DNA of 64,000 nucleotides from Selaginella moellendorffii (Eukaryota > Plantae > Lycopodiophyta), in NCBI RefSeq assembly GCF_000143415.4, contig NW_003314264.1, positions 352,774 through 416,773 on the forward strand, given 5' to 3'. Below are positions 1 through 64,000 of the stretch, in pieces. The stretch's first letter is position 1. Each line of letters begins with the position of its first letter. The notes below the pieces were generated by a model. The model was not told where the DNA came from and searched no databases. It was given only the letters and a program-made list of their open reading frames with translations. Position numbers and translations under genes: made by a program.

Positions 1-456
1 AGGGGCAAGCATTCAATAGATGGAAATTGAGACTACTCAAGAAGGAGTAGTGGGATTGACTTAGAGAAGGGTCGCTAAGAGATTTAGCGAGAACTAAACC
101 AATAAAAGGAGAGAACCAGTACATGTGGTCCAACCAGTCTCTAAGTTGGAGAGACTACCCTCCTTAGAGGATGGGCAAGGCATGGTGAGCCTTTGGTGTC
201 AAACCATGGAGGCATATGCACAAGGCATGGTGAGCCTTCAATGTCAAACCATTGACGAATATGGAGAAGGCATGGTGAGCCTTCAATGTCAAACCATTGA
301 CGAATATGGAGAAGGCATGGTGAGCCTTCAATGTCAAACCATTGACAAATATTAGCTAGGTGCCAAGGATGGAAATGGTAACACATGCGAGTGTTACTTT
401 ACAAAATGGTTTACCGTTCGATGAGGACATCGAACTTCGTCTATGGGTGGTGGAGT
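1..456 (+). mobile_element. 3' internal region of family-A non-autonomous LTR retrotransposon, ending in PPT
   Basis: Homologous to the 3' internal regions ending at 14296 and 34851; PPT ATGGGTGGTGGAGT directly precedes TGTGAG at 457. Confidence 0.85.
177..352 (+). repeat. 45-bp tandem repeat, about 4 copies
   Basis: AAGGCATGGTGAGCCTT recurs at 177, 222, 267, 312; single copy in the paralogs near 14153 and 34706. Confidence 0.9.
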
Positions 457-824
457 TGTGAGACACAAAATCCCTAGGCCCCAAAGTGGAGCTGGAAGGG
501 TGCCACGTGGTAGTGGCCGAAGCGAGAGCCAAACGATCGTAACACGTTTGGACCAAAAGCTCCGACTTGAAAAGTCAAGAGCGGGAGTGGAACTCCCAAC
601 GAAGTGCTCAAGGAATGAGCACGAAGCGAGCAAAAAGCGAGGCTCCAAAAAGGGACCCAAAAAGGACCAACACATGACACGTGGAAGTGTCCGAGATGGA
701 CCCGAGTTGGAGTCCGAAGTGGAGTCCGAGATGGACCCGAGTTGGAGTCCGAGGTGGACCCGAGATGGACCCGAGATGGAGTCCGAGATGGAGTCTGAGA
801 TGGACCCGAGATGGAGTCCGAAGT

Positions 825-871
<47 letters not shown>

Positions 872-1973
872 TCGGGACCGAGACCGAGACCGAGGCTGAG
901 CCCGAGCCCGAGTCCGAGTCCGAGTCCGAGTCCGAGTCCGAGTCCGAGTCCGAGTCCGAGTCTGAGTCCGAGTCTGAGAGGGTGAAAGCCCAAAGCGTTC
1001 GTCTCCCAGACCCTGGGGGGTTTGGTGAGCTCCAAAAGTATAGTAGGGGGAGGACTGCAGTGGAGCCAGTTTGGCCAGGAAAGGCCAGTTTGGCCTAGGA
1101 AGGCCGGACCCAGTGTTGGGTGATGAGCTGACCACTGGGAAGTCCAAGACTAGAGTGAACACAGACCGACAAGTGGGGTAGCTTGGTGAAGTGTTCAAGA
1201 GCCGGCTCTAGTTCCCCTGGGAGATCGACTGGCCGATGCTCCCAGTCCAAGTGTGGGTGGCACTACCTACTTGGATACCAGGCGTGGCTCAACGGAACCT
1301 CGCTCTAAGCCCATGGCTAGAGCACCTAAGGGCAGAAGGCGAGGAGAGTACCCAGGTGGCTCGCGTAAGGCCACGGTGTTCCGAAATGTTGCCCCAAAGG
1401 CCCAGACTGTGGAAAGGAAGAGGAGCAGTCCTCTGGGGTAGTGACCAAGGACACAGTCGTGTGGTGAGGAAGTCCCAGAGGACCGTGGGACTTGGTGGTC
1501 GGGCCTGTGGGTCTCGATCCAGTGGCAATGTTGGCAAACACAGCCAGGGGCAGAAAGGGACTTAGTGGGGACTGACAGAGGGATATTGGGGAAGGCTATT
1601 CCCCTTGTCGGTGGGCATCCTAAGGGTGCTAAGGAGTGGATCTCAGATGACCACTCACGGATGGTTTGCCTAGTCTTGGAGAGCCAAGACTGTGATGCAA
1701 GTGGTAATGGACTACCAGTGTGGCAAAGGTGATTGGGCATGGCCTTAGCGTAACGGGCTGGCATGTCGGTGGTACCTTTGAGTGTCGGTCATGGGATCGG
1801 ACACGTGGAGCACTTGGACCAAGTGCAAATGTTGAGTGGCATGGATGCCATTCTCGGGGCTAGCAAGTCCCAAGTCCTGGATTGGACTTATGGAGGTTGT
1901 GAATGAGACTCCTCCAAGTGGTCGGAGGTGTGGTTAAGTGACTAAAGTAGAATGGAAAATTTAGTCACTCACA
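457..1973 (+). mobile_element. Family-A 3' LTR with internal GAGATGGAGTCC/GAGACC/GAGTCC arrays
   Basis: TGTGAG...CTCACA termini; PPT upstream; highly similar to 8908-10410. Confidence 0.92.
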
Positions 1974-2670
1974 ACTAGGTCTGGCCTTCCTGGGCCAAAC
2001 TGGCCTTTCCTGGCCAAACTGGCTCCACTGCAGTCCTCCCCCTTACTATACTTTTGGAGCTCACCAAACCCCCCAGGGTCTGGGAGACGAACGCTTTGGG
2101 CTTTCACCCTCTCAAACTCGAATTTGGACTCGGACTCGGACTTGGACTCGGACTCGGACTCGGACTCGGACTCGGCCTCCACCTCGGTCTCGGTCTCGGT
2201 CTCGGTCCCGGTCTCGGTCTCAGTCTCGGTCCCGGTCTCGGTCTCGGTCTCGGTCTTGGTCCCGATCTCGGTCTTGACCTCGGAATTCATCTCAGATCCT
2301 TCTCGGACTCCATCTCGGATTCCATCTCGGGTCCATCTCGGACTCCATCTCGGAGTCCGTCTCAGTCCATCTCAGGCTCCATGTCGGACTCCATCTCGGG
2401 TCCATCTCGGACTCCATCTCGGACTCCATCTGGGACTCCGTCTCGGTCCATCTCGGACTCCATCTCGGACTTCGTCTCGGTCCATCTCGGACTCCATCTC
2501 GGACTCCATCTCGGACTCCATCTCGGACTCCACCTCAGACTCCATCTCGGACTCCGTCTCGGTCCATCTCGGACTCCATCTCGGACTCCACTTCGGACTC
2601 CACCTCGGACACTCCCACGTGTCATGTGTTGGTCCTTTTTGGGTCCCTTTTTGGAGCCTCGCTTATTGCT
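1974..2670 (-). mobile_element. Family-A LTR fragment in reverse orientation, target of the upstream A copy
   Basis: Reverse complement of the A-LTR middle (GGACTC, GGTCTC and CCATCTC arrays); joined to B gag at about 2670. Confidence 0.85.
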
Positions 2671-3017
2671 GTCTGTTCGACCTTGTCTGGTTTTGCCTCA
2701 GTCCCTGCCGAAGGGTCCGCACCTTCTGCGCTGCCAGCATCCGCAGTCTTTCGCTTTTTCTTCCGCTTCTCGTCACGCTTTAGCTTGCGTACGAGAGTCT
2801 CTAGCAGGGCATTGGTCTGTGCCAATTGTCCTTCTAGAACATCCAATCGAGCCTTGGACGACCGAACCTCACCACTAGACTCCTGTTTGGAAGTTGCCTC
2901 ACTGGAGTCCTCCTCATGCAAGGATTCCTCATCCATCGCCTCTTGTTCGACCGGAGGCTCCAGCTCTGGAGGAGGTTCCGTCTCTGCCTGGGTTCGCTTA
3001 CGTCCTGCCCTTGCCAT
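2671..3017 (-). pseudogene. gag: N-terminal gag fragment of a second, tandem family-B copy
   Basis: MARAGRKRTQ...KVEQT, nearly identical to 16254-15968 plus 8902-8850; degenerate Met-type PBS at about 3062-3073; contains the empty CTGCG site of the A insertion. Confidence 0.85.
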
Positions 3018-3076
3018 CTCCCAGCAATCCGCCTCTATCCTTCGCTAGAACTGAGGAAGAGGCTCCAATACTAAAT

Positions 3077-4213
3077 TGTAAGCCACAAATTTTTCCTTTC
3101 CAATTTGCCAGCTTACCTCGCCTATCCGACCAACTCTGCCTTGGCTTGTGCTAAGTTCCCTCGCCAAGGTTCTCGCCTATGGTACCAGTTCCTACTTGGT
3201 TTCAGCTACTTACTGCACGAGCAACGGAGTGTTAGCCATCCATCTACGGATTCCCAAATCTCTCCCAATCCCCCTCCCCGGGTTAGACTGAACTTAAGGT
3301 TCGGCTACACTCCCCGCAGGCACAAGCAGCCAAGCACACCAAGCCTCCAGATTCCTAACACCCCTTGGTACCACAAGACTTGATCATGGGACCCTCTAAA
3401 TCCCAAGCCTTGAGTGCAACACTTGCTTCGGGACGTCGGGGCGAAACACCGTGGCCTAACGGCCCGGTATGGGTACCTCTACCCCCCCTCTTCCATCCCG
3501 AAGGGAAGGCCCAAGCCCCCGGAAGGGCGAGGACCAATGAGCCACAAGGTACTCAAGTGGGGCACCACTCCACCTGAGCCGGGAGCACCGCAGTCGGTTT
3601 CCCTTTCGGGAGTGGGAGCTGCTCTTGAGCACTTCCTTAGATGGCCCCTCCGGCACCAGCCAAGTCCATGCTCACTCCCACCCAAGGCCCCTCGGTCCCA
3701 GTCTCAACCTCAAGTCGGTTTGGAAGCCCAACTGGAGAGTCCCTTCAAAACTGGTTCCTGGACCTCACTATCCCTACTATACTTTTGGAACCCCCTGTAG
3801 CCCCCCCCCCCCTGGGAGACGCACACTTTGGGCTTTCACCCCTTGACCCGTATTAGTATTTGGACTTAGTCTCTGGCTCAATCTCGGACCCGATTTCGGA
3901 TCCGACTTCGGATTCGGTCTCGGACTCGATTTTGGACTCGATCTCAGACCCGATCTCGGACCCGACCTCGGACTCGACCTCGGACTCGGTCTCGGACCCG
4001 ATTTCGGATCTTGGACTCCGTCTCGAACTCGGTCTCGAACTCGGTCCCCGAGTCGGTCTCGGACTCGATTCCGGACTCTATCTCGAACTCGGTCCTAGAG
4101 TCGGTCTTGGACTCGATCCTCGACTTGGTCCCATCCGATGAACTCTTTGTCATTTCGGTCAAGCTTTTGGGGATCCTTTAGCCTACGACATCTCGGGGAG
4201 TCAGTTCCTTACA
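3077..4213 (-). mobile_element. Family-B LTR (3' LTR of the main copy, shared as 5' LTR of the truncated copy)
   Basis: TGTAAG...CTTACA termini; PPT at 4214-4227; PBS-like sequence on the other side; near-identical to 16314-17463. Confidence 0.92.
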
Positions 4214-4616
4214 ACTCCACCACCCATAGAAGAAGTTCGATGCCCACATCAAACGTCTCATTTTATCCTACGACTTGTTGACCATGTCTCCGGGGGCATC
4301 CCCCCACTTAGCGGTGTGCCTAAGTTAGCCTCCCCGGCCAAGAGCCCATGACAACGGAATATAGGTGTCCCTATACTCCTCACCTCACCACGCCCTAGTA
4401 TGGGGTCGGGACTTGAACCCGGCCTTGCTTTACTAGGGGGTTGGGACTCGAACCCAACCTCCGTAGAATACATCTACGGATTCGACATCCCCGGGGGGAG
4501 TCGGGCGTAGTGCCCTACGCCTGGTCGACCTATCCAACTCATGCTAATTAGCTTACCTTTGGCGCGCCTTCGGGTCCCAACATATTGCACTTGCTCAACT
4601 TTGCAAATTGATATTT

Positions 4617-7600
4617 TTAATTGAATTTTGCATAAGTACATAGAGTTCTGCCTTGTAGAAATTCCTCCACTAGATCTTGAGCGTTCGCTAGGTTCTCCTC
4701 CGGTTCCCATGTTGCTTCGCAGTGTGGAAATCCTCTCCACTTCACATGGAACTCTCTCACCTCGCGTCCTTGTCGCTTGCTCTTGCGCGCATTGAGGATG
4801 GCCTCGACTTCGTATTCCTCTTCCCCTTGGATAACCTCAGGCAAAGGTCTCACTTGGTCCTTGCGAAGCGGATCCTCAAAGTACGGCTTGAGTAAGTTCA
4901 CGTGGAACACTGGGTGCATCTTCCCCATCTCTCGAGGAAGTCGGAGTCGGTAAGCCACTTTACCGATTCGTGCCTCAATCTCGTAAGGCCCCGCGAACCT
5001 GCTTAAGGAACTCAAGATCAATTCATTTATAGGAATACATGCATCTTTACCTTTGGGTCAACTTTCGGCTGATCCCACTTGGTAGTCTGAGGTTCTTGGT
5101 GTTCAGCCACACCTTCTCCCCAGCTTGGAACTCTACATCCCGACGCTTCTGGTTCACGTATTTGGTTTGCCTTTGTTGAGCCCGTTCCAAGGAATCCCTC
5201 ACTAGATTCCAAATGCTGAGTCTTTCCGCCGTGAATGCCTCCACTGCGGGCAACTCTCCATGATACTCGGCCACGTCGAGTTCCACAGGACCTTCAATAG
5301 CTCGCCCATTGATGACTTCCCATGGACTCACCCCGATACTCGAATGTGGTGAGTTGTTATAACACATTTCCGCAAGTCCCAAATGACTTACCCAATCGGT
5401 CTGGTCTCCCGAGACATAGCATCGCAAATAATCCTCCAGCTGCCTATTCACCCTTTCCGTTTGTCCGTCTGTCAAGAAGTGTTAGTGCCAACAACTTGAC
5501 TTAATACCCCATACCTGTCTGTGGGTGATAGGCTGTGCTGAATTTCAACTTGGTGCGATACTGTTCGAGGAGAGTCCTCCAGAATCTACTGGTGAAGATC
5601 TTATCTCGATTTGAGATGATCTCTTCTGGTCTTCCCCGCACTCGAACCACTTGCTCGAAGAACAGCTTCGCCACACCTTCCACATCCACTTCTGTTGTGG
5701 TGGGTATGAAATGTGCCATTTTCGAAAATCGGTCCACCACCACGAATATCGCATCAAACCCCTCGCTTGGGGGGAGTCCCGTGATGAAGTCCATCGTAAG
5801 ACATTTCCATGGGCGATCTGGAATTGGGATGCTTTGCAACAAGCCCCCACTAGCCTTAGTCACGGCTTTTACCTGCTGACATGTTGGACATGTCTTTACA
5901 TAGTCTTGGACGTCCTTAGCCATATCTGGCCAATGGTACTTCCTTTTGAGTAAGCCCATCGTCTTGGGCACTCCACCGTGTCCCGCAAGAGGTCCGTCAT
6001 GACACTCTTCTAAGGCCACCTTCCTTAGTTCCCCTTCTGGAACATACACCGTCGTTTGCTTGTAATAAATGAGTCCGTTGCGTTCCGCATAGCCCGTTTT
6101 ATCTTCCATTGGCAGCTCACCTCTCTGGTGAGCTTCCCGCGCCTCTAGATTCCTCAGCAACACTTCTTGTGCTAGACCATCGTTCTCATATGCTGTCCGC
6201 ACATCGTCCCAGAAGGTTGCTGTTGCGCTGGATATTGCCAACCTCATGCTCGCTTTTTGACTTAGCACATCCGCCACGATGTTGCTCTTCCCAGGCTTGT
6301 ACAGAATTTCGCAATCAAACTCGGCCAAGGCGTTGGCCCACCGACCTTGTTTCCCTCTTAGGTCGGGCTGTGACAAGAAGTGTTTCGTTGCCACATTATC
6401 CGTGTAAACCTTGAAGTGTCTCCCAAGGTAGTGTCGCCACTCCTTGAGCGCCTTGACCACCGCAAACAATTCCTTCTCGTGGGCAGGCCACTTCCGTTGA
6501 GCCTTGTCCAGCTTCTTCGAGAAGAACGCTACCGGATGGTTGTCTTGCTTCAAAACTGCGCCCAATGCAAAGTCCGAAGCATCCGTTTCTACCTCAAAGT
6601 CCTTACCAAAGTCTGGTAATGCCAATACGGGAGCCTTCCTCAACTTCCCTTTGAGGTGGACGAATGCCGCCTCGCATTCCGCTGTCCACACCATCTTCCC
6701 TTTTCCTGTTTGGTCCGTTAAGGGCAGGGCTACTCTCGAATAGTGTCTGATAAACTTTCAATAGTAGTTGCATAGCCCTAGGAATGCCCTCAACTCGTGT
6801 ACATTGGATGGTCGCTCCCATTCCTGGATCACTTGGACCTTCTCCGGGTCCACCTTGAGCCCGTCCTGGCCCACCACATGATCGAGAAACTTTACCTCTT
6901 GTTGAGCAAAGTCACATTTGCTCTCTTTAGCATACAACTTGTGTTCCCTTAGTTTCTCAAACACCTTCGCCAAGTGTTCAGCATGCTCCTCTAGTGTCTC
7001 GCTATAGATCAGGATGTCGTCGATATAGACGACCACGAAGTGATCCAGATAGGGTACAAAGACGTGGTTCATTAGCGCCAAAAACGTTGCCGGCGCATTA
7101 CATAGCCCGAAGGGCATCACCAGAAACTCAAAGCTCCCATACCTCGTTCGACAGGTTGTCTTCTCGACATCTTCCTCGGCTACCCTGATCTGGTAGTATC
7201 CTGACCTTAGGTCAATCCTCAAGAAGTATTTTGCCTTTCCCAACCTATCGAACAGGTCCTCAATCCTTGGCAAAGGGTACTTGTTCTTCTTTGTATACTT
7301 GTTGAGCAAGCGGTAGTCTATGCACATGCGCATAGATCCATCTTTCTTTTTCACAAATAACACCGGTGCCCCATACGGCGACTTGCTCAACCTAACATAC
7401 CCTTTGTCCACCAACTCCTCTAGTTGGCACTTGAGCTCCTTGAGTTTTTTTTCGTTCAAACAATAAGGGGGACGAACCACTGCCTCAGCACCCTCGACCA
7501 GCTCAATCTTATGTTCTATCGGTTGTGCTGGGGGTAGCCCCGCCGGTAGCTCCTCCGGCATGGTATCCTGGAATTGGTCCAACACCCGTTGGATCACTAA

Positions 7601-8100
7601 AGGTACTTCTTCCATTCCTGTCTTTTTGTCACTCTTCACCGAGAGTAAGCACAAAAAGGCCACCTTAGTTCCTTTAGTGAGTTGTCCTCTCATGGACACC
7701 AGGTTTAAGCAGGAATCTTTGGCCTTGCTTTGCCCTACCTTTAGATCTTGGGCCTCCACCCTAGATCTTCTTCCTTGGGCATTCGCAGTACCACAAGGTT
7801 TCTACCTTGTCCATGCAGGGCTACCACGAATCGATTGAACCAGTCCATTCCGAAGATCACGTCAAATCCCGCCATGTCCAACATGGTGAAGTCCATGTCC
7901 ACCTTCCAAGTCCCCACTTCGACTCTCGCTTGTCGAAGTACCTCATCGGTGCTTTGGCTACCTTGAACAAACTCTATAGTCCTTGGTTCGCCTAGCCGCT
8001 GCACCGTTAGTCCGGCTTGCCGGACTATGTCTGCAGCCACAAAATTATCCGAAGCACCCGTGTCAATAAGGATTTTAACAAAGCTACCTCCGAGCTTCCC
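4617..8100 (-). pseudogene. pol: pol: aspartic protease, RT, RNase H, integrase, chromodomain; disabled
   Basis: [30 protein letters not shown] zinc finger, MDFITGLP, GPY motif, chromo YEVEAIL..VKWRG..TWEPEENL; in-frame TGA at 6758, frameshift near 7750, two intron-like insertions. Confidence 0.95.
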
Positions 8101-8902
8101 TCAGAGGGCTAGTAGATGTCGCGAACAACTCTCTACCAAAGTTGCTCGTGTAATGAGTAACTTTGAGTTAGGGACTGGATCACATGCCTCTGTTTGGACT
8201 TCACCCGACTTGATGGCCATATTGGCTCTGGCCTTCTTCGGGTAGGGACATTCCCTCGAGAAGTGTCCCGCTTCACCGCAGTTGTAGCATACGTTGTTTC
8301 CCACGCTGCTATATGACTTGACCTTCTTATCCGTGGGTTTGTCTCTTTTCGCCTGACTCCCCCACGTACTCGCTCGCTGGCCACCAGATCTGCCTTTCCG
8401 GAACCCCGAGGACTCATTCTTAGAGAAACTCTTCTTGAATTTCCCTCTGCTAAACGTTCCCCTTGGTTTGGCCCCTTTGCTAAACGTGGATCCCGACCCC
8501 GTCGTGTTCCCCTTTCGCAGATTATCGTTGAAATGCACCTTGATGGCCGCATCCAACGTTTTTTTGTAGTTGGTCGGGTTCCACCGCATTACTTCGCCGC
8601 GAGTCCAGGTTTGCAAACCTGATATGAAGGCATGGCCTCTGTCGTTCTCCACCAAGACTTGGCATTATCTGCCAAGTATGGTTTTGCACATGGGACCTTC
8701 TCCGAGCTTGGTAATCGCAACGCTCGGAAGTAGTCCTCCATATCGTAAAACCAATCCTCCACCACCTTATAGTCGTTCACTCCCTTGAAGACCGGTGGGG
8801 GCTTTGGTTTGTACTTGGGAACTGCCTGAGGGACTGATTCCACTTCGGTTTGTTCGACCTTGTCTGGTTTTGCCTCAGTCCCTGCCGAAGGGTCCACACC
8901 TT
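8101..8902 (-). pseudogene. gag: gag C-terminal part with CCHC zinc knuckle; internal deletion and frameshift near 8655
   Basis: KPPPVFKG..VEDWFYDMEDYF..AKSWW; CYNCGEAGHFSREC. Confidence 0.9.
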
Positions 8903-8907
8903 CTGCG

Positions 8908-9245
8908 TGTGAGACACAAAATCCCTAGGCCCCAAAGTGGAGCCGGAAAGGGTGCCACGTGGTAGTGGCTGAAGCGAGAGCCAAACGAGCGTAACACGTT
9001 TGGACCAAAAGCTCCGACTTGAAAAGTCAAGAGCGGGAGTGGAACTCCCAAAGAAGGGCTCGAGGAACAAGCATGAAGCGAGCAAAAAGCGAGGCTCCAA
9101 AAAGGGACCCAAAAGGACCAACACATGACACGTGGGAGTGTCCGAGATGGACTCGACTTGGAGTCCGAGGTGGAGTCCGAGATGGACCCGAGATGGAGTC
9201 CGAGATGGAGTCCGAGATGGAGTCCGAAGTCGAGACCGAGACCGG

Positions 9246-9289
<44 letters not shown>

Positions 9290-12200
9290 TCGGGACCGAG
9301 ACCGAGACCAAGGCCGAGGCCGAGACCGAGCCCGAGCCCGAGCCCGAGTCCGAATCCGAGTTCGAGTCCGAGTCCGAGTCCAAGTCTGAGTCCGAGTCCG
9401 AGTCCGGAGCCTGAGAGGGTGAAAGCCCAAAGCGTTCGTCTCCCAGACCCTGGGGGGTTTAGTGAGCTCCAAAAGTATAGTAAGGGGGAGGACTGCAGTG
9501 GAGCCAGTTTGGCCAGGAAAGGCCAGTTTGGCCCAGGAAGGCCAGACCCAGTGTTGGGTGAGGAACTGACCACTGGGAAGTCCAAGACTAGAGTGAATAC
9601 GGACCGACAAGCGGGGTAGCTTGGTGAAGTGTTCAAGAGCCGGCTCTAGTTCCCCCGGGAGATCGACTGGCCGATGCTCCCAGTCCAAGTGTGGGTGGCA
9701 CTACCTACTTGGATACCTGGTGTGGCTCAACGGAACCCGCTCTAAGCCCATGGCTAGAGCACCTAAAGGCGATAGGTGGGGAGAGTACCCAGGTGGCTCG
9801 CGTAAGGCCACGGTGTTCCGAAATGTTGTCCCAAAGGCCCAGACTGTGGAAAGGAAGAGGAGCAGTCCTCTGGGGTAGTGACCAAGGACACAGTCATGTG
9901 GTGAGGAAGTCCCAGAGGACCGTGGGACTTAGTGGTCGGGCCTGTGGGCCTCGATCCAGTGGCAGTGTTGGCAAACACGGCCAGGGGCAGAAAGGGACTT
10001 GGTAGGAACTGACAAAGGGACTTTGGGGAAGGCAATTCCCCAGGTCTGTGGGCATCCTAAGGATGCTAAGGAGTGGATCTAGGATGACCACTCGTGGACA
10101 CATGGCCCAGTCTTGGAGAGACGAGGTGGTGATGCAAGTGGTGTTGAACCACTAGTGCCGCAAAGGTGAATGGGCATGGCCTTAGCGTAACGGGCCGAGA
10201 TGTCAGTGGTACCTTTGGGTGTCGGTCTCAGGACCGGACACGTGGAGCACTTGGACTAGGTGCAAGTGTGGAGTGGCATGGATGCCATTCTTGGGGCTAG
10301 CAAGTCCCAAGTCCTGAATTGGACTGATGGAGGTTGTGAATGAGACTCCTCCAAGTGGTCGGAGGTGTGGTTAAGTGACTAAAGTAGAATGGAAAATTTA
10401 GTTGCTTACAATTTGGTATCGGAGCTGTTCCTTAGTCCGACTTTTATTGGTGCTCAAGTATATCACCACTAGTGTTGGCATCGGAAGGTCCGAGGAGTGG
10501 GCCTATCCTTGAGGAGTAGCAAGTCTAGAAGACATGGCTCTCCATTACAGTTCATGTGTGAACTTGTAGACGAGGTGGTGGATAGAAAAGGGCCAATAAT
10601 GGAACGACTTTGGGATCTTGGGAACAGTGCAAGGTTTTCCTCATTGAGTTGAGGATGTGATCTGGATGAGCATTTGTCTCAGCAAATTGGCTTAGGTTGT
10701 TGTGGTAAACAACTAAAGTTGGGATCACGGGAAAGATAGAGACTCCAAAACAATAAAGGAGTCACAAGATTATCCTCATATAGTTGAGGTTGGTGCTCAT
10801 GAATGTGAGACCAAAGGTAATGACCGTGGAAGGTCAAATACGGAAGAGGACTCAAGTCCTTGAAATGGTAGCCGGGGCTACCTCTAATAAATGCTGGAAC
10901 AACCCAAGGAGTTGGGGGTGTATTGAGTGGATGAGTTGGTATTCTCATCACATGGACAAGTAGTCCTAAGGGGCAAAGGTTGCCCCCAGAGAACAAAATC
11001 AAGTGTCGGAGTAACACTTGTGAAAATAGTCCTTTCGAGTAGGACCGGAATGCAAGATGTGTATTCCAGTGAGCTAGTGCCTCACAAGTAGGACCTTACG
11101 GGTCGGTGGATTAACCAAGTCCAAAACTGCTAGACGACTCAAGTAGAGTCAAGGGATGGTCCTAAAAAGGACTGAATGAAGCATTTGGACTGAGGTGCGT
11201 TGTACCCCACAAAGGATGGGGGGGGGATCATAGGATCCAAGGATGAGAACAGAGAGTATCTCATCAATGGCAAAATGTGCCATGCTAAAGTTATGGGAAA
11301 GGTGTTCCCAGAAGAAAACAACTTTGACATAAAGTTGTGTGTGACCTCTATGGGGCAGTGCTAACAGATGGTTGGCATGAGAAAGAGCGGTGTTGGTCTT
11401 GGCAAAGACTTAGACACGAAGGGAAATGTCATAGAGGTAGGCTCGTGGAGCCGATGGTGTGGAGGCACCAAATGTGCTAAGGTGTGATACCTTGAGGCTA
11501 TGTTGGTGGGTTCATGAGAACCCCTTGCCAAAGGAATCCCAATGGAAATGGGAATGGCATAGCCTAAGCTGTAGAGCATGCAGTTGGAGTGTGGTGACCC
11601 AGATAGTGATGGAGGTGTGAAAGCACCAAGCAATGAGTTGTAGGACTTGACAACTATAAGGCAACTAAGCAAAAGGTGCAAAATAACTGGTTAAACGGGT
11701 AGAAGGTAGCTACCCAAGACTTCTAGTATAGGGAAGTTGGATATACCCTTACGGGGGATAAGTTGCTTATGTTGCGATATAGTAAGTCAATGTCATAAAA
11801 GGAAATACTCATTGTCAAGAAAGCCATCATTGGGACACCCGAACACTCTAGAACACCAAAAGGTGGTGTTTGATGTCGCGAGGGCAATGGATAAAGCCCA
11901 AGGGACTAAGTCCCTAGCGAATGATGGATAGAAGGTGCTATCCAAATGTCCAAGGTTGCGGAGATAGGAGAGGACTGTCTACCCAAGTTGGACAAAGCCA
12001 AAAATGGAATTTTGGCAAGGCTAGTGATGGGCATGTAAAGGCCCATAAGCAACAACGTAACCCCAGTGTGTGGGATTATAAGCTGAGCATACCCGGATTG
12101 AGGAACCACTCCCTGGGCTATTGGGTAGGTTCATCCCTAAGAATACTTGCTAAGGCATGATAGAAAGTGCAAAGCTATCCTCTTGGTCTGGAGGAGAATG

Positions 12201-14797
12201 ACCGAAGGAAAGGTGTGAAGCCAAAGGCAAGTAGTGTTGGGATGGAACTGAACCATAGAAATCAAAGGGCATATCCAATAGTGGTTATGAAAGTTGGGAG
12301 TGGAGAATCAAGAGGGTGTTCGAGGATGTTGTTGCTAGCAACCGTGATGCCATAGAGAGTCTAAAATATGGAATTGTCCATGTTAGACTATATGGCAACT
12401 ATAAAGCTTGCGAAAGGGGAGGCCTTAGCAAGCTGAGGGACAGAGTTCCTTCAAGGTTCCCAAAGACAATTCTAGGTAGCGTAGTACCTAGAAAGGCCAA
12501 GTGTAAATGGTTCATGGAACGCGCGAAATCAAAGTGGCGCAGCAGAAGCGTGGTCTTGAAGCTTGCCATGAGGCAAGGTTATCAAGGTTAGGGAAGTAGT
12601 TCCCGAGTGTTCAAAGAGAGGGCTTTGAACGAAAGTCGATGGTCAAGGACTTTCACGCTTATGCAGGAACCATGTTACAATGGTCGGAGAACTTGCCAAG
12701 TGAGATTGGCACGTCGGGGGAACAAAGACCCTAGTTGAAGGTGATAACTTCAAAAAGGGTGGGCCATGGGGCCGAGCATGGAGGAGTCCATGCATGATCA
12801 CAGACATGTCAAGTGAGAGGACTTGGTAGTGTGGAGGAACTAGGTTCCTAAGCTGTGATCTGTAGCGCGCTTTAAAAATAGGTTGGTGCACCGGCGTGGG
12901 GAGTCACGCCAGGCATCTAGTGTGATGCCGTCCGTAGATGCATATATGGAGGTTGGGTTCGAGTCCCGACCCTCTAGTGCTTGGGTTCGAGTCCCAAATC
13001 ACTAGGGCGTGGTGATGGTTTGGAATATGAGGACACTCATATTTCGGTGGTCATGGACTCTCAGTGGGGAGACTGGTTTGGGCACACCGCCAAGCGAGGG
13101 ATGCCTCAGAGTCGTGATGCACGGTTAGATTGCTTAGTGTGAAAGCTCGGCATATCTAACTTGAACGCTTTGGTGCAAGTGGCACCAAGGTCGTGGTGAG
13201 TGAGATGGGGACACCTAATCTCAGTTGCTATGAACCCTTGGCCGTAAGGGCTAGCTTGGGTGCACCGCCAAGTGTGGGGGATGCCCCCGGGGTTATAGTC
13301 AACAACTTGGAGGTCTAGAAGACCAAGTACCTCTTGGCAACTCTGTTGAGGTGCCAAGGTGAGATCACTAGGTGATCTTATGGCCAGATAAGGACAAGGT
13401 CCTTGGTTGGTTAAGGAATGAAGTTCCTGGTTCAAAATGTTGAAATTGAACTGTTTAAGATGGTGTGGCTTGGTCGTGATGACCAAGTGGGAAGAGCACC
13501 TAAGGGAAATAAACTATGTCCGTCCGATGGCATAGTAAGTCCGAGGAAAGTAGTCTCTATAAAAGACCCATGGGAGGGTCACGAAGTTGGGCCATGGATA
13601 GAGCCCATAGCAGAATATGCTAAAGAGACATACTAGGGGTGAACATCCTCCGGACTTGGCAAAGAAGAGTCTTTGCTATGGAACCGAAACAATACCTCAA
13701 GGAGGGAGGTAGAGATTCGATGTTGCTTGGTGCAACAATCAACGGATAGGAGCAAAAGATGAGTGGCCAAGATAGGGCCGTGGAATCCCTTGGAAGGAAT
13801 CCAAGTGACAAAGTTAGGCGAGGAACACTAATGTGTTGGACGCTAACAAGTTGCGGGAAAGGAAGTGTGTTTCCAAGGAGGGATTCCGAAATGCTCCAAG
13901 TTGGCGAAAGTGGAAGCTCCAAGGGAGGGAGCGGTAAGGTAGCCAAATGATAGGGCCATGAACAGCCCTAGCACAAAGTATGATAACTGGAACTTTGGCA
14001 CGAAATAGAAGAGAGGATGATGGTGCCCTCGAGTAGAGAACTTCCTAGGATGGGAAGTGGAGTTGCACAAAAGGTGCAAGGCAAGGTGTCGGAGACACCT
14101 AGGAAATTGACTCCAAGAAGTTGGAGAGACTACGCTCCTTAAAGGATGGACAAGGCATGGTGAGCCTTTGATGTCAAACCATAGACAAAGATTGGCTAGG
14201 TGCCAAAGATGGAAATGGTAACACATGTGGGTGTTACTTTATGAAAGGGTTTACCGTTCGATGGGGACATCGAACTTCGTCTATGGGTGGTGGAGTTGTG
14301 AGACACAAAATCCCTAGGCCCCAAAGTGGAGCCGGAAAGGGTGCCACGTGGTAGTGGCTGAAGCGAGAGCCAAACGAGCGTAACACGTTTGGACCAAAAG
14401 CTCCGACTTGAAAAGTCAAGAGCGGGAGTGGAACTCCCAAAGAAGGGCTCGAGGAACAAGCATGAAGCGAGCAAAAAGCGAGGCTCCAAAAAGGGACCCA
14501 AAAGGACCAACACATGACACGTGGGAGTGTCCGAGATGGACTCGACTTGGAGTCCGAAGTGGAGTCCGAGATGGACCCGAGTTGGAGTCCGAAGTGGAGT
14601 CCGAGATGGACCCGAGATGGAGTCCGAGATGGAGTCCGAAGTGGAGTCTGAGGTGGACCCGAGATGGACCCGAGATGGAGTCCGAAGTGGAGTCCGAGAT
14701 GGACCCGAGATGGAGTCCGAGGTGGAGTCCGAGATGGACCCGAGATGGAGTCCGAGATGGAGTCCGAGATGGAGTCCGAAGTCGAGACCGAGACCGG

Positions 14798-14841
<44 letters not shown>

Positions 14842-15962
14842 TCGGGACCGAGACCGAGACCAAGGCCGAGGCCGAGACCGAGCCCGAGCCCGAGCCCGAG
14901 TCCGAATCCGAGTTCGAGTCCGAGTCCGAGTCCAAGTCTGAGTCCGAGTCCGAGTCCGGAGCCTGAGAGGGTGAAAGCCCAAAGCGTTCGTCTCCCAGAC
15001 CCTGGGGGGTTTAGTGAGCTCCAAAAGTATAGTAAGGGGGAGGACTGCAGTGGAGCCAGTTTGGCCAGGAAAGGCCAGTTTGGCCCAGGAAGGCCAGACC
15101 CAGTGTTGGGTGAGGAACTGACCACTGGGAAGTCCAAGACTAGAGTGAATACGGACCGACAAGCGGGGTAGCTTGGTGAAGTGTTCAAAAGCCGGCTCTA
15201 GTTCCCCCGGGAGATCGACTGGCCGATGCTCCCAGTCCAAGTGTGGGTGGCACTACCTACTTGGATACCTGGTGTGGCTCAACGGAACCCGCTCTAAGCC
15301 CATGGCTAGAGCACCTAAAGGCAATAGGTGGGGAGAGTACCCAGGTGGCTCGCGTAAGGCCACGGTGTTCCGAAATGTTGTCCCAAAGGCCCAGACTGTG
15401 GAAAGGAAGAGGAGCAGTCCTCTGGGGTAGTGACCAAGGACACAGTCATGTGGTGAGGAAGTCCCAGAGGACCGTGGGACTTAGTGGTCGGGCCTGTGGG
15501 CCTCGATCCAGTGGCAGTGTTGGCAAACACGGCCAGGGGCAGAAAGGGACTTGGTAGGAACTGACAAAGGGACTTTGGGGAAGGCAATTCCCCAGGTCTG
15601 TGGGCATCCTAAGGATGCTAAGGAGTGGATCTAGGATGACCACTCGTGGACACATGGCCCAGTCTTGGAGAGACGAGGTGGTGATGCAAGTGGTGTTGAA
15701 CCACTAGTGCTGCAAAGGTGAATGGGCATGGCCTTAGCGTAACGGGCCGAGATGTCAGTGGTACCTTTGGGTGTCGGTCTCAGGACCGGACACGTGGAGC
15801 ACTTGGACTAGGTGCAAGTGTGGAGTGGCATGGATGCCATTCTTGGGGCTAGCAAGTCCCAAGTCCTGAATTGGACTGATGGAGGTTGTGAATGAGACTC
15901 CTCCAAGTGGTCGGAGGTGTGGTTAAGTGACTAAAGTAGAATGGAAAATTTAGTTGCTTACA
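8908..15962 (+). mobile_element. Complete non-autonomous LTR element (family A, LARD-like) inserted in B gag, TSD CTGCG
   Basis: LTRs 8908-10410 and 14297-15962; CTGCG at 8903-8907 and 15963-15967; PBS TGGTATCGGAGC 10414-10425; PPT 14283-14296; 3.9-kb interior without recognisable gag/pol ORF. Confidence 0.95.
10414..10425 (+). promoter_or_regulatory. Primer binding site, tRNA-iMet type
   Basis: TGGTATCGGAGC 3 nt after the LTR end (canonical TGGTATCAGAGC). Confidence 0.85.
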
Positions 15963-15967
15963 CTGCG

Positions 15968-16254
15968 CTGCCAGCATCCGTAGTATTTCGTTTTTTCTTC
16001 CGCTTCTCGTCACGCTTTAGCTTGCGTACGAGAGTCTCTAGCAGGGCATTGGTCTGTGCCAATTGTCCTTCTAGAACATCCAATCGAGCCTTGGACGACC
16101 GAACCTCACCACCAGACTCCTGTTTGGAAGTTGCCTCACTGGAGTCCTCCTCATGCAAGGATTCCTCATCCATCGCCTCTTGTTCGACCGGAGGCTCCAG
16201 CTCTGGAGGAGGTTCCGTCTCTGCCTGGGTTCGCTTACGTCCTGCCCTTGCCAT
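15968..16254 (-). pseudogene. gag: gag N-terminus of family B
   Basis: ATG just downstream of the PBS; continues at 8902 once the A insertion is removed. Confidence 0.88.
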
Positions 16255-16313
16255 CTCCCAGCAATCCGCCTCTATCCTTCGCTAGAACTGAGGAAGAGGC
16301 TTCGATACTAAAT

Positions 16314-17463
16314 TGTAAGCCACAAATTTTTCCTTTCCAATTTGCCAGCTTACCTCGCCTATCCGACCAACTTTGCCTTGGCTTGTGCTAAGTTCCCTCG
16401 CCAAGGTTCTCGCCTATGGTACCAGTTCCTACTTGGTTTCAGCTACTTACTACACGAGCAACGGAGTGTTAGCCATCCATCTACGGATTCCCAAATCTCT
16501 CCCAATCCCCCTCCCCGGGTTAGACTGAACTTAAGGTTCGGCTACACTCCCCGCAGGCACAAGCAGCCAAGCACACCAAGCCTCCAGATTCCTAACACCC
16601 TTTGGTACCACAAGACTTGATCATGGGACCCTCTAAATCCCAAGCCTTGAGTGCAACACTTGCTTCGGGACGTCGGGGCGAAACACCGTGGCCTAACGGC
16701 CCGGTATGGGTACCTCTACCCCCCCTCTTCCATCCCGAAGGGAAGGCCCAAGCCCCCGGAAGGGCGAGGACCAATGAGCCACAAGGTACTCAAGTGGGGC
16801 ACCACTCCACCTGAGCCGGGAGCACCGCAGTCGGTTTCCCTTTCGGGAGTGGGAGCTGCTCTTGAGCACTTCCTTGGATGGCCCCTCCGGCACTAGCCAA
16901 GTCCATGCTCACTCCCACCCAAGGCCCCTCGGTCCCAGTCTCAACCTCAAGTCGGTTTGGAAGCCCAACTGGAGAGTCCCTTCAAAACTGGTTCCTGGAC
17001 CTCACTATCCCTACTATACTTTTGGAACCCCCTGCAGCCCCCCCCCCCCCTGGGAGACGCACGCTTTGGGCTTTCACCCCTTGACCCGTATTAGTATTTG
17101 GACTTAGTCTCTAGCTCGATCTCGGACCCGATTTCAGATCCGACTTCGGATTCGGTCTCGGACTCGATTTCGGACTCGATCTCGGACCCGATCTCGGACC
17201 CGACCTCGGACTCGACCTCGGACTCGGTCTCGGACCCGATTTCGGATCTTGGACTCCGTCTCGAACTCGGTCTCGAACTCGGACTCGAACTCGGTCCCCG
17301 AGTTGGTCTCGGACTCGATTCCGGACTCTATCTCGAACTCGGTCCTAGAGTCGGTCTTGGACTCGATCCTCGACTTGGTCCCATCCGATGAACTCTTTGT
17401 CATTTCGGTCAAGCTTTTGGGGATCCTTTAGCCTACAACATCTCGGGGAGTCGGTTCTTTACA
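16314..17463 (-). mobile_element. Family-B 5' LTR
   Basis: Near-identical to 3077-4213 with a few substitutions and an extra 12-bp repeat unit; PBS-like TAGTATCGAAGC adjacent. Confidence 0.92.
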
Positions 17464-20373
17464 CCGGTCTCAATCTCGGTCTCGACCTCGGACTCCATCT
17501 TGGGTCCATCTTGGACTCCATCTCGGTCCATCTCGAAATCCATCTCAGGTGCATCTCGGACTCCATCTTGAGTCCATCTTGGTCCATCTTGGACTCCATC
17601 TCGGGTCCATCTCAGACTCCATCTTAGACTCCATCTTGGGTCCATCATGGATGCCATCTCAGGTCCATCTCAAGTCCATCTTGGACTCCATCTTGGGTCC
17701 ATCTCAGACTCCATCTCGGTCCATCTCAGACTCCATCTTGGGTCCATCTCAGACTCTATCTTGGACTCCATCTTGGGTCCATCTCAAACTCCATCTCAGG
17801 CCCATCTCGGGTCCATCCTAGACTCCATCTTAGGTCCATCTCAGTCTCCATCTCAGACTCCATCTCGGGTCCATCTCGGACTCCATCTGGGGTGCATCTC
17901 GGACTCCATCTCGGGCCCATCTTGGACTCCATCTTGGACTCCATCCCGGACTCCATTTCAGCCTCCATCTCAAGTCCATCTCGAACTCCATCTTGGACTC
18001 CATCTCAGATGTCCTGTCTCTCAAAGAATAGGCCATCCATCCAAGAGTGGTCATCCCAGATCCACTCCTTAGCATCCTTAATATGCCTGCACACCTAAAA
18101 ACAGTCTTCCCCAATATCCTTTTTTTAGTCCCCACCAAGTCCCTTTCTATCCATGGCTATGTTCACTAGCACTACCACTGGGTTAAGGCCCACAGGCCTG
18201 ACCACTAAGTCCCACTATCTTTTGGGACTTCCACAACATGTGACTATAACTTTGGTCACTATACCAGAGGATTGCCCCTTTTCTTTTCCACATTTTGGAA
18301 CTTTAAAACAATATTTCGGAACACCATGGCCATACGGGAGCCTCATGGGTACTCTCCCCACCTTTTGCCTTTGGGTGCTCTAGCCATAGGCTTAGAGTGA
18401 AGTTCCGTTGAGCCATGCTAAGTATTCAAATAGGTAGTGCCACTCACACTTGGACTGGGAGCATCGACCATTTGATTTCTGGAGGGAACTAGAGTTGGCT
18501 CTTGAACACTTCACCTAGGATCACGGGAAAGATAGAGACTCCAAAACAATAAAGGAGTCACAAGATTATCCTCATATAGTTAAGGTTGGTACTTATGAAT
18601 TTGAGACTAGAATTAATGACTGTGGGAGGTCAAATATGGAAGAGGACATGAGTCCTTGAAATGGTACTAGGGGTTACCCTCAATAAATGTTAGAACAACC
18701 CAAGGGATTAGGCATGTACTTAGAGGATGAGTTGGTATTCTCATCACATGGACAAATAGTCCTAAGGGGCAAAGGTAGCCCATATGGAACAAAGAATAAT
18801 CAAATGCCAGAGTAATACTTGCAAGAATGGTCCTTATAGGTAGGATATGAATACAAGAAACTGTATTTTAACGAGTTGACACCTAAAAAATGAGACTTTA
18901 TAGGTCGTCAGATTTGTGAAGTCCAAAAAGCTAGATGACTCAAGGAATGGTCCTAGAAGTCTAGTGGAAGCATTTGGACTGGGTGTGTTGTACCCCATAA
19001 AGGATGGGGAGGATCATAAGATCCAAGTGTGAGAACAGTGGGTTTTTTATTAATGGTAGAATGTGCCATACTAAAATTATGGGAAATAGGTTCCTAGAAG
19101 AAAACAACTTTGACACAAAGTTATATGTAAAGTATAAGATGCAATGCTAACAGATAGTTTGTATGAGAAACGACTTTATTGGTCTTGGCAAAGACCTAAA
19201 CACAAGTAAGAAGTGTCATAAAGTTAGGCTCGTGGAGCTGATGGTGTAGAGACATCGAATGTGCCAAGGCGTGATGCCTTGAGATCAAGTTGATAGGTTT
19301 ATGAGAGCCCCTTCCCAAAGGAATCCTAATGGAAATAAGAATGGCATAGTCTAAGCTGGAAGGCATGCAGTGAAAGTGTGGTGACCCAAAATAATGATGG
19401 AAGTGTGGAAGCACCAACAATGAGTTGTAGAACTTGACAACTATGAGGCAACTGAGCAAAAAGGTGTAAAATAATTGATTAAACTGGTAGTAGGTAACTA
19501 TATAAGACTTTTTATTGGGATAAGGAAGTTAAACATACCCTTATAAAGGATAAATTACTCATGTTGTGATATAGTAAGTCAAAGTCGTAAAAGGAATGCT
19601 CATTGCCAAAGAAGGCCATTATTAGGACACCCAAACACTCTAAAACACTAGGAAGTGGTGTTTGGTGTCGTGAAGGCATTAAATAAGGCCCAAGGGATTA
19701 AGTCCCTAGCGAATGATAGATAGAAAGTGTTATTCAAATGTCCAAAGTTATGGAGACGAGAGAAGTCCGTTTATCCGAATTAGACAAATCCAAAAAAAAC
19801 TTTAGCATCCTCGACAAGATTAATCTTATATTCTATAAGTTGGGTAAGGTGTAACCCTGTTGGTAATTCTTATGACATGGTATCTCAAAAGTGGTTTAAC
19901 ACCTACTAGATCACAAAAGATACTTCCTTTGTTTCTGTCTTTTTATCACTCCGCATTGAGAGTAAACATAAAAATGCTACCTTGGTTTCTTTAGTGCATT
20001 GTCCTCTTATGAACACCAAATTCAAAAACAAAATTCTTTAGCCTTACATTGTCCTACCTTTAGATCTTGGGCTTCCACCCTAAATCGTTCTCCTCAAGCA
20101 TTTATCAGTACCACCAAGTTTCTACTTTGTCTATGCAAGGTGACCATAAATTAATTGAATCAATCAATTTTGAAGATCACGTCAAATCCCGCCATATCCA
20201 AAACAGTGAAATCCATGTTTATTTACTAAATCCTTATTTTGACTCTTGCTTGTTGAAGTACGTCATTAGTGCTTTGGCTACCTTGAACAAACTTTATAGT
20301 CCTTGGTTCTCCCAACAGCTACACTATTAGTTTGGTTTACCAGAATATGTTTGTAGCCACAAAATTATCCAAA
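17464..20373. mobile_element. Older scrambled remnants: reversed A-LTR pieces (17464-18515), A internal (about 18516-19800), B-like protease region (about 19800-20373)
   Basis: Similar to 2230-2600, to 1185-1690 (reversed), to 10722-12000 and to 7540-8053, with heavy CG>TG/CA decay. Confidence 0.8.
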
Positions 20374-20404
20374 TGTCATAAATATGACTGCAGATATTGA
20401 AAGT

Positions 20405-20428
20405 AAGCTCTATTTCGTTAAAGTGGGA
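20405..20428 (+). repeat. Left TIR AAGCTCTATTTCGTTAAAGTGGGA
   Basis: Reverse complement of 27552-27575 with one mismatch. Confidence 0.9.
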
Positions 20429-21093
20429 TTTATTCAGTAAAATGGGACTAGGTACAAATTTTCAAGTATTTGAAAATGACGTGAAATTATATGTTTTTTG
20501 TCCAGGGGCTAGACATATCTGGGGCATGGTGACTAGCGCGGTGACTTTGTGTCCAGACTGAGTCCATCTGGTTGTATAATAAATCTCATTGTTAAGGTGA
20601 ACAAGCCGAATCTGAAGCTAAAGAAGAACGATGGCATGCGCGCACACACTATTTGTTTGTTCATTGAGCGTGTGGTGAGCTTTCCAAGATGAACGTCATT
20701 CCTATTAGCCAGACATATAACTTAATGGTGAGAACATTTAGATATTATTCAATGTTATCTTTTTCTAACGAATCTAATTCTGAAGGTGTAGCAAGAGGCA
20801 TTGCTAGTCTGGAGAAGTCATTTAACTCATTTGACCCTTAGTGTATTTTCATGAAACTAAATAACATTCATATTATTAAGGAATTTCTCTAGTACCTTTT
20901 TTTTACGACATAGAGGCTTGCATTTCTTTCAAAGGTGATTTAGTAAAAGGCCTGAGGGCACATGCCATTCTATTTCTCAGACCGGTATTAAGATATACTA
21001 GTGCAAAGGGCCACATGCCATCACGCCTCCTCTGATTCAGATTCGGATTGTTCACCTTGAAATAAAATACATTAGAAACTTAGTAAAGGAATA

Positions 21094-24000
21094 TTAATGA
21101 ATCTTACCTTGAACCCGGGTTATGAATGCTCTTGCTGCATCTCTTGCATGGTCTGGCAAGGTGATGGTGGCACTCTGCTTCCGCATCCAACCATGCACAA
21201 CATTATCCACCGATATGCTCATGCTGGGATCCCTTGGATTCAGCACCCATCTCTTTTCTAGGCAATCCTTCGTATATCCGGAACTTGGCTTGAACCACTC
21301 CACAGTTACATTGAAGGAGTTAGTTTCCGCGTCCTCCTCTGCATCAGTGATGCAGCGCCCCACCCATATCATTTGATTTTTATTACTGGGTCTAACAAGC
21401 ACGACCATTCCTTTGCAGACCTATACTGGATTGAATGCTGAATCCGGCTTCTTGTTCCTCGGCCCACAATAGTGATCCTCAACATCGTTATCTGTCACTG
21501 CATTTCCAGAGGACATTGTTCCGCTACTATCTGGTGCTCTGGGTTCTGGCCAAAAGGACTCTTCCAATTCTTCATATACAACCGACCCATTTTGGATAGC
21601 AGATATAATCTTCTCCCAGTATTCGAGCAAAGGCTTGCACCTCTTAAAATAGGATTCTCCACCAAACACCAACCCCCTCTTCCAGAAGGCAATATGCTGT
21701 CTAATCCCGGCCACTATACTTTCCTGGTCTTTGAGTCCATCCGGGTGCATTGGCCGTGGGGAACCCTGAGGAATCATAGGTTCCCCAGTTATGGGATCTC
21801 TCTTGAAGAGTTCAATGCCATCCACTGGCAGCCACACTGTGTCCCATTCTCTCATCTTGTACCTCATCACTGGAGCACCGTCACGCATGTTGAAATGAAA
21901 CTGAAGAGGCTTGGAGTGGCCAATCAGCGTTTCGGATCCGTCCCTGATGTAGCCTCTTACAAACCCCTTAAAGTCTGGAACCTCTGTCACAAGTGCAGCT
22001 TCAACAGTGCCTTTGATGCAATTTTGGAATTCATCGTAGAGTTGTGGGAGGGTGAGGACATTGGATCGCCGGAGGGACTCTGCCAGGTGACTGAACATGG
22101 CATCGACGTCTTCATGAGTGTGCCCAACCATGAGAAAGCCAAGTGTAACCGTTTCAAATATGCCTTTGGCAACAAGCATCGCCAAGTACGCGAAGACGTA
22201 CATGTTTTTGTTCTCACTGCCAGCATTGTCTGTTTGGAGCAGAAGATGGGGTGGAAGGCCACATCGGCCGCAAGAACTTCCTTGAGATTCTGCTTCGTTT
22301 GGATGAGGCTATGCATTCACCGGGCGACCAGCCTCGTCGGAATGGCATGAGGCCTCACGTGATAACCCTACAATCTGACGGCCAACATATTCACTGGGAT
22401 GGCATGGGGCCCCACGCGATACTGCAAGCCTTTGCTCCTCCTCCAGCTGAACCCTGTATGGGGTTCGATCGACAAGGGCCTTATGCAAGGGTTGGCCGTT
22501 CAACTCAGTCTGCACACTTTGCAGAGACCTTAAGTGTTTTGCTAGGGACGCAATCATCATGTTTGCACCCCCGCCACCCCATAGAGGTACAAAGAAGTTC
22601 CCATAGTTCTGGGCACCATGCCCATGAGCGATTATGCCAAACAGAGACACAGGCAGCTGCATGGATGAAGAGATTGCCTTGGGGGCAGGATTGAGTCGAG
22701 GTAAGCACGTCTTTTTCTGGTCCATTTTGTCGTGGATGATGCAGAGGTAAGAGTCAGGTCTCTCCATGGAGAGAATCCTGTTATGATAATATGCAGTCCT
22801 GCAGCTTCTCTGCTCGATGTTGTGGTCGAGCCGCCTTCTAACCAACGTCTCTCGCTCTTGAGCGCTGCAAGAATTCTTCGACAAAGCCATTTTGATAGCA
22901 GTGCACTCGTCACACTTTGAAAAGCTGGAGTACTTTCCTATACTCACATCCCTGAACCTGTTGCTCCATAATCTACTAAATCTAGATTGGCTCAGCTTCC
23001 TGTAGCCATTACTCTGGAGTTCCCGATTCACATCTTCCAATATGGCCCCCTTGGTATACATGGAAGGGAGAACTCGTTGGATGTCTCGTGTTCCATCTTC
23101 CAAGAGGCGGGTTTTATGTGGTTGCTGCTCGCTACATGTCTCGACAAACCTCTTGAAGATTGCCTCTCTATATACAACATGACCCCTGGTTTTGTGCGTA
23201 CCGTCGTTCCCATGGACTGCCTGTTGAACCCTTTGTTCCTCGAACTCAGTTTTGATTCTATAGAATGTGCTTCAAGGGACTCCATAAATGATTCTCCATG
23301 CCTTCATGCAGACCAAACCCCTCTGGAAGACCATGCCCCCCACCTGATGTTCTGAAGCATCAACAGATGACCGTAATGCCTCATACACAAAATTGTGAGC
23401 TGCCTTCCAGGACAATGTCTTGTATCTTGCTCTCTCCTCTTCAATAGCATCCCAATCAGCATGTTGACAGCACCTCCTCTTGCAACAAGCAACTGTCGAG
23501 ACCATTCGAACCTCCATCGCCATTTTCTACCTTTTCGGTTCGTTGCTCAGATCCCGTTGGCTGCGCTGTAGGAAGGTGTACTTTCTTTTCCTATGAAGAG
23601 ATGTTCTGTCATCAGTTATAGTGGTGTTTGATTGTGAATCCTTCACATTCTCAAACACTAAATGCCTCAATTTCCACCGCACAATGCTTCCAATAGTCAG
23701 ACTGTTTTCTTCTGTGTCAACAACCTCTAAAATCGCAACTCCAATATCATCCCAGCCCAATTCTTGATTAGCAACCGCATCTCTTGGATCGACAACTGTG
23801 GCTAAGCCCTCAGCTACCACCTCCCCCTCGGGGTTGTTTAGAAACACCTTTGCCTGAATCCATGTAGCACGGTTCTTAAGATCCACGGAGGGAACATGCG
23901 TCGCACTTGCGCTGTCCCCAACATCTGCTTTCTTCTGCAGATTTTTCAAGGCAACAACAACATTTACCTCGACGACCATCTCTCCTCGTTCAATAGCGAC

Positions 24001-24213
24001 CACATTCCCATCGAAGATAGTCTCTACTGATACAGCAGCATTGCCTTCCCCAAGCCTTTGACAGTGTATAACAAAGTTCCGATCCATAGACACAAGGGTC
24101 CCTTTTGCAACTCTCTTCCCACCATTCAATAGCAGGTGGGTCACCTGCTTCCGACTCCAAGGGCAAATGCGTTGTCGAGTACAACTGCGGCGGACTATTC
24201 TTTCGAGCCGCAC
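21094..24213 (-). pseudogene. Transposase, about 1040 codons in one frame with 4 premature stops; N-terminal TnpA/Tnp1-like repeats, Cys motifs, RNase H-like core
   Basis: ORFs 23527-24213, 23272-23523, 22309-23103, 21421-22203 and 21094-21408 share one frame; motifs CCKRRCC, VC..AW..IYGVP, FSKCDEC, IIHDKMD, LQTDNAGSENKN, FLMVGHTHEDVDAMFS. Confidence 0.85.
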
Positions 24214-27133
24214 TACTCAAGGGTGTCCCATGTGTTGCGGTGACAAACTCCATTGAAGAGGTGACTTCAATGGAGCATATAATTACAGTTGCCAAAGAAA
24301 AACAGTATCTTCTCTGTGAACCTAGTGAGTACACACTTTAAGTTTAAATGTTATCTCACAAGCTCTGTATGCAGGAGCGTGGCCACCCCCAGATGCTGAA
24401 ACGGTGTTAACAGCTACTGTTGAAGATACCCATGTTGGGCCGAGCTCACAACCTGCACAAGGTAAGGTCACGTGAGGCCTCACGCCATTTTGATTATAGA
24501 TCGTTGTGAATATTCAGACACGAGGACTGAAAAGCGCACTGGTGGCGCATCGAAGAAGGACAAACAGACAAGCAATAGGAAAAAAGGAGGTACAAATTAT
24601 ATTTGCAATGGCGTGTGGTCTCATGCCATTCCTTGCAGGAGAAACTTCTTCAAAGGCAAAACAGGCAAGCACCAGCCAAGCTCAAACTGACAGTGGTCAT
24701 AAAAAGCGAAAGCACGTTGGACAGTCGTCGAGATCAGAGGCGTTTGATTCGAAAAGGAAGAAGGGCAACGAAAAGATGATAGGTAATGCCTCGCGGTTAT
24801 GGCGTGTGTGCTCATGCCATTCATTGCAGATCAAGGGCTGAGTGAAAGCAGGCAGTCACCACCTCCTGACTCAGATTCCTATGGCGGACTCCCCTTCCCC
24901 AATCTCAATGGAGAGGTACAATGGATGAGGGAAGCTTTTCAAGTCAAGGCCACGTTTTTCTCATCTTGTCGTCTTCGAAGGGTGCAAGAACGTGCAGAAA
25001 CCATGTTAAGACAGTCGGGTGAGGATACGGTCCTAGGTCACGCACTAAAACAGGCTATGGATGTCTTGTCTTTTGAGATGGAGACTCGGCCAAATGATTT
25101 TCCCAAGATGGTCCTGGAAGAACAAGCCATCCAGCCTGAGCAGCCTATGGAAGAAATGCAGGAGGGGGATGAGGAGCCAGAGAAAGATAATGAGCAGGAA
25201 GAGCAGAAGGACGAAGAGGAGGACGAAGAAGAGGAGGACGAAGAGGACTTGGATGGTCCTCACAATGGTGACGATCACAATAACGACGACGACGATGATG
25301 ACGACGATGCCCAGCCTGAGGTGGCCAAAGAGCAGCGGAGGAAGGTCATACAAGACAAACCATCAGGTAAATAATAGTACATCCATTCCTAACCTTTTAC
25401 CATTTCTAACATTGTCCATGTAGGTCGCAGAGCAAATGGTAAGTAGAGATTATTCAGTTGAATTTACAAACTCTAGCCTTTAGTGTCGAGGAAGGATAGT
25501 GCCAAGCAAGGGTCGAAACGTATGTCCAATCCTTCAGAATCAGCAGTGCGCCCAAGTGATATCGGTCCTAGTTCCTCAATAGCAGTTGATGGTAAATACA
25601 ATATAGTCGATTCAATGTGCTAATGAGTTTGTTTTTAGTAGCACGGGAGGATACCATCTCAATCGAAGGGAGATATTTGGACATGCATATGGATCCGCCA
25701 GTGGACTCTACTTGGCTGCAAGAGTCATCAGAGCTGGTGGAGGCTACTATCCATATCAACGCCAAGCAAGCTGACCACGCTCCACTTGATGCTGCCCATA
25801 CCACTGAGTCAATCTTGTCCTCGTATCCAACTGACGGTGACCAGGCGCCATTGGACCCACATGAGGCCGCCCCAGCCGCCGAGCCGGTCGTATCCTCATT
25901 TCCAACAGACTCAACGTGTGCCCAATCGTCTGACTACGCGCCGTTGGAACCTCCCTACACCGCCCCTGCTGCCTGTTCGGTCATGTCCACTTTGCCAACG
26001 GAGGCACCAGCTGAAATGGCGTGTGATCACACGCCATTGGAACCACCCCATGCCACTGTTGAGCCAGTTGTACCAGAGTCTACAGCTGAAATGGCATGTG
26101 CCCACACGCCATCGGATGCAATTGACCCCACATTGCAGAGGAGAGTATTTCCGCCCTTCACGTTTCCTCGACCAAAACCCTCTCAACGACCATTGGGAGC
26201 ACCATTCGCTAATATTGTAGATGGTAAAATTGACTTGTACCATTTTTTATGCTGACGCATTTCATTTCAGAGTCACGGCGAAGGTACTGTATCATTTTTG
26301 ATCTGAACGGTGTCCTTTTCTCCCATGAGCGTGGCTCGTCCTCGAATGTCATTGCACCCTCCAAAGCCTGCGGTCGCAAGTTGGTCAAAAGAGACAGATT
26401 CACATTAATCACACGGGAGAAACTGCGGGATCTAATAATGACCATGCGACACTTAAAACAGAGGGCCGGGTTCAATTTGCAATTGGGAGTTTGGACATCC
26501 ATGATGCGCCACAATGCATTAACGTTGCTACAGATGATGCACGATCAGACGCGAGTAATATTACCATTTGACTTTCTCCTAACGCAGGAGGATTGCTTGA
26601 CTATGGTCCATGTGAGGGGTAGCAAGCCCATCTTCGTCAAGCCAGAGGCTGTAGTGATGAACCGGACTGCTAGCTCAAGTGAAATCCTCATCATCGATGA
26701 CTCGCCGATTAAAACTGCAGCGAACACGCACACATATGCAGTGCACCCCATCTCTTGCAGTATGGAAACTAGGGAGAAGAAACCGTATGTTCTGGGGGAC
26801 CTTGCAAAACGGCTTAGAGCGATGGTGATAGAGAACCGGCCAGTCCAGGAGGTGGCTGCAGAAATCAACCAAATGGCAGATGGAACGGTATATCAGAAGC
26901 CATTTGATCGGACAGACACCAGTCATCATTTATGGCATGTATATTGTCTAGCCAAGCACTATCCGCATCTCCATAATCTGCTCAACCGGATGGGTTCTTC
27001 GACCACTGAACATGAGCGTGGACGTATTAGAGAAGAGATGGCATTATTATTGGGTTTAAATCCTGATAGTGTGGAGAGTGATGAAATTCCAAGATTATTG
27101 TATAGGCGTTGGAGGCAAAAAATAACAGTCTGA
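24105..27133 (+). CDS. Transposon cargo gene, 9 exons, about 870 aa, 5' end uncertain: basic NLS-like segments, acidic tract, Pro/Ala repeats, C-terminal FCP1/NIF-like HAD phosphatase domain
   Basis: GT-AG introns 24325-24374, 24462-24517, 24590-24638, 24783-24829, 25367-25423, 25439-25483, 25592-25638, 26224-26270 give one open frame; motifs IIFDLNGVL, GVWTSMM, KPIFVK, LIIDDSPIK. Confidence 0.8.
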
Positions 27134-27551
27134 GATGGCATGTATTTATTTAAAAATGTAACTTATTATGGCATGGGGTTCCATGCCATTGTATTGATAT
27201 TAAAAGACAATTCTTTGAGAGGATTTGCATTATACTAGAAGTGTTACAGCATGTTATTGGAAGTCTACGAAGTTGTTTTATTAATAAGGGGAAAGTAAAG
27301 ATTGAATGGGGACTTGGGCTCCACCTAGACTTGGAGCAACTGAGCCAATATTAAAAGGATGGAAAGAAATTGGACGACGATGACAAGGAGAAGAGAGAGG
27401 TGAAGCAGTGGCAGGGGGAGGAGAAGTGATTGAGTAGACATTTCCTTGTTTAAAATAAAATGGCATGTGCCTCAATGCAGTTGAATTTTGTTATATTTAT
27501 ATACTATATAAAGGTTTGGAAACCTTATTTTACAAGTGGGATAATGACAAT

Positions 27552-27575
27552 TCCCATTTTAACGAAATAGAGCTT
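27552..27575 (-). repeat. Right TIR
   Basis: TCCCATTTTAACGAAATAGAGCTT. Confidence 0.9.
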
Positions 27576-28194
27576 TATTCAGTTCCATTGGCTATTTATG
27601 CAAAGTGTCTAGATTTGCTAATTTGGCATATTTAAAGAATGTAGAGATTATCCTAAATAAAATGGTGTTAGTTCCATATACAAATTTAAAATTTAGCATT
27701 ATTCCATCTTTAGTAAGTTTCAAACTTGTCCCAGAGATTATCTTTTGGTACTAAGGGTGACGAAGGGTGAAAGCCCAAAGTGTGCGTTCCTAAAAGGAGG
27801 GGTGCTATGGGAGGTTCTAAATATATAGTAAGGATAGTGGGTAGATTAGGCATAGTTGACCAACTTGAGGCATAATCTAGCTTCTGCTTGTATGCTTGAC
27901 TTTATTTTGCGTCCGGCTTGGGTCTAAGCCCAAGTTCCATTCTATACTAGATAGCAGAGTACCCATATCCTCGCATTAAGCCATTGGTATGCGAAAATAG
28001 TGCCAAATTATATTTGGCTTCATTTTGTATGTTGGTCCTAGCATTGGGATGCTGGAAGCTCTAGAATTGTTCTAATATTACTCTGTGTTCTTATCCCTTT
28101 GCTCTATGGGTTGCACGCTTAAAAATTGCTCTATGCTTTAGTACCTTTACTCCTTGGCTCCATGCTTAAGAGTTTGGTTCTATCCCTTCATTCA

Positions 28195-29822
28195 TGTGAG
28201 ACACAAATCTCTAAGCCCCAAGTGAAGCCGAAAGGGTGCTATGTGGTAGTGGCTGAGGCAGAAGCCAAATGAGTGTAACACATATGGACTAAAAGTTTCG
28301 ACTCAAAAAGTCAAGAGCAGGAGTGGAACTCCCAACGAAGTGCTCAAGGAACAAGTACGAAGTGAGCAATAAATGAGTCTCTAAAAAGGGACACAAAAGG
28401 ACCAACATATGACACGTAGGAGTCTGAGATGGAGTCCGAGACAGACCCAAGATGGAGTCTAAAATGGACCCAAGATGGAGTCCGAGATAGAACCGAGATG
28501 GAGTTCAAGATGGACCCGAGATAAAGTCTAAGATGGACCGAGATGGAGTCTGAGATGGAATCTGAGATAGACCCAAGATGGAGTCTGAGATAGAGTCGAA
28601 GATAGCATCCAAGATGGACTCGAGATGGTGTCCCCCGAGATGGAGTCTAAGATGGACCCAAGATAGAGTCTGAGATGGATGCAAGATGGAGTCTGAGATG
28701 GACCCAAGATGGAGTTTGAGATGGAGTCTGAGATTGAACCGAGACCAAGACCAACTCTGACTTCGACTTCGACTCTAAATACTAATACAGGCTGTTAAGT
28801 GAAAGCCCAAAGTGATCGTCCCCTGGGGGAGGGGGGGGGGGGGGGGGAGGGGGGAGCTGCAAGAGGTTCCAAAAGTATAGTAAAGAGAGTGTGAAGATTG
28901 GACCCCATTAGAGCCAGTTTAGCCAAAAAAGGCCAGTGTGACCTAAGAAGGGTATACCCAGGTGTTGGGTGAGGATATGTCCACTGAGGAGTCCAAAGCT
29001 AGAGTGAATACAGATTAACAAGAAAGGTAGCTTGGTGGAGTGTTCAAAAGTCGGCTCTAGTTCCCCTAGGAGATTGAATGGTCGATGCTCCCAATCCAAG
29101 TGTGGGTAGCACTACCTACTTAGATACTTGGTGTGGCTCAACGGAACCTTGCTCTAAGCCCATGGCTAAAACACTCAAAGGCAGAAGGTGAGGAGAGTAC
29201 CCATAAGACTTGTGTATGGCCATAATGTTTTGAAATGTTGTCCTAAAGTCCCAGATTGTGGAAAGGAAGAGGGGCAATCGTTTAGTGTAGTGATCAAGGT
29301 TACTGTCATATGGTGTGAAAGTCCTAAAGGATAGTGGGACTTAGTGGTCGGGCCTATAAGCTTTGACCCAGTGGCAGTGTCGACAAACACGGCCATGGAT
29401 AGAAAGGGATATGGTAGGGACTGAAAAAAGGATATTGGGGAAAGTTATTCCCCATGTTTGCAAGCATCCTAAGGATGCCAAAGAGTGAATCTGGGATCAT
29501 CACTCATGGATGGATGGCTCAGTCTTTGAGTGATGGTACTATAATGCAAGTGGGGTTGGACGACTAATGTGGCAAAGGTGAATGGGCATGGCCTTAGTGT
29601 AACGGGTTGATATGTCAGTGGTACCTTTGGGTGTCCGTCATAGGATCGGACACGTGAAACACTTGGACCAAGTGCAAAGGTTGAGTGGCAAGGATGTCAT
29701 TCTCAGGGCTAGCAAACCCCAAGTTTGGAATATGACTTATGAAGGTTGTGAGTGAGATTCCTCCAAGTGGTCGAAGGTGTGGTTAAGTGACTAAAGTAGA
29801 ATGGAAAATTTAATCACTTACA
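28195..29822 (+). mobile_element. Family-A solo LTR with TSD ATTCA
   Basis: TGTGAG...CTTACA; ATTCA at 28190-28194 and 29823-29827. Confidence 0.93.
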
Positions 29823-31005
29823 ATTCAGTGGCCCAAGGCCCTGAAACTTGGATTCCACTCCGCTGTCCTTAAACATGTGGCATGTGGCATATGGCATTTG
29901 ACACGTGGCACATAGAAGGTTTAGGTTTTGCTTCATGATTATCCTATGGTAAATCACTATAGGAAGGGTGAAAATCACGTGTAATACACTGAAACACCCA
30001 TATCAGTAAAAATCTTAACAAAGCTACTTTCAAGTTTCTATTAGAGGGCTAGTAGATGTTGGTTCCTTGTTAGAATTTACTTGAGGATATATCAATCATT
30101 AATAATTCTTCTTGTGCTTGTTTGACTTACATTTTATTATAGATGGATTCATAGAAGATCGTTTAGTGATCATTTGTTAAACATAACTTCATTGTGTTTG
30201 GCTTTTGCATTAATGCAGACATGCTCTTCATTAGCTTTGGCATTATAAAGTTTAACTTTTAGATATATTAAGAAGGATATTATGGGTTGTACCATGATTT
30301 CTTTTCTAGCATTGAAGTTAGTTTATGCAAAACTCATGATCATTATTAAGACTTGACTATAGGCTTCTTTAAACTTTTAGTTCCTTGAGTTCTTATGCTG
30401 ATTATTCCATTTATTAGGAGTTGTTAGGAAAGGCATGTTTGGCTCATTACCTATAATATTGAAGTTAGTATTTACATCTAGCAATTATTGATGATGATTA
30501 ACTTTCATTTAGGATAATTCATTATCCTTGTTAAAGATTTTTCTTAATTATTGTTGATATATAATGTTTTGCCATTCTTTGGGATGGTAAATTTTTTCTT
30601 TAATAATGATTGTACATCTCTCCATTAATGGGATGATTGATAATCTTTTATGATAGTCAATTGTTCTTTTTCATGGCTTATGGCTTTTTGCATTATCACA
30701 CATTCTTTGTGGTTTACCTTGGATTGGTCTCTTAGATTTGACACATCAGTAGAATGTTGCTAACTTTTGCTTAAGCAACTTAAGTTCCATAGTATTATTG
30801 ACTAGGATCTAATCAAATTGGCTAGTGTGATAGTTGGCATAAACAAGTGTTTGTTGGTCTTATTGCATTTATTTTATTTTATTAATTGTTACTACAGTTG
30901 GCTTTGATAGATTGGATGTTATTTTCTTTATATGATACATTTGCGAGCATTTTTCTTGCAAATTGATGATACTTTATGTTCTTTAAATTATCTTATGTAA
31001 ATTGT

Positions 31006-31426
31006 TGTCGCGAATGTGACTTCAGGTATCGAAAGTTACCTGTCGGCTAGTCCTTTCGGATATTCTTTCCTTACTGCCATGACGGCAGGAGATCGATATT
31101 GTTGGACCCGTTATCAGTTCCCACTTGAGCTAGTTGAGAAACTGGTCATTGACCATGCACTTAAATCGGATAAACATAAAGTAGGAACTCCTATGTGTTT
31201 CTTGCTGAGCATACTCGGCCTGGTTTGAGAAACTCCTGTCATTGGCTTACACTTGCTAGTATCAAGAACCCCTGTGATATTGAGCTTGGTCCCTCAATAT
31301 CACTAGATGATAGCTTACCGTGTTTGCCAAACACCCTCGCTATTATGCCTTTTGTGTTAGTCTCATTTTGGTCCCAAATGCTATTTATGGAAAGTGTCTA
31401 GATTTGCTCTGGCATATCTATGGCAT
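31006..31426 (+). repeat. Repeat family C (LTR-like, begins TGTCGCGAATGTGAC), truncated by assembly gap
   Basis: Paralogs start at 20374 and 36734; inverted terminus at about 33769-33796. Confidence 0.7.
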
Positions 31427-31835
31427 NNNNNNNNNNNNNNNNNNNNNNNNNNNNNNNNNNNNNNNNNNNNNNNNNNNNNNNNNNNNNNNNNNNNNNNNNN
31501 NNNNNNNNNNNNNNNNNNNNNNNNNNNNNNNNNNNNNNNNNNNNNNNNNNNNNNNNNNNNNNNNNNNNNNNNNNNNNNNNNNNNNNNNNNNNNNNNNNNN
31601 NNNNNNNNNNNNNNNNNNNNNNNNNNNNNNNNNNNNNNNNNNNNNNNNNNNNNNNNNNNNNNNNNNNNNNNNNNNNNNNNNNNNNNNNNNNNNNNNNNNN
31701 NNNNNNNNNNNNNNNNNNNNNNNNNNNNNNNNNNNNNNNNNNNNNNNNNNNNNNNNNNNNNNNNNNNNNNNNNNNNNNNNNNNNNNNNNNNNNNNNNNNN
31801 NNNNNNNNNNNNNNNNNNNNNNNNNNNNNNNNNNN
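31427..31835. other. Assembly gap (N run)
   Basis: N bases. Confidence 1.
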
Positions 31836-32989
31836 ATGGACAAAGCTTACCAGATACATCAACGGATCAGTATTTGCATTGACTGCAAGAAAAGCTTGAG
31901 GAAAGCAACGAAAGTTACTCACCTCTTCTTCCTCATAGTCTGCATTGACCAACTCGTCAACCCCTTCAGCTTCACCACCACCGTCTTCCCTCATGACATT
32001 AACCTGAGACCTTGTCTTATGCTTATTGGGACATTTCGAGGACCTATATCCCGACTCTCCACAATGGAAACAATGACCCACACTACCTATTCCGCTAGGA
32101 GTAGGTTTTGCAGGTTGTTACTGCTTGTACCCACTAGGAGGAGGAATAGAGGGCCTAGGACCAAAAGAAGCTACTGGTGGTCTCCAACCACCACCACCTT
32201 TATTAACTGTTACTTGTGAGCCTCCAGGGTAGAACCTACTTTCCACCCTCTATTTCCGATCACCTTGTTTATTTCCAGAATTCCTATTCTTGTCCGAGTT
32301 ACCAGCATACGGTTGCTGATATTGTTCCATGAGCGAGTGACTAAAGGCAACTTGCTGCACTGCCTCCTTACACTCTAGGTACGTCCTTGGCTTAAACTTC
32401 AAAATCTCATTACGAGAAAGTGAACTTAAACCCTCCAAGAAATAACTTCGAGCATCTTCGTCACTCATATTTGCAATCATAATGCACTTTTGAGCAAACG
32501 CATTAACGTAATGCATGAGATCCCCTCGCTACTTTAACTGCCGCAGCTCCGCGCGAAGTCTTAGACCAAGATCATCCGGCAAGTATTCCTTATAGATACG
32601 AGACCGCATCTTGGTCCAACTTCTAGTCTGCCCTTTTTCAGCACATACCTGGCGCCACCAAGTTTTGGCATGATCGGTGAGAAAGGATTGCGCGCACGCA
32701 ACTTTCATACGATCATCTACGTCTGCCGCTATGAAATAGTTTTCCATATCATAGACCCAGTCCTCCAAAACTTGATAGTCCCGCATGCCTCCTTCTTCAA
32801 TTTGCGAATCTCCCTTCGCAAATTCTCGATCTCGACTTCCTAAGCTGTACGCTGCAACACCGCAGCATCTGGCTCTTGCTCTTCCGACTTGGCCTCAACC
32901 TCTTCCGCAACATCTCTAGCAGGAGTTTCCTTCTCTCGATTCGCCTGTCTAGAGGTTTTAGCATTATCAGCATGGTTTTTCTTCACCAT
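31836..32989 (-). pseudogene. gag: gag of a further Ty3/Gypsy family (D), degraded
   Basis: VLEDWVYDMENYF..AKTWW..YFLEGL; degenerate knuckle CFHCGESGYRSSKC; stops and frameshifts. Confidence 0.85.
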
Positions 32990-33180
32990 CCTGCTAGTTG
33001 TATGCATGCCTCTATCAGTAACTAAACATGCATACAACGTTCTTACTGAATGGTGCTATCCAACTAATCCTACACAGGTCACTTAGGATGTACTAGAAAA
33101 GTCTCTGTGTATGCAACTTGAGTAAGAAAATCCGACAAAAGTTGGATAGGAATTGCTGAGACAATTTCTCCAATACCAAA

Positions 33181-33342
33181 TATAGTGCAGTTTATCTCTC
33201 TCCCCTTAAGCCAATTGGAAAAGGGGCAATTGCTTGATGAGAGAGCCCTTAGTGGCTATTTTATCGCCATTTATCCCCCAAAGTTCTAAGGATCTATGGT
33301 GACAGTATATCTAAATCTCATCCCATGATCACATGCACTACA
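33181..33342 (-). mobile_element. Short (about 162 bp) family-D LTR flanked by PPT and PBS
   Basis: Minus strand reads G-rich PPT, then TGTAGTGCA...TGCACTATA, then TGGTATTGGAGA (PBS-like), then gag. Confidence 0.65.
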
Positions 33343-33796
33343 CTCACCCCCCCTTCAGAGATGTCAATGTCCTCATTGACTATTGACTAACAACCCCTAC
33401 TGAGCCAGGGGGAACCAACACCTCCATTTCCGCACTCAATCTACCAATCCTTCCATTGTGTAAACCAGTTATTCCATGTGAGGCAACTAATCATCCACCC
33501 ATACCACAGTCCCACGGTGGATACCTTCGTCCGTGGATACTCCACACAAAAGGAAGGATGTACACATGGATGTCTAATACGTACGATTTCAAATTTAGGG
33601 GTAGGAATATACTTTGCTTAAGGGTATATTATATTTTTAAGTAGCCACTAATCAATGGGAATCGAACCTGTGCCATTTTCTTACTGCCACGACGGCAGGA
33701 GGTCGGTACTACTGGTCCCTTTTATGGTCTCCACTCAAGCTAGTTGAGAAACTGGTCATTAAATATTTTTCGATACCCGAAGTCACATTCGCAACA

Positions 33797-36507
33797 ATAA
33801 AGTTCCTAATTCAAAGTGTTGAATTGAACTATTGATGATGGTGTGGCTTGGTCAAAGTGACCAAGTGGAAAGAACACCTAATGGAAATGATTTGTGGCAA
33901 TGCAATAGCATAGTGAGTCCGAAGAAAGTAATCTCTATAAAAGACCCATGGGAGGGTCATAAAGTTGGGCTAGGGATAAAGCCCACAATAGAAAATGCTA
34001 AAGAGACTTATTAAAGGTGAACACCCTCTAGACTTAGCAAAACAAAGTCTTTGCTATGGAACCGAAAGGATATCTCGAGAATGGAGGTAGCAATCCAATG
34101 TTGCTAAGTGCAACAATCAAGGATAAGAGCAAAAGACTAGTGGCTAAGAAAAGAGACATGGGAATCATGAGAAAGAATCCAAAACGCAAAGTTAGGCCAA
34201 GAACATTAATGTGTTAGATGCTAACGAATTGTGGGAAAGGCAATGTGTTTCCATGGATGAATTCCTAATTGCTTCGATTTGGCGAAAGTGGAAGCTCCAA
34301 AGGCAAAAAGCAGTAAAGTAGCCAAATGATAGGGACGTGGGTAGCCCTAGCACGAATTAAGATAACTGGAACTTAGTGCCAAAGGTCGCATAAAATGAGA
34401 AAGAGGATGATAGTGCCCTCAAACAGAAAACTTCCAAAGATGGGAAGTGGAGTTGTGCAATATGTGCAATGTAAAGTGCTGGAGACACTTAGGAAATTGA
34501 CTCTAACAAGTCAAATTTAAAAGTTCCAGAGTGCAAGTTTATATCAATAGGAACTGAGGCTACTCAGGAGTGAGTAGCGGGATTGAGATAGAGGAGGTGC
34601 CTCTAACAGGTTTAGCAAACACTAAACCAATGAAAGGGAAAGAACCACCATAGGTGATCGATTGAGTCTCCATGTCAGAGAGGCTATGTGCCTTAGAGGA
34701 TGGAGAAGGCATGGTGAGCCTTCGGTGTCAGACCATTGACGGATATTGATTAGGTGCTAAGGATGGAAAGGGTAATACATGTTGGTATTACTTTATAAAA
34801 ATGGTTTACTGTTCGATGAGGATATTGAACTTTGTTTATGGGTGGTGGAGTTGTGAAACACAAAATCCCTAAGCCCTAAAGTGGAGCCGAAAGGGCACCA
34901 CGTGGTAGTGGCCAAAGCGAAAGCCAAACGAGCGTAACATGTTTGGATTAAAAACTCCAACTTGAAAGGTCGAGAGCGGGAGTGGAACTCCCAACAAAGT
35001 GCTCAAGGAATGAGCACAAAGCGAGCAATAAGCAAGGCTCTAAAATGGGACCTAGAAAGGACCGAGACGGAGTCCGAGATGGAGTCCGAGATGGACCCGA
35101 GATGGAGTTCGAGATGGAGTCTGAGATGGACCAAGACAGAGTCCGAGATGAAGTCCAAGATGGACCCGAGATGGAGTCTAAGATGGAGTCTGAGATGGAG
35201 TCCGAGATGGACCGAGACAGAGTTCGAGATGGAGTTTGAGATGGAGTCTGNNNNNNNNNNNNNNNNNNNNNNNNNNNNNNNNNNNNNNNNNNNNNNNNNN
35301 NNNNNNNNNNNNNNNNNNNNNNNNNNNNNNNNNNNNNNNNNNNNNNNNNNTGGACCCGAGTTGGAGTCCGAGATGGACCTGAGATGGAGTCCGAGATGGA
35401 GTCCGAGATGGACCCGAGATGGAATCCGAGATGGAGTCCGAGAAGGACCTGAGATGGAGTCTGAGGTCGAGACCGAGACTGGGACCGAGACCGAGACCGA
35501 GATCGGGACCGAGACCGAGACCAGGACCAAGGCCGAGGCCGAGACCGAGGCCGAGTCCGAGTCCGAGTCCGAGCTCCAAAAGTATAGCAAGGGGGAGGAT
35601 TGTAGTGGAGCCAATTTGGCCAGGAAAGGCTAGTTTGGCCCAAGAAGGCTATACCCAAGTGTTGGGTGATGAGCTGACCACTGGGAAGTCCAAGACTAGA
35701 GTGAACATGGACCGACAAGCGGGGTAGCTTGGTGAAGTATTCAAGAGCCGGCTCTAATTCCCCCGGGAGATCGACTAGCCGATGCTTCCAGTCCAAGTGT
35801 GGGTGGCACTACCTACTTGGATACTTGGTGTGGCTCAACGGAACCTCGCTCTAAGCCCATGGCTAGAGCATCTAAAGGCAGAAGGCGGGGAGAGTACCCA
35901 TAAGGGCCACGTAAGTTTCGAAATGTTATCCCAAAGTCCCAGATTGTGGAAAGGAAGAGGAGTAGCCCTCTGGTGTGGTGACCAAGGACACAGTCACACA
36001 GTGAGGAAGTCCTAGAGGACAGTGGGACTTAATGGTCAGGCCCGTGGTCCTTGATCTAGTGGCAGTGTTGGCGAACATGGCCAAGGACAAAAAGGGATTT
36101 AGTGGGGACTGGAAAGGAGATATTGGGGAAGGCTATTCCCCATGTCTGTGGGCATCTTAAGGATGCTAAGGAGTGGATCTGAGATGACCACTCATGGTCG
36201 GATGGCTAGTCTTGGAAAGACGGGATTGCAATGCAGGTGGTGTTGGACCACCGATGTGGCCAAGATGAATGGGCATAGCCTAGCGTAATAGGCTGGTATG
36301 TTGGTGGTACCTTGGGGTGTTGATCATGGGATCGGACACGTGGAGCACTTGGACCAAGTGCAAAGGTTGAGTGGCATGAATGTCATTTTTGGGGCGAGCA
36401 AGCCTAAGTCTTGAATTGGATTTATGGAGGTTGTGAATGAAACTCCTCCAAATGGTCGAAGGTATGGTTAAGTGACTAAAGTAGAATGAAAAATTTAGTC
36501 ACTTACA
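33797..36507 (+). mobile_element. Truncated family-A element: 3' internal region plus 3' LTR (34852-36507, with 100-N gap at 35251-35350)
   Basis: Homologous to 13417-15962; PPT before 34852; ends CTTACA. Confidence 0.9.
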
Positions 36508-37115
36508 AAATTGATTAAATCAATCAATCCTAAAGATCACATCAAATCCCATTATATCCAAAACGGTGAAATCCATATCTATTTACCAAATTCCTATTTT
36601 AACTCTTACTTATTGAAGTACCTTATCAGTGCTTTGGCTACCTTGAATAAACTTTATAATCCTTGGTTTTCCCAATAACTACACTATTAGTTTGGCTTAC
36701 TGGATTATATCTGTAGCCACAAAATTATCCGAATGTCATAAATGTGACAGTAGATATTAAAAGTTACCTATTGACAAGTCCTTTTAGATATTCTTTCTTT
36801 ACTGTTATGACGGCAAGAGGTTCCTATTGTTAGACCCTTTATTAATCTTCACTCAAGCTAGTTGAGAAACTAGTCATTATGTATGTACTTATGCAGGATA
36901 AATATAAGATAGGAACTCCTATGTGTTTCTTGTTAAGCATACTCAGCTTGGTAGGAGAAACTCATATGTTAACTTGCACTTGTTAGTGTTGGGATCCCTT
37001 ACAATATTGAGCTTGGTCCTTTAATATTCACTAAATGATAGCTTACCGTGTCCATCAAAACACCCCGATATTATGCCCCTTGTATTGGTCATGTTTGGTT
37101 CTATTGGCTATTTAT
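36508..37115. repeat. B-like protease remnant joined to family-C repeat; paralog of the DNA-transposon flank (empty site)
   Basis: Matches 20146-20404 then continues as 31037-31390. Confidence 0.8.
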
Positions 37116-38070
37116 AAAAACTTATTGTTCTGACATTTGTGGATTTTCGAGATGAAGATTTGTGCTATCAGCAGTTGTTGTACTTGATGTTTAGTATTCA
37201 CAATGTATGAAGCAAGATTTTCCTTCTCTTGACAAGGTTTGTGAAACTCAAAAGGTTGAGTTGTTAAGGATAACTTTCTTTAATTTATTGGGATTGATGA
37301 TCATTTACAGTTAGTGGTATCTTTGATATTTATTCCAAACTTTCTCCATATTTATCATGACTTTCATATTCTATGTGGATATATGGGACATTAGCGTATA
37401 ACTGAGAAGCTACACAAGTCTTTCTATTAGTCAAAGATAGAATGTGATATTATCCAATATGTGTGTAGTTGTGTTTTGTACTAAGCTCGTAATACTCCCC
37501 TCTCGTGTTACGGAAAGACAATTAGAGTTAATTGTAATTTCCCGTCTAATTGCATTAGTGGTATTTAATTTGATGGGGCCTATTCTAGTAACTTTGAGCA
37601 GATCTAATCAATAAAAAATTGTTATAGTAGCAATTCAAAGGCAATTACACCTTGCTTACCTTGGAGCCCCCACCCAGCCAGTTCACTTACAACCAGCCAT
37701 TTGAAAGTCGTCCTCTCCTCTTCAAACACACTCCACAGTCTCTCTGGCCAATGAACAAGTTGGGTAGCTTTGGATTTACCACCTGGCCTCCCCTATTATA
37801 GCCACAGACATGCCACATGGCAGATTTGGGATACAGATGGTGAGTTCAAATCTTTCTGGAAATTGTAATAACAAGTGATTGAACTTGAATACTTGGATTG
37901 GAATGCCAGCAAGCACCTATCCCTAACGCTTCACTTATTCATGAATAGAGGTTATGCTATGTAAGCAACAGCCTTTTCAGCTTCCAGAAGAAAATTTAGT
38001 TTGTTCATACCTTGCCATGGCTGAGGAGCTCTCCTCCTTCATGTCCCGACCCGCTGGAGCTGCTCGAGGA

Positions 38071-39756
38071 TCAATCTTGAGATGCACGGCCTTCAATGAA
38101 GCTGAGATTCGATTCCTTCCATGAACTGTCAGTATTATGAGGCAATGTCGCATAACCCATGATCTGCTGAAAGTATGGGCTTAGACGTAATCCACCATGG
38201 AGGGTGTAAGCTCCTAGCAGGCTTGTGAGAGCCACAGAATCGGGCTGGATTGGCATCGAGCCAACCAGACGCTCGGCATCAAGCAACCATCCAGCACGTC
38301 CAAGCATGTCCACCACGCAGCTGTAGTGCTGTGACGAAGGGTACAAGCCGCGATCCCTCCACATTGATGCCAACAAGTGGCATCCATGCTCCACCCACCC
38401 AGCATGGCTGCAAGCGAAGAGAATGCTGAGTAGGGTTACGGCGTTGGGTTGGATACCATGCAGCTCCATTGTGTACAGCAGCCACAGCGCGTATCCGCTG
38501 TCTCCACTCTCAGCATAAGCAGCGATCAAGGTGCTCCATGCCACCACATCCACGCAAGAGCACATGCCCATGCAGCGGTACGTGTCGAACACCCGCCGAG
38601 CATCGCCCAGCCGCCCGCACTTGGCATACGCATCCATGAGCGCCGAGGTAACCACGGGGTTAGCGTCAAACGCGTCCCACACAATCGCCTCCTCGAGCTT
38701 TCTTGTGCGGGCACCATCACACACTTTGCCACACGCCTCCATCGCTGCCACCACACTTATAGCCACCGGCTTGACGCCCAGCTGCAGCATTCTACTAAAC
38801 AGTTCCAGGGCCTCCTCTCCCCCTGCTGCCGACATGATGGCGTTCCACGACTCAACCTCTAGGCTGTCCATCCCTCGAAACACTGCTCTCGCTCCCTCTG
38901 TGGCGCCGCACCTCGAGTACAAAGCCACCAGTGCCGTGCAAAGGAATGGATCCGATCCCCATCCCTGCTCGACGATGCGTGCGTGGATGTGCTTCCCCTG
39001 CTCTAGCCGCTCCACCCCACGCACAGCTTCCAGCGCGGCTAAGAGGCTCATCTCGCACGCCCTCACCCCTTCGAGATCCATGCCGTGGAAGCATTCCAGT
39101 GCTCGTGCCCACTCCCTCCGCTGGCAGTAGGCATCGATCATTGCAGTCCACGAGATGTCGTTCTTGCATGGCATGGAGTGAAAGACAGCCTTGGCTTGGT
39201 CAAGCCACCCGCATTTTCCATACATGCTGATGAGAGCGTTGCACACGGCAACGTCCACCCGGAGCTGGGTGCACGCGATCATTCCGTCAATCCTGTGGCC
39301 CTCGTCTGCATCCCCAGCGTGGCCGCAGGCAGTCAAGGCGCTGGTCAGCGTGAAGGCGTTGGGCTTGACACCTTCCAGGAGCATCTCCCGGAACAGTCTC
39401 ACAGCCTGCTTGCACTCTCCATTCTCCGCCAGTGCCACCAGCATAATCGTCCACGAGTGCACGTTTCTCACAGTCATGCAGTCGAAGACACAGCAAGCCT
39501 CCGCTATACTGCCGCACTTGCCATACATCTCCACGAGCATGTTGAGGAGAAGCTTGTCGCGCTTGTAGACCTCACTGGTGGCAATGTGGGCGTGAATAAG
39601 CTTGCCATGCTCCACCTGGCGACACCGCTTGAGTAGTACCGTCAAGGCTGCAGCCGGGTCTTGCTCATCGTCTATTCTCTTGAGCCTCCTCTGAAGTTGG
39701 TCATACTCGGCGTGGTAGGCTTGACGGCCACCATCGTGCAGCTCCATCCGCTGCAT
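38071..39756 (-). CDS. PLS-class pentatricopeptide repeat protein
   Basis: Intronless 561 aa; repeated MYGKCG..A..VF..M motifs, HYSCVVDMLGRAG, E-like end; no DYW domain seen. Confidence 0.92.
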   Translation of the reverse strand: MQRMELHDGGRQAYHAEYDQLQRRLKRIDDEQDPAAALTVLLKRCRQVEHGKLIHAHIATSEVYKRDKLLLNMLVEMYGKCGSIAEACCVFDCMTVRNVHSWTIMLVALAENGECKQAVRLFREMLLEGVKPNAFTLTSALTACGHAGDADEGHRIDGMIACTQLRVDVAVCNALISMYGKCGWLDQAKAVFHSMPCKNDISWTAMIDAYCQRREWARALECFHGMDLEGVRACEMSLLAALEAVRGVERLEQGKHIHARIVEQGWGSDPFLCTALVALYSRCGATEGARAVFRGMDSLEVESWNAIMSAAGGEEALELFSRMLQLGVKPVAISVVAAMEACGKVCDGARTRKLEEAIVWDAFDANPVVTSALMDAYAKCGRLGDARRVFDTYRCMGMCSCVDVVAWSTLIAAYAESGDSGYALWLLYTMELHGIQPNAVTLLSILFACSHAGWVEHGCHLLASMWRDRGLYPSSQHYSCVVDMLGRAGWLLDAERLVGSMPIQPDSVALTSLLGAYTLHGGLRLSPYFQQIMGYATLPHNTDSSWKESNLSFIEGRASQD

Positions 39757-39764
39757 ATCCCCTC

Positions 39765-40949
39765 CTACGCTGTGTTATGCAGCCTGCGCCTTGACATGAC
39801 AAGAAGCTGGATGTTTGGGTGCTGGAAACAGGCATCCATCTGCAAAACAAAATAGAGAGGTTGGTCATCCGACTACGGTGAGACGACAGAACCTTCTTCT
39901 TGGAGATGGTCTTTATCTCGAAGTGCTCTTTGCACATGGCCTGAAGCCTCTCAGTCAACTCGGGCGAACGAAATTCATAAGCCAGCTGCTCATGGACAAA
40001 TAAATAGCTGTCCAGGATAGCAAATGATGGAAGGCTTACTTACCACGACTGTAGCCCTTGGTCCACAAAGGGAGAGAATCGTCGTGAGCAGAGGCTCCAG
40101 GTGCTGGGCGGCATACACCTGGAAAAAGGTGGCGGCAGCAAAAAGGGTGACTTGAGATGGATCAACAACTTACAACATCGGTGCCAATAATAAAGTCGAA
40201 TGGTGGTTCCAATGCAGCTATGTGGCAGCTGTTTCCCCAATCTAGTTCGGCAACACTGACATTTCCTGACACATAATGCATGAGAAAGGAGGAACGAAGA
40301 AGTATTTGGCTTTATCACCGAGACCAACGGAATCGCTTGTGCTCGTGACCGAAGCCAGCTTGATCCTAGCCACATTTCTTTCCACGTTTTTGAGCAGGAG
40401 CGGCAACACCTCCACCTGATCAGTTAACACCACATTGCAGCCCATGAGTGCCATTGCTGCCAACACCCAACCGTTACAACTTAAGAGGCATCGATTCGGA
40501 AATTCACCTAGTCCTGCAACACCACACCCGGCTCCCAGCTCAATAGCGCGCTTCCCAGCCATCTGGACGCCATTCAGCTGCCCGCGATTGCAATTCTTTT
40601 CCTGAAAATCACACACACAACGGAACACATCGTCTAATCAGAGGCCGAAGCATTCTAGACCAACCAACCAGGAATTTGGCAAACACCACCGACGAGTCCC
40701 ACACGGTTGTTCCAACGTGCTTGGAATTTGGATCCTGTCCAAGGACGGACTGCGTTTTCTACCTTCAGACTTGTCCACCAATACCCACCTGAGATATGAG
40801 CAGCGGGTGACCAAACAGCTCAATCCCAAGGGCGCTCGTGTGCTGGGTGTTGAACCTGCGGGCCTCCGGTGCTGTAAGTTCGAGCGCAAGCAATGCGATG
40901 CAACAACAACACACCTGTCCGCCAAAGAGGTGATTGTGTCGCCGGCCAT
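39765..40949 (-). CDS. METTL21-like protein lysine methyltransferase (multi-exon)
   Basis: QDPNSKHVGTTVWDSS, IELGAGCGVAG, LTDQ, ELDWG, IIGTDVVY; last exon MDACFQHPNIQLLVMSRRRLHNTA*. Confidence 0.88.
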
Positions 40950-41069
40950 ACCTAGCTAACTCTGGATCTGTATCCAAAAAAGAATTTCATTTTTATTGCA
41001 CTCACGCTGTCTATGGTGTATTACAAGCCACCAAAATTTCGTGGCTCGGTTGAACGAAACGCAACTCCG

Positions 41070-43608
41070 TCAGCTTCCATTGGCTGGTGCTGCTGCTGCT
41101 GCTGTTCCTGATGCTGCTGCTGGGGTGGTGGAAGTTGTTTTGCTACCATTAGCCGCCACCTAGAGATTGAAGAGATTGAAGAGAGTTAATCACAAGAAAC
41201 AAAGGCGTCACCAAGCACTTGTACCTGCGCCGCTGCTGGATCCTTGGTGGAGCGAGACCACTTGAGCGCAGCGATGATGGCGTCCCCCCGGCTGCCAAGG
41301 CCCCTTCTCCCCACCAGCTTGACGCCTACCCTGCTGCATAGGTAGAGGAGTCGCTTTTTGTCACCCCCGCGAACTTCCCGCAGCTCCAGCGCCTGCTGAC
41401 GCGTGATCATGGTGTAGAGGTGGAGCGGCGGGGGTTGCGGCTTGGGCTGCTCCGTGCTATCTCCCGGCCTCGCCTTGGTTTTGTTTCCAATCACCACCCG
41501 CAGCAAAGCGCAAGAGCTCGGATCCTGCGAGCTGGGATCGTACACCACCGCAAAGTTGCCGAAGTCGACGTCGGGCTCCCTGAAGATGTCCGACAACACC
41601 GTGGCATACGATTGGATGTCCTTGCGTGGCACCTGGACTGGTGAGCCCCTGGCCGCAGCCTGAGCTGCAATGTTACCAGCTTCCCTCAAGCCACTCAGAA
41701 AGGCTCCATGCATGGTGGCTGGGTAGCGTCGGGTAGTGGCTTCACCTGCGAAAAATAAGCGGCCTCCGACGCTCTCCGCCAGTATGTCGTAGTCTTCCCC
41801 GGACGCACCCACGGCTACGTTGGAGTATGACCCGAAGCAAAGAGGATCGCTCCCCCAGCGCGTGCACACCGTCTGAATCGGATCCGGAACCACCACCCCG
41901 CGGGGTTGATAGATACCTGCAGAAAAGTACCCGTGCATGGGTCAGAGCTCGAAACAACACCTTCCGTACCTCGAAGCACTCCCAGAACACGCTGGATAGC
42001 TTCCAGGGGCGGCATTCGCTCGAAGTTGATTGCAGCCTCGCCAGCCACCAGGGCAATGAGAAGAGGGCCACCAGACACAGCCGCGTAGCTGTAGAAGAGG
42101 AAAAACTCGCCCCTCCTGGCAGGCGTGTCGGTCAGCTGCCCGAAAGTGTCGAGCTCGGATCCCCAGAAGGCAACAGGGAAGAGCATGGCCACCTTGTTCA
42201 GCAGACCGAAGCCGAGCCTGTCCACCGCGTCGTACTTCCTGGGAGGGAGCTCCGGCTCAAAGGTGACGGACCTCTTCTTGAGCACTCCCAAAGGCACGGT
42301 GCACAGGGCCATGTCCGCCTCGAAGATCTGGTCCGCGGTGAGGACTTGGACGCCACTGCTGCCGTAGCGGATGGTGTGGACGGTCTTGCCGTAGAACACG
42401 GGCACGTCTTCCGCAAGGGCCGCAACCAGCCTCACGTTCCCACCCGGCACGAAGCAGTGGTCGCCACCCATCTCATACGGATCGTCCTGGTCCCAGTAGG
42501 CGAGCGAGAGATTGGAGAGCAGCCCGGCGTTGGCGTACTCAAGGTTGGCAAGGTGCCAGTCAAAGAGCTGCCTCTCCTGCGGGTCACGGGCCACGTCCCC
42601 CTGGTGCCTCAGGTGCTCCAGCGTCGTCCCCAGCGCAATGCTGTCCGACACCTTGTCCATCTCTTCCCTCCACTTGCTGGCCAGGTCCAGCAGCTTGTTG
42701 AACTGGCCTTCCACCTTGAGGTCGGCATCCTCGTTGACGGGAGCACCGCCGGGCTGGTAGAGCGGGCACTTGTCGCGAATCTTGTGAAGGGGGAGGCCCA
42801 GCTGCCTTGCAATCACCCCGAGCGGGTTGCCATGCATGCCGGTGACGACGCTGCCACCCAGGTCCGCCGCCGCAACCTGGCCTCCGCCTTCCATCCTCTT
42901 GGTGTACACCCTGCCCCCGGGTCGGTGCCTGCCTTCCACCACCACCACCTTGTGACCGAAGGCTCGAAGCTGGCGGGCCGCAGCCAGGCCGGCGAGGCCC
43001 GCGCCGACGATGACGACGGAGCACCTGGTGGCCTCGGCAGGGATGGCGGCCCGCATGGCCGGAGCCACCCCGAAGTTGATGTAGCCATACGACAGCAGGA
43101 AGGTGTAGGCCGCGGAGACGAGGCTCTTGTGCTGGCTCCGGATCGACTCCATCACCCTCTGCTCGCTCAGCCACGCGTTGACATTGTCCCGCCAGCGCGC
43201 AAGGATGTGGTTGCGCACAATCACGTAGTTGGCCTGCTCCTCGCCACCCAGCGTCGCCACCACGCCCGCCTCAATCTCCTCCTCCGTCAGCGACTCCCTG
43301 GGGAAGCCTATTGCAGCTCCAATCATCGCCTCCACATCCACCTCTTTGTCCACGTCCACGGGCCGCTTCTTCTTCCTGAGCGCTCCCAGCTGCTTCTCAA
43401 ACATCTGGTCGATGAGAGTCTCGTCGTAGCTCCGGTTCTTGGCCTGCTGCCGGAGGGCTCGGATGCTCTTACCTCGGCCCGCCAGCCGGCTCCCAGCCTC
43501 GTCGATGGCTTCCTCCAGGAGCACATCCCTCGCCTGCCGCCGCCTCTTCCGCCTGCCGTTGTTGCTCGTCTCCCCGGCGGCAGCCGGAGGAGGAATGGGC
43601 GCCTCCAT
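41070..43608 (-). CDS. FLD: LSD1-like histone demethylase, FLOWERING LOCUS D type
   Basis: SWIRM domain, GAGLAG FAD motif, amine oxidase domain; FLD-type tail [25 protein letters not shown]; two introns. Confidence 0.9.
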
Positions 43609-43707
43609 GTCTCACCCCAAGGAAGAAGACGCCATTTTGCTAGACTTTAGGGCAAGGTGGAGAATTTACATAACTAAGAGGTTATGTAATGGCGCATGTC
43701 CCAACGC

Positions 43708-43791
43708 CCGACTTTAGCTCAGTTGGTAGAGCGGAGGACTGTAGTGCTCTCAGCTATCCTTAGGTCGCTGGTTCGATTCCGGCAAGTCGGA
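43708..43791 (+). tRNA. tRNA-Tyr(GTA) with 11-nt intron (43745-43755)
   Basis: Acceptor stem CCGACTT/AAGTCGG, D-arm AGCTCAGTTGGTAGAGC, anticodon GTA at 43741-43743, T-arm GGTTCGATTCC. Confidence 0.97.
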
Positions 43792-43889
43792 TCTTCTTAC
43801 GAAGCTTATTCTCTTTTTCCCTTCTTTTTAAGCAAGGTCGGTGGATCTCCTCTTGTTCCTAGCTAGGGATTTTTGCTCTTTCGGCGATT

Positions 43890-44069
43890 ATGGGTCGGTA
43901 TGTGTATGTGATCCCGCTGCCCATTGTGGCCATCTTCATCCTTTTGTTGGCGCTCTTGTGCTACTACTGCGGGAAAAGGGGTAGAAGCATGCAGGCTCCA
44001 GCAGCGGTCGGCTACCCAATTCCTCCACCCGGCCAGCCCGGCTACCCGCCTCCTCCTCCCAAGGTGTGA
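43890..44069 (+). CDS. 59-aa single-pass membrane protein with Pro-rich tail
   Basis: MGRYVYVIPLPIVAIFILLLALLCYYCGKRGR...GYPIPPPG...; resembles a small conserved plant TM family; below the ORF-track cutoff. Confidence 0.7.
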   Translation: MGRYVYVIPLPIVAIFILLLALLCYYCGKRGRSMQAPAAVGYPIPPPGQPGYPPPPPKV

Positions 44070-44889
44070 TCGTCCTCAATGTCAATGTTTCTTCTGTGAT
44101 GTATAGAACCGAGAAAGATTGTATGGAAGCGAGTTAAATCGATCCTTTTACGTTTTCGACTTACCAGTCTCTCGTGATCTCCGATAACCTCTTCCATGAC
44201 TTGCTCCAGGCTCTGGCCAGCGGTTTTTGGCACCAGCGCCGCGAATGCGGTGTCCTCCAACCCTGGCGACAGCGTGTAAGTTGACGGGCTTAAAGTAGGA
44301 ATGCGCACCTATTCCGGGGAAGCTTTGCACAATGGTCACCACCTCTTGGCCCGTCATGCCCGACATGAAGCAAATGCGTGGCATCCTGCCTGCGGTACCA
44401 GGAGGGGGGTTGCTCACGTTGGATGGACGCTGCATGCACTCCCACAGCGTCTCGCGCAGCATGTCCTCGCAGCACACAATCACCTTGACGATGGCCTCCG
44501 CACCCATGCCCTTGAGGTATTCGATCACCTGATCACAATCGATCTCGATCCATCCATCCACCGACAGGAGAAAGAGGCTGCCGCGCATACCTTGGGAATC
44601 TCGTGATTGTCAAATCCCACCAAGAGCATTGCCTTTCAACACTCGGCTGTTGGACTTGAGATGTCAAAGCAAAACAATGGCGTACTTACTGTAGGCCCGT
44701 AGCTTGGATCATCGTCGTTTATAGCGACGAATTTGGGGTCGTCCCGGATCTCGGCAGGAACATTGTCTGCGCTCATCTTGCTCATCTTGAATTATGTATG
44801 TTACCTAGTGTTTACCTTGAGAGGATGCTCGCAGCAACCCAAGTGGGTGTTGGGGAGCGGCGACGCAGAGCTCGGAGTTCCGATTGCAT
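44042..44889 (-). CDS. DUF3783-like, probably plastid-targeted protein (multi-exon; 3' end uncertain)
   Basis: DDDPSYGP, ALLVGF, PRICFMSGMTGQE, AFAALVP..LEQVMEEVIGDHE. Confidence 0.75.
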
Positions 44890-45083
44890 TTCCGAAGCAG
44901 CAGCCCGGGTGTGGCTAAAGTCCTGCTTGATGTAACACCCAAGAATGACGCGAGTGAGGCCACAGCCGCCATAGCCGCAGTCAAGAAGTAAGCACAAAGA
45001 GAAATTAAGTGTTTAATTTACAGTAGCATGTTTGTTTGCTTCAAAGGAAACACAACGAGAAGAAAAACTACCACCTATACATT

Positions 45084-47024
45084 CTAGTCTGTTCTAATGC
45101 GCTTTATGTCCGTGTCTGGGACACTGGCATCTCCCATCTGCCCCACCAACACCTGTACAAAACACGAACGAATAGTAAGATCAATTCAACTGAAAACCAG
45201 AGAGAGTCTCACAGCTTCATCTGGAACCACAGCATATCTCTCGGATGGCGATATCCAATTTGCAACGCCACTTCCTGCCAGCCAACAAAAGAAGATGAAA
45301 AAGGAGAGGAGATCTCTAGCAAAGTACCGGTTACAGCCGGCTCCGGTGATTTCTCCAGGCCCTCACAGGCCTTGCCGTCGGCACTGAGAGCTTGGATGCC
45401 TTTAGGTGCGCTTCTGCAACTCGTAGGTGCGATGTTGTAAGCGGCCGCCGGACTTTACAAAGGTTGTAAGCTCCTTACCTGTCCACAGCGTCTCCGTGTC
45501 CCAATTGCCCGCTTGTTCCTCGCCCCCAGGAATACACATTGTTCTTGTCAGTCACCGCGACGGTGTGTCTCCAACCACACGAGACTTGCACCACTCTCTG
45601 CAACCACAACGCTGGCGTCGGTTAGCACACCGAAAATGGATGCAGAGGTACCTGGTGCTGTCCTGGAATGGAAATCAATTGCGGGCTGGTGTGATCATCA
45701 ACATCCCCGCTACCAACTTGACCAAACTGCATGTGGCCACACTTTGCCTGGTCAGCCATTGCAACTAAGTGCTATGACTTGCCTTGTTCCACCCCCATCC
45801 GTAAAGCTTGCCCGCTTCCGTTAGAGCAACGGTGTGCCTCCAGCCTCCGGACACCTACACGCAGCAGAAGCGCGTGCAATGAACGACATGTAACATGCTC
45901 GCCAACCTGTGTGATGTTGAACTCCGCCAGGGCTGCAACCTGGTGTGGTAAGAGATGGTCCGCATAGTCGCCATGCCCGAGCTGCCCATACTTGCTCCAG
46001 CCATACGTGTAGAGCTTGCCGGACTGGGACACGGCGATGGTGTGCCTCCACCCGCACGCCACCATGCACATCTTTTCATCCTGTCACCACCAAGTCAGAC
46101 CATATACAATGTGCATCAATCGGGCTCTAAGAAGAGAATGACCCCAACAGCGGGCACTTCAGCCGGTAGCATCCGATCGCCCCGATCGCCCAGGCCTAGA
46201 TTTCCGTAGCGCCCCCACCCCCAGCCGTAGAGCTTGCCGCCATCGGTCACAGCTGCCGTGTGCTCCGCCCCTGCTGCGAGCATCTTGACGGACACCCCCT
46301 GCGCGCATGCACATGCCCACGAACGTCAAGCAAAGGTATACGTATGACGGACCTCGAAAGCTAGTAGCTTGTGCGGGACGAGCGAGTCGTCGGTATCTCC
46401 CAGCCCGAGCTGACCATTCTGGTTCCGGCCCCAGCTACGCAGGTAGACAGAGCGGTTGATAAAAGCACGAGCAGGAATGCACGAGAGGAAATGCACCTGT
46501 AGACTTCTCCATCCGCGGTCACCGCCAGGCAATGGCTGTCGCCGCAAGCGATTTGCCTGATCTCGAGGCCCTGCAGCGCCTTGATTGGATGGGGTACGAA
46601 GAGATCGCTCGAGTTGCCATGGCCGAGCCTCCCAAAGTCGCCCCTGGTATGTATGAGCCATGACAAGAAGACGAGTGAGAGGTGTGTGTGACGAGAGAGA
46701 ACAAGACGGTAGCAGTACCAGCCCCAGCTGTAGATGGTGAGCCTGGTTGCAGAGTAGGCGGTGGTGTGATCCGCGCCGCACGCCACAAGCGAGATCTCGC
46801 AGTCGTTGAGCGCACCGATGATCCGCGGCAAGTGCCGATCCTCCGCATCTCCGTGACCCAGCTGCCCGTCCTCGCCCCGCCCAAACGAGCACACCACTTG
46901 GCCAGCTGCAGCCCACAGCGTGACAGTCTAGACACGAGAGATGCTTGCTTGCTTGCTTACACAGGAGGGCTACGGTGTGGCTGGCTCCAGCCGACACCAG
47001 CAGCACCTTGCGCTCCCCGGCCAT
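45084..47024 (-). CDS. UVR8: UV-B photoreceptor UVR8 (RCC1 repeats)
   Basis: [11 protein letters not shown] start, RCC1 repeats, GWRHT motifs, C-terminal RYAVVPDE and SVPDTDIKR. Confidence 0.95.
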
Positions 47025-47716
47025 TCCAATCGCGCCGCCCTCGCCCTCGTTACAATCACTTGCTCCTCATTTCACGCTCGCTCGCTCGCTCGAGGAAGAG
47101 GAAGCTACTCGCCATCCATCCAGGGGCGTGCGCACAAGCATATACAAGCAGTCACGCCTTGACGCATTCACAGAGAAGAATGAAAATGTACCTCGTCATA
47201 CAATGAAGAGCGCGAGCGGCCAAGGTCAGGGCTCGAGTGTGTGGCCAGTGGCCAGCCTGAGCCTTTTGGAAGCCCTTTTGTCGCTTTCACACGCTCCTCT
47301 CTCGCCCATGCTCAATGTATAATGTAGCAACGATATCTTTAATCCCCGCAGGTCGAGACGGCCGGACTTTTGTTTCCCCTGCTTCAATCGCAATCAGACG
47401 CATGGCAGGATTACCGTACCCTTTCCCCACGACTTTGCGCTTGATCCTGTGCTCGATTCGAGATCATCTCTATAGAGAGCTTTATATTTTATTTGATCTC
47501 TCCGCGACCCGCGACGAAGTTCTTCATCGCGCCGGAAGCTGAATCGTCCATGCATGCATACATGCATGCCATGCAGGGCGCAGCACCACGTGACTGATCA
47601 CTACTCCTCGCGAATCCAGTGCAAAAAACGCTATACAAGATAAAGGCTGTTACGTAAAGATTAAAAAACTCCACACACCCACTGCTGTTGCCTGCTGCTT
47701 GGTCCTCTTGTCATGT

Positions 47717-49469
47717 TCATGTTATAAATGGCTCTTGGCCTTGCGAAAGCGCTCCTTCCCCCACCGCCTTGCCTGCTAACGCAAAACTCATGAGACGAGG
47801 CCTTCCACTTTGAAATACACATACCTGTCACGGCCCGCCCAAGCTCCCCTTCCTCAAACTCCACCACAGTGCAGTAGCCATCCTGTGACGAGACAACCAG
47901 GAACTTGGCGTCATGAGACCTGCGGCGGGGGTGAGAGCCCGGTTGTAGGAGGGAACGAAGCCAGAAGAGTTTACCAGGCAAGATCGGTGATGGCACGGTA
48001 GTGAATGCCTCCTAGAAAGGCTGTCGGGTTGAGCATCTGCGTGTTATAGATAGCAACAGAGTTGAGTGTCGCTATAGCAAAGACAAGCCGGTGCGGTAGA
48101 TTGAAAACGCGGTTCTCTGAACAAAAGACAATGACATTATGAGATGATGGCACAAGAAACCAACCAGTGTTTCCCTCGAGAGCAAACTTGACGGGGCAGA
48201 AGGACGTGGCCACCACCGCTTTACTAGCTCCAGGGAAATGAAGAGCTGGCCTAGATATTGTTGCTGCAGGTCTCAGTGCGAAAATCCCAAGACACATGAA
48301 TCTAAGTCACCTGGACAGGTCTCTCCTTGAAAAAGCGAATGCTGCGTTGACGCTGCCCTTGTGCAGACCTGGAAACAAAAGGCAAAACATCAAAACAGGT
48401 CTAATGTGACAAACAGCAATTTCACCCGCAGGAACAAGTAAAAAGGAGCCGTCGGGGGACCATGCCAGCCTGCGGAAAAAGGATGGCATGCTCTCATCCG
48501 CGAACAAGTGGCATTTCTGCAAGGTAGCCAGGGAAGTCCAACATCTCATTATCAAACCAACACGCCTACCTTGATGTCATCTCCGCTGCTGTCCCCAGTG
48601 GGAAATTCCGCTTTCGAAATAACACGTTGACAAGTAAACGCCTTTGTCCCCGGTGTTTGTGATCGGGAATATATCCTGCATGTCCTGTCCGAGCTCATGG
48701 ACACCAGGTAGTAGCCAATCGGATCCCACGCAACCCCTTGTACGTAGTGTGCGTGATCCTTGATAACTTGCAGGGGTTCATCTGCAAGCAGCGGAGCTAG
48801 CAAACAACATAATCAAGCCTCAGTACGTACACTTGGTCATGTCCCAGACAACGCAGGAGTTGTCCACAGATCCAGACGCAAGCATCAATCCATCGGCTGA
48901 CCAGCCCAAGTCGTGCACGTCGTTCAAGTGGGACCTGGAGGCTCGCTCTGCATCACGTGATGAAAAAAAGCAAAGCCTACCGTAATGCCTTGACCACCTT
49001 CCAGACCGTAGCACCATCCTTGTTTTCTGTGAGCCTCCACAACGCGAGCTCTCCTTCTATAACGGATCTCCAGTTAGCAAAGGGAAAGAGTTACAAGGAA
49101 AGCTTACCGCCGGCACCGGAAGCAAGGGCGTCACCTGCGTAGGGAGTTAACCGGAGAGAGATGGAGAGAAGAAAAAGGACCTAAGACCCACCAGAGGGTG
49201 AGAAGCGGACAGCATTGACAGCAGCTGAATGGTGCGACAAGCTCGCCTCAAATGTGACTTTGGTAAGAGCCTTGCCATCCACAGACGCGAGTAACCAGAG
49301 CTGCAAACAGGAAGCCGAGAGCTTGAGCGAGAGAGCAAAGAGAAATGACTGATACTTTGATATCCTTGTCGGCGCCACAAGTGGCGAGCAAACCAGAGAC
49401 CGGGTGGAAGTCGGCAGAGAGCACTGGGTCACAGCCGTGCCAGGCAATCTGCACAGTGCCCGCCTTCAT
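47717..49469 (-). CDS. FAS2: Chromatin assembly factor 1 p60 subunit (WD40)
   Basis: [53 protein letters not shown]. Confidence 0.9.
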
Positions 49470-49508
49470 CTTGCAGACACCGAAAACCAAAAACCCTCGC
49501 TCTCTGCT

Positions 49509-49517
49509 GGCGGGAAA
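49509..49517 (-). promoter_or_regulatory. E2F-binding site upstream of FAS2
   Basis: TTTCCCGCC 40 nt upstream of the FAS2 ATG; S-phase chromatin genes are typical E2F targets. Confidence 0.65.
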
Positions 49518-49535
49518 TATAAGAGTATTTGTGGT

Positions 49536-52500
49536 TTACACGTTCCGCCTGGGCTTCTTGTTCAAAGGCCTTCCAGGAACGGCTTGGGACCTGTGTCGCT
49601 CGCGAATCTCTTCTCGCCTTCTTTTCTTGCTCTCTTCCTCCTCTTTTGCCTTTTGAGCAGTGTATGCCTCCTTCTTCTTTCGTTGTTCCAGCTTCCTTTT
49701 CTTTGCCTACAACCGAGACGTTGAACGTCTTGAAACTTGTGGGACGGTTATAAGACTTACCTTGTCATTTTGAATGGTTGTGAGCTGTTGCACCAAAGAC
49801 ACAACCTTCCGCTCGTTTGGTTCTAGCACCACAGCACGCGCTGACTCCAAGACTGGTTTTTTACGTTTGGCTGAAAGCTTCGGCTTGGATTTGAAAGGGA
49901 GTGCAGCTTGCAGAGCCTTCGGAATTTGAAGTGGATTAAAACGTCGGGGTTGCCTCTCAGTCGGCTGCAACACATGTAAGGGCCACAGTACGAAAGATTA
50001 TACCAACACTTACTCTGTAGAGAGAGTTTTTGTTTACGGGAACGGAAACATTTTGCTCGCTTCGAAGTTCAGCAACCGTTTTCATACCCTTCCACACGGT
50101 ATCTCGTGACTGCAGTAGCGTCGTCACTGGACTAAAAAACCGGGGAATATCAACTTTCGTCCACGTCCGCAAAAACACGATGTCACTCATCAAAATCTTG
50201 TCTTCAAAGGTACACCTCACGGAACCTTCCTTGCCGCTTCCAGCTTTAACCGCCTGGTTGAAACACCGTTACATTCTGGAACCAGCAAACTTAAATTTCT
50301 TACCTTCTTGATCTGGCCACGAATTCCACTTACAGTCCGCACGGAGGCACCCTCAAACCGAGCGACTTCCAACTCCGATGTAAACATATCACGGATGAAG
50401 GCTGTTTTCTTGTAGATTTTGTAAGGATAACCAACGAGCTTCAGCTTCTTGACAATTTGCACGGACTGGTCCCATTCTAAGACAACTCCCGTCCCAGTTA
50501 TACGAAATAATGGCTGCAATATGAAAGCACGAAGTAAAAATCAAGATTGTATATGTATGTGTATGTATGTACCTGGGAGTTTGAGAGGTTCTGAAAGGTG
50601 ACAATGCCAGTGTTTGGAGGCGCAAGGGGTCCCCAAAAGCTTGCAATACAGTGCATGTGTTCTGGTGTGTACTTCAGCATCCGATGACGTCCATTCCGGT
50701 CTTCAAGGGAATACACTGGTAGCGTCTGATATCGCCGCCACCCAGCAGACACAACCAAGGGATCCCGATTCTTCAACACCTTCTTGTGCCACCTATGTTT
50801 TTTCAATCGGACCTGCACGAATAGAAAACTTTAACTAAAGACTTAAAAGCGTTTCCCTTTACCTGCATAAACCCGGCGCTCTCTTCAGATTTGCTGATGC
50901 CGCCGACAAGAATTGGATGCCGAGCATCAAAATGATGCACGAGCTCATAAGGCATTCCGCGGAACTCTACTCTCAAGTACGTTCCCACAGAAAACCCCTC
51001 CATCTCTATACGTGTGGCGGCATCAATATCCTGCAGCTCCGCAGCGTTTCTTTGCTTTTGCAACTCCATATCTTCTTTCAGCTGCACATGATAAACTCAG
51101 TTAACACTACAATTCATACCTTAGGATACCGAACCTTGTCAAAGTAATCCTTTTCCTTCGGACCTTCCACCTCCTTGTTCTCCTCGTCTAAGCTCCCATC
51201 ATATGTGCTTCGAAGTCAGGAAATGACACAATATCAATGCAGAAATGAAACAGAAAAGGATATTTAGCATCAAATGCAGCTCTGAGAGCAAGTTTCTTCA
51301 GCCTCCGTTCAGCAGCCTCGTGATTTTCTGCGGCACCGTGTTGTTCACCAGTCTCCAAATCTTCAAAGTCGCCGTACACCGTACCATCTTCCTCCACCTC
51401 ACCCTTTTGTCGTTGTGACGCCTTGTTCCAGTCACCCGTCACGAACCGGTCACGAATGGCTTCAATAACTTCTTGGTTATGCCAGTCGTCCACTTCTAAT
51501 GTGAGCCTTGAACAATCCTCCAAGTCTATGTTCTGGGCATTAGCAGCTACCGTGTCCTGAAGAGAGGAAAGCTTTAAGTCCAAAAAAAGAGAGATTAAAA
51601 ACAGAGAAAGGAACCTTGGAAGCCTGCCGTTTTGGCTTAAACAGTTCCTCGTCGCTATCTGAGATATCTTCTTGGAAGTCTTTATCTTTTGATGAAGCCT
51701 CCACATGCCCATACACAACTTGCATCAGATTTACGTTGCTTTTGGATGCTCCAACGCGGCTCATCAAGCCTTGTTTCCATTGCAAAGCATTTCCCATCTC
51801 CACTGTTTAGCCACAGAAATCTTGTCAGCAGTCCCTACTTTGGATAACAACGCTTACCATCTTCGTTCTCTTCATTTTCTTGTTCTTCTTCTCCTTCTTC
51901 TCCTTCTACTTCTCCTCCTTCTTCTTCTCCTTCTCCTTCTCCATGTACAATACGTTCTTCGTCACCATTTCCCTCTCCTGTAATATCGTCTTCGCTACTA
52001 TCCCCATTGTTCACGTCCTCAGGTCCCTGAATGACGCTACGTAAAACGTGGATTGGTCAAATTATGCAAAGCAAACCTCGGCGGCGCCCTCTTCATCGGC
52101 CTCATTTGGAAACATGACGCGTCTTCTCAGTCTCCCATCTTCTGAAACAGTAGCCATCGCATCATCTTTTTCAGGCCCAGATTCATCAGATTCATCCGCT
52201 TCCGAGTCAGAGGCGCTTTGAATGGCGCTACTTTTGAAAAATTGGATAAAGCTTTGCTGCAGCTTTTCATCAATTGAATACTTTGATTGTTGCAGTGACT
52301 TCACCATCGTCTCGCCTACGTCTCCATCTTTTCCTGGTGCCTTCACTCGTCAGTAAAGGAAGTAAAGGCATGGTTCTTACCTTGTGTTTTTTCTGCATTC
52401 TCACAGTTTTTAGAAAACTGCAGTTGATGGTCGCTAATGTTTATATAAACAGCATCCTTATCGTACAGCATGTCTCCAACATCTGCCATGGGTGCGTACA

Positions 52501-53839
52501 AAAGCTTTTCCTTTTCGCGAAGGCCACGTTTCTTTGCTGCAGAAGGCAGAGGACATGGGTCCGGCAGTAGAGTAACAGCGGACATACTACAATCTCCAAC
52601 ACCAGCTATATGGACCTGCATCAAATAAATGTGTCAGTAAAAATTACTTTCCAGGCAAAACATTGACACCTTCATGGTTTTCTTCAAATTGGTTCCACGG
52701 AGATAGCCATAGATAGTTACATTCCTGTCGCACTTTGGATTCGCGTCAACATCTTCTGGGGCTGTAACATCTTCAAAACGGTCAGCAATCATGTAGGGGT
52801 GAGTAGTCCTCCACTGTAATGGCCGGAACTTCGCCACAGATATGAACCTCGCAAGATTATGGATCTCACGCTTGGAGTATCTACAAAGAGCAAAGCAAAA
52901 CAAAACGTTCAGTGCTCCCCACTGAAAATGACGAAAAGAAAAAGACTAACTTTCCATGAATAAGCCCTGAGAGGTAAAAGAGTTTCGCACCATCGTAAAT
53001 CTCCGTCCAAAATCTGCTCTTCAACTGCTTTTTCGTCTTTCTCAACGCCTTGACATCCTTGAACTTGTCTAAGTGCGTCAACACGCCCATAACTTTTGGA
53101 AAGCCATGAACTTGTAGTAAGTTGAGAAACTCGAAGGTTTCCTGCATCAAATAATGTTAGCCAGCCTAGGGGCTTGAACTCGCAGGCTCACCATCTCGAA
53201 ACCATAGCTGCCATCGATGAGTAGCAGAACAAGGTCCGCAAACTTGGCAGCGTCGATCATCGCATTGAGATCGTTGGCACACTCGATAAACTGCAGACGC
53301 CGGTGTTTTCCTGCACCAAGACAAAGACACACCGTGAGCCGGAGTGGCGCGACGAAACGAGAGCAAAAGGCACACCAGCGATGATAGTGATCGGGCCACT
53401 GATGTTGGAGAGGCTGTGCTTGGTGTAGTGCTTGACGAGACACTGTACGAGCAAAGACTTTCCAACCTGGAGAAAGTATGAGCGAAGTGAGCGTGCAAAG
53501 TTATCAGAGTCACCTGTGGGGGGCCTTGCACCACAATGACGAATGGGGGCGGCTCGCCAGTGGCGCGGTCCAGGATTGGGACATGGAGCTTGCGCTGCTG
53601 CCGCTCCGCCGAGACCGCCTGCTGCCGCTTTGCTCTCACGGCAGATCGGAATGTGAAGGCCTGGGAGAGGCAGCGGCATGTCAAGCAAGCGCGTAGCAAT
53701 GCGTTCTACTGACCTTGGGATTGGACTGCTTGGTGGAGGGGCCGCGATCATTCTTCTTCTTCTTGAGCTTGCTGCCAGCGGCAGACGCCCCCGCCCTGGA
53801 TGCCCTGTGCTGCTTGTGCGCGGCCTCCTCGTCCGCCAT
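49536..53839 (-). CDS. BMS1: Ribosome biogenesis GTPase BMS1 (multi-exon)
   Basis: QGPPQVGKS P-loop, [41 protein letters not shown]. Confidence 0.95.
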
Positions 53840-53847
53840 CCCCAAGT

Positions 53848-53865
53848 AACCCTAAACCCTAAACC
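53848..53865 (+). promoter_or_regulatory. Telo-box tandem (AAACCCTA) in the short bidirectional promoter region
   Basis: AACCCTAAACCCTAAACC just upstream of the BMS1 ATG; typical of plant ribosome-biogenesis genes. Confidence 0.65.
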
Positions 53866-53909
53866 TCCTCCATTTTTTGTGTGTTGTGTGGTGTGGCTTG
53901 CTCGCGGCC

Positions 53910-54725
53910 ATGGCGGTTGCCGGCTCGCTGCTGTGCACGCGATTGCTGCTGGTGAGGCGGAGGCGGATGTGCGCCATGGCAAGCGATGCGAGCGAGGCGA
54001 TTGAAAGGGCCCCGGTGGACAAGAGCCTGGCAGCGCCGCCGCCCAGGACGAAAGATCCCCTGCTCACCATGACCAACTTCAAGAAGGTGCTGGCCAGCAA
54101 AGGTACAAACGCTTGCTACGTAGCGTGGAGCTTGAGCTTTGGCGCTTGTTAGGAACGCAGGGCCGATTACAGACGTGGACCACTATGCACGCCTCCAAGT
54201 CCCGTGGCAAGCACCCACGTCTCAGGTAACCGAGCCTTGCGTTCCGATAGCTAACTCGTGCATTGCCCGTTTCAGATTGCTGCTGCTTTCAAGGAGCGAG
54301 TGGACGAAGTGATGGCTCTCAAGGAAGACGGCTGGAGCGACGATGCAATTCGCGATCAGCTGCAACAGCTCCAGGTGAGCTACACGTCGTCGCTCACCAG
54401 CACTACACTCACACAATGCAGGGCTCGTGTTGTAGCAATCCTTTGACGTATTAACCTCGGAGCGGCAGCGGAGGCTGTATGACTGGAGCATTCTCCAGGA
54501 GAAGAACAAGAACAAACGCTACGTCTGGCCTTACGAGGCGGACATCACCCAGAAGTACAGCCTCCCGGATCCACCTGTGGTATGCCAGCGTCCTCACTTT
54601 CCCGCCAGCTCTTTACAAATCGTGCAATGCAGGACGAGGAGGACATGGATGCAATCAGAAAGGTGGGCTACTTCTTCCTGGGATGGTTCGTCCTTTCCAT
54701 CTTCCTCGGTGTCTTTCTCCACTAG
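53910..54725 (+). CDS. Unknown protein with transit-peptide-like N-terminus and C-terminal TM anchor (about 5 exons)
   Basis: Short GT-AG introns link MAVAGSLL..KVLASK, IAAAFKERV..QLQ, RRLYDWS..DPPV and DEEDMD..GYFFLGWFVLSIFLGVFLH*. Confidence 0.6.
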
Positions 54726-54783
54726 CTACGAATCGTGTAATCTTGTGTATTTATCTATCTCGCCCCGACATGGAACTGGTAAC

Positions 54784-56332
54784 TTATGGTGCTCGCGTCA
54801 ATACCTGGACACCGTCGCCTGTGACGAGCAGGGTGTGCTCGAACTGCGCAGAAAGGCTGCCGTCGACCGTCACCGCGGTCCAGTTGTCCGGCCAGATCAG
54901 GTCGTCCGGCTTCCCCATTGTCAGCATTGGCTCTGGAACAAGAGAGTCGGAGGATGAAACGAGATCAACGTGAGCACTCTCACCAATCGTGAACGTTTGA
55001 CCAATCTGCATGCGACCAGGTTCATTATTTCCTGTAAAGCCAGGCACCAACGCTTCGGTGTTAGAGCTGGATTGCGACACTCTCCTTCCTTACGGAAATG
55101 CAGGATGGAGGGAGCACAATGGAATATGGTGCCGATTCCATGCCCAACAAATCGCTTCACCACCCCGTACTTGAACTTATCAGCAACATCACTGGTGGCG
55201 AGCGACAAAAGCAAGAGACAAAAAGGATGAAAACACGATAACAAAGCAAAAGAAAGGCCTCACTGGATGGTCCTCCCGATCTTTTTGAATTCCACGCCTG
55301 GGCCACAAACTGCGATTGCCTTGTCCAGGGCCTCGCGAGTCACCTGGCTATGCACAAAACTCAGCAACCAGCCACACAAAAATTTCTCTTTCCTCCGCAC
55401 CTCTACCAGCCGCTTGGCCTCGTCACTGACGGTGCCGCAAAGGAAAGTTGCGGATGTGTCCCCGTGATATCCCTGAAACAAAACCGTGTGAGATTGGCAC
55501 CTCTGTGGCTTACATACATTCAGATAGACAGTCACGTCGATGTTTACAATGTCGCCGTCCTGGTGTGGTCGAGGATTCTTACTTAGTCTGGGACTTAACT
55601 TGTGTTACCTGAAGCGGACGAGAATCGGGTATACCGTGGCAGATGCATTCGTTCACGGACGTGCACACGCTCTTCGGAAACCCACCGTATCCGAGAGGCG
55701 ATGGATATGCACCCGCTTCAACAATCATCTTGTGCACTGCCTTGTCGATCTCGTCCGTCGTTACACCTGGCTGCACCACAATCAGGCAGTCAAAGCGCCG
55801 AAACACTTTGCGTTGGAGCCTTTCGTACCTTGATGAGGCTACCAGCAAAGTCGCGAACTCGGGCAGCTAGCTCCCCTGCGGCTCGCATTCTCGCCACACC
55901 ACTCTCGTCGTGGACTTGCGGCTCCATGCTGAAAGCAGGCGCTGCGGCTGAACCAACATACGGTGGCCTGGGGATGTCTGCCGGAACGCTGAGCGGAGGG
56001 GACACTCTTCCAGGCTTCAACTTCAAGTGCTTGCCATGCGGCTGTTCGCCTTGCCTGGAGAAAACGAACCACACGGATGGATTACAAACAATGCGCTGCA
56101 ACTTGCAACTTGCACCCAACCTTTTCTGGAGCAGCAGCTCTGCAAATCCCGATTTCTTCCTGGCATAAACCAACGTCCTTGCTGCAACCAATGATAGGCT
56201 TACTTGCGAGGAGCAACGGAAGACTCTAGCCTGCTCACCTGAGCCATGCGCTTGCCGTTCCGGGCTACAGGTTGCCCGCGGCCACGCTCTGCTGCCGCAA
56301 TCCAGCAGAGGGCAACGCGACGACGATGCCAT
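54784..56332 (-). CDS. MAP1: Organellar methionine aminopeptidase type 1
   Basis: [52 protein letters not shown]. Confidence 0.93.
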
Positions 56333-56522
56333 AGTCAATCAAACGACCTAAGCTTGTGAGAGAGAGATTGGGAGCTTTAATCCTTTTTTTTCGTTTTTCA
56401 TTCCAGAGCTCGAACCAACAAACAAGCAAGAGATATGCAAAAGAGAGAGAGAGAGAGATAGAGCAGCTAGCATAGAAAGGACACAACAATCAAGTCAAGC
56501 AGCTCGCTCGCTGCAGATAGAT

Positions 56523-57044
56523 CTAAGAGAGCTGGCCACAGTCGGCAATCACCACGGGCTTGCTCGTCTTGCCCGAGGAGCTGCCCACCTTCTCGATGTC
56601 CTTGACGATGTTGAGCCCCTCCACAACCTGGCCGAAGACGACGTGCTTGCCATCGAGCCAGGAGCAGGGCACGGTGCAGAGGAAGAACTGGGATCCGTTG
56701 GTGTTGGCCCCGGCGTTGGCCATGGACAGCACGCCCGCGCCCGTGTGCTTCTTGTTGAAGTTCTCGTCCGCGAACTTCATGCCGTAGATGGACTCGCCGC
56801 CCGTGCCGTTCCCGGCCGTGAAGTCGCCGCCCTGGCACATGAAGTCGGGGATGACGCGGTGGAACTTGGAGCCCTTGTAGTGCAGCGGCTTGCCGCTCTT
56901 GCCGATACCCTTCTCACCCGTGCACAGCGCGCGGAAGTTCTCCGCCGTCTTGGGCACAGTGTCTGCGTACAGCTCCATCACGATGCGCCCGGCGGGGCTA
57001 CCGCCGATGGCGATGTCGAAGAAGACCTTGGGATTGGCAGCCAT
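56523..57044 (-). CDS. Cytosolic cyclophilin (peptidyl-prolyl isomerase)
   Basis: Intronless 173 aa; [32 protein letters not shown]. Confidence 0.97.
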
Positions 57045-57265
57045 GGGAGCGGAGCGAAGATGAACAGCGCAAGAGCAAGGGAGTGAGAGAAAGACCTAGG
57101 AGGAGAGAGGAAAGCGCAAACAGCGATTTTTATTTATTTTCAGTCAGTCCTGCGCGGATCCGACGGCTGTGCTTCGGCTGGGCCAAGCAACGGCCCCGAT
57201 AGCGCCGACGACTAGGGCAGCCAGGGCGCATATCTTTTGATACCACCTTGATCTTATGGGAATAG

Positions 57266-57496
57266 TTAGTGCTGCTGCGAGCGACGAATGAAGGGAGGGT
57301 GTGGATTGTGGGCCAATCCCTCCAGCACCAGCAGCCTGTCCAGCAGCTCCATCTTCTCCTGCTGCAGTGCCTTGACCTCGGACTGGGTGGACTCGAGCTC
57401 CTCCAGAAGTGCGCAGCTCTCCTCTTGCAGCACCCGCAGCTTGCGTTTCACCCCGCGCTGCTGCTGCTGCTGCTGCTGCTGCAACTCATGCTCCAT
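57266..57496 (-). CDS. Small coiled-coil protein, INO80 subunit E (INO80E/TFPT)-like
   Basis: KRKL..L.EE...L.EEL...Q.....L..EK..LLDRLL..E pattern. Confidence 0.7.
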   Translation of the reverse strand: MEHELQQQQQQQQRGVKRKLRVLQEESCALLEELESTQSEVKALQQEKMELLDRLLVLEGLAHNPHPPFIRRSQQH

Positions 57497-57506
57497 AATC
57501 CTTGCG

Positions 57507-57947
57507 CTACTCGCCTCTCTCGCCTGAGGCCCGATCTCGCGCCATGGCCGCCTTGTGCTTGTCCACCAACTTGTCCACCGCCGCCTCCACCGCGTCCCTG
57601 CCGGTGACGAGCAGCTTGGCGATCACCTCCGGGTCCCTCTCGTGCCGCGCTTGCTCAAACTCCTGCCTCGCGCTCGCGCGCAACAGGTCCCGCCACAGAA
57701 TGCCGTCCTCGTTGGGCCACACGAATGCCCTCGACGCGCGAAAGATGTCGCGGTAGAGCTCGATTGCCTCCCTGCGCGTGCTCGTCAGCCGTGCCCTCTC
57801 CGCCACCAAATCTTCGTCCTGCCGCTTCTTGGAAGACTTGGGAGCCAAGAACTTCTCAAACAAACCTTCCAGTGTGTCCGGCCCGAAAAACGGCAGCCCG
57901 CTCATCCCTCGTACAGGCACCAGCAGCGTTGCCGCCCTCCTCGCCAT
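57507..57947 (-). CDS. Mitochondrial LYR-motif protein
   Basis: REAIELYRDIFR..F.W....G..WRD.L..SAR.EFE.AR.E.DPE. Confidence 0.88.
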   Translation of the reverse strand: MARRAATLLVPVRGMSGLPFFGPDTLEGLFEKFLAPKSSKKRQDEDLVAERARLTSTRREAIELYRDIFRASRAFVWPNEDGILWRDLLRASARQEFEQARHERDPEVIAKLLVTGRDAVEAAVDKLVDKHKAAMARDRASGERGE

Positions 57948-58010
57948 CGCCTTTCCATAGACCTAGCTTTTAATTACTGCACACTATACCCTTTCTAAAG
58001 GGGACCGGCC

Positions 58011-61000
58011 ATGGCCAGATTCCTGCTGCTCCTCCTCGCGTTGCTGCTGCTCTTGGCGGGGGGCAGCGCCACCAACATCTCTTACGACCACAGAGCTATC
58101 ATCATCGGCGGGCAGCGCAGGATTCTCATCTCCGGATGCCTTCACTACCCCCGCGCTTCTCCCCAGGTTCTCTACATTCTTGCCTGCTGCACGCGCGAGC
58201 TCCTTTTGTTCATGCGCTCTCGTGCTTGCAGATGTGGCCGGCCCTGATCCGCAACGCCAAGGAGGGCGGCCTCGACATGATCGACACGTACGTCTTCTGG
58301 GATGGTCATGAGCCCTCGCCCGGAATCGTAAGTGGAAACAAAGCATTCATCAACTCGACATGTGCTTGTGACAGTATAATTTCCAAGGCCGCTACGATCT
58401 CATCCGCTTCCTCAAGCTGGTGCACCAAGCTGGCCTCTACGTCAACCTCAGAATCGGACCTTATGTCTGTGCGGAATGGAACTTCGGGTACGCTTCAAGC
58501 TCTCTTGCTTTCTAGCTAATCCTGTTTGTCTTCTCTTCTTTTCCTGCAGCGGCTTCCCGGCTTGGCTGCTGAAATTGCCTGGCATTCAGTTTAGAACACA
58601 TAATAGAGCTTTCGAGGTTGACGTCGTTGCCTGTCAACGAAAGCCGTGCCTCTGAATAACAAGTCGCGTGGTGGCTGTGCGCAGGACAAGATGGAGGAGT
58701 TTGTGAGGAAGATTGTGGACATGGTGAAATCGGAGCAACTGTTTGCATCCCAGGGCGGTCCAGTTCTATTCTCTCAGGTGACTGGCACTTCTTTTCTTGA
58801 TGCTAAAACCTTTGATATTCGGGCTGGCAGATTGAGAATGAATATGGGAATGTTCAAGGGTCTTATGGAACCAATGGAAAGACTTATATGCTTTGGGCGG
58901 CACGAATGGCCAAAGACTTAGAAACAGGTGTTCCCTGGATAATGTGCAAGCAGCCCGATGCTCCGGATTACATTGTGAGTGATGGTCACTCTGCATTCTT
59001 TTGTGGCACTCACAGACTCTTTTCTGTTTGTGCTGAAGATAAACACATGCAACGGGTATTATTGTGATGGCTGGAAGCCGAACTCCAGAGACAAGCCAGC
59101 AATGTGGACGGAAAACTGGAGTGGCTGGTTTGTTGTTCTTCATTCTATCCGCCATCTGATGTCTCCTTTCCAGGTATCAATTATGGGGCGAGGCTGCTCC
59201 CTATAGAACTGTTGAAGATGTGGCCTTTGCGGTGGCCCGTTTCTTCCAGAGAGGAGGTGTTGCTCAAAACTACTATATGGTACGTATGCTGCACGATCTT
59301 GAGCAACATTTACTCATGCCAGAGAGATGCCAGTACTTCGGAGGTACTAACTTTGGTCGAACATCTGGAGGCCCCTTCATTACCACTAGTTACGACTACG
59401 ATGCGCCACTTGATGAGTTTGGTACATGCATGCCTACTACTCGTCGAGGAAATGCTTACTTCTTATTCCTTACAGGAATGCTTAGACAGCCAAAGTGGGG
59501 TCACCTAAAGGAGTTACATGCGGCCCTTAAGCTTTGTGAGACTGCATTGACCTCTAATGATCCACTCTATTACACCTTGGGCCGCATGCAGGAGGTATAG
59601 CCATCTCCATTGTACCGGAGTTTCCATAATTCCAGATGGTACAGGCTCACGTCTACTCGGATGGCAGCCTTGAAGCAAATTTCTCAAACTTAGCCACCCC
59701 GTGCGCAGCATTCTTGGCCAACATTGACACCTCCAGTGCCTCTGTCAAGTTTGGTGGAAATGTTTATAATTTGCCTCCATGGTCTGTCAGTATTCTTCCC
59801 GACTGTCGCAACGTGGTGTTCAACACTGCGCAGGTTTCTCGGAGGGTTTTCTTGTGTTTATTATGCTCATAGGATCACTTTTGCAGGTTTCAGCTCAAAC
59901 GTCTGTAACGAAAATGGTAGCTGTGCAGAAACCTTCTTTAATTGAAGAGGTATCTGGCTCATATACTCCTGGATTGGTCGAGCAACTGGCTTGGGAATGG
60001 TTTCAAGAGCCTGTCGGAGGTTCTGGAATCAACAAGATTCTCGCTCATGCATTGCTTGAGCAAATAAGTACGACAAATGACTCTACAGATTACTTGTGGT
60101 ACTCTACGAGGTACAAAGTGCTTTTTTCACGTCCACTTTTTCGAAGCTCTTGTTCCGTGCTAGGTTTGAAATCTCGGATCAGGAGCTAAAGGGAGGAGAT
60201 CCTGTTCTTGTAATCACGAGCATGCGGGATATGGTACACATTTTTGTCAACGGAGAGTTTGCAGGTTGGCTGTAGTTTCTCGAACTTCACAATCTCATTC
60301 ATGAAGCAGGGAGCACCAGTACCCTGAAATCGGGTGGACTATATGCAAGAGTCCAACAGCCTATTCATTTGAAAGCAGGAGTTAATCATCTGGCGATTCT
60401 CAGTGCAACTGTGGGCTTACAGGTGGAAAGTATAGTTGCTAGCCAGCTACCATGTGACATAAGTAGTACTTTGCATGTAGAACTACGGCGCTCACTTGGA
60501 AACCCACGGAGCAGGCATCACCGGGTCTGTTTGGATACAAGGGCTTTCAACGGGGACACGTAACTTGACTTCAGCACTGTGGCTACATCAGGTTTGCTAA
60601 GCTAAGGTTTGCTCCAAAATATAACTACAATTTACGAAGTGCAGGTTGGTCTAAACGGAGAGCATGATGCGATTACATGGTCCTCGACAACCTCATTACC
60701 TTTTTTTCAGCCTTTGGTGTGGTACAAGGTACAACAATTTCCATGCTCGGTTTCGCCATTACAAGAAACATCACATTTCCAGGCAAACTTCAACATACCC
60801 GACGGTGATGATCCTGTTGCCATCCATCTGGGTAGCATGGGCAAAGGCCAAGCTTGGGTGAATGGACACAGCCTGGGCAGGTTCTGGCCCGCCATCACTG
60901 CCCCCTCGACCGGGTGTTCAGACAGATGTGATTACCGTGGAACATATTATAGCTCAAAATGCCTTTCTGGCTGTGGACTTCCATCGCAAGAGTGGTACGT

Positions 61001-61581
61001 CGACTGGTCGTCGATTTTTGTTGTTGAAACTTGCCAGCTCACTTTCTCCTCTCTTTGTTTACAAGGTATCACGTTCCACGAGAGTGGCTGGTAAACGAGA
61101 AGAATACACTGGTTTTACTGGAAGAGATTGGAGGGAACGTTAGCGGTGTCTCATTTGCATCAAGAGTAGTCGACAGAGTGTGCGCTCAAGTTTCAGAGTA
61201 CAGCTTGCCACCTGTTGCACAATTCTCATCTCTGCCAGAGCTCGGGCTAAGCTGCTCTCCAGGCCAATTCATTTCCTCCATTTTCTTCGCCAGCTTTGGA
61301 AATCCGAAGGGTCGATGTGGGGCCTTCCAGAAAGGGAGCTGCCACGCTTTGGAATCTGAAACCATTGTGGAGAAGGTAATAAAGAAAGCCTGTCCTTTGT
61401 TTGCACATAGCAACTATAACTATTCCTTGCGCAGGCTTGCATTGGTAGACAGAGCTGTTCCTTTGAGATATTCTGGAAGAATTTTGGAACAGATCCTTGT
61501 CCAGGGAAAGCAAAAACTTTAGCTGTGGAGGCAGCCTGTACTGAAGCTGTAGATTCCGCACCTACACTTGTACGTACGTGA
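58011..61581 (+). CDS. GH35 beta-galactosidase with C-terminal SUEL lectin domain (multi-exon)
   Basis: Signal peptide, [61 protein letters not shown]. Confidence 0.95.
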
Positions 61582-62136
61582 TACCATTTCTTGTATGATG
61601 TTCTCGATCGAGAGAGCCTGCTACCACTTAAAAGTTCAAACGAAGCAAGCAAATTGGTGCTTGCGCCAGTTTATTGGAGATGTTTATCATGAAAATGGTG
61701 TTGTCAAAATTATTTTCTTCTGTCCGCTCCGCTGTCTCTCCCGACCCTCCTATATACACAGCTCGCTCGCTCGCTTGCCACGCATATACCTTCAGATGGT
61801 GTTTGTTGTTCCTTTCATGTTTATTATCACTGCCTCCTCCCCCGGTTCTGTGTCTGGCCAGCTATATACACTGATTTTGTTTGATCAACCGCCTCCCTTT
61901 TCTTGCAATTCTCAGATGATCTGCCAGTGTCATGAAGAAGCACTGCTGTTGATGACGACGACGATGTGATGAGTCAAACTCTCTACTCAATCTCTCCTAG
62001 CCTATAGCTACAATCCCGACTTGTAAAGTACAGTGGAACTAACGCTTACCAGCCACAAAGAAAAAAAAAAGGAGGAACCGAAAACGAGAGGCAAATCTCC
62101 TCACCCCACCAAAACCGTGTTGCTGCCTTTGCTTTT

Positions 62137-63352
62137 CTAAGTGTTGGGAACGTAAGTGCCAATGTAGCCAAAGCCCATGATGAAGAATGCGACCGCTTGC
62201 AAGTAGAGATAGATGTAGTAACGGTCGCGCCCGAACGCCAAATCGTAAGACGCGCAAAAGAAGATGTACAGGCCGACGATCAGCTCCTGGACGAACAACC
62301 TGCACGTAGCACATGAAACACATGAAATCGCCGAGATATGTATGCTTGCCTTTCTCCGATCTTCTGCTTTGGTTTTTGCTTTAGTTTTGCAAACTTTATC
62401 TTGAGGGCGTCCCCGAGCTTCTCCGTCACAATCCACTCGTTGACACGGCCTATGTCCAGCAACCCGGTGATCGTCGCTTTGGTTCTGTGCATGGACATGA
62501 CGTTCTCAAACAGGACCCAGAAAACTAGGAAGGGGAGTGACCTGTAGGGAAGCAACGTTAAGAATCAGATGTATAAGGGGATAACACTCACTTTGGAGTT
62601 GCCATGCAGTTTAGCAGCGTTATCATCGACGGAAGATAAATGGAGCCCCACTTTGGTAAGTTGACCTCGGGCACCAGCACGCATGTTGGCACCACGACGC
62701 AGAAGAATATGAATGTGACAAGGTGTGCTACAATCTTCCGCACCAGAAAGAAAGAATAAAGAATGCTGAACTTCTTGAGCATGCTTACTTTCTGCGAAAT
62801 CAACAACGTGCCCCAGTGGTGAGAAAGAAAAACTAAAAGCCTGCCGTTTGCGTTATGCGCGTACGTACCTTAGCAGCCAAAACCCCCGGAATCATCTTCC
62901 GAAAGAGGTTAGCCGGCCCACATGACCATCTGTGCTGCTGATAACGATAGGCCTTAAATGTACTGGGAAGCTCGTTCTTCACCTGAGAAACAGAGAAACC
63001 ATATTACTTACTCTAAGCAAGGAAAAGGTACCAAACGTACCGAGAGGTCATCTAGATAAACGAACTTCCAGCCCCTGAGCCCCGCACGGACTGCCAAGTC
63101 CATGTCCTCAACCGTGGTCCGACTGTTCCACCCTCCAGCTTCACTAATGGCCGCAATGCGCCAAACTCCAGCAGTGCCTGTTGTAGCAAGCAGCAAGCGT
63201 TTCGTAAGCGTGACCCTGTAGCTAGCTTATTACCTACCATTGAATCCAAAGAAAGCATAGGTTGCGGATCCCACAGATTGCTCCACGGTAAAATGGTAAC
63301 TCAGCGACATCTCCTGCATCCGTGTCATCATGCACTCGTCGGCATTCACTGC
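62137..63352 (-). CDS. CSLA: Cellulose synthase-like A (mannan synthase), 3' part only
   Basis: [52 protein letters not shown]; 5' exons not recognised within the window. Confidence 0.92.
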
Positions 63353-64000
63353 TCCACATTGAAAGAGAGGAAAAAAAAGAAAAGAATAACGTCAATATCA
63401 GATCATTCAAGGGGCTGCCTGCTGGCCGCGCCTGAGACTGTGTGTGAGTGGTGGGAGAAAGAGAAAGAGGGGGATTCAAGCAACCCAAGGCATGCATGCA
63501 TCATGCGGCATTGTTCTTGCAGGGAGCCGATGTTAATGAGCCCTAAAAATGAGCAATTGGCGCGCAAATGCAACGCGCAAGAACTCGAGGAATCGTCGTC
63601 GTCGTCGCGTCGTCAGGGAGAGAGTAATTGAGTTGAGGGGCCGACACCCGTGCTACGTGGCCAGAATCCAGAGGACTTGACGACTGGGACGAGGCCACGT
63701 GGTGCGTGTGGCACAGACTGGCGCCACTTTATAGCCAAGGAGAAGCTTCCCGGGTGGTAAATCTCTCTTGTGCTTTACCCCTGTGCCGCGTGTCGGCGAG
63801 GCAAATCTATCTTCCCTCAAATCAAACCAGGCAGCAAAAGAGACACTACTATCTCTCGCCTCACACACAGTCCTCTCGGGTCAACTAACTAATTCCTGGA
63901 TCAAGACAACAAGACACACAAAATCAGCGGATGATCATCCCAGGGGAGAATGGAAAATGCATCGCCCAGGTAAAATCAATCAATCAATCAGCCAGCCAGC

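Follow-up and report, generated by a model that had tools for sequence, protein, structure and literature searches.

DNA transposons have few accessory genes, and those that have been studied, namely VANC, TnpA and the gene for the Myb protein of Harbinger elements, have revealed escape from silencing or recognition of the element's own DNA. For Sola1 transposons, Bao et al. (2009) reportedly give a 4-bp target-site duplication. In algae, Sola1 transposons of 21.5 kb carry an accessory gene with ParB and methylase domains on the strand opposite the transposase, and the work describing them suggests that the product of this gene targets the DNA of the transposon itself (PMC12477816). We analyzed a stretch of 64,000 nucleotides from Selaginella moellendorffii (the window), in which positions 20405-27575 are a DNA transposon with terminal inverted repeats (TIRs), a transposase gene and, divergent from it, a second gene with predicted introns. 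Like the algal Sola1 elements, it is a TIR-bounded cut-and-paste transposon that combines a large transposase with a long accessory gene on the opposite strand. It differs from them in size (7.2 kb against 21.5 kb) and in content, since its accessory gene carries only an FCP1-like haloacid dehalogenase (HAD) domain and Pfam finds neither ParB nor methylase. The likeness is one of layout, the transposase here being classed by a DUF7869 profile and not by a Sola1 profile. An initial annotation of this DNA had proposed an undescribed accessory system; this overstated the case, because an opposite-strand accessory gene has been published for Sola1 (PMC12477816), and the element is a compact variant of an already described two-gene transposon type. 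For an FCP1-like domain in a Sola1-type accessory gene, we found no report in the literature. A further parallel is with VANC of VANDAL21 and TnpA of En/Spm, anti-silencing or accessory proteins that are likewise encoded by second genes in DNA transposons of plants and presumably target repeated sites within the element. The predicted product described here has no sequence or fold relationship to either of those two proteins.

The two ends of the element pair at 25 of 27 nucleotides (93% complementary). Inverted repeats of 24 bp had been noted before, and the 24-mer does match the right end with one mismatch, but the full repeat is 27 nt long. No further TIR-like match to the 24-mer was found in the 64-kb window, where 0 are expected by chance. 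The letters AGCT occur at 20406-20409 and 27571-27574, bordering 20410-27570 on both sides. These could alternatively be a 4-bp target-site duplication, and being palindromic they are indistinguishable from an extension of the TIR. Farther out the flanks are weakly similar, and we found there neither longer TIRs nor a clean target-site duplication besides the ambiguous AGCT. Between the repeats, frames were located on both strands, in agreement with the minus-strand transposase and divergent plus-strand gene of the initial annotation. They lie head to head with less than 60 bp between them, so that the 5' ends given here, and any promoters placed between them, are provisional. The features are collected in Table 1.

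Table 1. Features of the transposon, in positions of the window.
Feature	Position	Strand	Remark
Left terminal inverted repeat	20405-20431	+	27 nt
Right terminal inverted repeat	27549-27575	-	27 nt
Transposase frame	21094-24213	-	1,040 codons, running from 24213 to 21094
DUF7869 (PF25273) match	21847-22200	-	Pfam, E 4e-30
N-terminal transposase region	23530-24213	-	228 codons; continuous with the rest in the family majority
22-bp spaced palindrome array	20631-27481		ATGGCRTG N6 CAYGCCAT, about 14 copies
Accessory gene	24270-27133	+	nine predicted exons; ATG at 24270, stop at 27131-27133
Exons 1-5 of accessory gene	24270-24324, 24375-24461, 24500-24589, 24639-24782, 24830-25366	+
Exons 6-9 of accessory gene	25424-25438, 25484-25591, 25639-26223, 26271-27133	+
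Introns 1-4	24325-24374, 24462-24499, 24590-24638, 24783-24829	+	50, 38, 49 and 47 nt
Introns 5-8	25367-25423, 25439-25483, 25592-25638, 26224-26270	+	57, 45, 47 and 47 nt
NIF/FCP1-type HAD domain	26285-26731	+	Pfam, predicted fold, profile match

The DUF7869 region of the transposase contains the DNAG..NKN and GHTHEDVD motifs of a DDE core. The N-terminal region gives a weak TNP1/EN/SPM-like Pfam match, below threshold, and is conserved in DUF7869 elements of Riccia. The four stops previously counted in this gene all fall within the single minus-strand frame, at 23527-29 (TAG), 23272-74 (TGA), 22309-11 (TAG) and 21421-23 (TAG). At the first three of these sites, the majority of the depth in the DNA run reads CAG, CGA and CAG, respectively. 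A near-identical transposase fragment is on record (P0019).

To describe the family to which this copy belongs, we compared a 5,991-letter stretch with DNA reads by summed contig depth, a quantity that is not equal to copy number. Summed depth was 0.57 to 0.89 million in every bin inside the element, for transposase and accessory gene alike, and 18,010 and 8,357 outside it, at positions 27650 and 27655. Polymorphic sites numbered seven, with frequencies of 15 to 69%, and joints deleting internal parts made up about 1% of depth or less. These depths point to a multi-copy repeat of whole elements, both genes included. Reads cover three of the four transposase stops, and each of the three arose by a C>T change private to the present copy; 22 of the 25 private transitions lie at CG or CHG sites (32% expected). 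Both halves of the earlier contrast between an open cargo frame and a transposase with four stops were observed, but the contrast is due to chance and carries no weight, because the read-covered stops are private changes of the deamination type. Private changes within the accessory gene comprised 10 nonsynonymous and 3 synonymous substitutions, and all seven shared polymorphisms (7/7) were nonsynonymous; purifying selection on this gene was visible in neither set.

The accessory gene is predicted to contain eight GT-AG introns, in which every donor reads GTR and every acceptor YAG; intron GC content is 37%, against 50% in exons. Retention of any single intron breaks the frame. The eight introns and the uninterrupted spliced frame of the initial annotation held up, but not the length range of 45 to 57 nt, which is 38 to 57 nt with one intron of 38 nt. 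The frame of about 870 codons fits as well: we count 827 codons from the first ATG, and the frame stays open for 60 codons farther upstream (827-887). It is open both in the present copy and in the majority letters of the DNA reads, and the intron 1 donor has G at position -1 in the family majority. The 15-nt micro-exon at 25424-25438 is doubtful, and skipping it would also preserve the frame. One candidate RNA data set, X19, was set aside; the run, whose identity is a guess, covers both genes, and its sole contig over intron 8 is unspliced and probably DNA.

The predicted 827-aa product has basic clusters, a short stretch of helix, an acidic tract, proline-rich repeats and, at its C-terminus, the HAD domain; by its basic clusters and acidic tract, the protein looks nuclear. 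A search of the Atlas with the N-terminal domain gave no usable match, and a single-sequence fold of that domain (pLDDT 63.7) was too poor for a structure search. The large exons gave no Pfam match to ParB or methylase at E values up to 0.1, and the remaining exons encode short basic or low-complexity segments.

The HAD motifs reported at the outset (DLNGV[L], WTS, K and IDDSP) are present, with the nucleophile Asp at 26300-26302, and the expectation that profile and structure comparison would return NIF/FCP1 was borne out. Pfam NIF (PF03031) matches at 25.8 bits, above its cut-off of 21.8 (E 9.6e-6), and with the structure model (pLDDT 80.9) Foldseek returned SCP1 as its best match (E 3e-8), then CTDNEP1, FCP1, TIM50 and UBLCP1; the top 32 matches all belong to SCP1-3, CTDNEP1, FCP1, TIM50 or UBLCP1. 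We aligned the present copy with its 15 nearest relatives (alignment A1). A profile built on this alignment matched UBLCP1 among PDB sequences at 1e-10, as well as CTDNEP1 and SCP; the HAD exon as a single phmmer query against the same sequences gave no match. Of the 15 remote relatives, 10 were tested and all 10 are NIF proteins. As modeled, then, the accessory gene ends in a genuine FCP1/SCP-fold domain. It shares with SCP1/CTDSP1, CTDNEP1, FCP1, UBLCP1 and the non-catalytic TIM50 the fold, the nucleophile Asp, the Ser/Thr, the Lys and the Asp-Asp pair. It differs from the family in a D-x-N-G-V motif in place of D-x-D-x-T, in identity below 20%, in some 90 additional residues that form a helical extension at the C-terminus, and in being carried by a transposon.

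Motif I with both aspartates (D-x-D-x-T/V) is thus replaced by D-L-N-G-V, with Asn (26306-26308) at the position of the second Asp. The substitution was correctly noted at first, but it is not an alteration of the present copy. D-x-N-G is identical in 16 of 16 sequences of alignment A1, where W-T-S, K123 and D142-D143 (motifs II, III and IV) are also conserved. Judging from this alignment, the Asn is a mark of the subgroup and not of decay, because each of the 15 nearest relatives has it too. In HAD enzymes, replacement of the general-acid Asp by Asn slows or traps catalysis.

Among 1.84 billion protein representatives, the best match scored E 9e-6 with about 33% identity, so that a host parent of high similarity, as would be left by Pack-type capture, was not found. 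Homologues of the HAD exon were also absent from a word-index search covering proteins of 158 to 502 aa, and a single-protein query of metagenome loci returned no relative. No NIF domain lies within 10 kb of the DUF7869 elements of the liverworts Riccia and Calypogeia or of those from metagenomes, and the pairing is therefore not general to this transposase family. A Riccia locus (L002) with a DUF7869 gene and NIF-like ORFs was considered as cross-species support and rejected. The element that it has in common with loci L004-L006 ends at about 12.9 kb, and the NIF-like ORF and a palindrome array lie beyond that end, at 15.4 to 21 kb, so they belong elsewhere. A search with the L002 NIF-like ORF gave no match.

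On the sequence comparisons, the second gene is best read as the transposon family's own accessory gene and not as a recent host capture. The word "cargo" in the initial annotation was apt insofar as the gene accompanies a transposon, but a captured host gene is unsupported, because there is no close homologue and depth is even over both genes. Could a fragment of a host HAD gene nevertheless have been acquired once and carried passively, without serving the element in any way? The D-x-N-G NIF subgroup does have members among plant host genes (an FCP1-like protein of Morus notabilis is one), liverworts and metagenomes hold DUF7869 elements that lack the NIF domain, and the copies show no purifying selection. 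The distance to the nearest homologue means, however, that any capture would be ancient, and the complete, intron-bearing 827-codon frame is open in the family majority, has the same read depth as the transposase and holds the element's palindromes within its introns and exons. We consider this origin quite improbable. We also think it decidedly unlikely that the plus-strand frame is an unexpressed relic, a truncated derivative of an older gene with ParB/methylase-like and FCP1-like parts, in a family moved by the transposase alone. Consistent with such a relic are the nonsynonymous excess (10 to 3 private, 7/7 shared), a product that is mostly low complexity outside the HAD domain, the poor N-terminal model, the doubtful micro-exon, and 0 reads from two RNA-seq runs, though these runs are no test of silence. 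Against it stand the frame of 827-887 codons, open in the present copy and in the majority, the eight canonical splice-site pairs with the majority G at -1 of intron 1, and the HAD motif residues common to the subgroup, every one of which is intact.

The reading that we favor as probable is that of a dead copy, decayed through CG/CHG methylation, of a young, multi-copy, 7.2-kb two-gene DUF7869 cut-and-paste transposon with its own accessory gene. The present copy would have been silenced by CG/CHG methylation and would be decaying by deamination, giving rise to the transposase stops. We infer that the HAD module may bind, or only slowly dephosphorylate, a phosphoprotein, for which the C-terminal domain (CTD) of RNA polymerase II would be the obvious candidate: the nucleophile Asp, Ser/Thr, Lys and Asp-Asp are retained, but the general-acid Asp has been lost. 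Such binding or slow dephosphorylation may help the element's expression or transposition. By analogy with VANC and TnpA, the protein might instead be an active anti-silencing phosphatase acting on the Pol II CTD or on a chromatin protein. Its fold is closest to the CTD phosphatases SCP1-3, CTDNEP1 and FCP1, and its basic clusters and acidic tract are of nuclear type. Yet the general acid/base Asp is Asn throughout the subgroup, the present copy, at least, was methylated and decayed and hence unprotected, and the protein is not homologous to VANC or TnpA, so that this role seems on the whole unlikely.

Half-sites of the palindrome number 19 inside the element and 3 in the other 56.8 kb of the window. 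Introns 2, 3 and 4 contain one palindrome each, the transposase frame contains two, and two more in exon 8 of the accessory gene encode a repeated peptide; the rest lie in the non-coding ends. Since the palindromes are present without a ParB domain, it is probably the transposase, and not ParB, that docks on them. This compact family keeps a module resembling CTD phosphatases together with a palindrome array of its own, but lacks the ParB and methylase domains reported for related elements. This narrows the likely roles of the parts: the palindromes can probably do without ParB, and what is retained may be the HAD module. A bolder proposal, and a long shot, is that the D-x-N-G FCP1-like module, and not ParB/methylase, is the conserved core of accessory proteins in land-plant DUF7869/Sola1-like elements. 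It would serve as a phospho-CTD trap or a very slow phosphatase that tethers palindrome-marked DNA to RNA polymerase, for expression or for evasion of silencing. If true, this proposal would add a new functional class to the accessory proteins of transposons. The element is small and tractable at the bench, and the D-x-N-G NIF subgroup, also present in host genomes, appears uncharacterized.

The two divergent genes of the element lie between its terminal inverted repeats (TIRs), as listed in the table below. The 24-mer on which the initial annotation based these ends was found at two places only when the 64-kb window was searched, both of them the TIRs (0 expected by chance), and the transposase frame and divergent, open spliced frame described there also stood up to reexamination, although one intron proved shorter (38 nt). 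The eight predicted GT-AG introns of the second gene measure 50, 38, 49, 47, 57, 45, 47, and 47 nt, all with GTR donors and YAG acceptors. They have a GC content of 37%, compared to 50% in the exons, and leaving any one of them in introduces a stop. Upstream of the ATG, the frame continues for 60 more open codons. A 15-nt micro-exon is doubtful, and the frame is also kept without it. The 827-aa predicted product contains basic clusters, a short helical region, an acidic tract, Pro-rich repeats, and a HAD domain.

Features of the window element and of the Riccia sorocarpa locus L002 (CM100799.1)
Feature	Position	Strand	Description
Terminal inverted repeats	20405-20431 and 27549-27575		27 nt, 93% complementary
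Transposase frame	24213 -> 21094	minus	1,040 codons, four internal stops, no frameshift
Second gene	ATG 24270, end 27133	plus	nine predicted exons, open frame of 827 codons
Long-palindrome array (GGCGGAAAAG .. CTTTTCCGCC)	L002:15450-21040		18 exact matches, dense, around NIF-like ORF
NIF-like ORF	L002 16085-16621	minus	Pfam NIF 1e-8, degenerate motif IV
Second NIF-like ORF	L002 63-458		motif I is D-F-E-G

The C-terminal half of the transposase matches Pfam DUF7869 (E 4e-30). Its N-terminal 228 codons (23530-24213, minus strand) give a weak, subthreshold match to TNP1/EN/SPM (E 0.017) and are kept in the DUF7869 elements of Riccia, where tblastn matches reach 5e-10. The C-terminal 108 codons (21097-21420, minus strand) are without a Pfam match, and the frame ends in GTAAG, a candidate splice donor, making a further exon possible.

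An FCP1/NIF-type HAD domain had been proposed for the second gene, and both profile and structure comparisons confirmed it. The last exon scores 25.8 bits against Pfam NIF (curated threshold, 21.8), and Foldseek, run against the PDB with an AlphaFold model built on the alignment of its relatives (pLDDT 80.9), places SCP1-3, CTDNEP1, FCP1, TIM50, and UBLCP1 in the top 32 positions (best E 3e-8). The alignment profile itself matches UBLCP1 at 1e-10. Those relatives are remote: HMMER, run exhaustively over 1.84 billion representatives, yielded only 15 matches (best E 9e-6), and all ten that we tested are NIF proteins. The Asn noted in place of the second Asp of D-x-D is indeed present, but it is not peculiar to this copy, since D10, N12, and G13 are invariant in 16 of 16 aligned sequences, as are Trp of motif II, Lys of motif III, and Asp-Asp of motif IV. 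D-x-N-G thus marks a NIF subgroup and does not reflect decay in the window copy. An FCP1-like protein of Morus notabilis is a plant host member of the same alignment. In HAD enzymes, the reaction is slowed or trapped once the general-acid Asp is lost, which would make a binding or slow-turnover role more likely than that of a fast phosphatase. A 5.5-kb ENA metagenome contig carries two D-x-N-G NIF genes in tandem, both without introns. The Atlas clusters nearest to the HAD exon in protein-language-model features are Nucleocytoviricota FCP1-homology proteins (score, 0.96), and a giant-virus link of the subgroup is possible.

To ask whether the second gene is captured cargo or a standing part of the element, we mapped four public runs onto 21700-27690. 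From two RNA runs 0 reads were placed, a count that is no evidence of silence. In one DNA run, X1, summed contig depth was 0.57 to 0.89 million across all bins of the element, the same for transposase and second gene, and dropped to 18,010 at 27650 and 8,357 at 27655. Because summed depth is not copy number, we restrict the claim to this: the 7.2-kb element is repeated as a whole, with no abundant form lacking the second gene. Joints deleting internal parts of the element account for ∼1% of depth or less, and seven sites are polymorphic at 15 to 69% in the mapped reads, which therefore derive from several distinct copies. That the second gene was captured recently from a host gene of Selaginella is ruled out, because the HAD exon has no close relative among proteins (the 1.84 billion representatives, word-index and metagenome searches). 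At 24795-24855, ∼1% of DNA-run depth (7,455) omits 59 nt including the intron 4 palindrome; copies thus differ by an indel here.

At 28 sites, nearly all read depth differs from the window letter. Three of these are the stops at 23527-29, 23272-74, and 22309-11, which read CAG, CGA, and CAG in the majority depth, the first of these connecting the 228-codon N-terminal region with the remaining transposase; the fourth stop falls outside the mapped stretch. With majority letters, both frames are open wherever reads covered them. Of the private transitions of the window copy, 22 of 25 are C>T changes in CG or CHG contexts, which hold only 32% of the cytosines. This copy was thus methylated and is now decaying by deamination. 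Among private changes, the second gene has 10 nonsynonymous and 3 synonymous ones, and the transposase has 5 and 6, respectively, with three stops besides; given this pattern, the lack of a stop in the window copy's second gene is chance. The earlier picture of an open cargo beside a broken transposase is thus true of the window copy but not a meaningful contrast, as the covered stops are private and the majority frames open. All seven shared polymorphisms are nonsynonymous, and no purifying selection was seen among copies at so shallow a depth.

A spaced palindrome of 22 bp (ATGGCRTG N6 CAYGCCAT) recurs approximately 14 times over 20631-27481 and is confined to the element, with 19 half-sites inside it versus 3 in the other 56.8 kb. 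Introns 2, 3, and 4 hold one each, the transposase frame two, and exon 8 two, which encode a repeated peptide (..MAC.HTP..). In the 21.5-kb Sola1 element of Ectocarpus, an opposite-strand accessory gene combines a ParB-like domain with a DNA methyltransferase (2025; PMC12477816), whereas our element has no Pfam match to a ParB or methylase and carries the HAD domain instead. Because ParB is missing here and the palindromes are nonetheless kept, their binder is more likely the transposase. With the two-gene layout already published for Sola1, the suggestion of an undescribed system is not borne out: the two-gene transposon type is known, and the element is a compact variant of it. In the literature searched, we found no report of a transposon with an FCP1 or CTD-phosphatase domain and no mention of DUF7869, so that an FCP1-like accessory domain seems unreported there.

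DUF7869 transposases from liverworts and metagenomes are 30 to 46% identical to that of the window. When twelve loci were scanned with the NIF-subgroup profile, matches appeared only in the Riccia locus L002, besides the metagenome contig (L007), itself obtained via a NIF protein. We rejected L002 as a case of DUF7869-NIF linkage: the element that it shares with three other Riccia loci stops near 12.9 kb, and the NIF-like ORF and palindrome array, at 15.4 to 21 kb, form a separate unit beyond that end. The absence of NIF matches from DUF7869 elements at the scanned loci means that the pairing is not general to such elements. L002 does show that in a liverwort NIF-like ORFs can lie within a palindrome array.

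AGCT is present on both sides of 20410-27570 and would suit a 4-bp duplication; being palindromic, it is indistinguishable from TIR sequence. Beyond the right TIR, DNA-run depth stays high for ∼60 bp (250,738 at 27635) before a ∼30-fold drop, and the flanks 27576-27640 and 20289-20404 show weak inverted similarity to each other. Another repeat may enclose the element; alternatively, its true ends may be longer and degenerate or lie further out. Elsewhere in the window, 14196-15240, 31320-32219, and 34948-35796 hold long ORFs on both strands, open in several frames, and probably consist of repeats or low-complexity DNA; the 30- to 32-kb stretch has only 27% GC.
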